64,000 bases of DNA, from positions 13,394,001 through 13,458,000 of the forward strand of contig NW_024704742.1 in NCBI RefSeq assembly GCF_018977255.1, given 5' to 3'. Source of the DNA: Callorhinchus milii (Eukaryota). Below are positions 1-64,000 of this stretch, piece after piece. The notes under the pieces were generated by a model. It did not search any database, was not told the DNA's origin, and was given only the letters and a program-made list of their open reading frames with translations. Position 1 is the first letter of the stretch; every line of letters begins with the position of its first letter. The position numbers were made by a program, and so were the translations under genes.

Positions 1-71
1 AAGTAATTACATTGCCACCTTTCATGCCAAGAAGTTGTCTGAAAGTGCTATATAGGATCTACTGTAAAGTC

Positions 72-682
72 AAATGGTCTGGCTCAGTGGAGCACTCTCA
101 CCTCCAAGTCAGAAGGTTGTGGGTTCAAGCCCAACATTGGATTTGTGATCACATAGTCTAAGCTGACACTCCTATGCAGAGCTGGGGTATGCTGCGTCAT
201 CAGAGGTGCCGTCCTTCAGGTGTGACGTTAAACCAGGGACCTGTCTACCTGTTCATCTTCAAGGCTGAGACTGATAGATTTTTTAAAAAACAGAGGGATT
301 AGGGGATATGGGGATAGGGCAGGTAATTAGAGTTAGGTCTGAAGATCAGCCATGATCTTATTGAACGGCGGGGAAGGCTCGAGGGGCCGAATGGCCTACT
401 CCTGTTCCTAATTCTTATGTTCTTATGTTCAGGTGGACATTAAAGATCCCATGGCACTATTCGAAAAGCAAAGGGAGTTTCTCCTGGTGTCCTGGCTCAC
501 CCAAATAAAGTTGGTCATTCACTCGATGGCTGTTTGTGGGACATTGCTGTGGGCAAACTGGTTGCCATAGTTCGCCCACAAAATATGGGTCAATCCACTT
601 TACAGTATATCCTATGAAGCGGTTTTGAGATATCTCGATGACGTGATAAAAGCACTATATCAAATGTAAGGATTATTATTCA
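72..682 (+). mobile_element. Deu-domain SINE (SacSINE/AmnSINE-like), interrupted
   Basis: tRNA-like head (tggctcagtgg...gggttcaagccc), Deu-like core (gctgacactcc...gaggtgccgtccttc...gttaaacc), L2-type tail. Confidence 0.7.
258..430 (+). mobile_element. CR1-type 3' tail fragment inserted into a Deu-SINE
   Basis: ttcaaggctgagactgatagatttttt...gatcagccatgatcttattgaacggcggg...gaatggcctactcctgttcctaattcttatg. Confidence 0.75.
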
Positions 683-789
683 ATTTTATAGATGAGAGGC
701 ACCAATTTGTAGACAACAAAAGGCCCAAACATAGCAAAGTAGTCAACGACCAGTTCATATCTGGGGGATTATATCTCTAACAAACCTGA

Positions 790-1960
790 TCAGTTTTTGA
801 TGAAGTAACGGAAAGGGTGGATGAAGGTAGTGCAGTTGATGATGTTTAATAAAGTGCCACATAAGAAACTTGTAAACAAAATAGAAGCCCACGGTATTAA
901 AGGGACAGTGGCAGCATGGATACAGAACTGGCTGGGAAACAGAAAGCAGAGAGAGGTGGTGAACGGTTGTTTTTCTGACTGGAGGGAAGTGTGCAGTGGT
1001 GTCCCCCAGGGATCAGTGTTGGGACCACTGCTGTTTTTGATGGAGATACATGACCTGGACTTGGGTACAGGGAGTACAGTTTCCAAGTTTGCAGATGATA
1101 CTAAGCTAGGAAAAGTGATAATTAGTGAGGAGGATAGTAAGAGGACGTAGACAGACTGGTAAAATGGGCAGACACATGGCAGATGAAGTTTAATGTGGAG
1201 AAATGCAAAGTGATGCATTTTCGGAGGAAGAATGAGGAGAGGCAATATAAGCTGATGGGATAATCTTACAGGGGGTGAATGAAAAGAGAGACCTGGGGAT
1301 TCATATAAGTAAATCTTTGAAGGTATCAGGACAGGTAGATAAAGCTGTTAACAATCACACGGGTTACTAGGCTTTATAAATAGGGGCAGAGAATACAAAA
1401 GTCAGGAAGTTATGATGAACCTTTATAAAACACTGGTTAGGCCTCAGCTAGAGTACTGCGTTCAGTTCTGGGCCCCACACTTTAGGAAGGATGTCAAGGC
1501 ATTGGAGAGGATGCAAAGGAGATTTACCAGGATGCTACCAGGAATGAGGGACTTTAGTTATCAGGAGAGGCTAGAGAAGCTATGATTATTCTCCTTGGAG
1601 CAGAGAAGGTTAAGAGGAGACTTAATAGAAGTTTTCAAAATTATTACGGGATTCGATAGGGTGAACAAAGAGAAATTATTTCCACTGGCGGGTAGGTCGG
1701 TAACCAATTTAAAATAGTTGTTAAAAGAAACAGTGGGGAGGTGAGGAGAAATTTTTTCACACAGCGAGTTGTTCGGATCTCGAAAGCATTTCCTGAAAAG
1801 GTGGTGGAAGCCGATTCAATAACGACTTTTCAGAGAGAAGTAGATAATTATTTAGGGCTATGGGGGGAGCGTGGGATTGATTTGGATAGCTCTTTTTCAA
1901 AGAGCCAGCTCAGAATTAATGGGCTGAATGGCCTCCTTCTGTACTGTGTAATTCTATGAT
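790..1960 (+). mobile_element. CR1-clade LINE, 5'-truncated RT and 3' end, decayed
   Basis: [41 protein letters not shown] motifs with frameshifts. CR1-type 3' tail (gggctgaatggcctccttctgtactg...attctatgatt). Confidence 0.92.
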
Positions 1961-2545
1961 TGTTGGCCAGGACGTGGGAAACACTCTCTTTTGAGCGTGA
2001 TCGTGATGCTCCCCCGTTTCAATAGCCCGAGGATGCTTGGTGCCCAGGCTCACGCATGAAATAATGATTTGTGGGCTAGATACCTCAAGGCTGTCAGCGC
2101 CTGTGGAATTGTATCACGGTCTCAAGCCGCTCTATCGCTGCAATTGCCTCAAACCCAACTAACACAGCCACTCCCTTCGCTCAGCAAGCATTGGAAGCCC
2201 TGCTTCATGTCCCCAACCTATTCCAAAGCCCATTTTCAGTGGACGGACTTTCAGCCTTTCTGCCACCACTCTCTGGAAATATGGTAATGTCCCTCCGATT
2301 CGCTCACCCCTACCTCACTTCGTCCAGGGTCTGTCTCAAGTCCTACCTCTTTAACCACACTATCAGTCATCTTCCTCCTCACCATCCCACTTGGCTCCCA
2401 CCCCAGGCTTGGGTGCCCAGCCAGTCACTGTGAAGTGATTGGAGACATCCTCTCAATGTGAAGGGTGCTTTATAAAAGTAAGTTTGTACAACAAAGTACA
2501 GATAAGGGAGACAATTGAAAGAGAAGACTGTGAACGTTCCCTTAC

Positions 2546-2620
2546 CTTTAGCTCAAGTTCTTCACCATCTATACCAAATCTTTTCAGCAAAGGGATAGCC
2601 GTCACTTTAAGGGCATCTAC
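2546..2620 (-). CDS. RCL1: RCL1 coding exon 4 (75 nt); later exons lie left of the window
   Basis: ctcag| acceptor, encodes VDALKVTAIPLLKRFGIDGEELELK, donor AAG|GTAAGG. Confidence 0.95.
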
Positions 2621-3504
2621 CTGAGGGTAGCACACAGCAAAAAAAATCTTGCAGTTAGTCAGTTCAAGAAGATTGTAAATCAGAATTTATATCAATCAGT
2701 ATTCACTCGACAGAAATGACTTTTACAATTAAGAAATTACAAAATAAATCTTCTTGATTAAATTTATTTCTTGATTAAAGCCATAAAGACTAGTGTGAGT
2801 GTTTAGGGGGGCGCTTCTTGGTGGCACTGTCGGCCACTTCTGACCCACAGGCTCGTTGGCCACTACTGCTTGACACCATTTCCTAGATTGATTCCCCAAC
2901 AGTTTATAGGATTGAGATTATCCAATAGATATTCCTTGTGGAATGACATTTGTTCTCCAACAACAGCAGCAACAAATTACATTTGTATAGCTCCTTTCAC
3001 GTCAGGAGGACATCCCATGGCGCTGGATAGTCAGGGATCCGCACCCAAGCTGGTGGTTGGGATCGTGAGGGTTGGAGGGCAGGGAGGATAGGGGTAGGAG
3101 GATGACTGAAGGCACAGTCGAAGAAGACAATTTTAGGACTTGCCGGATTTTAGGCAGAGGTCACAATTTGGCCACCAATTGGTGCTATTTAACTCTATAT
3201 GGCACCACTTCAATCTCTCTCTGCCCCCATACGACAGAACTGCCATTTCTGACACAGATTAGTTTAGCATGGACAAAAAAATTAAGCTGTAAATGCCTTT
3301 TTAGTTCCCCGTCTTTAGTTAGGATGTAGTTTACAAAAATAGGAACTGAAGAGTTTTGGCCCTACATTCTAAACCGATGCACCCGGATTACTCCAACTCG
3401 GTTACTCAAGGATGTTTTTGTAAAAACAGTCAACTGTTGAAACATGTAATGTTATTCGGATACCTCTCTCCACCTTCCCAGCCTATAGTTTAAATATATC
3501 TTAC

Positions 3505-3680
3505 AGAAGGGTCGATCTGGTCGTTGGTTACTCCTCTCAGAATAGCTTTCAATGGCTTCTTCATAAATGGAGTGAGACAGAGCAAGGCTTCCAGGTAATA
3601 ACCAATGGAGCGCTGGGTGTGGCAGTCGTGCTCTATCGTTCCTCCGTGTAGAAGACCAGGCTGATAGTATAGTGTTGTAC
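3505..3680 (-). CDS. RCL1: RCL1 coding exon 3 (176 nt)
   Basis: tttag| acceptor, encodes GTTLYYQPGLLHGGTIEHDCHTQRSIGYYLEALLCLTPFMKKPLKAILRGVTNDQIDPS, donor |GTAAGA. Confidence 0.96.
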
Positions 3681-3829
3681 CTAAAAGTAAGAGCATAGTG
3701 TCAAAATGTTAGAACCAATAATGAAGGACAAGCCTGAATGAACAGCAAAGTGTGCGGGAATACCAGTCAGAAGCAGAGACACCATATTCCTGGCTCATCC
3801 CGACTGGGAAGAGCAGATGGATGAGGACA

Positions 3830-4175
3830 ATAATAACAATCGTTGCATTTGATATAGCGCCTTATCACGTCTTTCAGACGTCTCAAAGTGCTTCACAGAA
3901 TATACTGGAAAGTGAATTGACTATATTTTGTGGACGAAATGTGGCAGTCAATTGCGTACAGCTGTGTCCCACAAACAGTCGTGGATTGAATGACCAATTT
4001 TTTTTTTTGAAGGGATTATTACCCACGGAAAAACAATCTACCTATCAACTAACAACTGGGTTCCTACTTACTGCTAGGGAAACAGAGGTGAGTGGAGTAA
4101 GGAAACTTGCCTAACATCAAACCCAGGTCTCTCGCTTGTGAGGCAAGTACGCTAACCACTACGCTACAAGACTCT
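3830..4175 (-). mobile_element. tRNA-Ala-derived SINE
   Basis: Reverse-complement match to the family. Confidence 0.85.
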
Positions 4176-5750
4176 ATAAATTGAAAGGGAGGAGCATGCT
4201 CAACTCATAGTCCCACAACAGTGAGCATTCTCATGCCTCAGGCCCTTGGACTTTAGCTTTCCTTCCTTGGCCAAGATCAGAGATCAGGAAGTGTTTGATC
4301 ACTGAAAAGCACGGCCAGGTCATAAATAGCACCAGTAGATACAACACAAAGCTCCAATGCAACAATATCATCTGAAGCCTATAAGAGTGCTCCCCCAAAG
4401 GGTCAGAGCTTCCATCTACACATCAATCATCCCTGTGACCTTTCTAAATGAGGGACAATTACAAGGCAAATCGGGTTAGTTTGTGCTGCATGCCTACTCA
4501 TTAGAAATTGAGAATGCTCAAAAGTCATTTCACCTGGGGCCTTCACACCCAGCAGAGAATGGAATGTTTTATCCCTGCCGATTGAATGGATTTACATCGA
4601 GGGGTTTCAATGGTGAAGAGAGATTTAGAAGTTAAATTAAATTACTATAACTTTGATAAAGCACCATTCGCATCAGGAGGACAACTCCAAGGGTTTCACA
4701 GGAAAGAATTTACTGTAAAATGTAGTGACTGTGTATTTTGTAGGCAAATGTAGCAGCCTATTTGTGCACAGTAATGACCCCGAAAAAAGCCTTGGAGCGA
4801 ATGACCAATTTTATTTGGGGGATTGTTGACCAAGGCACCAAGAGAAACTCTCTTCTCTTTTTGAATAGTGTTAGGGAGATTTTTAACATCCACCTGAACA
4901 GAGAAAAGTCTACGATAAGAACAACTTGCATTTATAAAGCGACCTTCAAGCAGGGTAACATCCCAGAGTGCTTTGATTAAGCATGTAATCCAAAGGATGG
5001 TTCCTCCTACAATGCAGCACCCCACCAGAACAGGATTGTAGTGTCGGCCTAGACTAAACAAGGTCAAAGTCCCGATATGTGACTTCTGACTCAAGAGGTA
5101 CATGTGCTACCAGTTGTGTAGCCAGGCTGACACTTGAATTCTGCTCCAAGTAATATTTAACAAGGGAGGGAAAAATAAGTCTTAAGCTTCATAAACTCTG
5201 AAGGATAGGCCTCCACTTGCACACTGATGCTAACTTAACATTTTCAGAGTCAACGCCTGGTGCCAGATTTCTGATTCAGATCACCTGTTGCTCCAATTTT
5301 TACTCTGTCTAATATTATAGCTGCCACCAGCAACTATCACAGACGACATAGCTTAACAGTGCTAATGCAGAACAAGCACAGACCTTGCCAAAATTGAACA
5401 AAGCATACTATAAAGAGGTAGTGTGTAGGAAAAGTCTGAATAATTGACGATGGAAGCAATAAAGTTGCTTCTGTATTATATGCAAACATTACTGTCAAAA
5501 GGTCGTCGAGCTTTGTAGGCGTACTACAAATTGACTCGACCAGAGAAGACATTACTTTTTAATTTTTTTTATCATGAATCAGTCTTCCATTTCAAAAGAT
5601 GAGGAGGTCATAATGTAGTACCACTCTCAACTTTTGGCAGCATCCAAAATTATCGCGCATGCTTCACTTGTACTTATACAGTGGCTTTCACATACATGAA
5701 GGAGTAAATACAGATGGTAGCAACAGCTACAATTTGGATAAAATAAGTGC

Positions 5751-6750
5751 TAAATTAGAAGAATCGATTGTTTTGTTCACAGATTACGAATGTTCAAGTC
5801 CTGCATCGTCTCTGACCACATAAAGTTGTCCAACAAATTGAGTTCTTCCTGGAGTCACGAATTCTGCCGGGCTTTAAACAGGAGCAACAGAAAACTGGAT
5901 TTCAAATTAAAACTCTGTGCTAAGATTTGACCAAAATTGCACACGCACTGAAATTTTAAGCAAATCGTCTCAATCTAAAACCTGGCAAAAACTCAGTTGC
6001 AGAAAATTTTTTTTTAAATACTATATCAATTAAAAACCATCACACTTTTTTTTAAAAAAAGCAATCAAACTGCTTGAAGTTGACTGCAGTCTTTGGCCAG
6101 GACTTCTTCCTTTCCAGTGGATGTATCTCAAATGGGGTGTGGGGGCTGCTACAGGTGGAATACTGGCCTAATATAGCATATGTATTTAATGTAGTGTTAA
6201 ATTCGCCTGCAATGTAATGGGATTGACACAGGAGTCAATAGATGTGAAACTTTTAAAAAACTGAATTGAGATTTTTCCTGTAGACATTTAACTATATTTC
6301 AGTTTGGGTCTCTAAATGCTGACAGATACTTATACCATCTAGACATGTAAATGGGGCAACCTGATCTGAAGATTCTAAAATTTTTTATTAAGAACTCACC
6401 AGTTTCATTTATCTCAACTCTGGAGCCATTTGTCAATTTGTCCAAAAGCCGAATGAAACTCGCTTCGAAATCTAGAAATGTTGAGAGGAGAGTTAAAAGG
6501 CGTTTACATGACACTATAACAAATATACATTTGAAGTGGTCTGAAATGGTGAAATGTAACAGGTAAATTAGAAGAATCGATTGTTTTGTTCACAGATTAC
6601 GAATGTTCAAGTCCTGCATCGTCTCTGACCACATAAAGTTGTCCAACAAATTGAGTTCTTCCTGGAGTCACAAATTCTGCCGGGCTTTAAACAGGAGCAA
6701 CAGAAAACTGGATTTCAAATTAAAACTCTGTGCTAAGATTTGACCAAAAT
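5751..6750. repeat. 187-bp direct repeat pair (5751-5937 and 6564-6750) flanking RCL1 exon 2
   Basis: One mismatch found by eye (gtcacGaattc vs gtcacAaattc). Confidence 0.95.
6400..6471 (-). CDS. RCL1: RCL1 coding exon 2 (72 nt)
   Basis: ctag| acceptor, encodes (D)FEASFIRLLDKLTNGSRVEINET(G), donor G|GTGAGT. Phases 1/1 fit the neighbouring exons. Confidence 0.96.
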
Positions 6751-7364
6751 AAACTCGACACAGCAACCAAAAACAATCACTTGTTAGAATTTAAACAAGA
6801 TTACAACAGGCCACATTTCTTTGGGTAAAAAAAAATTATAGGCATTTTCTGTAGTTAGCCCAGTATTTCGCCCACAAAGTACACTCAATTCACTTTATAG
6901 TATATTCTGTGAAGCGCTTTGAGACGTCTCAAAGACGTGATAAAGCACTATATCAAATGCAAGGATTATTATTACAGAGCACTGACTGCTGTAATAGCCA
7001 CAGTATTTCTGGAGCTATAAGAACAGGCAGCTGTAGTAACATTTTGTCTGCTCCCATCAGAAGTAGGGAATGACAGATCTCTGCATCAAAAGGCTCAAAC
7101 AATCATGTACAAAATGCTGGCCACTAGCCTCCGACTTCCAGCAAGACCTTTACAGACAAATGCCACAGACAGACACTCTTTTCATCAGCAAAAACAGAAT
7201 AGCAGCGCCGCAAGACAGCTGGCTTCTAGTTCTTTTTGTGAAACTAAAGGCAGGCCTGATACAGCCATTTATGCTGGAGCCATGCAAAGCAAACATAGCC
7301 CAAGCTGCTCTTCACAACACCCACTCACATCAGCAGCTTTTTCATGATACAGCCAGGTCATCCT

Positions 7365-7625
7365 AGGTCTTTAAAATTACGAGGTGTTTTGATAGTCAAT
7401 CGGGAGAACAAATGAGGAGGTAAGAATTTTTCTCACAGTGTAGTTAGGATTTAAAAGGCCCTGCCAAGCGTTCAAAGGGGAACTAGATATTCATCTTAAA
7501 AAGAGTCAGCTGCAGGGGTATGGAAAAAGGACATGTAAGTGGGACTGAAAGGATTGCTTGAGGAGCCAGCAGAGATACGATGGGCCGAAAGGCCATCTTT
7601 TGTGCTGTAAATTTCTATGGTTCTC
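7365..7625 (+). mobile_element. CR1 3' fragment
   Basis: Similar to the ends of the 790-1960 and 10435-12865 copies (gatgggccgaaaggcc...tgtgctgtaaatttctatg). Confidence 0.65.
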
Positions 7626-7639
7626 GTGGCAGGTTCTAG

Positions 7640-8330
7640 TGTCAGTCTGGCTCAGTTAGTAGCATTCTTACCCTGAGTCAGAAGCTTGTGGGTTCAAGTC
7701 CCTTTTCAGGACTTGAAACCCATATAGTCTAGGCTGACTCTCCAAAACAGGATTGCTGGAGGTGCTGTCCTTCGGATGGACACGTTAAAGCAAGGTCATG
7801 TCTGCCTGTTCAGGTGGATGTTAAAGATCCCATGGCACTATTCAAAAAGAGAAAGGAGTTTCTCTTGGTGTCCTGACCAACAAACCCCCAGATATAAACA
7901 AAACACAAAATACTGCAGATGCTAGAAATCTGAAACAAAAACATAAGTCGCTTGGAATTGTTTTGTTGCAAATCCCACCCTTTGTTTTGCATCATTAACA
8001 CCTCTTTAACCCATCAACCCCTGTCCTCTACCCCATTTTCTCCTTTGTCTTCCTTGCCCTGCCTCCCCCCCTCTCTGTTAGTCCTTAAAAGTCTCTCCCT
8101 CCTAACATGCCCCAGTTCTGACGAAGATCGTGGACCCAAAACATTGACTCACTTTCCTTTCTCCATAGATGCTGCCTGACCTGATGAGCGTTCCCTGCGA
8201 CTTCTGTTTTTGTTTCAATCCCCCAGATATAATGGGTCATTCACTCAAAGGCTCTTTGTGGGCATTGCTATGCACAAATTGGCTGTCGCATTTGTCGACA
8301 AAAGTGACACCACCTTACAGTCCTACATAG
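7640..8330 (+). mobile_element. Deu-domain SINE interrupted by a Penelope-type element
   Basis: Same head and core as 72-682. Resumes after 8232. Confidence 0.7.
7898..8219. mobile_element. Penelope-like non-autonomous element with degenerate hammerhead core, 13-bp TSD
   Basis: Starts ...aaaatactgcagatgct. Contains agttCTGACGAagatcgtggacccAAAACattgact. Flanked by cccccagatataa at 7885-7897 and 8220-8232. Confidence 0.7.
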
Positions 8331-9574
8331 GGCCTTTTGACTAATAGGCTGACTCTTCAACACAGTGCTAGGAATGTTATACTAGTAAGGAGGTGCCATC
8401 CTTTGGATGAGACAATACACCAAGGGTCCGTCTGCCTGTTCAGACGGACAATAAAGATTCCACACTATTTGAAAAGGAAAATGAGATACTCCCGGTATCA
8501 TAGCCAACTATCCCCCAAATAAATAAAAACTGGGTCATTCACTTAATGCTGTGTGCAAATTGGCTGCCACGTTCATTAACTAAAATACAGTCACTCCACT
8601 TCACAGCGCTTGTGAAGCACTTTGGAATCTTTAGACAATGTGATAATAAATTACTATGATAATCCTTGCATTATCATTGTGTCAAAACATCCAAAGCGCT
8701 TCCTTCATAGGACATCACTGTAAAGTATAGTGACTGTGAAATTTGTAGATGAATGCATGCAATAGGCAATTTGCACACAGCAATATCCCAAAAACAGTCA
8801 TGAAGTGAATGACCAATTTTATCTGGAGAATATCAGGAGAAACTCCTTTCTCAATAAGAGACTCCTCCAGGGGTATATGAGTAGTGAGTGTTGTTAAGAG
8901 CACCAACAAGGCTTAGGAATTGTCTATATTCAACAACAACTTGCATTTATATGGCACCTTTCACACAGGGTGGCGTCTCAGAGTGATTGACACCTAGATC
9001 TTGCACAGGTTCAGTAAGTCTGAGGGATAGGCCAGGAAGGTTATGGAGGCCAGAGCCGCAGGTAAGGAAACATTGATTGTACTCAAGGAGGATGGCTTCC
9101 ATGTTGTCAATATTCAGCTGCAGAAAGCTGACGCTCACCCAGGACTTGCTGTTTGACAAACAGGAGGACAGAACTTCAGAGGATTGGGGTCACAGGTTGT
9201 TTATTTTTTGAGGGGGTCAAATGACCTAACGATCTCACTGAACCAGTACCTCCAGGGTCTTGTATAATTAGGTTTGATTCCTAATAAATTGTCATTTTCA
9301 CTTGGATTAATTGATTCCCAGGAATCGGAGCAATTGGTGTCAAACTTTCAGCAAGCTTCAGATATCCTCAACTCCTTGAAAGAAAGAGAGGATTTCCCAA
9401 AGCACTATAATAGTGGCATGGAAGCTTTAACATCCACCTGAACAGGCTGACCTCGGTTTAATGTCTCTCCTGGAGGAAAGCATCTCTGACAATGCAACAC
9501 TCAGCACTGCACTGGGTGCATTAGCCTAGACAGTGAGCTCCCATCCCGATTTTCAAATACCAGAAGTGTAGTTA

Positions 9575-9850
9575 TTAAAACCAGAGGACACAGCCTGCGA
9601 TTGATGGGGGCAAATTCAGAACAAATCTACGGAAACACTTTTCAGTGAGCGAATAGTGAACTTCCCTAGGGAGATGGTGGAAGCAGAAAATGTTGATTCT
9701 TTCAAACGCAGATTAGATAGTTTTCTTTTAGGAAATAACATTACGGGATATAGTACATAGGTAGTTCGGGACATATGTGTATGCGACGGCCAGGAAGGTG
9801 GAAGGTGAGCTAGATGAACCTTCATCTTTCTTTTGTCTAGTATTTCTTAT
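9575..9850 (+). mobile_element. CR1-like 3' fragment (different subfamily)
   Basis: aaccagaggacacagcctg...ttttcagtgagcgaatagtgaac...gtggaagcaga...ttcaaacgcagattagatag. Confidence 0.6.
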
Positions 9851-10434
9851 GTATAAGATGCGGCATAATGGCCATTAAGTTCTGATCATCCCACTGTTCC
9901 CTTTGATATCACATGAACGGAATAAAGAGGCAGTGGCATTGCAGGTTTACCACAAATTCTTAGCATAACTGCAGTCTATATCATATGAACTCACACCAAG
10001 TTTGCAGAATAACCATAACTGATGTGAAGCTAACTTTTTCCAGCTCTGAGAATAATATTTTTTAAAAAAGGCTTCCAGACTGGCTTATGCAGTCTAACTT
10101 CTGGGAACAAAGGCAGAATGTCACTGTTGTTCAATGCCAAACAAGCTCCAGTTCCCTGAATACAGAGCAGTGCGCAGCAGGTAGCGTAGCCCAATGCAAT
10201 CCTATCAGTTTAAGACTTGAAGCATTACTGGTGCAGAAATCCTCAGCACGCTTCCGAACTTGGCTCAGATACAGTTCTCTTCCTCTCCCCCTCTTCCCCC
10301 ATGCACAGACATGTATATATTATATCTAATAGATGTTTCTAGACAGAAGTGTTGCTCACTTTCTTAAGACACTCATCAGGACCCAAACCAGAGTCAATTT
10401 ACCAACTTAGCAGCAAAAGCTAATCAATAAGAAT

Positions 10435-12865
10435 AGTGATAATGGGGATTTCAATTATCCTAACCTAGACTGGGAAACACACAGTGTAAAGAGCAAGGAA
10501 GGGGAGGAATTCCTGAAATGTGTGCAGGAGAACTTTCTGGATCAGCATGTTTCCAGACCAACGAGGAAGGAAGCAGTGCTGGATTTAGTTCTGGGAAATG
10601 AGTTTGATCGTTGTCCTTTTCCTTAATTAAGTTTAGAATAGTTATGGAAAAGGACAACAATCAATCAAAAGTAAAGACCCTCAACTGGAAACGGGCTGAT
10701 TTCAGTGAGCTAAAAAGGGACCTGGCCAAGATAGATTGGAAAGAAAGATTGGCAGGTAAGGCAGCAAACAAACAATGGGAAGCCTTCAAGGAGGAGATAG
10801 TTTGGGTACAGAGCAAATACATTCCCACAAAAGGGAACGGTAGGACAGTCAAACCTCCCTGGATGACTAAGGAAATTGGGATTACAATAAAACAGAAGGA
10901 GGCTTATGACAAATATTAGGTCCAAAACACACAGGATAATCAAATAGAATATAGGAAGTACAGAGAAGTGAAAAGGGAAATATGAATGGCGAAGAGATTG
11001 TGCGAGAAAAGCTTATCAGGAAACATAACAGGGAACCCTAAGGTATTTTTAAGCATATCAAAAGTGAAAGGTTAGTCAAAGGTAGGGTTTGTCCAATTAG
11101 GGACCCAAGTGGAAATCGTCTTGTTGAGGCAGAGGGTATGGCTGATGTACTAAATAAGTGCTTTGCAACTGTCTTCACAAAAGAAGACGATGCAACCAAT
11201 GCCACAATATCTCAGGCGTGTGAACAGAAATTGGATATGATAAAAATCAAGAGAGAGGAGGTACTAAAAAGGCTGTCGGTGCTCAACATAGATAAGTCAG
11301 TCACCTGGTCCGGACGGGATGCATCCTAGGCTACTGAGGGAAGCAAAGGTGGAAATAGCAGAAGCTCTGACCATGTTTCCATATAATCTTTCAATCCTCT
11401 TTGGACACTAGAGTGGTGCCAGAGGACTGGAAGGTTGCAAATGTTACTCCCCTGTACAAAAAGGGGCAGAAGGATAAACCTGAGAACTACAGGCCAATCA
11501 GCCTAACATCATTAGTAGGGAAACTTCTGGAGACTATAATCCAGGACAATATAAATTCTCACTTAGAAAAATATGGTTTAATAAAGGACAGTCAACATGG
11601 ATTTGTTAAAGGCAGATCGTGTCTGACAAACCTATAGAATTTTTTTGATGAAGTGTCTGAGAGGGTGGATGAAGGTACTACAGTAGATGTAGTTTATCTA
11701 GATTTTCAAAAGGCATTTGATTGACAAAGTGCCACATAAGAGACTTATAAACAAAATAGAAGCCCATGGTGTTAGAGATTGTGGCAACATGGATCCAGAA
11801 CTGGCTAGGAGACAGAAAGCAGAGAGTGGTAGTAAAAGGTTGCTTTTCTGACTGGTGTTCCTCAGGCATCAGTATTGGGACCACTGCTCTTTCTGATCTA
11901 TATTAACGATCTGGACCTAGATATAGGGAGCACAATTTCCAAATTTGCAGACAATACTAAGCTAAGAAACGTAGTTAATGGTGAGGAGGATAGGACTGGA
12001 CTCCAAGAGGACTTAGACAGATTGGTAAAATGGGCAGAAACATGGCAGATGAGGTTTAATGTGGAGAAATGTGAAGTGTTGCATTTTGGTAGGAAGAATG
12101 AGGAGAGGCAGTTATAAGTTAGATGGTACAATCTTAAAGGGGGCAAATGAACAGAGAAACCTGGGGGTCCACATAAACAAATCTCTGAAGGTGGCAAGAC
12201 AGATAGATAAAGCTGTTAAAAAAGCATATGGGATACTACGTTTTATAAATAGGGGCATAGAATTCAAATGTCAGGAGGTTATGTTGAATATTTATAAAAT
12301 GCTGGTATGGCCTCAGTTGGAGTACTGCATTCAGTTCTGGGCATCGCACTTTAGGAAAGATGTTAGGGCATTGGAGAGTGCAAAGGAGGTTTACCAGGAT
12401 GGTACCAGGAATGAAGGACCTTAGTTATGATGAGAGGTTAGTGAAACTAGAATTATTCTGCCTAGAGCAGAGAAGATTAAGAGGGGATTTAACAGAGGTT
12501 TTCAAGATCATGAGAGGATTTGATAGGTTGAACCAGGAAAAACTGTTTCCACTGACATGTGGGTCAGAAACCTGAGGACACCGAATTAAGTTAGTTGTTA
12601 AAAGAAACAGAGGGGAGGTTAGGAATTTTTTTTTCACCCTGCGAGTTGTTCGGATCTGGAATACATTTCCTGAAAGGGTAGTGGAAGCCGATTCCACAAC
12701 AACTTTTAAGAGAGAAGTAGATGGGTATTTGGGGAGGACAGGATTGCAGGGCTATGGAGAGTAAGTGGGCCAGTGGGATTGAGTTGGATTGCTCTTTTAG
12801 GAGCTGGCACAGACATGAAGGGCCGAATAGCCTCTTTCTGTGCTGTATGATTCTCTGATTCTGTG
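10435..12865 (+). mobile_element. CR1-clade LINE ORF2 (endonuclease C-terminal part + RT) and 3' tail, decayed
   Basis: GDFNYP, LDLVLGNE, VPEDWKVANVTPLYKKG..PENYRPISLTS, QHGFVKGRSCLTNL, GPLLFLIYINDLD, LEYCIQFW motifs. Many indels. Confidence 0.94.
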
Positions 12866-14269
12866 AATAATAACAATCCTTGCATTTGATATAGCGCCAT
12901 ATCACTTCATTGAGACGTCTCAAAGCGCTTCACAGAATATACTGTAAAGTGGATTGACTGTGTGTTTTGTGGGCAAAACACGGCAGCGAATTATGCACAG
13001 CAGTGACCCAAGGACAGTCATGGATTGATTGATCAATTTTTTTCGGAGGGATTATTACCCCCAGAAAGCGATCTGTCAACAACAACAAAATTACATTTAT
13101 AGAGCCCCTTTCAGGTCAGGAGGAGGTCCCAAGGGGTTGAAACCCAGGACTTGGCATGGGCCCTCGAAACCTGGGATGATTTCTCCTGTAAAGACCAAGA
13201 GATGTATAGAGAATTTTGACAGTTGCCTAAATAAAATTAAGTTGACAAAATAAAAGGGACATTTTTTATTACTTAAAAAAACAGATCGTTTAAGAAGAGG
13301 CTGTTGTTACTGGTGCTGAGGGAGTGAGTGAGGTTTGCTTTTGCTCAAATTTACTGTGAAGAGAGAGAGAGAGTTCTTGTCAGGAAGCTGCTCGAGACAC
13401 TTGTAACATGAGCTGTTACAACAACAACAAGATTCCATTTATAGAGCGCCTTTCACGTCGGGAGGACGTCCCGAGTCCAGCCCGTGCTTTAAAGAAGACA
13501 ACCACCACCCCACCCCCCCCCACACACACATTAGTCAGTCCCTACAACCAATCGTGCATAACAGTCCTTAAAAGTGATTTACAGCATGGAATTTTCAAAA
13601 TATCCGGATGAAGAGGAGGGCAGCGAAGAAATGTTGGGTGGGAGTTGTTCCAGCAGCATGGCAACATACGCAAAACACACACGTGCACGCACGCAGAAAG
13701 CATTTCTTTACAGTAGTCGTTGGTGTGGGGGGGGGGGGAAGGAGAGGGAGCACAGATAAATACTGCCAGGCCTGTGATCGACAGATAATAATCCTTGTAT
13801 TTGATATAGAGACCCATCACGTCTCAGAATATACTGTAAAGTACATTTCGTGGGTGTAGCCAATTGCATTAAAACTTTTGCGGCTGTGGATTAAGAAGAT
13901 TTTGGGGGGAGAGGAGAGGAGGCTGGAGAGGGATCACGAGGGCTTGTCTGGCTCTGAGACCAATGTTGGGGGGTTTGGGGGGGTTTACGCGCCAAATTGG
14001 GCGGGTTTGTGTTGTTCTTCACTTTTGCCTCATTTTTACATTTTTTTAAAAAATCTAAGCTTGTAAAAAGATTTTTTCTCAAAATAATTTTTCCCCCTTT
14101 TTTCCTTTGAAGATTTATTTTCATCAAAAAGTATTAAAATCCCAAATTAGGCATTCAATGAATCAATCTGCTAATCCCTCCCCTCCCAAGATGAAGCTTA
14201 ATAATAATGGGCTACTTTTGGAGGCAAGTGTTCAGTTGACTTTGAGTTACAAAAAACACACACATTGTT

Positions 14270-19690
<5,421 letters not shown>

Positions 19691-19759
19691 CACCCGCCCG
19701 GACCCCGCTCTCCTGCTACATGATCACACCCGGAGCTGCAAACTTTATATTGAATGCGA

Positions 19760-20110
19760 GCCTGCCCTGCCCAGCCCTGCCCTGCCCTGCCCTGGCTCTG
19801 CCCGGCCCTGCCCGGCCCTGCCCTGCCCGGCCCGGCCCTGCCCAGCCCTGCCCAGCCCGGCCCGGCCCTGCCCGGCCCTGCCCAGCCCGGCCCAGCCCGG
19901 CCCGGCCCTGCCCAGCCCGGCCCTGCCCTGCCCTGCCTGCCCTGCCCTGCCCGGCCCTGCCCAGCCCGGCCCGGCCCGGCCCGGCCCTGCCCGGGCCTGC
20001 CCTGCCCTGCCCGGCCCGGCCCGGCCTGCCCCTGCCCTGCCCTGCCCGGCCCGGCCCGGCCCTTCCCTGCCCGGCCTGCCCTGGCCCTGCCCTGCCCGGC
20101 CCCTCCTGCC
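19760..20110. repeat. Pentamer array (CCTGC/CCGGC/CCAGC)n
   Basis: Seen directly; abuts the RCL1 exon 1 donor. Confidence 0.95.
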
Positions 20111-20116
20111 CCTCAC

Positions 20117-20240
20117 CTCTCAGGCCGGGGTTGTCCTCGCTGCTCCTGATCTTGCTGATCTTCACTGGTTTGCCGCTCAGTGTGGCGAGTACCAGCCTCA
20201 TCCGCAGGCAGTTGGCGCCCTGATAACCACCGCTCGCCAT
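20117..20240 (-). CDS. RCL1: RCL1 (RNA 3'-terminal phosphate cyclase-like protein) coding exon 1
   Basis: ATG at 20240. Encodes MASGGYQGANCLRMRLVLATLSGKPVKISKIRSSEDNPGLR, matching the recalled RCL1 N-terminus (YAGCNFLRQRLVLSTLSGRPVKIRKIRARDDNPGLR). Ends G|GTGAGG, phase 1. Confidence 0.95.
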
Positions 20241-20290
20241 CTTCCTGCCCCGCCACACGGCAACCACGTGCTCTCCCGCCCCGCCCCCCG
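20235..20290 (-). promoter_or_regulatory. Putative RCL1 proximal promoter / 5'UTR motifs: YY1-like AAGATGGCG over the ATG, E-box CACGTG (20265-20270), GC boxes
   Basis: Motif matches only. Confidence 0.5.
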
Positions 20291-21130
20291 GAGCCGAGTC
20301 ACCGCAGCCCCGCCCCCCGGAGCCGAGTCACCGCAGCCCCGCCCCCCGGAGCCGAGTCACCGCAGCCCCGCCCCCCGGAGCCGAGTCACCGCAGCCCCGC
20401 CCCCGGAGCCGAGTCACCGCAGCCCCGCCCCCGGAGCCGAGTCACCGCAGCCCCGCCCCCGGAGCCCGAGTCACCGCAGCCCCGCCCCCGGAGCCCGAGT
20501 CACCGCAGCCCCGCCCCCGGAGCCCGAGTCACCGCAGCCCCGCCCCCCGGAGCCCGAGTCACCGCAGCCCCGCCCCCCGGAGCCCGAGTCACCGCAGCCC
20601 CGCCCCCCGGAGCCCGAGTCACCGCAGCCCCGCCCCCCGGAGCCGAGTCACCGCAGCCCCGCCCCCCGGAGCCCGAGTCACCGCAGCCCCGCCCCCGGAG
20701 CCGAGTCACCGCAGCCCCGCCCCCCGGAGCCCGAGTCACCGCAGCCCCGCCCCCGGAGCCCGAGTCACCGCAGCCCCGCCCCCCGGAGCCCGAGTCACCG
20801 CAGCCCCGCCCCCCGGAGCCCGAGTCACCGCAGCCCCGCCCCCCGGAGCCCGAGTCACCGCAGCCCCGCCCCCCGGAGCCCGAGTCACCGCAGCCCCGCC
20901 CCCCGGAGCCCGAGTCACCGCAGCCCCGCCCCCCGGAGCCCGAGTCACCGCAGCCCCGCCCCCGGAGCCCGAGTCACCGCAGCCCCGCCCCCCGGAGCCC
21001 GAGTCACCGCAGCCCCGCCCCCCGGAGCCCGAGTCACCGCAGCCCCGCCCCCCGGAGCCCGAGTCACCGCAGCCCCGCCCCCCGGAGCCGAGTCACCGCA
21101 GCCCCGCCCCCCGGAGCCGAGTCACCGCAG
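20277..21130. repeat. GC-rich minisatellite, 28-30 bp unit GGAGCC(C)GAGTCACCGCAGCCCCGCCCC(C)C, about 29 copies
   Basis: Seen directly; starts about 35 bp upstream of the RCL1 ATG. Confidence 0.97.
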
Positions 21131-21249
21131 GTCTTCCCCTCCTCCACAGCATCATCACCAATACGTTGCAATCAAATGGATATATTTCTGCTTAAAAATG
21201 TGGGATCCATTGAGAAGATAATAATGATGAAATAATGGGTTTGATGTGC

Positions 21250-21620
21250 GTTTCCTGTAGTTTAAACACTCGCCTCACGACTGAGCCCTGGGGTGGATTC
21301 CCGGGCGGCGCTTGGTGGGGACAAACCTTCGGCAAGTTTCCTCCCTCCCCTCCACAAACCTGTCACCCAGAGCAGTGACTGGGAATGTGGTTGTTAGTGG
21401 TTTGGTGGATCACTTTTCCAGGGGTAATAATTCCTTCAAAAAACTTAAAATAAGTAAATAATTTGGTCTCTCAATCCATGACTGTTTGTGGGACACTGCT
21501 GTGCGCAATTGGCTGCTGCGTCTCGCTCACAAATATACAGTCAATTCACTTTACAGTATATTCCGTGAGGCACTTTAAGACTTAATAAGGCGCTGTATCA
21601 CATGCAAAGATGATTATTAT
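21250..21620 (+). mobile_element. tRNA-derived SINE (diverged copy)
   Basis: Diverged head and body; conserved tail. Confidence 0.75.
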
Positions 21621-22314
21621 CACGTTGAGATGTCTTCACAGAATATATTGTGAAGACTATATTTTGGGGGTGAGACTTGGTAGCCAATGCGCATAGCAGT
21701 GCCCCGTAAACTGTAGTGGATTGCGTGAATCAATTTTTGGGGGATGGGGGATTAACAAAATGCATGTTCTTAATTTTAGTAAATTTTTCCTAAGAGTAGG
21801 ATGACCATATTTTGTAAACCAAATCCAGGGTTCACCAAAAAGATTATATAATAATAATTGCATTTTGACAGTTTATCAGGTCGTTACGCTGTGAAGTGGA
21901 TTGACTGTATTTTGTGGGGCGAAATATTCCTGATGTTGGCAGTACTGGAGCTCTGTGTTGGATTAGTGGCTACATGTATATGATACATGATGATCTGATG
22001 AGTGTTATCTATTTTATAATGTTATTGTTCTTGCTCAATTTGTTGCTGTACTCAAGACAGGGCAAATTTGGCTAGGGGCACACTACCTCATCCGGGTACT
22101 GCCCCCGGAAATTGCAACCCATTAAAGGTGCCCAGGCTAAGAATCCTCCAGATAAAAAGAACAGCCAACCACTTGCAATTATATAGCGCCCCTCACACAG
22201 AGTAGCGTCCCAGAGCGGTTCATAAATTGGGAGATAAATTGGTCATTTCCCTCCCGGCCTCTTTGCTGAGGCAAACCTTCGCAAATTCACCAACACGTTT
22301 GCCGACATGATAGA

Positions 22315-22710
22315 GGTCAAAATCTTCATCCTAGCCTTCAAGGCCCTCCACAGTCTTGCTCCTACCTCTGTGTCCTGCTGACCTCTTACCAACCTGTCCA
22401 CTCCTGCTGCTCAGCAGGCTCTGGGCTCCTCCACGTCACCCACCCATCCTGTCCCACCATTGACAGTCGGGCCTTCAGCTTCTCTGCCCCCACCTTCTGG
22501 AAGTCCATCCCACATTCTCTTCACCTCGCTCCCTCCTTTGCCTCCTTCGAGGCATGTCTCAAGATCCTGCTCTTCGACCGAGCCTTCAGCCACCCACCTA
22601 CCCTCCACCTTTCTTGATCCCAAGCCCCAGCTCGGATCCAAATCTCTGTCCAGCGCCTTAAGATGTCCTCCCGACTCTCCAAGGAGAGAGTGCACTTTCC
22701 ATTCCAATAC
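22315..22710 (+). mobile_element. L2 LINE 3' fragment
   Basis: Nucleotide similarity to 29712-30130. Confidence 0.7.
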
Positions 22711-24444
22711 ATAGGGAATTTCCATGTGTTGGTGGATTGTGTGGAATTTTGGTTTGGATACTCTTAAGCATGATGATAGTTTCCACAACCGACTCACCAA
22801 AAAATAAATCAACTTGTATTTATATAGCACGCTCACTCAGTCTTGGAGCCCTGTATTTGAACTCAGGATAAGATGGAAGGAGTTATAGAGAGAAGAGGGG
22901 TTGGAGAATGTTATTTAATGTTCCTTAATAATCCTTGTTTGATACATCACATTATCATGTCATCAAAACTTCACCCTGTAAAGTGATGTGTCTGTGTGCA
23001 TTTGTGGGCGAACAGTCCAGCCAGTTTGCACACAGCGATGTCCCACTAACAGCCGTGAGGTGAGTGAACAATTTTCTTTGGGGGATTTGTTGGCCAGGGC
23101 ACCGGGAGACACTCCCTTTTCTTTTTGACTAGGACCATGAGATCTTTAACATCTACCTGAACATGCAGACAGGGCCCCAGCTTAATGTCTCATTTATAGG
23201 ACAGTACTTCCAACAATGCAACGGCCCCCCAGCCTTGGTATATGAATGTAAAGTTCCAACCTGTGGCTTGAACTGTTCTCAAAAATACACTACGGCATTG
23301 ATAAGAGTTCTCAGGAGACTAGATGTAACACAGTGTGCGGCTAAAGAAATTCTTTTTATGTCAGATTTCTTTTTGGTCAGCTGAGTGTCTGACACATGCG
23401 GAAACCCATCACCATATTAAGAGTATCCAAACCAACCTGAGAATTTCACGCATCCCACCTACACATGGAAATCCCAGAGATAGGTTGTTGGAATGGAATG
23501 CTCTCTCTCCCTGGAGGGACCATCCTGTTTACCTAATTCTGTAAAGTATTAGTTGCAGGTTGGCAAGAGCCAAGGCTTGGGGACCCCAGGTTGTGTGTTG
23601 GGGTAACTGCTGGAGTATAACCAGCTCAAACGGCACAGCTTGCCATTGATATTGCTGTCTGGAAAGCTTTCCCGCTGCTTGTCCAGCTAAGACCGTTAGG
23701 ATTTTGACTTATAAGGTTAACAGGTGGCTGAGTGGGAGGATTCCCTGCTTCCACCAGATATGTAATGCAGCATTACAGAGATATATGTTACTGTATTTGT
23801 GATTAACATTAGAATAATACAAACATGATTGTCCAAATTGAAGTGGCACAACTCCAGGTGTGATGTGTATTAATACATCACAACAAATTCAAACATCTGT
23901 TGTCAATGTCCCACAGTAACAAAACATATAGCCACAAATATTAATTCCAAAGTTTAAGAACGGCATAGAAAAAAAGCTACACAAATATTCTGATAGCATA
24001 TTACACCATTTGTAGAAATGAATTAGAGTGCTGTACTGGGCCCTCTGATTAAAAAAAAACACAACGGTTTCATGTGCATTGAATTTCTACTAAATATCTT
24101 CTCAAATAGCCAAAGATGAATTCATTGATTTGTCAAATTTTTGATGCTCATAAAAGCTACCTTAATAGAGTGAATCTAGACCACGGTGGAATTTCTCCCC
24201 TATAAATGTCCTTTCTCCAAGAAAAATTTTTAACCGCAGACATTTGAAATTGAACTGGCTGGCTTGAGAGTAGGGATGTATAAATTCTGGGCAAAGTGAG
24301 GAAGCAACTGTCTGTGACCTCCTTAACTTCCCTGGCCTCTCTTTCAAACTCACCAAATCAACCTTGGCTTCCAGTGGTGATCCTCAGCTCTCCTTTGTCC
24401 TTTGTCCCTCATATCCAGTTCCTGACCAAGATTGTTTTTCTTCG

Positions 24445-24771
24445 TGGAGTCCTGTAGCTCAGTGGTTAGAGCACTCGCTTTGCAAGTGAGAGATCCGAGT
24501 TCAATTCCAGGCAGGGCGAAACCTTGGGCAAGTTTCCTTACTCCACACGCCTAATAATAATCCCTCCAAAAAACAAAAACAATAATTAAATTGGCCATTT
24601 TCAATCTACGACTGTTTGTGGGACATTGCTGTGCGCAATTGGCTGCCGCGTTCGCCCACAAATATACAGTCAATTCACTTTACAGTGTGTTCTGTGAAGC
24701 GCTTTGGGACGTCCTCCCGACGTGAAAAGCGCTATATCAAATGCAAGGATTATTATTATTATTATTATTAT
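24445..24771 (+). mobile_element. tRNA-Ala-derived SINE (dominant family)
   Basis: Head gtggagtcctgtagctcagtggttagagcactcgc..gcaagtgagag..gttcaattcc with A/B boxes. Body ccttgggcaagtttccttactccacac. Tail ...gcgctatatcaaatgcaagg(att)n. Confidence 0.9.
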
Positions 24772-25419
24772 TCACCTGTGCCACATCACCAGCCTCTGCT
24801 CCTACCTCATATAAATAACCTTAGCTCTACCACAGGTTTTTCAAATGCACTCCTCGCTGGTCTCCCTCAATCCACCATCCTCAAAAGCTACAATGTGCCT
24901 AAAGGCTCCACCAAAATCTGCACACCCATCAACCATAACAACAATGACAACTTGCATTTATGTAGTGCCCTTCACACCGGATGGTGTCTTGGAGCACTTA
25001 AATCACCCCAGCTTTGGTCTCCAAGCAGAACAATTTCAAGATCCTCATCCTTATGTCTTAGCACTTCCCTATCTCTCTGATCTCCTCTGAATCCCCCTCT
25101 GCTTAGCTAACGAGGGTTTGCTGTAAAACACCCAGCAATCTCAATGTTACTATCAATGGAGCCTTCAGATTCTACCCCTCACCCATGGAACTCCCTCCCT
25201 CTAACCCTCCATCTCACTCCATCTCTTTGTCTTTAAATCGTACCTTAATGGCTCCCAATCACCGAATGGATCAATTTCAAGATCCTCTCACTCATTTTCA
25301 AATCCCTTTATGCCCTTGGACCTCCCTACCTATCCAACCTCTTCGACAGCATCAATGGCCCTCTCCCTCTCCACTCTCTCCTGCTGGGTATCTTTCCTGT
25401 CTTTGCAATCACTCCAAAA

Positions 25420-26003
25420 TTGTATCCTACATGAAGGGTGCTGTACTTCGTCACTTCCCGGCTGGACTATTTCAATGTTCTCCTTGCTGGTCTCCCCAGC
25501 TCCACCATACAAAAAATACAACTAAATCAAAACTCTGCACCCAGATACACACCGGCACAAAGCTCTGTACCCCCATCACACCAGTCCACTGGCTCCCAAT
25601 CACCGAATGGATCAATTTCAAGATCCTCTCACTCATTTTCAAATCCCTTTATGCCCTTGGACCTCCCTACCTATCCAACCTGCTTCCCCTCACTCTACCA
25701 CCCGCTGCCTCTGCTCGGTTAGCTCTGGCCTCCTATTTGTCCCTCGTGCCCTCCGTTCCACCATCAGTGGCCATGCCTTCAGCCTCTATGCCCCGAAACT
25801 CTGGAACGCTCTCCCTCAATCCCTCCGGCCTGCCCACTCCCTCCCCACTTTCAAATCCTGCCTAAAGACCTTTCTTTTTGATCGCACTTACGGTTCACTC
25901 CTACCCCTCCCTCTCCCCCAGCTCGGGGTCAGACTCCGTTACTGTGAAGCGTTCTGGGACGCTACCCTACCTGAACGGGCTATATAAATCCAAGCTGTTG
26001 TTG
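25420..26003 (+). mobile_element. L2 LINE 3' fragment (older)
   Basis: FVTSRLDYFNVLLAGLP, HWLPITEWINFKIL, AFSLYAPKLWNALP, FKSCLKTFLF. Confidence 0.85.
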
Positions 26004-26682
26004 CCATAAAATTGAAAATTGTTGTTACTTTTGTTCTCCCTTGTGTATGGAAGCAAAGCAAGAGTTTCCTGAATGACTTTTTTTTTAAAAAAGTGAAATG
26101 CAAAATATTTGCTCGCTGTGTGGTTTTAAATGCAAGTTTAAAGTCCGTTCTGAATGAACAAAACCCATCTAGTTTTTGGCTGAGTTAAATTCATGGAACA
26201 GCCATTCTAAAACTTCCACTGAAAATCTGCCACATTGGCACCAGCTGCTCACATGTACTGCAGCATTGCCTAGATCTTTTGCAATGTATTTACCAGGCCA
26301 GAATGTCCCTTTGAAACCCTGGCAACAGCACCAGAAAGTGTCTACATGGATCCTGAAACCAAGCAAGTTTCAGCAGTGTCATTATGCATTGGTTAACTGT
26401 GCACAATGGAAATATTTCTGCAAACCAACTGGTTACTTACCAATGCAAGTGTATGTGTTGTTAAGCAGAGATAGCTGCATGTTGATATTTTTCGAGAACT
26501 TGCTTTTGCATTGGAAATATCTGGTCAGATAAGTACAAGGTCTCCACAAAGCCCTGCTATGATAATAATATATAATAATCCATGCATTTGATATAGGCAT
26601 CTTATCACATCATTAAGATGTCTCATAGCGCTTCACAGAATATACCATAAAGTGAATTGACTGCATACATTGTGGGTGAAAC

Positions 26683-27182
26683 GCCCTGCTTGTCGGCTTC
26701 CCAACTCCTCCCTCCACAGGCTGCAGATAATCCAGAACTCTACAGCCCGTGTCCTCTCCTGCACCAAACTCCGTGACCCCATCTCCCCCATTCTCGACCA
26801 ACTCCATTGGCTCCCTATCCTTCAGAGGATCCAGTTCAAGATCCTGGTCCTCACCTACAAAGCCTTCCATGGCCTCGCCCCACCCTACCTCTGCGACTTC
26901 CTAACCCCCTATCAACCCATTGGGGGGAGAGCCTTCAGCCACTCTGCCCCCAACCTCTGGAATTCCATTCCCCAATCACTCCGCCTCACCCCCTCCTTAG
27001 TCTCCTTCAAATCCTGCCTCAAGAATCTCTTCTTCGACCATGCCATCGGCCAACCCCTTCCCCTCCTCTCTCTTCTCCCCCCCTGACCCCAGCTCGGGTC
27101 TGAAATGCTGTACTCTGTCCAGTGCTTTGGGACGTCCTCCTGACGAGAAAGGCGCTATACAAATGTAATCTTGTTGTTGTTG
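26683..27182 (+). mobile_element. L2 LINE 3' fragment, same subfamily as 41280-42142
   Basis: LPNSSLHRLQIIQNSTARVL...LHWLPILQRIQFKILVLTYKA, followed by the L2 tail. Confidence 0.9.
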
Positions 27183-29711
27183 TGAAACTCAGCAGCCAAT
27201 TGCGCACAGTATTGTCCTACAAACAGTCGTGGATTGAGTGACCAAATTATTATTATAATTTATTTTTGAAGAGATTATTATTTTGTGGGGGAAGTACGGG
27301 AACATTTCCTGCATTTTGGGCTCCAAAACTCAGTCCTCACTCAGGGATTTTAAAACAAAATAGATTTTTTTTCTAGTCATTGAATTTACAAATGGATGGG
27401 GAGGAATATCAATTCAAAAATAAAATTTAAAGTAAAAACCAATAATGTTAACGTATCACAAGCTGACACCTACTTTTTAAAATAACTCAAAACAGACTGA
27501 AAACGGATATTGTCTTTTTTCCTATTTATTTGGCACTTCTGTTAACTGACAGAGTTAGCAGAAGTGGTCACAAGCCCATGTGTACCTCTTCAAGGAATGA
27601 TGCACATTGCTTCATTAGAGATAGAAGCTCAAGTGTTTTCTTGTTCCTTTGATTGCAAATGCAATGAGACTGGCTTTACATAACTTGAACAGGAAATGAT
27701 GGCAGAGGCACTATATGGAATTGGGAAGTATCTAATGACCTCTAGTGGAACAATCAGTTATTGGTAAAAAGGAGTTCAGCAGACTGTGGGAAAGATGAAT
27801 TGTGGGAGATTGTGACAAGTCAAAATCTGGGGAAAGATTCAACCTAACCTTGAATGGTGGACTGAAGTTACAATAATTATAATATTAACCCTTGCATTTG
27901 ATTTAGCGCCTTATCACGTCGTTGAGATGCCTCAAAGCGCTTCTCAAAATATACTGTAAAGTATATGTGTATTGACTGTATATTTCATGGGTGAAGTACT
28001 GACAAATTTCCTTCCTTTGGGGCTCCACAACTCAGTCTCACTCAGAGATTTTAAAACAAAATAGATTTTTTTTTNCTCCCTCTGATTTTCTCTCACTTTT
28101 TTAATTTACTTTTGTTTTGGAGGAATTATTACCGTCCCGGAAAAGCGATCCACCAATCGTACTAACAAGCAAGTTCCTACTTACTGCTAGGTAAATAGAG
28201 GCATGTGTGTGGAGTAAGGAAACTTGCCCTTGGTTTTGCCCTGCCTGGAAATCAAACCCAGGTTCTCTCACTTGTGAGGCAAGTTCTCCAACCACTAATG
28301 ATGATGGAGACTTGGTACCAGTTGTTCTCAAGTACTTCAAATCACAATTCCCCATGTCCATGTTTCAGCCTAGAAATTGAGCATTGGGAAGCTTTATGAC
28401 GATTCAAAACACACAGGCAATCCACTTTACAGTATATTCTGCAAAAAAGTGCTTTTGAGCCATCTCGACGAATCAATAACTCCAGGATAGCAGGGGAGAA
28501 TTTTTATAAAAAATCCTTTGTACCACACAGGGTGTTGTAAGGTGTTTGTGGTCTTGCGTAAATAGATACGGTACATATGTTCAGATGCGTTACTTTATTT
28601 ACCAACTTTCCATTGTGTCAGCCTGGCCCTAATTATAGAACAGAAGTTAATTCCACTGTAAAAAGGTGCGCAACAATTTACAGCAGCTTCTCTGCACTAA
28701 AAGTAGGAGAAGTGAAACTTAGGGCAAAAAAAAACAGACACCTGTTGAGCTCTGCTTATCAATGAACTCTAGCCCCTACAAAGCCTGGCCATTTGACTGT
28801 TTGTGGGACACTGATGTGCGCATTTGACTGCCGCGTTTCACCCACAAAATACCTGTAAAGTCAATTCACTTTACAGTATATTCTATGAAGCTCCATCAGA
28901 CTCTCAAAGACATGAAAAGGTGCTATATCAAATGCAAGGATTATTATGATTATTAATATGATTTCTGTTGCCAATATTAGCTCACTAAGATAACTTACTG
29001 CAACTTTAGCTGCACATCGATTAAAGGTATATATAGAGGTAAATATGTATATACATTATGATACATACAAAAACATCAAAGGAAATATAAATAGGATAGC
29101 ATACAAAAGTAACTAGAATTTACAGTTATAGTGTCTTTCACATTCATGCCTCGAAACCCTTTACAGAGATGATACTGGACACCGAGGAAGGAAGAGGAAA
29201 GTGACCATAGGCACTGTCGGAGAGATAGACCTCTAGATAAGCAAATGTTTCTTTTCACTTTTTGGACCAAGGTTCAAACCTCTGCAATTTTGCTCTGTAT
29301 CTGACCATGCTGTCTATACCTGAGCTGGGTGTGCATGACATTGGATAACAAAGAAACTGTTATATTACAAGGCACCCATATCACACGGCACTGACATTCA
29401 TTGCATTGTTGGGAAGTTCTGTCTTTCAGACGAGATGTCCCGTTCTGCCCTGTCTGCTTGTGGAGTCCTGTAGCTCAGTGGTTTCAGCAACCACCTTGCA
29501 AGCAAAAGACCTGGGTTTGATTCCCAGCAGGGTAAATTGTTGGGCAAGTTTCCTTATTCCACACGCCTCTGTTTACCTAGTAGTACGTAGGAACCCAGTT
29601 GGTGGATCACTTTTCTGGGGAGATAATAATTCCTTCAAAAAGAAAACAACAAAGGTCCTTCAATCATGACTGTTTGTGGGACATTGCTGTGCGCAATTGG
29701 CTGCTGCGTTT

Positions 29712-30130
29712 CGGCCTCCCCTCATCCTCGCTTTCAACGCCATCCATGGCCTTGCCCCCTCCTACCTCTCTGACCTGCTGACTCCCTACCAACCTGCCCG
29801 CTCCCTCCGTTCAGTGGGCTCCGGCCTACTCCATGTCTCCCGCCCGACCCGCCCTACCATCGGTGGTCGGGCTTTCAGCCTCTCTGCCCCCACACACTGG
29901 AACTCCAACCCACGGTCCCTTCGCCTCGCTTCCTCCCTTGCCTCCTTCAAGGCCGGTCTCAAGACCCTTCTCTTCGATCGTGCCTTTGGTCGCCTTCCCA
30001 CCTCTCTGCCTTCCCTCCTCCCTAAACCACCCCTCCTCCATGCTCGGGCCCCAACACCTGACTGTTCAGCGCTTTGGGACGTCGTCCCGATGTGAAAGGC
30101 GCTCTATAAATGTCATTTTGTTGTTGTTAT
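29712..30130 (+). mobile_element. L2 LINE 3' fragment
   Basis: HGLAPSYLSDLLTPYQPARSLRS...GGRAFS...FKAGLKTLLF, followed by the tail. Confidence 0.88.
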
Positions 30131-30449
30131 TGTACCATTGGTATTTAAGCACCCCAGTCCTTTTCATTTTTGACAGCTGATCTCCTCTCACAAATGTTGC
30201 AGTTTCCTGCCCACTCTATTCTAGGTCTACATTCTACTGTCTAAAGAAACTATTGGGTCTCTGAAGAAGTTGTCGTGTCAGCAATAAGGAAAGGCAGCCC
30301 CAAACTAATAATAGAAGCCTGTTAGTCACAACAAGGTTCGCCAACAGAGAGTGGGATTGGCAGGCTTTACAAGTGGATTAGGTCTAAACAATGATTCCCA
30401 CCCAGCAAATGGAATGGGGAAAAGGGAGAGATAGGAGAGAATTCCCCAG

Positions 30450-30802
30450 CTGGAGTCCTGTAGCTCAGTGGTTAGAGCACTCACCTCGCAAGTGAGAGAC
30501 CTGGGTTTGATTCCCGGGCAGGGCGAAATGTTGGGCATGTTTCCTTACTCCACACACCTCTGTTTACCTTGCAGTAAATAAGGGGTAATAATCCCTCCAA
30601 AAAATAATTAAAAATAACTAATAATAATAAATTGGTCACTCAATCCACGACTGTTTGTGGGGCACTGCTGTGCACAATAGGCTGCTGCGTTTTGCCCACA
30701 AAACATACGGTCAATGTACTTTACAGTATATTCTGTGAAGCTCTTTGAGATGTCTCAAAGACGTGGTAAGGCGCCTTATCAAATGCATTGATTATTATTA
30801 TT
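30450..30802 (+). mobile_element. tRNA-Ala-derived SINE
   Basis: Near full-length copy; anticodon arm ctcac-ctCGCaa-gtgag. Confidence 0.9.
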
Positions 30803-31964
30803 GAGAGGAGTTTATTATCAGAAAGCTAAACAGCCCCAAAACATTACAAATGTCATTTGCATTTCATATTTCTTAATACTTCATGAAAACATCATTCAAT
30901 TTGTGAATTCAAGTGCTTGAATTGGTTTTTGCTTTCAAAATAATTTTGAACATTCAATACATAAACATTATGCGCAACATGCAAAAGCAAGTGTAAAGTA
31001 CAAGTGCAACCATGTGTAAAACAAATTTGTAAAGCATGTGTAAAACACAAATGTAAAGGACTTCTAAAAGCCCACAGAATACACACAGACACACCAGTTT
31101 ACAACATACTCTGAAAAGCATTTTGGAAAGATGTCTTGCCAACTTGGTAAGGTGCAATATCAAATACTGTACTATTAATATATTATTATAAGAGGGAACT
31201 CCAATACATTCATTATGTCATTCACAACCAATGACAATTTCATTACTTATCTAAGAAACAACTGGTTGTTAAACAGGTAATTCCTTTGTGTTTACACATG
31301 TGTAAGGGCAATTTTTTTTAGAAAAACGAATTTCACCAATAAATACCCATTTTGCTGGGTGAAAATTGATTGCTAAAAAAAACTGACCTGAATTTCATTT
31401 TTCAAAAACAATGAAACATGATTCAATTCATTTAACTCAAAAGTGCAAACATCACCTCAATTGATACTACTGACACACTACAACTGAGAAGAATGGCAGC
31501 AAAACATGTCCCAACTATTGGTCTGCAATTTACACACTTAAAATGCAGTTCTTGTGTTGACTGACCACCATATATTGGCCAGAAATGCTCACACAACCCT
31601 TCAATTCACCTTAAAGTATATTCTTTGAGGTGCTTTGAGTCGTCTCCACGACGTGATAAGGTGCTATATCAAATGCAAGGGTTATTATTATTATTATTAT
31701 ATTTAAGACGTATCTTCTTGGGTGGCAGCCAGGTGACTGCATTAAACCAAGAAATTGATGATGTTTAACCAGCATGTCTGGCTGTTTAGTGAGGCTCAGA
31801 GGTGTTGACACATGAGTTGTGTTTATGGAAACCTCAATATAATATTTACTTCTTTTTGTGTGTATGGTGTAGAGAGGATACAACACACAGGAATATCTGT
31901 ACCCACATATACAGAGGGTGCTTGTGAGAGTGTCGATCATGGGCTATCAGTGGAACTGCACTTG

Positions 31965-32810
31965 TCCCTCATCCACATCAGTGGGACTACACGTGCCTGG
32001 TTCGAATCCTACTTAACCGACTGGCATCACTTTGTCCCTGCTAGCAGCTGTTCCTCTCGCCCCCGTCCGGTCACCTGTGTCCAATCTTCAGCCCCCTTTC
32101 CCTTATTTGTATGTTCCTTCTTGACATGTTTGCAGATGACGCCCAAATTTACTTCTCTTCCAGTTGTGACTCCAGGTCGCTTATGACCCGCCAGCTTGTT
32201 TGTCAGACTTCAAGGCGCAATCTTCCTGCAGCTGAATGTGGCTTCTGTCAAAGTCTTCTCTCCTTGTGGCTCTCGGGTCTGACCTCCTCAACCTCTACAG
32301 CCTACCCATAAGACTTACCGAACCTTGCCGGAACCCAGGCATGTCAGACACGATTGTCCTTCCTACCCCACACCAGTGACTAGAAATGCTTTCCTGCACC
32401 TCCATCACATTGCCCACCTCTGATCATACCTTAACCCCAAGGCAGGTGAAGCCCTCATCCGAACTTTTGTCACCTCCCACCTCGATTATTCCAACGCCCT
32501 CTTCGACAATCTCCCCACTCCACCACCCACTACCACTTGGCTGGCTCCGGCCACTTTCTTGTGCCTCGTCCTTTCTACTTCATCATTGGCAGTCGTGCTT
32601 TCAGCCACTATACGCCTTCCCCCTTTTCAGATCACACCTGAAGACCTACGGTCACCTCCTCCCCCCACCCCACCCCCCCCCCACCCCACTCCCCCCCCCC
32701 ACTCCCCCCACCCCACTCCCCCCAGCTCGGTGTCAGGTTCCACCACTGTCAAGTGCTCCGAAACACTCCCCTGCATGAAGGGAGTGAGATAAATGCAACT
32801 TGTTGTTGAC
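31965..32810 (+). mobile_element. Highly decayed L2 LINE fragment
   Basis: ISGTTRAWFESYLTD and MFADDAQIYFS remnants, L2-like tail. Confidence 0.65.
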
Positions 32811-32994
32811 AGTGTTGTGTGTGTGTGTGTGTGTTGGGGTCGGTGTGGAGGATACAACAGTGAGTATTATGCACAGATTGACACGCAGAGGGCGCTGCTG
32901 AGGTGATGTGTGTGTTGGGTGGAAGCTAATGGAGAGTGCAGCTGCAGCAACACTCACACTCACTCACACATAGAGGGCGCTTGTGAGGCATTGC

Positions 32995-34002
32995 TGTGTG
33001 TGTGGGGGGGGGGGGGCAGCCGGTGTGTGGGGGGGGGGGGGGCAGCCGTGTGTGTGGGGGGGGGGGCAGCCGCGTGTGTGTGTGGGGGGGGGGCAGCCGT
33101 GTGTGGGGGGGGGGGGGGGCAGCCGTGTGTGTGTGTGGGGGGGGGGGGGGCAGCCGTGTGTGTGTGGGGGGGGGGGGGGGCAGCCGTGTGTGTGTGTGTG
33201 TGGGGGGGGGGGGGGCAGCCGTGTGTGTGGGGGGGGGGGGGGGCAGCCGTGTGTGTGGGGGGGGGGGGGGGGCAGCCGGTGTGTGTGTGTGGGGGGGGGG
33301 GGGCAGCCGTGTGTGTGTGTGGGGGGGGGGGGGCAGCCGTGTGTGTGGGGGGGGGGGGGCAGCCGCGTGTGTGTGTGTGTGGGGGGGGGGGGGGGCAGCC
33401 GTGTGTGTGTGTGTGTGTGGGGGGGGGGGCAGCCGTGTGTGTGGGGGGGGGGGGGCAGCCGTGTGTGTGGGGGGGGGGGGGCAGCCGTGTGTGTGTGTGT
33501 GGGGGGGGGGGGGGGCAGCCGTGTGTGTGGGGGGGGGGGGGGGGCAGCCGTGTGTGTGGGGGGGGGGGGGGGGGGCAGCCGTGTGTGTGGGGGGGGGGGG
33601 GGCAGCCGTGTGTGGGGGGGGGGGGGGGGGGGCAGCCGTGTGTGTGGGGGGGGGGGGGGGGGGGCAGCCGTGTGTGTGGGGGGGGGGGGGGCAGCCGTGT
33701 GTGGGGGGGGGGCAGCCGTGTGTGTGGGGGGGGGGGGGGGGGGCAGCCGTGTGTGGGGGGGGGGGGGGGGGCAGCCGTGTGTGGGGGGGGGGGGGGGGCA
33801 GCCGTGTGTGGGGGGGGGGCAGCCGTGTGTGTGGGGGGGGGGGGGGGGGGGCAGCCGTGTGTGGGGGGGGGGGGCAGCCGTGTGTGTGGGGGGGGGGGGG
33901 GGCAGCCGTGTGTGTGTGTGTGTGGGGGGGGGGGGGGGCAGCCGTGTGTGGGGGGGGGGGGGGGGCAGCCGTGTGTGTGGGGGGGGGGGGGGGGGGCAGC
34001 CG
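32995..34002. repeat. Array of (G)9-16-CAGCC-(GT)n units
   Basis: Seen directly, upstream of AK3. Confidence 0.97.
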
Positions 34003-34100
34003 CACAGAGCGGAGCAATAGCAGCGATTGGCTACAGACCCACAGACAGAGGGCGGTGGGAGGGCGAGAGGTGCATCATCAGCCACGAGCCGCAGATACAC
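34003..34100 (+). promoter_or_regulatory. Putative AK3 core promoter island: inverted CCAAT (gattggct) and GC box GGGCGG
   Basis: Unique CpG-containing segment between two arrays; motif matches only. Confidence 0.4.
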
Positions 34101-34289
34101 ACCCACTGGGGGGGGGGGGGGGGGCAGTGACAGCTCAGCTCAGCCACAGCATCGCCCGGTGACGGGGGGGCGGAGGGGATCAGACAGTGGGACTCTGTGC
34201 TTTGTTTGCAGTGAGAGACAGAGAGAGAGTCACAGAGAATCTCAGTGTCTGAGTATATCTGAGTCTTGTGTTTGTGTGTGAGTCTGTCT

Positions 34290-35684
<1,395 letters not shown>

Positions 35685-35832
35685 TAAGGATAAGCTTTGC
35701 GTATAGATTTTATCTACTGAAGTGTAGTATTTCAGGCCACGTTTCAAGAGCCATGTTTTCTCATATAGCTGGCAATTGCTCACAGGCCCCAGTGTCTGTT
35801 AACCATTCAACCCTGAGGTTTTTTTGGAGACC

Positions 35833-35898
35833 GTATGTCTCACTCTGTAGAAGGAAACAGCAGGTCCCGCCTGTTTCCTTCTACAGAGTGAGACATAC
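35833..35898. repeat. Perfect 28-bp inverted repeat with 10-nt loop
   Basis: gtatgtctcactctgtagaaggaaacag-caggtcccgc-ctgtttccttctacagagtgagacatac. Confidence 0.97.
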
Positions 35899-36551
35899 AA
35901 TTTCAAAATTGGCTCCTTGAAAAATAATGCTAGAAATTTGGGAAGTGGGAAAGCTGTGTGAAAATGTGCATGGAAACTTTACATTTTATTGCCATTGTGT
36001 CTTGAGTCTTTGCTCAGTTGTGTGTTTTTAAACAGCACAACAACAATTTGCATTTATATTGTGCCCTTCACACGAGGTAGTGTCCCGGAGTGTTTGTGTG
36101 AGGTATGAGTTTAAAATAAATAATAATAATCCTTGCATTTGATATAGCGCTTTTCACGTCTTCCAGACTTCTCAAAGCGCTTCACAGAATATACTGTAAA
36201 GTGAACTGACTGTATATATCTGGTGGGCGAAAAAAGCCCACAATCTTGTGTTGATATGCCTGTTAGCAATGCTATCTTGGATGTGAACTTTAAACTTCAC
36301 TATATTTTACATTCACTTGTTTTTTGTAAAAAAGACAATAATACAGTGATTAGGCTCACGTTTCACAGTCAAGTGAACACAATACAATGTTACACTGTGA
36401 ACAATGAATAAAAGGGCAATAATTCCAAAGTGGGAGAACAGTGCTTAGGAATGAAGCTTCCAGTGTCGGCCAATAAAAAGCTTATTGTAAATCTAAAGTG
36501 AGGGCCAGTGTCCTGAATCCTTTTTAAGAATCGTTTCTTTTTTCTTTCTTT

Positions 36552-36798
36552 GTGGAGTCCTGTAGCTCAGTGGTTAGAGCGCTTGCTTCGCAAATGAGAG
36601 GATCTGGATTCGATTCCCAGCAGAGCAAAACATTAGGCAATTTTTCTCACTCCACACGCCTCTGTTTATCTAGCAGTAAGTAACTGGTTGTTAGTCGATT
36701 GGAGGATCGCATTTCCAGGGGTAATAATCCCTTAAAAAAAATAATAATTTGGTCACTCAGTCCATGGCTGTTTGTCGGACACTGCTGTGTGCAATTGT
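36552..36798 (+). mobile_element. tRNA-Ala-derived SINE, 3' truncated
   Basis: Head and body match the family. Confidence 0.85.
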
Positions 36799-38104
36799 GA
36801 TGAGTCAGAATAAACCAATCCATTTTAATTAGAACTGCTATACCAGCAATTATGCCTGTAGTGGTGAAATTTTTCTTATGTGTGGAATATTCTATATTGG
36901 GCTGGCATAGACAAGGGGACAAAGTCTCTTTTCCCTGGTTAGATTTACAGCAACCATGACTTGTATTTATGTAGCACTGAATGCTTCACACAGGATAACA
37001 TCAAAAAGATCCTGTTTTCTCAGAGTCAGTTCATTTCATTACACTTGAGATTCCCCAGCAGTTAACTGGATGCTATGTTTTGTTTTTGGGTCAGGATGAA
37101 ACATTGGGCAGGTTTCCTTGCTCCAAACGTGTCTCTGTTTACCTAGTTGTAAGTAGGAACCCGGTTGTTAGTCGATTGGTAGATCACCTTTCCGTGAGTA
37201 ATAATCCCTTAAAAAAAATTTAGTCACTCAATCCACGACTATTTGTTGGACAATCCATTATTGCTGTGTGCAATTGGCTCCTGCATTTTGCCCACAAAAT
37301 ATACAGTCCATTCACTTTACAGTGTATCATGTCAAGAGCTTTGAGACGTCTTGAAGACGTGTTAAGGCGCTATATCAAATGCAGGGATTATTATTATTTA
37401 TTAGTACAGCAGTTAGACCAATGAGGAAGGGTGGGGGTGACAAGGGTAGCTTCCTTTCCCATTTTATTGGAACAACGTTTCGCCATGCCCAGGAATCGAA
37501 CCCAGGTCCTCTCACTTGTGAGACGAGTGCTCTAACCACTCAGCTACCGAACTCCACAGACTGATGACAGATCAATCAGCCTGTTATAATAATAATAATC
37601 CTTGCAATTGATATAGCGCCTTATCAAGTTGTTGAGATGTCTCAAAGCGCTTCACAGAACATATTGTAAAGTGGATTGACTGTATTTTGTGGGCGAAACG
37701 CAGCAGCCAATTGCGCAAAGTGATGTGGTGAATGATACAGAGGATCTGAGGAGGCAAGAGAGAAGTGTGTGAGGGGAAAGGACATTCTTCACATTGTCAA
37801 CATATTGCAGCTTGAAGCTCTTGATTTTTTAAAATGAAAAGTGTGCCCTCGCTTCAGAGAACTAGGTGGTGCAGTGGGTTGGAACGCTCGCTGCTCCTTC
37901 TCTGGACATGAGATAAAAGTTCAGCACAGCCGCAGGCAATACTTTTGGTTCTATCTGTTGTGCACGAGGGAGTCTTATCGAGGATCATTCTCTCCAGAAA
38001 TATTCAGACTGCTGTGCTGCTTGTTGAGGAGGTGGCCAAATGAAATTACTGACCAGAGTGGGATTACAAAATATTTTATTTTTCTGGTACGCTTACAGAA
38101 ATTA

Positions 38105-38492
38105 TTATAATGATAATAAATCTTTCATTTGATATAGCGCCTTATCTTGTCTTCGAGATGTCTCAAAGCGCTTCAGAGATTATACTGTAAAGTGAATTGA
38201 CTTTACATTTGTGGACGAAACTCACAGCCAATTGTGCACAGCAGTGTCCCACAAACAGTCGTGGATTGAAGTGATCAATTTATTATCACAGTATTGTTTT
38301 TTTTCTTGAGGGATTATTACCCCCGGAAAAGTGATCTGCCAATCGACTAACAACGGGGTTCCTAGATACTGCTAGATAAACATAGGCGTGTGGAGTAAGG
38401 AAACTTGCCCAACATTTCACCCTGCCGGGAATCGAACCCAGGTCTCTCACTTGCAAGGCAAGTGCTTTAACCACTCAGTTACAGGACTCCAC
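38105..38492 (-). mobile_element. tRNA-Ala-derived SINE, full length
   Basis: Reverse complement of the family consensus from head to (att)n tail. Confidence 0.9.
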
Positions 38493-39929
38493 ATTGTCAA
38501 TCATACTCAAATTACTTCAGCAAAAAGAATCACTCTAGCCATTTTTTTCAACTTTGACCCTTGAGTAAAAACATCAGTTTGCTGAATTGATTTCTTTTGT
38601 TTCTGTGTTATTGTGCTTCACCTTGTCAACAGGTGAAACATAATAATTATGTTCTGCCTGTTGCTGGTTAGAAACTGTTTTCACTCTCACTGATAAACTA
38701 CTAATGTTCGGTCAAACATTTAAGGTTTATGCAAGTTGCACTAAATGGCTCTGGAGTGCTTGAGCTTTTTTCTTTCTTTGCAACACTACTGCATGAAGAA
38801 ACAGAATAGGCTTTCTTTAAAGAACTGGAAAGTTTTCAGCAGGGCAACAACAACAACTTGCATTTCTATGGCACCCTTCACGCGGTGTAGTATCCTGGAG
38901 CCAAGAGGTTATTTAGGTTTTCTTGGTTTAAATTTATATTGCTTTGGAAATGTATTATCATGTAATGATAATAAAATTGGAGTGTACTTTGTACTTGGCT
39001 GCTGCGTTTCGTTCACAAAATATATAGTCAATTCAGAGAGGGGAATTGAGACAGTCTTCAGTGCTGTTTTACAGAAAGTGAAGATTATGCACATGTAACC
39101 TAATCTGGTTACAGCTGGATGTTGGTGTAAATTTGTGTCAAGCATCAGATTTACAGGAGCGCTGACCGACTGATGCAAAGACGGTCAGCTTTCAGCTGTG
39201 GAATTAACCGCCGTCACTTATTTTTAACTTTTGAAAGATTTACTGAAGTGCTTTGATCAAAAGAAATCTTGTTTAATTTCTGGTTGAGTGTTTTAAGAAG
39301 TCATGTTTGTTCCGGCCAACGTTGAAAGCCCATATTTTAATATCTTTTTCCGAAGCACTCTTGAGACGCTACTGCACGTGAATGGAGATGTGTAAATGCA
39401 AGTTTGCTGTTGTTGTTAAAGATCAAAACCCGTACTTTCCAATTAAAAGGGTGCTGTTTTTAAAAGCAATCTCGTCTGATTTATGTAATGAGTTCAGTTA
39501 TGTCGGACAATTTTATCTAAAGCTAATTTTTNGCTACCAATGCTGTCTTGTGGGACTTGACAGAATCCACGTAACTGTAAGGGTAAGTAAGATAAGTGGT
39601 CCCTTATGTGATACCTCGCACCTGGTAACCTCTCCATAGCAGTGAATGTACCTATTCATTTATACTCACAAGTGTTTATGCACAAAAGTGTCAACAATGT
39701 AGCATTTGTTCTGTGTGTGATTACACTTTGGTGTAAATTAATCTCTCTCTCTCGCTCTCTCTCTAATAATAATAATCCTTGCATTTGATACAGCGCCTTA
39801 TCACATCTTCGACATGTCTTTGTTCACGTGTGTGTTTTTAAACAGCGCAACAACAACTTGCATTTATATAGTGCCTTTCACGCAAGGTAGTGTCCTGGAG
39901 TGCTTGTGTGAGGTATGAGTTTAAAATAA

Positions 39930-40225
39930 ATAATAATAACAATAATCCTTGCATTTGATATAGTGCCTTATCATGTCTTCCAGACGTTCCAAAACGCTTC
40001 ACAGAATATACTGTAAAGTGAATAGACTGTATATTTGTGGGCGAAACACGGCAGCCAATTGCACGCAGCAGTGTCCCACAAACAGTCGTGGATTGGTGAC
40101 CAAATTATTATTAATTAATTTTTTTTAAGGAATTACTACCCTGAAAAAAACCTAACAACTGTATTCCTACTCACTGCTAGGTAAACAGAGATGTGTGGAA
40201 TAAGGAAACCTACCCAACGTTCACC
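39930..40225 (-). mobile_element. tRNA-Ala-derived SINE, head missing
   Basis: Reverse-complement match to body and tail. Confidence 0.8.
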
Positions 40226-40257
40226 TGGTATAATATATGCAGAGTGTTTATATACCC

Positions 40258-40288
<31 letters not shown>

Positions 40289-40715
40289 TATAAAGCCACT
40301 GCACTTGGTTGAAATGACAATACTTGTGAAGGCTTTTTAACACATTTAAATGTAAATGCAACATGAATATATATCCCTCCCAAATTTATTACAGACTTGT
40401 ATAAAACCTCTATGGACCCTAAGCTACAGTCGTGAGTGTTTGCTCTAGGTGTAAAACACATTGATGGTTCATTGAGGTTATCTAGTAAGTAGCTGAGCAA
40501 TACATACCGGGTAGGTGGGGGTGAGGGGGGGTGAAGGTCACAGGATTGATACCTAGCCTGGTCTGTGCTGTGCACTGGCCTGATCTGTGCTATGCTGGTC
40601 GGTCTTTGCTGTGCTGATCTGTGCTTTGCTGTGCCAACAGTTGAGGCAGGCGAATGCCATTACTGGACTCAGTGCCCTGAAGGCAAAATCTGCCATAGTC
40701 CCTGCAGGACACATA

Positions 40716-41063
40716 AGAGTCCTGTAGCTCAGTGGTTAAAGCACCCGGGTTTGATTCCTGGCAGGGCAAAACGTTGGGCACGTTTCCTTACTCCACAGTT
40801 CTCTGTTTAGCTAGCAGTAAGTAGGAACCTGGTTGTTAGTCGATTGGCGGATTACTTTTCAGGGGGTAATAATTCTTTCAAAACAATAATAATAATAATA
40901 AATTAGTTACTTAAATCCACGACAGTTTGTGAGATACTGCTGTGGGCAATTGACTGCCATGTTTCGCCCACAGTCAATTCACTTGATAGTATATTCTGTA
41001 AAGCGCTTTGAGACGTCTCACAGACGTGATAAGGTCTATATCAAATGCAAGGATTATCATTAT
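40716..41063 (+). mobile_element. tRNA-Ala-derived SINE
   Basis: Head with a deletion, body and tail. Confidence 0.85.
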
Positions 41064-41279
41064 TGCTGCTTGTATCAAAAAGCTGTAAACCTCCAATGCC
41101 AATGAACATGCTAATTGCCTTTGTAAACTCATTCATGGCCACAGAATTGAAAGCCTGTTCTATTCCTTGGCTTGGCGGTATATTATTGTATTTGTAATCA
41201 GCTAAATATCTATCATTATTGATTTATTTATTTTGGGGACTGTCATAATATAATGTGTTCCTGGGGCTTCAACATATTT

Positions 41280-42142
41280 CAGTCCTGGATGAGAGTAAAT
41301 TTCCTACAGTTGAATGTGAACAAGACTGAGGCCCTCCCGATTGGCTCACGCCAGCGCCTCCGCACCTCAGGCTCTGGCAGCATCAACCTCCATGGTTGCA
41401 CACTTCAACTCACCAAGCCAGTCAGGAACCTCGGTGTCCTGTTCGACCCTCAACTGTCTTCTTCCCCACATCCAAGCCATGACCCGCTCTGCCTTCCCTC
41501 ACCTCCGTAACATCACCCGACTCCACCACTACCTCACCCCTCAGGCCGCTGAAACTCTTGTTCATGCCTTCATCACCTCCAGGCTCGACTATGCAAATGC
41601 TCTGCTTGTCGGCCTTCCCAACTCCTCCCTCCACAGGCTGCAGATAATCCAGAACTCTGCAGCCCGTGTCCTCTCCCGCACCAAACTCCATGACCCCATC
41701 TCCCCCATTCTCGCCCGACTCCATTGGCTCCCTATCCTTCAGAGGATCCAGTTCAAGATCCTGGTCCTCACCTACAAAGCTCTCCATGGCCTCGCCCCAC
41801 CCTATCTCTGTGACCTCCTAACCCCCTACCAACCCGCGCATTCCCTCCGCTCAGCCGGCTCCGGCCTCCTCCACGTCCCCCGACCCACTCGCCCCACCAT
41901 TGGTAGGAGAGTGGCTACTCTACCCCCAACCTCTGGAATTCCATCTCCCAATCACTCTGCCTCACCCCCTCCTTAGCCTCCTTCAAGTCTCGCCTCAAGA
42001 CCCTCTTTGACCATGCCATCGGCCACGCCCCTTCCCCTCCCCTCCCTTCTCCCCGCTGACCCCAGCTCGGGTCTGAAATGCGCCTTGGGACGTCCTCCCG
42101 ACGTGAAAAGCGCTATACAAATGTAATCTTGCTATTGTTGTT
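41280..42142 (+). mobile_element. L2-clade LINE 3' portion
   Basis: [58 protein letters not shown]. Tail gggacgtcctcccgacgtgaaaagcgctatacaaatg(ttg)n. Confidence 0.93.
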
Positions 42143-43013
42143 CTCATATGCTTAAAGCTCCACTATAGACCTCAATTGGGATTAAATTAGTGATGGTACA
42201 AGACTGCAGACACTGGATGACGACAGGATTGGGTTTGGCTGCATTGTTCCTCGCAATTGAATAACCTGCTATAGCACTGCCTTTCAAGGTCTGTGTATGA
42301 ATAATGGTCACACAGGTGGGGAACTGGAGGGCATTTATGGAATTGTACTACCCTTGAAGAAGAAAAGCACTCAAATGCCTTCCAGACAGGAGCCCCTCCC
42401 CTACCCAAATCGCGATCTTGCAGATTGTGGGTAGAGGAGAAGGGACAAAGAATTCAGTATACAGTATTTTACCCAGTGTGCTCAACATTTGAGTGTTTTG
42501 GCGGAAAAAAAAGCCAAACTGGGATTTGTACAAGAAATATTTAGTTTGTACTTTCCTACTGCATTAGACCCCTTAAGTTGTTGGGAGTGAACATTTAACA
42601 ACACATATGTATAATTTTAGAGTTAAAAATATTTTTCACATGAGCAGCTTGTCAGTTGGTTTGTGATGGCATTTAGCAAGAGAACCTGGGATCATAGATC
42701 TTTTGGGCTTCTTTCCAGTCAGTTCAAATCTGTGTAGTATACTGTCTAAAGATCAGAGTTAACACTGTACATTGGAAATTCCTCCAAGGAACTGTTGGGT
42801 GGATGCCCAGCGCTTTGGGACGTCCTCCCAACATGAAAGGCGTTGTACAAATGTAATTTGGTATTGTATTAAATCACTTTGGGTTTGGATTGTGGCTCTG
42901 AGAAACATCTTCCAAGGAAAGCAGAGACACTGGTAATGCAGAAGAGCACTCCTGTTGTGATACTTCAAGCTCAGAAACTCATTGTTCCAGAACCGTGTGT
43001 GCAATGCAAATAC

Positions 43014-43142
43014 CTCTTCGTCTGCTTGAATTTTTTCCTTCCAGATTTCCTTCACCACACTGACTGTATCCTTCCTGCTTATTTTGGTGTTTTTCACCAG
43101 ACCATCATGTCTCAAAAACATCAGGACATCTTCTCCGGTGCC
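43014..43142 (-). pseudogene. Orphan TSNAXIP1-like exon fragment with GT donor, inside AK3 intron 1
   Basis: 43 open codons GTGEDVLMFLRHDGLVKNTKISRKDTVSVVKEIWKEKIQADEE|GTATTT, similar to recalled TSNAXIP1 GYGEAIPAFLRFDGLVENKKPSKKDVVNLLKDAWKERLAEEQ. No AG acceptor; joined to a SINE. Confidence 0.75.
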
Positions 43143-43144
43143 CA

Positions 43145-43415
43145 CAAGTGAGAGATCTGGGTTTGATTCCCGGCAGGGCAAAACCTTGGGCAAGTTTCCT
43201 TACTCCACATTCCTGATAATAATCCCTCAAGAAAAAAATAATAATTTGGTCAATTCAATCCACGACTCTTTGTGGGACACTGCTGTGTGCAATTGGCTGC
43301 CGCGTTTCGCCCACAAAAATGCAGTCAATTCACTTTACAGTATATTCTGTCCTGCGCCTTGGGACGTCCTCCTGGACATGAAAGGCGCTATACAAATGTA
43401 ATCTTGTTGTTGTTG
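43145..43415 (+). mobile_element. 5'-truncated tRNA-Ala SINE ending in an L2-type tail
   Basis: Begins at caagtgagagatctgggtttgattccc; ends gggacgtcctcc..tacaaatgtaatc(ttg)n. Confidence 0.85.
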
Positions 43416-43779
43416 CTTTCTCTCACATTTCCTGAAGACGTGACTCTTCCACAGTCTATCTCAGGTACTTTACTCAGTTGACCATTATTTACATGTATGT
43501 AAGCATTGACACAAAGATTGACGGATTATTCAACCACAGGGATAATTGCAGATGAGCCTGATCGTATCCTCACTTGACATTCAGACGTACACCATTGGGT
43601 CACTGGATACCAATTAGAAGTGAGAGCCTTGGCTTAGTTCCAAATTCTGTTGCATGGGATATGAGCCCTCAACCCTTGTAACCTGTATTTTCTAGTGCTG
43701 GGGACCTTGGGACGTCCTCCTGACGTGAAAGGCGCTATATAAATGTAATTTGTTGTTGCTGCACAGGAGAATGCATTGA

Positions 43780-43974
<195 letters not shown>

Positions 43975-45898
43975 TGACATACTCTTTAACGAACTCCACT
44001 GTGTAACAAACTCCAGCATTTACTGAAAGTGTTTACGTTGCCTGTTATATAATGAAAAGATCGTATAATTGATCATGGTATTTTGCCATATTATGAAACT
44101 TCAGCCAGTGAACCAGAAGCCTTGGAGCTTGAGAGATCGAATGTTTGTGGCAAAAAACTCAGACATTATCACTTGGAAAAGGTGGGAGCATAATGATCTT
44201 TCCGAGAGAGAGTACATCGTTCCTAAGCCATATTATTACAGGATGCTATTTTGGGGGCCGAGGAATGTTTTCAAGACCTGGATTAATAAATCATGAAGCT
44301 CTTCCCTGCAGTGTTTGCACTACTCTTGGTAAAAATGCATACACGGGAACTCTACTTTTTCATTCATTTGAGCTCTGCTTGGATACAAATGAATAAGCTG
44401 GTTAGATAACTGGGGTGGAGGGGAAGTCTGGGGACTGTCGCTACCAGGGCTGCTTGTATTTTCTTTCTCCTGCTGTTAGCGGCTGTGTAGATGCTTCACA
44501 CCAGGGAAAGATCTCTGCAACTGCACATTGTTTACCATGGTCTTTTTCTCAAGGTTTATATTCACGAGTAATTCATTTGAATTCCGCTTCTAATTTTTTT
44601 TGAAAGAGCTTGGTTTTAGTTTTGCATCAAGTGGTTTGGGTTGAGATATGACTGAGCCAGTAGCTGCTGAGTCAGTCACTTAAACAGTCATCAGAGAAGT
44701 CAAATTATTTTTTTACAAATGGAGTATGTAACACTTGTGGGTTATCATTGATTGGCACACAGGCCTCATTGAATAAACAATATATTTTAATCAGAAGACA
44801 GTAGGGTCATGTTCTGGAAGGATTAAATATAATAATAATCCTTGTATTTGATATAACGCCTTATCATGTCTTTGAGATGTCTCAAAGCGCTTCACAGAAT
44901 ATACGGTAAAGTGAATTGACTGTATATTTTGTGGGCAAAACGTGGCAGCCAATTGCACACAGTAGAAATGGGTTGAAGGTTTTTTTTCAAAACATCTCTT
45001 ATAGTCAGTCCTGTCTGATCAAGCTAAACAAGGTATTTCACAATAAACCAGAGTGCTGAGAATGTGTTCTCAGGATGGACTTTGGTAAATTGTATGCAGA
45101 CAATAACTATTCCAACTAACCTACAGTGCAACCTGTTGTCATACTATCCTTGTTTTGTTGCACTTATATAGCGCCCTCCACACAGGGTAGCATCTTACAG
45201 CGCTTAACAGTGGTGAAGCCTGAATCCGAGCTGCGGAGATGGCATGGTCAAAGAGGAAGGTTTTCAGGCAGGACTTGAAAAAGGGGAGAGAGGGGGCAAA
45301 GCAAAGGGATTGAGGAAGAGTGTCAGATAGGGAACAAATATCAGAAGTAACATTGCTCTTGTTCTCCAGCTCCTCTCTGCATTGTTGTCAGACTTGGGAG
45401 CAGACATGTCCTATTCTATAGTGGGGGCCATTGCAAGCACATCATGTCATCATCCCTAGTGCCCACATACAAATTTCCCATAGGTGGAGTTGCATAGAGT
45501 TCAGGATTTTCCCCTTCTTAAAATCATAATAATAATAATTCTTGCATTTGATACAGTGCTTTATCATGTTATTGAGACGCTTCAAAGCGCTTCACAGAAT
45601 ATACTATAACGTGAATTGTCTATATTTTATGGGTGAAATGAGGCAGCCAATTGCACACAGCAATTGCGCTCATTGGGTGCTTAATGCCAACTGTGCCGCT
45701 GTACTGCTCACCTGGCTAGAGACCTGCTACTTCACTGCAGACCAGATCAAATCTAGGACTTTACAGTTATTAATTGGATAAGCTCATTTAGCCTTGGGGC
45801 ACGCAGCACAACTTTTTATTTATTTTTTAAGTAAAAAATATTTTGAATGCCAGGAAGGAAAGCTTATCAATCTGACAACAGCATTGTGAACAAGGTAA

Positions 45899-46153
<255 letters not shown>

Positions 46154-46694
46154 TAACTCTGTAAACAAAAGACGTTTTGTATAAAAATATGCAAGCAACA
46201 CGTTAAAACTCTTAATAGCTAGTTGGTCAGATTTTGTCTCGGTGAATGTGCTTGTTCTTTCTCTTACTTTAATACATTTGACTCTTTTCCTTCCATCGAT
46301 ATGCAGTTCCTCAGGCTCCAGTATGTCACCTCAGTGCCCAACCAGTTCTTCACTGGATAATTGACTGTGAGATGCATCTTGAGCCCAGTCCGGTTTCTCC
46401 CAATGATACAGTTGCCAACAGAGGCTCAAGATATCAATCAGGAACAGGAATTCTTGATCAACAGCCAGTGCAACAGCCAATATAACTGCATTTGTGTAGC
46501 AGGCTGTCTGGCTCTCTGTGAGCAGGCTGCTTCTGGACCTTATCTTTAAATATAAAAAAAAGAAAGCCACCTTTTGAGATGTGAGCAACGTCGCTTTCTG
46601 TGTGCTGCACACGTGCAAAGTAGGAAGTGATGTTGGCATCAAGTTAAAGCTGACTTCTAGGTCATCAGATTATGCTGACATTACTCTGTGTGTG

Positions 46695-47160
46695 TCTTCC
46701 TGTCGGCCTTCCCAACTCTTCCCTCCACAAGCTGCAGATCATCCAGAACTGTGCAGCTCATGCAGGCACCAGGGTCCATGACCCCATCACCCCCACCCTC
46801 ATTCGACTCCACTGCCTCCCATCCCCCAGAGGATAGAGTTCAAAATGCTCGTCCTCGCCTTCAAGGTCCTCCACGGCCTTGACCCTCCTACCTCTGTGAT
46901 CTACTCACCCCATGCCAACCTGTCCGCTTCCTCCACTCAGCAGGCTTTACGTCCCCCACCCGGCACGTCCCCCGGTCTTTCAGCCTCTCCACCTGTACCC
47001 TTTGGAACTCCATCCCACATTCCCTTCGGCTAGCTCGCTCCTTCAAGGCACATCTCAAGACCCTCCTCTTCGACAGAGCCTTCAGCCACCCTCCTACCCT
47101 TGATGCCCTCCACTGTCACAGCTCAGGTCTAAATCCGCTATACAAATGTAATGTTGTGTT
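46695..47160 (+). mobile_element. L2 LINE 3' fragment in AK3 intron 3
   Basis: Similar to 41600-42140 (ggccttcccaactc...gctgcagatcatccagaact). Confidence 0.75.
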
Positions 47161-47251
47161 GTATTTATGCTACCATGAAAGGTCCTATATAAATGTAAAT
47201 TTGTATTATGTTATTAATTGTTTTATTATCTCTGAACTTTTTGTTTAATAA

Positions 47252-47374
<123 letters not shown>

Positions 47375-47806
47375 TAAGTTCTGGTGAAGGTTAATTCTGC
47401 GTAGATGCATCTTGGGAGTATTGCATCACCTATGTGGGAAACCTTTAGAGTAACATGTTTAAAATTGAGTGGACACTGAGCACAAAATGTGTTCTGAAGG
47501 GTTTATTTTGTGAGTTTTGTTAATAACCTAAACATGCATATAGTAATAATAATAAATTGGTCACTCAATCCATGACACTGTTTGTGGGACACTCCTGGGC
47601 GCAATTGGCTGCTGTGTTTTGCCCATAAAATATACAGTTGATTCACTTTACAGTCTACGCTGTGAAGTGCTTTGAGACTTCTCGAAGATGTGATAACACG
47701 CTATATCAAATGCAAGGATTATTATTATTATTGGGACACCAGATTACAAAAAGGGTCTGATTCCAATTCAACTTGAGAGATAGTTTTGCTGTGTTTCTTT
47801 CTGTAG

Positions 47807-47906
47807 AAATAAAGGTGTTTTAGAAATCTTCTCTGGCACAGAAACCAACATGATTTGGCCTCACGTACGAGATTTTCTCAGCAAGAAACTGCCCGCACTC
47901 AGTTAA
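47807..47906 (+). CDS. AK3: AK3 last coding exon, stop TAA; full CDS 660 nt / 219 aa
   Basis: ctgtag| acceptor, encodes [32 protein letters not shown]. Confidence 0.95.
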
Positions 47907-48873
47907 ATGGAGGAATCGAGCAATGGCTCAAGAAAATGAAGAACACCGCACATCTTACCTTCAAATGGCACAACTACCATTAGTGTTTTTAGACACCTTT
48001 TTATTGGTTTAGACTTTCAGGAAAACAAACACAAAGTATTGGGAATTTTTTTTAAAAATCGCATTTGATCTATAGGAAACCTGAGAAAAGTTTTGATTTT
48101 ACTTGAAAACTGGTTCAAAGAACAAGTCGGATTGCACCCAGTTGAGTAGAGGCCTATTCCATCATTAAAGCATCTACTTCACATAATGCTTGACATTGTA
48201 ATTACTTGCACAAACTCATAAATATTCCTATGGCATATCTTGTGACCTGCAATATGTTTCTGCATTTGAATTTGGCAGTTATAATTTTGTTAGCCTCAGG
48301 ATTTCAATGCAGTCCTTGTGTATACTCTTGACAAGGAATTGAAGTAATTCCAGGAAACTGAAGGACAAGTTCATTTTTTAATTGCTAAAGGACTTGGCTC
48401 AATCTACCCTTCATTCCAGGTTCTGGTGTGGGATTATTGTTCCATCTTCTCTCTCTTTATCAACTCTTTATAGTGTGCAGATCTTACAAATTATACTTAG
48501 TGTGATCTGTATATATCATAAGGACCTTAATTTGTTAAATTGTCTTTTCAATCACATCTGAAAACACTACGATTGACTCCAATGTAATAATAGTTAATGC
48601 TGAGTAAAATTGTTTATGATAATTATGTGTAAAGATCATGATCACACTAGTAGCAATTTAACAGCAAAACTTTGCTTTTGTTACTCAAAGAGTACTCTGA
48701 ATTAAACTTTTGTAGTTCAATTATTTTGAAAATTATATTGTGTAAATGCTTTATTTAATGATCAATATTTGTTCAAATACTTAATTTTGTCAACCCAACT
48801 GGAGAATAGTTCCAGCATGGTTCCACGTTTGTTACAAAGATTGTCTACAAAGTGCGCAATCACTAAACTTCAC

Positions 48874-48879
48874 AATAAA
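48874..48879 (+). terminator. Candidate AK3 polyadenylation signal AATAAA
   Basis: About 1 kb after the stop, at the end of an AT-rich, repeat-free 3'UTR-like stretch. Confidence 0.35.
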
Positions 48880-49142
48880 AATCCTCCCAATGTGAAAGGA
48901 GCTATATTAAATGCAAGGCTGCTTTCATGATGTCACTTTGATGTGATTCAAATTGTATTAATTGAAATTTGGCAGCTTGGTACAGTTCCATCATGAATGA
49001 TCAGTCCATTCCCAGAGAAACCAAACATATTATTTTGCACACATCACGTTCCTGCATCGCTGCTCACTTGATTACTTAAACATCACATGTTAATGATGCC
49101 ATCAAATGAAGTTTAGCATTTTCAGGTCAAATCTAGGTCAAG

Positions 49143-49437
49143 GTGGAGTCCTGTAGCTCAGCGGTTAGAGCACTTGCCTTGCAAGTGAAAAACCTGGGTT
49201 TCATTCCCGGCACGGCGAAAACTTGGGCAAGTTTCCTTACTCCGCACGACTGATAACAATCCCTCAAGAAAAAAACCAATAATAAATTGGTCACTTCAAC
49301 CCACGTGGGACACTGCTGTGTGTAATTGGCTGCTGCGTTTCACCCACAGTCAATTCACTTTACAGTATATTCTGTGGAGTGCTTTGAGACGTCTAGAAGA
49401 CATTTAAAGCGCTGTATCAAATGCAAGGATTATTATA
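49143..49437 (+). mobile_element. tRNA-Ala-derived SINE
   Basis: Family match. Confidence 0.85.
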
Positions 49438-50314
49438 TATGAACCTCCACTTCAATCCGTATATCCTGTAAAGTGCTTTGGGACTTCGTCCTCATGTGAA
49501 AGGCGCAATCCAAATGTATGAATTGTTATTATAATCTTTGCTATTAAGAAATGGCAAAACATCTGATTCACTGTAGACTACAGCAGCAATTGTAACATCT
49601 TCCAATCATAATAGAAATAATAATAAATAATCCTTGCATTTGGTATAGTGTCTTTCACGTCGGGATGTCCCAAAGTGCTTCACAGGGTGAAGTGAAATGT
49701 TTGTTGGCGAAATGCCCACAAGTAGTAAACCTGATTAAAGGTGAATGGATCGATTTCAAATTCCTTCATATCCCTACCTATCCATTCTGCTTACGCCCCC
49801 ACACCACCACCCACTGCCTCCGCTCGACTGGCTCCGGCCTCCTGGTTGTCCCCCATCCCCTCCACTCAACCATCGGTGACTGTGCCTTCAGCCACTATGC
49901 TCTGGAACTCTCTTCCTCAACCCCTCCCACTTGCCCCCTCCCTCACCACTGTCAAATCCAGCCTACAGACCTTCCTTTTTGATTGTGTTTACGTCACCTC
50001 CCCCTGGCTCGGGGTCAGACTCCACTGCTGTCAAGCGCTCTGGGACAGTACCATGTGTGAAGACTGCTTATCAACCTGACTCAATTGGCAGCATTCTCGC
50101 CTCTGAGTCAGACTTGTGGTTTTAAATCCCGCGTCAGGACTTTAAAGTCTTTGAAAGGTGTTCCCAGCACATGGAGACATCCTCCCGCCAAGAAAGGTGC
50201 TACAAAATGGAAATGTGTTGTGGTTGAACTTATTATCCTGGCTGACAGTCCAGTGCTGTGTGTGTGGTGTGTGTGGTCCTTCAGATGAGACATTACTTTG
50301 AGGTGGATGTTAAA

Positions 50315-51985
50315 CGACAACAAAATTATATATGTAAAGCGCCTTTCGTGACGGGAGGACGTCCCAAGGTGCTGGACAGTCAGTGTTTTGGACCTGAGCT
50401 GGGGGCTGGGATTGGGGAGGGTGGAGGGCAGGGGGCGAAGCAGGGTGATTGAAAGCATGGTCGAAGAGGAGGGTCTTGAGATGGGGCTTGAAGGAGCCAA
50501 GGGACAGGGCGAGGCCGAGGGATGGAGTTCCAGTGGACGTGGACAGAGTGGCAGATGGCCCGCCTGCCAACGGTGGGGCAGGCGAGTCAGAGGGCGTGAA
50601 GCAGGCTGGAACACGCTGAGTGGAGGGTGCGAGCAGGATGGTAGGGGGTTAAGATGTTGCAGAGGTGGTCGGAGTAAGATCATGGAGGGCTTTGAAGATG
50701 GGGACCAGGATCTTGAACTGTATCCTCTGTGTGATGGGAAGTCAGTGGAGTCGGGCGAGGATGGGGTGATAGGGCCATGGATCCTAGTGCGGGAGAGGAC
50801 ATGTGCTGCAGAGTTCTGGATGATCTGCAGCTTATGGAGGGAGGAGTTGAGGCCAACAATTTCAAATGCAAGGAGCTGGCATTTTCAAAGCCTCGATGTT
50901 ATGATTATGTTTATGAGGATTTCGGTGGCCTACAATATGAGACAGTGGCGGAGGTGGGGGAAGGCAGAACGAGTCATGGCGCAGATGTGGGGTGGAAAGG
51001 ATAGTTGAGGGTCTAAAAAGACCCCAAGGTTCTGGACTGGCTTAGCAAGGTGCAGTGTGCAACCATGGATGGTGATGCTGTCAGCGCCTGAGGTGAGGAG
51101 GCGCTGACGGGAGCCAATCAGGAGAGCCTCGGTCTTGTTGACATTCAACTGAAGAAAGTTAGCTCTCATCCAGGACTTGATGTCTGACAGACATTCTGTC
51201 AGCACAGCAGTGGTCTTGGAGTCGAGGGTAGAGGTAGAGAGGTAGAGTTGAGTGTCATCCGCATACATGTGGAAGTTGACCCAGTGTCTGTGGATGATGT
51301 CACCAAAAGGGAGCAAATAGATATTGGAGAGAGGGGACCAAGGACAGAGCCCTGAGGAACCCTGCACGAGACGGTGTGTGGGCTACAGGAGAAACCACTT
51401 GTGGAGATGAAGTGGAGGTGGTGTGAGAGGTATGATCTGAACCAGTCAAGGACAGCGCCGAGAAAGTTGAGGTGAGAGATGGTGGATGAGGATAGAGTGG
51501 TCAACAGTGTCTAAAGCAGCAAATAGGTTGAGGGCGAGGAGGCAGAGGAAGCCCTGGTTGCAGATGGACAGAATGACACTTGTCACTTTGACCAGGGCTG
51601 TTTCTGTGCTGTGGGTAACATGGAAACCGAATTGGAGGGGTTCGTGAAGGGAGTGGCGGGAGAGAAGCTGGGAAGCAACGACTTGTTCCAGGACCTTGGA
51701 GAGGAAAGGGAGGTTGGAGATGGGGTGGTAGTTTGAGAGCAGGAATGGGCCCAGGGAGGGTTTATTAAGGATAGGAGTGATGACGGCTGTTTTTAAAGGG
51801 GTGGGAAAGGTACCAATGAGCAGGCCGAATATGGTATCTGTGAGTAGAGGGGCAAGAAGATGGAGCTGGGAGATAAGTTAGGGATGGGGTCGAGGGAGCA
51901 GTTTTCATGCGGGTTATAGTGTTGAGAAGAGTGGGAAACAGGTTCGAAAGTGGGGAGGGAGAGAGGAATGGGGTGAGATGGGGAT
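50315..51985 (-). mobile_element. L2-clade LINE RT and 3' end, nested in a Deu-SINE (about 50083-52230)
   Basis: [37 protein letters not shown]. The host SINE core ggtggatgttaaa|gatc..catggcact is split by the insert. Confidence 0.92.
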
Positions 51986-54631
51986 CTAATTAAAGATCTC
52001 ATGGCACTATTTGAAAATAGAAAGGGCTATCTCCTGGTATCTTGGCCAACAATCCCCCAAAATAAAATTTGTGATTTACTCCATGGCTGTTTGTGGGACA
52101 CTATTTGTGTGCAAGTAGGTTGCTGCTTTTGCAGTCACCCACACTTCACAGCAAAATCCTTTTGAGTGCTTTGAGATGTCTTGACAATGTGATGAGGAGC
52201 TATTTCAAATGCGAGGATTATTATTTTATTTGCCCTGAGAAATGAGTATTGAAACGGGTATCCTGACTGCTAATGCCACAGGGAAAGTGGTTGTCATTAT
52301 TTAACATTTTTATCATTTCCTTTGGATATTGGGTAATACCAGCAGGGTCCAGAATCTATTGCTGATCCCTGTGTGTGTCAGAGTGTATATATTATAACAC
52401 TGGGATAAATTGTTTTAGTTTCAAAATTTCCATTACAAAAAGGTCTATATTTACCATAAACCTTTGTAAAATCTCTATTCTTCACTCCCACCACCACAAA
52501 CCTATACTATATTGGCAATTTGTTTCGATTGAACAATAAAGCAGTTTTATTGTTTAAGATGCAACACTTGGCTGAACCAAACCTATTAATATAATAAGAA
52601 TAATTTGGTCACTCAATCCACAACTGTTTATGGGACACAGCTGTGTGGAATTGGCTGCCATATTTCGCCCACAAAACAGTATATTCTGTGAAGTGCTTTG
52701 AGACATCTCGAATTCTGTATAGGAGTAGCGATTGTGAAATTTATAATTAAATTATCTGACAATTATGCAGTGCAACAATTGAAAAAAATGAGGTGTACTT
52801 TAAAAATGTATTCAAAGTAAGATAAAACACAACATTTTTCTAGTTTTAATACATTTATTCAGGACCAAGGAAAGAAAACTCGGTTGTTAAATCTTCCACA
52901 ATAATAATAATAATCCTTGCACTTGATACAGCGCTTTTCGTCTCAAAGTGCTTCACAGAATATACTGTAAAATGAATTGACCATATATTTGTGGGCGAAA
53001 CACGGCAGATAATTGCGCACAGCAGTGTCCCAAATGCAAACATGTCAGTGCAAAAACTAAACATCTATGCCTTCCGTCAAAAGTGTACATTGATCACTCC
53101 CACCCCACTCACAAGAATCAGCCAACGCAAGTTGTGGTTAAACTGACTGTGACAGGACTGGACTGTAACAATGGAGTATTAAACCTGAATTCAAATGAGC
53201 TCCCAAGTCAAATCTTACTTTATAAGATCTATCAATCCAGAGTGAGATCTACAGCTCATTCAATGGGGTGTTCAGGCTGCAGGGTTGGGGTGTTGCATGC
53301 CATTTTTGGCACTCTAAATAAAAGGTTTCCTTTGTCCTTCCCGTCAAGCAACAGTAACACAGAACATTCTTGATGCTTTTGCTCTTTACACTTACAAAGA
53401 TGTTGGAAAGTTAATTCTAAAGAGTGGATCAAGTGAAATTGTAAGAAAACTTTACACCATGTTTAACAAGTCTCCTGGGACAGAGAGTAAATTCTGAGAT
53501 CCAATATGTCTGCTTCAATATGTCTGTGCCAATGTCATCCAGATCCACTGGGGCTGGGGGGGGCGCGGAGAAGAGAAAGAGAGTCCAACAATTCTATTTG
53601 TGTTCTATACTAGCAGAATTTATTGAACGGTTCTCATTGACTTCAACTTGCTGTATTCAGGTATATACCTGTCACCAAGTTGGGCCCAACTGCAATGCCT
53701 TGTAATCACTCCCAATGAGGACACAGATGTTTCATTCACACAGGCAAAAAAATTAACCCAAAGTTTCCATCTCTGAGATCATCTCACACACTGGAGAGGC
53801 AGCTCCAGTAAACTATCCTTTGTGGATTTGATACATTTGAGCCAACATTAAAACAATAACAGTTTGTATACCTCCGGCAAGGGGGCTAGAGAATTGAGAA
53901 AAATATGGACTACATTAAGGAGTGCTTGTGCCTAGGAAGTCTGCAGTACCCAAAGCTTTGTCTTTTGAATTTGAGTAGTCCCATTGATGCTGTAACACTT
54001 AAGACTATTAGTCTGCTGAAAATTTCCATAAGATTCATTGAACAAACAGATCCCAGTGTCACTGCAATTTTTAACCAGCGATGTGGGAGATAAACCGTCA
54101 ACTTCAAGAGACTCAGTGGTCTAACTTTAAAAGAACACACATTATTCCAACCTTTTTTTGGTTAAAAAAAATCCAGCTTATAATTTTTCAGAGCTGGCCA
54201 AACCATGGTTTAGTTGAGAGAGGGACTAATTTTTAATATGAATATAAAAAAATCACATGCACCAACCTACATCCCCTTCACTACATACCAAACATTGGGA
54301 AGCTCATATTTTTATTAGTTGAGGAACTTGAAAGAATTATAGATTCTTGTTACTGAAAGACAGTGGCTCCTGTATGGAATTCCAAGAATTTGCCATCGGG
54401 TGCAACTTATTCCCAGATTTACTCCCCAAAAAAGTCCTTCTGCAAGGAAACAAAACCCGCCCTGTGACTCATTTCACTGCTCAATGCAACTGATATTCTG
54501 CAAAGCAAAACCAAAGTAGACAGAATTTGGCCTGCATAGGTCAAACAAGGATAAAAAAAACATCTTGGGCAAACTCCATCCCACGAACAGCCAATTACCC
54601 GGTGCTTGAATCTAAATCTTATCAGAAACCA

Positions 54632-54637
54632 TTTATT
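54632..54637 (-). terminator. Candidate CDC37L1 polyadenylation signal AATAAA
   Basis: First AATAAA noticed on the minus strand after the stop; others follow. Confidence 0.3.
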
Positions 54638-54818
54638 GCCATGGAATATAAGGAATTAACTAGAGTTTTTAACAATCCTGATGAATATAAAGTGCAGCAT
54701 TCAAACAGGCAAGTAAACAAGTTACATACAAAAATAGCTAGCTTTTCTCTCACTGCACTGAAGGTTTTTTTTAATACGCAAGCATCCTTGTAGAGAGCCA
54801 CTGCACAACAGCAACAGA

Positions 54819-54926
54819 TTAGGAAGTATCCATTGTGGGTTCCTCACTTCTTTCTTCTTTGGCTTCCTTTGAATTGCAGATCCTTAGGCCTGCATCAATA
54901 CAATGCTGCAAACAGTGTTCTGCAAC
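54819..54926 (-). CDS. CDC37L1: CDC37L1-like last coding exon, stop TAA
   Basis: ctcag| acceptor, encodes VAEHCLQHCIDAGLRICNSKEAKEERSEEPTMDTS*. CIDxGL resembles CDC37; the EPxMDT end resembles CDC37L1. Confidence 0.88.
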   Translation of the reverse strand, partial: VAEHCLQHCIDAGLRICNSKEAKEERSEEPTMDTS

Positions 54927-56164
54927 CTGAGAAAGAGAATGGACAAGTTCTTCAATAATAAAATGTGCACATCGTGAGATGGACCTTGAACATATGCTAA
55001 ATGGGCAGAAAATTAGACAAAAATTGGACACTATTTTGGGGCCTAGAAGAGTTTTTATTGTTTAAAAAAATAGGATGGACTCCAATCTTGCAGATGCAGC
55101 TCTATTTAGGTGGTGCTACATTTGCAATAACATCCAGTGCTGACTCACCATGAGTGACTGTTTTGCCCTGCCTGGAAATCAAACCCTGGTCCTCTCACTT
55201 GTGAGGCAAGTACTCTAACCACTAAGTTACCTGACTCCATGATCAAGTGTAGTTTCTGTTCTCATCAGTTACTCCTTGTTGAAATAGTTCTCCTGTTGAG
55301 AATGGATTATGTTGTGTTATCCATGATCAAAACTTACCCATAACTGGGGCATTATCCTGTAGCTCAGTGGTTAGAGCACTCGCCTCGCAAGTGAGAGCTC
55401 TGGGTTCGGCTCTCAACAGGGCGAACTTTGGGCAAGTTTCCTTGCTGTGCCCAATCGGCTGCCGCATTTCACCCACAAATATACAGTCAATTCACTTTAC
55501 AGTCTATTCTGTGAAGTGCTTTGAGATGTCCAGAAGATGTGAAAATCGCTCTATCAAATGCAAGAATTATTATTATTATTTCTTCATCCACGACAGAAGA
55601 AACAAAGAAACATAAGTGGTTAGGAAGCTTGGGAACATGAACAATATCTACGTTTCCATTCTGGGGAAGAGTATCTGCCCAGAAATGAATGAGAAAAAAA
55701 ATCTATTTCTTAACAAAATCCTGAAAGAGAAAACTAATACCATCCGTCCTCAATCACAATGGTTTGAACCAGTCGTCAAGGAAGGGCATGTGAACACCAG
55801 AGCATCTCAGAATTGTTGTTATTGGGGAAAAAAAGCAAATGTCATTTAACTCAAGAGAACCCGAAAGCAATGCGTATTTCCCCCAGCACATTTTTTGACT
55901 TATTCAAGTCTACACCAATTCAAAAAAGGCCTGTTTTACTTTAGTACAACTATTGTCTCGCACCAATTCTTGATACAACAACTTGCATTTATATAGCGCC
56001 CCACACGCAGGGTAATGTCCCAGAGCACTTGACACTCCCAACTTCTTTGTCGTGGTCAACTGCACTTTCACATACAACATGAGATAGGTTTCATTTGAAA
56101 TAAATGGGGGTTGGGGGTGGTGGTGGAAATGAGAAGATTGGCAAAATAAAACATGCGCTTCCAG

Positions 56165-56502
56165 TAAGTCCTTTAACTCAGTGGTTAGACCTCTTGCCTT
56201 GCAAGCGAGAGAATTGGGTTTGATTCCTGGCAGGGCGAAAAATTGGGCAAGTTTCCTTACTCCTTCCGGCTCTGTTTACCTAGCAGTAAGTAGGTACCCG
56301 GTTGTTAGTCATTTGACGGATCGCTTTTCTGGGGTATTAATTCCTTCAAAAAAAANTTGATCACTCAATCCACGACTGCTGGTGTGTTTCACCCACAAAA
56401 TATACAGACCATTCACTTTACAGTATATTCTTTGAAGTGCTTTGGGATGTCTCAAAGACGTGATAAGGCCCTATATCAAAATCCAAGGATTATTATTATT
56501 AT
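56165..56502 (+). mobile_element. tRNA-Ala-derived SINE
   Basis: Family match. Confidence 0.85.
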
Positions 56503-56629
56503 AGTAACCCTATACTAGGGTCTTGGTCTCTTATTGATTAATATCATTAGAATTTGCCCTTCCTGGAATTACCAGTTAAGTCCATTTGTAAAGACTTCAC
56601 AATGATAAAATCTCACATCATCAACATAC

Positions 56630-56701
56630 CTGAGGGTCCATATCACTAAGGACGTTTTGGAGGAGCTGCACATCTTGTAACTGGAAGCATCTTTTGAGCT
56701 C
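56630..56701 (-). CDS. CDC37L1: CDC37L1-like exon (72 nt, CDC37-type C-domain)
   Basis: tttcag| acceptor, encodes ELKRCFQLQDVQLLQNVLSDMDPQ, donor CAG|GTATGT. Resembles recalled CDC37 ELQKCFDVKDVQMLQDAISKMDPT. Confidence 0.88.
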
Positions 56702-57031
56702 CTGAAATCAGTCAGAGAAAAAATCACAGTAAAGTTTCATCTCTCTGCAGGACTGGCTTTACATTTCCAAATAAACACTTCATATAATGAAGGAAGGAAG
56801 GAGGGAGAAAGAGAACAAATATTTTAAGAAAAATATATTTTAAGATTTTAAGTACTTTTACCCCTTCGACAATCCCCCAGGTAAAATTAGTCACTCACTT
56901 CACAGCTATTTGCGGGATATTACTGTGCGGAAATCAATGCCACATTTACAATATATAATATATTCAGCGCCTTGGGATGTCCTCCCGACGTGAAAGGCGC
57001 TATACAAACGTAATTGTTGTTGTTGTTGTTG

Positions 57032-57381
57032 TAATAATCCTTGCATTTGATATCGAGACGTCTCAAAGCGCTTCACAGAATATACAGAATTCACAGAATT
57101 AAATTGTAGTGACTGTGCATTTTGTGGATGAAACGCTGCAACCAATTACGCGCAGCAGTGTCCCACAAACAGTCATGGATTAAGTTACCAAATTTTTTTT
57201 AAGGGATTATTATCCCTGAAAAAGCGATCCATCAATTGACTAACAGGGTTCCTGCTTACTGCTAGGTAAACAGAGGTGTGTGGAGTAGGAAACTTGCCCA
57301 AAGGTTCACCCTGCCCGGGAATCGAACCCAGGTCCTCTCACTTGCAAGTCGAGTGCTCTAACCATTAAACTACAGGACTCC
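57032..57381 (-). mobile_element. tRNA-Ala-derived SINE
   Basis: Reverse-complement family match. Confidence 0.85.
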
Positions 57382-59018
57382 AAATACACAAATACAGTCA
57401 CTGCACTTTATAGTATATCCTATAAAGCGCTTCTGCCATGAATGTCGCTATTACAAATGCAAGGATTACTATTATTAGCTGTCATTATGTCAACACAGCC
57501 ATTGTCATTCCCTAAGTTTTTTGCTGCAGAAGTAGAAACACTCCATCATTGAGCCCATAAAATAGACGCTTGAAATAAACATTTGCAGACAATGGAGGGA
57601 AACTGCCAGTATTCAAACTTCTGATCACCCCAGAAAGTTCTGCTGGTACTGCAAATGTATGCAAACAGCAAACAGGCTACCTTGGAAGGATTAGAAATAG
57701 CAATTTATTTGAGGAATTGTGAAAATGAAGCACGTATCTAATTAATAGTACAGAATGTGACAAAAAGCATCTGGCTATAAATGCCTAATTCAGATCAGCT
57801 TCTAGGGGAAATCAGCGTTTTTGATATCTACAGATGCAAAGAATAAAATAGGAAACAATGTAAAAAAAAACTAATCGAAATCAAGTGATTAAGTGCTCTG
57901 AGATGTCGCCCGGCATGGAGGGCGCAAGTTGTTGTTGTTCTGTCTTTCATATGTTTATATAAAGAAAATCTAAGGAAATATACGCGGCCCACCCAATATA
58001 TGATCCATAAAGGATTCTGCTAAGAATGAGATTGGAAATGTGTTTTTTTCTGAAAAAGTAGGGACAAGAATGAAAAGGAAGAATAGCAAAACCAATAGAG
58101 AGAAGCAGTTAGCCTGAAAATGTGTCCCACTGGAATGATTTGGATTAGACAATACAATATTGATAGGAATCCTATTCCTCCAAGCTATATCATGCAAGAA
58201 TAATAGAGTTGGCTGTTGGAGATGTTGTGAATGAGGGAATTGGCTTAAAGTTATCCTTTGAGACTGTCAGTCCTGAATCGCTGCACTGAAAGAGCTTTCA
58301 TATTCATCGGAAAGATTTATTTTTAAAAAAAATCAGGAAATATTCAGTCAATTCAATATGGGAGATACTAAATTTTTCACATAATGAAATATACTACCAA
58401 CTGTTGCACTTATAAATGAGAGTGAATGAGGACTTAATAAACAGTATTAATTTTAAAAAAATAATTTGGTCACTCAATCCACGATTAGTTGTGGGACACT
58501 GCTGTGTGCAATTGGCTGCCGTTTTTCGCCCACAAAACCCACAGTCACTTCACTTTACAGTATGTTCTGTGAAGCGCTTTGAGATGTCTCGAAGATGTGA
58601 TAAAGCGCTATATCAAACGCACGGATTATTATTGTATTATTACTTTTGCATGAAACGTTTCGCAACATCAGGATCACAACTGGGTTCAAATCCACAGGTT
58701 ACTGGCTCAAACCCCACTGCTGACCTCAAATAGTATCTACCTTTTAATTTGAAAAAGTAACTATAACTGTGAAGCATTTTATGACATTTCAATGATTTTT
58801 TCTGTAAAGTGAAATGACTATATTTGTAGGCCAACCCAGCAGCAAATCTCACAAACAGCCATGAAATAAACAAACAATTTTTATTGGGAGGATTGTTAAT
58901 CATCTTGTCTTATCCAAAGAAATGGCACCTCTGAAAATACAGCATTTCCCCAACATGGCATTGGCGTCTCAGCCCAGACTGTGAGCTCAAAGTCCCGAAC
59001 TACTTTGTCCATCGTTAC

Positions 59019-59114
59019 CGACTCTGCAGTTTTTGCTTGTGAAAATTCTCGTACCCTCTGGATAAATGCTTCCAATTCAGTATGAAACGCTTCCATGTAT
59101 CCCTCATCAGCAAT
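59019..59114 (-). CDS. CDC37L1: CDC37L1-like exon (3' boundary uncertain)
   Basis: caag| acceptor, encodes IADEGYMEAFHTELEAFIQRVREFSQAKTAES. Best phase-0 donor is TCG|GTAACG; alternative exon ends at 59004 or 58929. Confidence 0.8.
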
Positions 59115-60207
59115 CTTGATGGGAGGAACAAAATTACATGTAAACTATATCTTGAACTTCCCAATTGTTTTATTTTCCCCTTCCATCTACAGTACAGTAC
59201 TTGCATAGTTTTCCCTCCTGTCTGCAGTTAAATTGCAAGAACAAAGGACCACAGGACAGAACAAAAGGACCATTTGGGACATTGAATCACTCCTTCCAAA
59301 AGAACAAGTAGCACAAGGCTTGCCAGAGAATGCCTTCAATGACAAGATAAGTGGTTTTAGCTGCTTAGACCCCTCAAAGGAACACTCTAGGGTCCCCAAG
59401 CCTTGGCTGCACCCAATACTCTTCAGAACTAGGTTAGCAGGAAGCATCCCACCAGGATGTACATTCCATTCCAATAGTCAGAAACTTTCTTGTGTATACA
59501 GAACACAGAACTCAGTTTACTTTAGATAAAACTCTTAAGCATGGTGATGGGTTTCCGTACATGTCAAGACACCTGGCTGACCCCCCAAAACTAATGTGTA
59601 GCTTATGTACCATCGTAAAGAACTGTACTAGCATTCATAATCCTCTACATAACTTCTATGTTTTCTCCAAGCTCACTTAATTAGTTTAAGTGAATTTTCT
59701 CAAATTTTCTCCCCATCTTCTCCAGAAAAGCATTTTACTTTCTGCTCCCTTTCTACAGGGATGGATGCAGATTTCCTCCATTATCTCACTTAAATTGTGA
59801 TTAGACAGATTTCCTTTTGGAAGGAGTGATTCAATGACCCAAATGTTAAATAATAATATTTAAATAATAATATTAAATAATTTATTAAATAATTATTAAA
59901 CTATTAAATAACACATATTAAATAATATTAATTATTTAATTGTGAGCTATTGTGAGCACTGGTCTGGTAAGCTTCCCGCTGCCTGTCCTAACTAAGACCA
60001 CATGAGCATGAGGGTTATGGTTTGCAGGGTTAACAGGAGCCGAGTGGAAGAGTTCCTGCTCCAAGTAATCAGCCTGCCTCCTGGGGCCTGACGATCAGCT
60101 AGGCTGCCTGGGGCGATCACCCAAATCAATAATCAATAATCCCCACCACTTAATACCTTTAGTTTTTACAACAACAAAAAAAGATTTTTTACATTCAAAA
60201 CTCTTAC

Positions 60208-60330
60208 TTTTGCTTTTTCAAAAAACTGCCTGAAGCAGCCCCTCGGATCTTGGTGAAGGTTTCGGCCCATTTCTACAATAAACTGCATCACGACAGCCTG
60301 GTGAGCTACCTGCTCCATCAAAGCCTGTTT
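60208..60330 (-). CDS. CDC37L1: CDC37L1-like exon (123 nt)
   Basis: Encodes KQALMEQVAHQAVVMQFIV...DPRGCFRQFFEKAK. cag| acceptor, |GTAAGA donor. Confidence 0.93.
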
Positions 60331-60724
60331 CTGTGAAAAATAAAAATAGGTGGATTATAGAAACATAAAAACTTAGAAATAGGAGTAGGCTATTCAGCCC
60401 CTTCAGCCTGTTCCGCCATTCTATAAGATCATGGCTGATCTGTACCTCAAGTTCAGTTACGCGCCCTGGTAACTGGTGGAGGTACAGATCAGGGGGTCAA
60501 GGTGAACCAATGTTATTCTGTTACTTTTGAGCATCAGAAACCAATCTTCCCACCCCACCCACCCTTTTGGTTCTATCAGGCCACATACCGCTTGCAGCAT
60601 TCAGCATTACACAAGAGCAGTTAGTTAATTATTATTAACAACCTGATGATTCTCAATATTCCAGTGACCCTCCGACTCCACTCCTCAGCCCTCCCCACTT
60701 TTAAAGCCAGTCTTTAACAACACC

Positions 60725-61130
60725 TCAAAGGGTTTCACAGGATTTTACTGTAAAGTGTATTAATATTGTGTGTGTGTGGGGTGGGGTGTCGGGGTGAGGG
60801 GGAGAGAAACATGACAGCCAATTTGCAAACTGCAATGCCCCGAATGACAGCAAAGAAGTGAATGACCATTTGCTTGTTGGGAGATTGTTTGTCAGGTCAC
60901 CAGGAAAGAAACTCCCTTGTCTTTTCAAGTAGGGCCATGGGAGCTTTAACATCCACTTGAACAGGCAGAACCTTGATTTAAATATCTCATCTGAAGTTTG
61001 GCACATCTGACAATGCTATGCTCCCCTAGAACTACACTGGGATGTCAGCATGTAACATACGAGTTACAAGTCCCAGTGTAGCGTTCAAATGCACAACTGC
61101 ATTTAGAGGGGTGAGTGTTCCTAAGGTGAG
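60725..61130 (-). mobile_element. Deu-domain SINE, decayed
   Basis: Reverse-complement similarity to 72-682 and 7640-8330. Confidence 0.6.
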
Positions 61131-61671
61131 CTCAAACCTGCTGCATTCTACCCTGTGATTCCCAAAGATTTACATAGCTGCAGTTCACTTCAGTAAGGCA
61201 TTTCCCCTACTTTTATTTCTGCGCCACCTATGGTTCTCTAACCAGGTGACCCAGTTTCCAACTTTCATTCAGTGACTCAGTCACAATGTGTGCGAGAGTG
61301 GGGAATATTGAGTTGTTTTTTAATTGAAACGTCTCAGCTTTGTGGCCTGTCTTTTCTAAACAGCCTAGCAGATCAGTCTCACAGACGAGCGAGTCTCACA
61401 GATTACTCTCCTGCGACACCCTGTGGTGCACAATAGCCACATCCAGCCACCGCCTACATTCGGTGCAATTTGCACAGAATAAAATTAATGCTGAAACAGT
61501 GGAGTGTTTCAAAGTCAGGTGACTTTTCCTCATCAACAAGATTTCTGTTTGAACTGCAACTAAACAAGTGAAACATTACTGCCCCCAAAGTATATACAAA
61601 GGACAGAAAGTAATAATAGCACAAACCAAACCTATGATATGAAAGGTATCAGTCTTTCTCTATGGGCTCAC

Positions 61672-61787
61672 CTCTGCTTTTTGTAAATAAAAACACCACT
61701 TTATAAGGTAGTTAGCAGTTTCTTCACAGATGAGGTGAGGGTGATCCGACAGGTGTCTCTGACTGTCCACCCATCGCTTCAGCATTC
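61672..61787 (-). CDS. CDC37L1: CDC37L1-like exon (116 nt)
   Basis: Encodes GMLKRWVDSQRHLSDHPHLICEETANYLIKWCFYLQKAE. tag| acceptor, GAG|GTGAG donor. Confidence 0.93.
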
Positions 61788-63038
61788 CTACAATGGCAGA
61801 CATACATAACTGGGATATGCAGTCTTTGAACATTGGGTCCTATTTATAGAGCAGAACATCAAAACTGTTTTTTTTAAAAAGTGCAACGTTACACGCTAAA
61901 ATATTTCCTGGCACAGGAGCTCCTACACTGACTAGAACTACATCACCATGACACAAGTTTATAATAATAATAATCCTTACATTTAGTATAGTGCCTTTTA
62001 CATCCAGAGGACATACCAAAGCACCTAGCTGTACAGACTGTAAAGTTCATTCAGTTAGTGAATCAAAGCTTAACCTTATGCATTTCAAATATAAAAAGTG
62101 GACATTTTGTATTCCTTGAGGCAAACCTACAAAACAAGAGCAGGGATAAAATGCAATGAAGGTGCAAAATTAAAATGAGCCAAAAATGTAACTTATTTAA
62201 AAAAAATTCCACTAAATCAGCACTGCACCATCAATAGTGCTTTGAGATAGCCTCTTGATGTGAGAGTACTATATAAATGTGAATCGTATAATAACTGAAT
62301 AAAGCACTTTGTTAGTTATATATTGTGGTGCGGGGGGAGGAAGTCATTGGAAGAGCGGAAGCAAGAGGTTCCTGAAAAAACATAGCAATATCACTTTATG
62401 ACATTTTCATCGGCCATCTCACAAGTACCACACCCAGAAGTTCGGAAACTAGCCAAGAGCCAAACCAAGGAAGGATGCAGAGGCTAAATAAGCTAAAGTA
62501 GGAGACAATTCCAATAACCAATTCATGCAACACTTCAATTTTTTTTACTGAAATCGCATTAAATCTTCTAATCAATCATTACTTTTTTTAAAAAAAACTG
62601 CATGGGTTGCCGGAGGTGAAGTGGGGTGTGTGGAATTAGAAACAGTACTTTGAATGCTGCGTCTATACTGTATACTTCATGATGAATTACCAGATGTGTA
62701 TAATATCATATATATATTATATATATATCAGGATTCAGCCAATGCAAAGCATCCTAAACCCCTGCTTCTGATATCAGATGGTTTCAGAAGCTACTACTAC
62801 AGAAGGAACACAACAGCAACAAGTTCAGCTGCTGGAGACCACTCACCTATGTGGCCCTTTGGAAGCTCTTTTGCAGATCACCACCAACTTACAGGGGGCA
62901 GGTTTTAATGTTCTTAAGTAGCAGCAAGAGAAACCAGCATAGAACACGAGCAGAACCATTTTTTTTAAAGCATTGCCCAATCTCATGATTGGGCAATGCT
63001 TTAAAAAAGGTCTCCGGCCATTACAATGAGGAATGGGA

Positions 63039-63258
63039 AAATACTGCAGATGCTGTAGTAAAAACAGAAGTCGCTGGGACCATGGAGCAGGTCAGGCAGC
63101 ATCTATGGCGAGAGGAAAATGAGTCAACGTTTCATGTCGATAATCTTTGGTCAGAACTCAACTCTGAGGAAAGATCATCAACCTGAAACTTTAACTCACT
63201 TTCCTCTCGCCATCCATGCTGCTGGACCTGCTGAGTGTTTCCAGCGACTTCTGCTTTT
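63039..63258. mobile_element. Fold-back Penelope-like element with two inverted degenerate hammerhead cores, 19-bp TSD
   Basis: About 100-bp imperfect inverted arms. CTGAGGA...GAAAC on +, CTGACCA...GAAACGTT on -. Flanked by attacaatgaggaatggga at 63020-63038 and 63259-63277. Confidence 0.75.
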
Positions 63259-63837
63259 ATTACAATGAGGAATGGGATGTACAAATCACTGCCCCACACC
63301 TCTGTGCCACTGGAAGTAGCCATTTTGCTTCCACAGTATAACTGGAATAGGAAGGCTATTAGGCAGAAAGCAGCCATTTTGACGGCAGAAAATTCAGGAC
63401 CTTAATACAATCAACTCCTGATAACTCAACCCTGTCGTAACTTGTACCACTACCACTTAAGGATCACTGATACCTTTGAGCTTGTATAAATACACAAAAT
63501 TTGTTGCCTACAAAAAATACAGTCAATTCACTTTACAGTATATTCTGGTGAAGCGCTTTGAGACATCTAGAAGATGTGATAAGGCACTATATAAATAATT
63601 ATTATTATTATCCCATCAAAACGTTCCTTCTACTCCTGACTGATAGCTATTTGTTAGGTCAGAGTATTAAGGAATACGGGGCAAGGGTGTAATTGGACTT
63701 ATTATTATTATACATATGCCCATCTCGCCACTTTGTATAACTTGTCACCAAGCGCTTTTCCCATGGAGTGACAAGTTCCCAGGAATTGCCTGTATCTACA
63801 CAATTTCAACCTGTCAATTCAAGTGCGATCCACTTAC

Positions 63838-63940
63838 CAAAGTGTTTGATCTGGCGTTCACATTTTTGGACAAATGTTGCGACTTTGCCATCAGCCTCTT
63901 CCTCTGCTTCTTTATGCTTGATGTTTTTGTTAATAACGCT
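63838..63940 (-). CDS. CDC37L1: CDC37L1-like (Hsp90 co-chaperone) internal exon; upstream exons lie right of the window
   Basis: cag| acceptor, encodes SVINKNIKHKEAEEEADGKVATFVQKCERQIKHF(G), donor G|GTAAGT. Matches recalled SFIN...FMQKYEQKIRHFG. Confidence 0.88.
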
Positions 63941-64000
63941 CTGATTACGACAAAAGATGAGAGAACAGAATTAAAACCACCAACAACAACTTACATTTAT

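What the first reader, a model, noticed from the sequence alone, without database searches (positions are those of the whole stretch)
42870..43415. Foreign TSNAXIP1-like exon with its intron flank, fused to a decapitated SINE in AK3 intron 1
Seen: the minus strand at 43142-43014 is 43 open codons (GTGEDVLMFLRHDGLVKNTKISRKDTVSVVKEIWKEKIQADEE) followed by GAG|GTATTT and about 140 bp of non-repeat sequence. On the other side it joins directly to a tRNA-Ala SINE that lacks its first ~40 nt (A box). The junction reads cacttgtg-ggc, whereas other SINE copies read cacttgtgaggc, which suggests microhomology with an ag|ggc acceptor. Recalled knowledge: human TSNAXIP1 contains GYGEAIPAFLRFDGLVENKKPSKKDVVNLLKDAWKERLAEEQ, and TSNAXIP1 is not part of the RCL1/AK3/CDC37L1 block. 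No other TSNAXIP1 exon was recognised in the window. Inference: an unspliced gene fragment was moved by retroelement template switching or SINE-associated transduction, giving raw material for exon shuffling.
Basis: partly seen in the sequence, partly recalled or inferred. Interest (0 to 1): 0.75.

Follow-up and report, generated by a model that had tools for sequence, protein, structure and literature searches.

The report
Stray TSNAXIP1 exon copy beside SINE
A 500-base unspliced piece of the elephant-shark TSNAXIP1 gene (one exon plus part of its intron) was copied from another chromosome and now lies, dead and inverted, against the cut-off front end of a SINE inside an intron of the AK3 gene; it is a real but ordinary by-product of retroelement activity or DNA break repair.

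Summary
Minus strand 43142-43014 is 43 open codons, 88% identical to Callorhinchus milii TSNAXIP1. The real gene lies on contig C14 (14 exon matches). The window holds one exon only. DNA homology to C14 runs over window 42642-43143 (about 500 bp, 94-95%): the whole exon plus 372 bp of its downstream intron. It starts at the exon's first base. The exon has lost its AG acceptor, differs by 5 non-synonymous and 1 synonymous changes, and has diverged as fast as the intron, so it is a neutral relic.

It abuts a + strand tRNA-Ala SINE that begins at tRNA position 34 (anticodon loop) and keeps its (TTG)4 tail. Fragment and SINE are in opposite orientation. That excludes plain transduction or same-strand template switching.

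My best reading (about 0.45) is a twin-priming-type chimeric insertion made while the SINE retrotransposed. The main rival (about 0.35) is a templated patch in a double-strand break at an existing SINE. The target-site duplication, age and microhomology tests were all inconclusive.

Contigs of two other DNA runs bridge the left junction, and one nearly bridges the right, so this is not a misassembly. No RNA evidence was found. This is a new member of a known kind, of modest interest.

The parts
42642..43143 (-). Copy of part of the TSNAXIP1 gene (exon plus downstream intron), parent at G000:C14:12356475-12356970 approx.
   Evidence: blastn gives 94% over 497 columns. The global alignment shows 24 substitutions in 488 aligned bases plus 3-4 indels. 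It has only 2 places in the genome.
43014..43142 (-). Copied exon: 43 codons, equal to TSNAXIP1 residues about 431-473, the 10th of 14 exon matches. The donor GT is kept and the acceptor AG is lost.
   Evidence: The C14 exon translates identically to P0003, whereas the copy has 5 amino-acid differences and 1 synonymous change.
42642..43013 (-). Copied 372 bp of the intron that follows that exon. It shows the source was unspliced at this intron.
   Evidence: 18 substitutions in 359 aligned bases.
42800..42860 (+). Old 3'-end fragment of a SINE that was already in the parent intron and was copied along with it.
   Evidence: Present at the same place in C14. Very high word depth in sequencing runs.
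43143..43415 (+). 5'-truncated tRNA-Ala-derived SINE. It starts at tRNA position 34 (CACAAG), has its B box at 43159-43178, and ends in a (TTG)4 tail at 43415.
   Evidence: At least 5194 first-look candidates in the genome.
43137..43148 (.). Junction between the exon's first base (43142) and SINE position 34. Base 43143 (C) fits both partners.
42636..42641 (+). TCACAT, left copy of a possible target-site duplication, abutting the fragment.
   Evidence: the 6-mer is shared with 43423-43428, with chance probability about 0.05-0.10, so this is inconclusive.
43423..43428 (+). TCACAT, right copy. It lies 7 nt after the SINE tail rather than directly against it.
35349..35468 (+). AK3-like exon (AK3 residues 12-50), bounding the host intron on the 5' side.
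43843..43971 (+). AK3-like exon 2 (AK3 residues 50-91), 428 bp downstream of the SINE tail.

Best explanation
This is a dead, single-copy, templated insertion. About 500 nt of unspliced TSNAXIP1 sequence (the 10th exon match plus 372 nt of the next intron), whose source gene sits on contig C14, was copied into AK3 intron 1. I think the most likely route is a twin-priming-type event during retrotransposition of the SINE itself. In that model the LINE machinery primes reverse transcription of a SINE RNA from the bottom strand at the (TTG)n tail. The cDNA reaches only the anticodon-loop region (position 34). The opposite, top-strand DNA end (…TCACAT-3') primes a second reverse transcription on a bystander TSNAXIP1 pre-mRNA, from +372 in the intron back to the start of the exon. 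The two cDNA ends are then joined with little or no microhomology. This yields [inverted gene piece][5'-truncated SINE][tail], as observed. Shown: the donor and its identity, the extent of the copy, the opposite orientation, the SINE truncation point, neutral decay, and the presence of the junctions in other DNA runs. Inferred: the RNA intermediate, that the two parts arrived together, and the order of steps. The general statement (a non-functional dispersed copy of the C14 gene) I hold at about 0.95. The twin-priming mechanism I hold at about 0.45.
For: The donor is found and retained. 14 TSNAXIP1 exon matches lie on C14 and 1 in the window. Exon and intron are copied contiguously at 94-95%. 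The fragment lies at the 5' end of a SINE with an intact tail and in the opposite orientation. A paper on LINE-1 chimeras assigns that geometry to twin priming, and same-orientation chimeras to template switching or splicing (PMC13174262, passages read). The whole copied stretch lies within one transcription unit on one strand. A TCACAT repeat flanks the whole composite, and the left copy is complete and abuts the fragment. SINE age estimates (1.2% private changes to 6.1-6.7% own-branch distance) bracket the roughly 2.4% per lineage of the fragment, so arrival together is allowed. Other events fall at the same SINE site: a six-locus family with a foreign roughly 315-bp leader joined at position 36, a SINE-SINE junction at position 36 (L029), and an insertion into positions 34-38 (L061). 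Contigs of X1 and X2 bridge the left junction. One X1 contig covers the exon with all 6 copy-specific bases and runs 29-30 nt into the SINE.
Against: The TCACAT repeat is not significant (p about 0.05-0.10), and its right copy is 7 nt away from the tail. No empty site could be examined, because both flanks are unique in the genome. No microhomology links the top-strand end to the parent sequence at the left junction. No known RNA species begins at an exon's first base while keeping the next intron, so the break at the exon edge stays unexplained. The LINE partner and its habits (target-site duplications, twin priming) are not known for this SINE subfamily. The age test cannot exclude an older SINE (own-branch estimate 6%). 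The hotspot statistics are weak (roughly p 0.02-0.1 by my rough count, on samples chosen by similarity).
Confidence: 0.45

Rival explanations
1. Two-step origin through break repair. A SINE, already 5'-truncated or later broken in its anticodon-loop region, sat in the AK3 intron. A later double-strand break at its 5' edge was patched by end joining with a cDNA or DNA fragment templated from the TSNAXIP1 locus. This corresponds to a 'class 2 templated sequence insertion'.
For: The junctions look like end joining: 0-1 nt strict microhomology at both ends and no poly(A). There is no convincing target-site duplication. The distance-based SINE age (6.1-6.7%) may exceed the fragment's roughly 2.4% per lineage. 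CACA lies on both sides of the fragment (TCACAT| … |CACAAG), which could be a 4-nt duplication of a second event. L061 shows that the SINE's CACAA loop can be an insertion target. Templated patches from intronic or intergenic sequence are described in humans (PMC5110952, passages read).
Against: It needs two independent events within a few bases of each other. The left repeat reads TCACAT, identical to the copy beyond the SINE tail, rather than the TCACAA expected if the fragment had split a SINE/target junction. The private-substitution count of the SINE is low, 3 of 258.
Confidence: 0.35
2. A purely DNA-level copy made by replication template switching (FoSTeS/MMBIR-like). A stalled fork in the AK3 intron invaded the TSNAXIP1 locus, copied about 500 bp in inverted orientation, and returned. 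No RNA was involved.
For: The orientation is inverted, the intron is retained, and microhomology is short. Nothing in the sequence proves an RNA intermediate.
Against: Donor and acceptor lie on different large contigs (C14 and C1). The copy ends exactly at an exon edge and lies wholly inside one transcription unit. It is adjacent to a retroelement 5' end.
Confidence: 0.1
3. The exon is part of a working nested or antisense gene, or a new exon in use.
For: The 43 codons are still open and the GT donor is kept. A stop-to-stop frame of 146 codons runs through it.
Against: Only 1 of the 14 TSNAXIP1 exon matches is present. The AG acceptor is replaced by TG. There are 5 non-synonymous changes to 1 synonymous, and the exon (4.7%) has diverged as much as the intron (5.0%). 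Pfam finds nothing in the 43 residues.
Confidence: 0.03
4. Assembly artefact that joins C14 sequence to C1.
For: The two paralogous copies share stretches longer than 31 nt. Contigs of X1 and X2 switch to C14-like bases inside the fragment.
Against: The copy carries 24 substitutions of its own. X1 and X2 contigs join 337 unique flank bases to the fragment with copy-specific bases at 42656, 42659 and 42675. Contigs covering 42831-42979 are identical to the window at all copy-specific sites. One X1 contig spans the exon into the SINE.
Confidence: 0.02

Closest known systems
LINE-1 chimeric insertions with an antisense partner, attributed to twin priming (PMC13174262; passages read)
   Same: A foreign RNA-derived piece sits at the 5' end of a 5'-truncated retroelement, in the opposite orientation, with no splice signals at the junction. 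That paper also reports tRNA pieces broken at the anticodon loop (positions 1-37).
   Different: Here the retroelement is a SINE of a cartilaginous fish, not LINE-1. Its partner LINE is probably CR1-like; PMC1845163 says so for the major SINE (passages). The partner is an unspliced exon-intron piece. No clear target-site duplication or endonuclease motif could be shown.
Templated sequence insertion polymorphisms, class 1 and class 2 (PMC5110952; passages read)
   Same: A short stretch templated from a distant, retained donor, which may be intronic, inserted with end-joining-like junctions.
   Different: Those are human polymorphisms, whereas this is an old copy (about 5% diverged) in a chimaera. 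Its position directly at a SINE 5' end is not a defining feature of that class.
Twin priming of L1 (5'-inverted L1 copies; Ostertag and Kazazian 2001, recalled, not read here)
   Same: The layout is inverted 5' segment, then direct 3' segment, then tail.
   Different: In classic twin priming both segments come from one L1 RNA. Here the two segments come from two different RNAs.
Processed retropseudogenes and L1-mediated exon shuffling by transduction (recalled knowledge)
   Same: Gene sequence is dispersed by retroelement machinery.
   Different: This copy keeps its intron, has no poly(A), is not co-linear with the element, and is antisense to the host gene.

Membership tests
TSNAXIP1 (functional gene or paralogue) | Multi-exon gene encoding the TSNAXIP1 N-terminal domain (PF15739) and the rest of the protein | tested here: not met
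   Only 1 exon match in the window against 14 on C14. Pfam finds nothing in the 43 residues.
TSNAXIP1 (functional gene or paralogue) | Intact splice sites and purifying selection on the exon | tested here: not met
   The acceptor AG is replaced by TG and the donor GT is kept. There are 5 non-synonymous changes to 1 synonymous. Exon divergence is 4.7% against 5.0% for the intron.
Processed retrocopy (retropseudogene) | Introns removed; poly(A) tail | tested here: not met
   372 bp of intron are retained, and no A-run lies at either end.
Twin-priming-type chimeric retroelement insertion | Foreign or inverted segment at the 5' end of a 5'-truncated element that keeps its 3' tail, in opposite orientation | tested here: met
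   The SINE is on the + strand from position 34 to its (TTG)4 tail, and the fragment is on the - strand directly at its 5' end.
Twin-priming-type chimeric retroelement insertion | Target-site duplication flanking the whole composite | tested here: inconclusive
   TCACAT lies at 42636-42641 and 43423-43428. Chance probability is 0.05-0.10, and the right copy does not abut the tail.
Twin-priming-type chimeric retroelement insertion | Empty site lacking both parts together | not testable with these tools
Templated sequence insertion, class 2 (break patch) | Donor retained at a distant locus; insert templated from it | tested here: met
   C14 keeps the exon and intron within an intact gene.
Templated sequence insertion, class 2 (break patch) | No target-site duplication or poly(A); end-joining junctions (microhomology, small deletions, filler) | tested here: inconclusive
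   There is no poly(A), and microhomology is 0-1 nt strictly. A possible 6-nt duplication cannot be excluded.
tRNA-derived SINE of the elephant shark | tRNA-like head with A and B boxes, body, and a tail shared among copies | tested here: met
   B box present. Full copies have a head called tRNA-Ala(TGC). 28 of 30 related copies start at positions 1-4. The (TTG)n tail is shared. This copy lacks positions 1-33.
tRNA-derived SINE of the elephant shark | Partner LINE sharing the 3' end | tested here: inconclusive
   Six loci share only the last 110 nt or so, with no common LINE body upstream. PMC1845163 reports a CR1-like partner for the major SINE.

The most novel reading that the evidence does not exclude
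Both sides of the junction fall on RNA-processing landmarks: the first base after a 3' splice site, and the anticodon loop of the tRNA-like SINE head. The boldest reading still allowed is that two run-off cDNAs were joined end to end. One would come from a SINE RNA cut, or blocked for reverse transcriptase, in its anticodon loop like a tRNA half. The other would come from a TSNAXIP1 RNA whose 5' end lay exactly at the 3' splice site, a species not described. On this reading the anticodon loop is a recurrent recombination or insertion point in this SINE family. That point would generate new composite elements, such as the six-locus family with a foreign 315-bp leader joined at position 36.
Probability: 0.12. 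Interest if true: 0.55.

Novelty: new member of a known kind. Interest (0 to 1): 0.3.

Why it matters
The finding matters little by itself. It is one neutral relic with no sign of use. It does show that a SINE system in a chimaera, probably driven by a CR1-like LINE, can leave the same kind of inverted chimeric insertion catalogued for mammalian LINE-1, here carrying an unspliced exon-intron piece of a gene. The copy is also a small molecular fossil. It keeps a lysine that ray and sawshark orthologues share, where the living elephant-shark gene now has methionine. The repeated breaks in the SINE's anticodon loop are a lead for a genome-wide census of how composite SINEs arise.

Tried and rejected
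- **Pfam on the 43 residues:** no family found. The piece is too short, so identity was settled by homologues instead.
- **Splice-junction origin** (antisense SINE exon spliced to the TSNAXIP1 exon): the only good donor in the antisense SINE (CTT|GTGAGG) would give …CACTT|GGCAC, not the observed …CACTTGTG|GGCAC. The copy would also have to start exactly at the SINE tail. Rejected.
- **Deletion model** (an antisense SINE upstream of the exon in C14, later brought next to it by deletion): a 14-nt SINE-head-like word at L002 1299-1312 turned out to be isolated, with no SINE there. Rejected.
- **SDSA or gene conversion from the C14 intronic SINE.** That SINE is a full-length copy of the same subfamily and starts about 29 nt beyond the end of the copied stretch. 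It is in the wrong orientation and order, and at 87% identity it is no closer to the window's SINE than other copies, the best of which reach 91%. Rejected.
- **Homeology as the cause of the break at the exon edge:** the best local SINE-head/parent alignments lie elsewhere and are near chance.
- **Target-site duplication test:** inconclusive.
- **Age comparison of SINE and fragment:** inconclusive. Estimates were 1.2% (biased low) and 6.1-6.7% (biased high by the mix of subfamilies).
- **Empty-site proxies:** both flanks are unique in the genome.
- **LINE partner:** not identified.
- **Rfam:** no family reached its threshold on the three loci scanned (L011, L002, L001). There were only two sub-threshold hits on L011, including a tRNA-like match at 26.9 bits against a gathering score of 29.
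- **RNA evidence:** no RNA holder was listed for the stretch. A run guessed to be RNA (X6) covered only the repeat parts.
- **X2 cover:** X2 gave no cover over 43002-43109, and only repeat-level depth in the 43110-43163 bin that holds the junction.
- **Earlier notes of this scan:** none for this genome or these words.
- **Literature search** for SINE truncation at the anticodon loop (terms SINE, truncated, anticodon loop, retrotransposition): 4 papers listed, none on this point judging by title and abstract.

Full report
**What is there.** A homologue search returned TSNAXIP1 of Callorhinchus milii (88% identity, E 6e-15) and of a ray and a sawshark (66% and 61%). Pfam finds nothing in so short a piece. 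The window is G000:C1:13394001-13458000 of a 991.5-Mb assembly.

**The parent locus.** The full C. milii protein matches 14 exon-sized places on contig C14 (12342124-12366714, + strand) and only one place in the window. A DNA search with 42866-43145 finds exactly two places in the genome: the window itself and C14:12356475-12356753 at 95%.
- Pairwise comparison extends the homology to window 42642-43143: 94% over 497 alignment columns, or 24 substitutions in 488 aligned bases plus 3-4 indels.
- The stretch covers the whole exon (the 10th of the 14 matches) and 372 bp of the intron that follows it.
- It includes an old SINE 3' fragment that is also present in C14.
- So the source was not spliced at this intron.
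- Homology starts at the exon's first base. C14 reads …ttgcag|GGCACT and the window reads …cacttgtg|GGCACC.

**State of the copy.**
- The C14 exon translates exactly as the annotated protein. The window copy differs at 5 residues and has 1 synonymous change.
- Exon divergence (6 of 129, 4.7%) equals intron divergence (18 of 359, 5.0%).
- The AG acceptor is gone and the GT donor remains.
- Using ray and sawshark as outgroups, two changes (L to M, I to T) are derived in the copy. One (K to M) is derived in the living gene, so the copy keeps the ancestral lysine. Two cannot be polarised.
- A 146-codon stop-to-stop frame through the exon simply runs on into SINE and intron sequence.
- All of this points to a neutral relic.

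**The neighbour.**
- The sequence from 43143 to 43415 is a + strand tRNA-derived SINE, with its B-box region at 43159-43178 and a (TTG)4 tail.
- The genome search gave 5194 first-look candidates. The best other copies are 91% identical.
- ARAGORN calls the head of a full copy tRNA-Ala(TGC). In that numbering the window's copy begins at position 34, inside the anticodon loop.
- Of 30 related copies, 28 start at positions 1-4.
- The SINE is on the + strand and the exon on the - strand, so the two are in opposite orientation.

**Host gene.** ADK-domain exons lie on the + strand at 35349-35468, 43843-43971, 45938-46054 and 47264-47377. The first two match AK3 best among solved structures, at residues 12-50 and 50-91. 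The composite therefore lies in the first coding intron, 428 bp upstream of exon 2 and antisense to AK3. I did not check RCL1 or CDC37L1.

**Is the assembly right?** Four runs of one 2025 study hold 48-73% of the stretch's sampled words. X1 and X2 were laid; their contig totals are close to genome size and their depth is flat over intron and exon, so I take them to be DNA.
- Contigs of X1 and X2 cover 42305-42832. That is 337 unique flank bases plus 191 bases of the fragment, with the copy-specific bases at 42656, 42659 and 42675.
- Contigs covering 42831-42979 are identical to the window at every copy-specific site.
- One X1 contig covers 42950-43172, with all six copy-specific exon bases and 29-30 bases of SINE. 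That is just short of the tool's 31-base rule for bridging.
- Some contigs carry C14-like bases: 42711 (X1 only); the 2-bp gap at 42755, 42784 and 42793 (both runs); and 42994 (X1). These are either switches between paralogous paths in the assembly graph or real alleles.
- A 2014 DNA run (X5) matches 42634-42831 without a difference.
- No contig showing a clean empty allele was among the joints listed. 38 further joints were not shown.

**Mechanism.** Opposite orientation rules out 3' or 5' transduction and simple same-strand template switching. Those give co-linear chimeras, as stated in PMC13174262 (passages). The layout [inverted foreign piece][5'-truncated element][tail] is the layout assigned there to twin priming. 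That paper also notes antisense mRNA partners without splice features, and tRNA pieces broken at the anticodon loop. I therefore favour a single event in which a second reverse transcription, primed from the top-strand end, copied a bystander TSNAXIP1 pre-mRNA.

The tests that could have confirmed this are weak.
- **Target-site duplication:** a TCACAT repeat flanks the whole composite, with chance probability 0.05-0.10, and the right copy is 7 nt from the tail.
- **Microhomology:** strict microhomology at the junction is 1 nt. It is 3-5 nt (GGC to GGCAC) only if a 1-nt slip is allowed.
- **Homeology:** the best local similarity between SINE heads and the parent region is not at the junction.
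- **Age:** SINE age estimates of 1.2% (private changes, biased low because the comparison set was chosen by similarity) and 6.1-6.7% (distance-based, biased high by the subfamily mix) bracket the fragment's roughly 2.4% per lineage.
- **Empty site:** both flanks are unique in the genome, so no proxy exists.

The main rival is a two-step history: a double-strand break at the SINE's 5' edge patched with a templated piece, like class 2 templated sequence insertions (PMC5110952, passages). A purely DNA-level template switch cannot be excluded.

**The break at the exon edge.** The gene-side break falls at the exon's first base, or one base before it. I know of no RNA that starts there while keeping the next intron. 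Splicing of an antisense SINE donor to this exon does not reproduce the junction. I leave this as a coincidence of roughly 1 in 100-200, or as an unexplained clue.

**The SINE-side break recurs.**
- Six loci share a unit in which about 315 bp of C-rich non-SINE sequence is joined to the SINE at position 36.
- L029 joins a SINE 3' region to a SINE at position 36.
- L061 is a full SINE with an inverted, heavily truncated SINE 3' end inserted into its anticodon loop, flanked by a CACAA duplication of positions 34-38.
- In a second sample of 22 copies chosen by their 3' part, 8 are full length, 13 start between positions 88 and 223, and 1 is L061.
- The enrichment at positions 34-38 is suggestive only. 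I put it at p 0.02-0.1 by a rough count, on samples chosen by similarity.

**Comparison with what is known, and verdict.** The elephant-shark survey paper reports a tRNA-derived major SINE whose 3' end is shared with a CR1-like LINE (PMC1845163, passages). Chimeric and templated insertions are well described in mammals. This is another instance, in a chimaera, with a SINE and an unspliced gene piece. Novelty: new member of a known kind. Interest is modest.

Noticed in passing
L011:4845-5440 (G000:C3:45694390-45694985) and five more loci (C4:77.81M, C7:1.57M, C1:113.15M, C2:110.77M, C3:35.60M): A low-copy composite repeat of about 590 bp: a C-rich non-SINE leader of about 315 bp joined to the SINE at tRNA position 36 (…TTGGT|CAAGCGAGAG). 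It is 90-95% alike between loci. In the six-locus search the leader was never found without the SINE part. It may be a chimeric SINE that was itself copied.
   Followed up: partly
L061 (G000:C19:7495413-7495773, reverse strand): A full SINE with an inverted, heavily 5'-truncated SINE 3' end inserted into its anticodon loop. The insert starts with (CAA)n directly after …CTCACAA and is flanked by a CACAA duplication. This suggests that the loop sequence is a target for (TTG)n-tailed elements.
   Followed up: partly
L029 (G000:C32:1394634-1394814); L032 (C1:135364821-135365001) and L033 (C4:44293499-44293679): L029 joins a sense SINE 3' region directly to a SINE at position 36. L032 and L033 show head-to-head inverted SINE pieces abutting SINEs that start at positions 4 and 14. 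These could be nested insertions or twin-priming-like products.
   Followed up: no
window 42711, 42755-42756, 42784, 42793, 42994: At these sites contigs of the 2025 runs carry the C14 (parent) base instead of the window's: X1 only at 42711 and 42994, both X1 and X2 at the other three. 42769 A>T matches neither copy. The cause is either paralogue path switching in contig assembly, or standing variation or gene conversion in the copy.
   Followed up: partly
window 43050-43052 (codon 31 of the copied exon): The copy keeps lysine, as in the ray and sawshark TSNAXIP1, where the living elephant-shark gene has methionine. The relic preserves an ancestral state.
   Followed up: yes
L002:1960-2340 (G000:C14:12356934-12357314): In the parent intron, AACAACAAAC lies 7 nt before the end of the copied stretch. 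It is complementary to the SINE's (UUG)n tail. A full-length SINE of the same subfamily starts about 29 nt beyond that end. No model I tried makes use of either fact.
   Followed up: partly
L021 (G000:C39:22019-22199) and L022 (G000:C3:69343521-69343701): The same SINE copy with identical flanks appears on a small contig and on a large one. This is either a recent duplication or redundancy in the assembly.
   Followed up: no
P0003 versus P0004 and P0005, alignment A4 columns 516-568: This C. milii TSNAXIP1 isoform lacks a segment of about 53 residues that is present in the ray and sawshark proteins directly after the copied exon. It could be a skipped or unannotated exon.
   Followed up: no
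window 40667-41027: A SINE copy with an internal deletion of about 20 nt that removes the anticodon arm (positions about 26-46).
   Followed up: no
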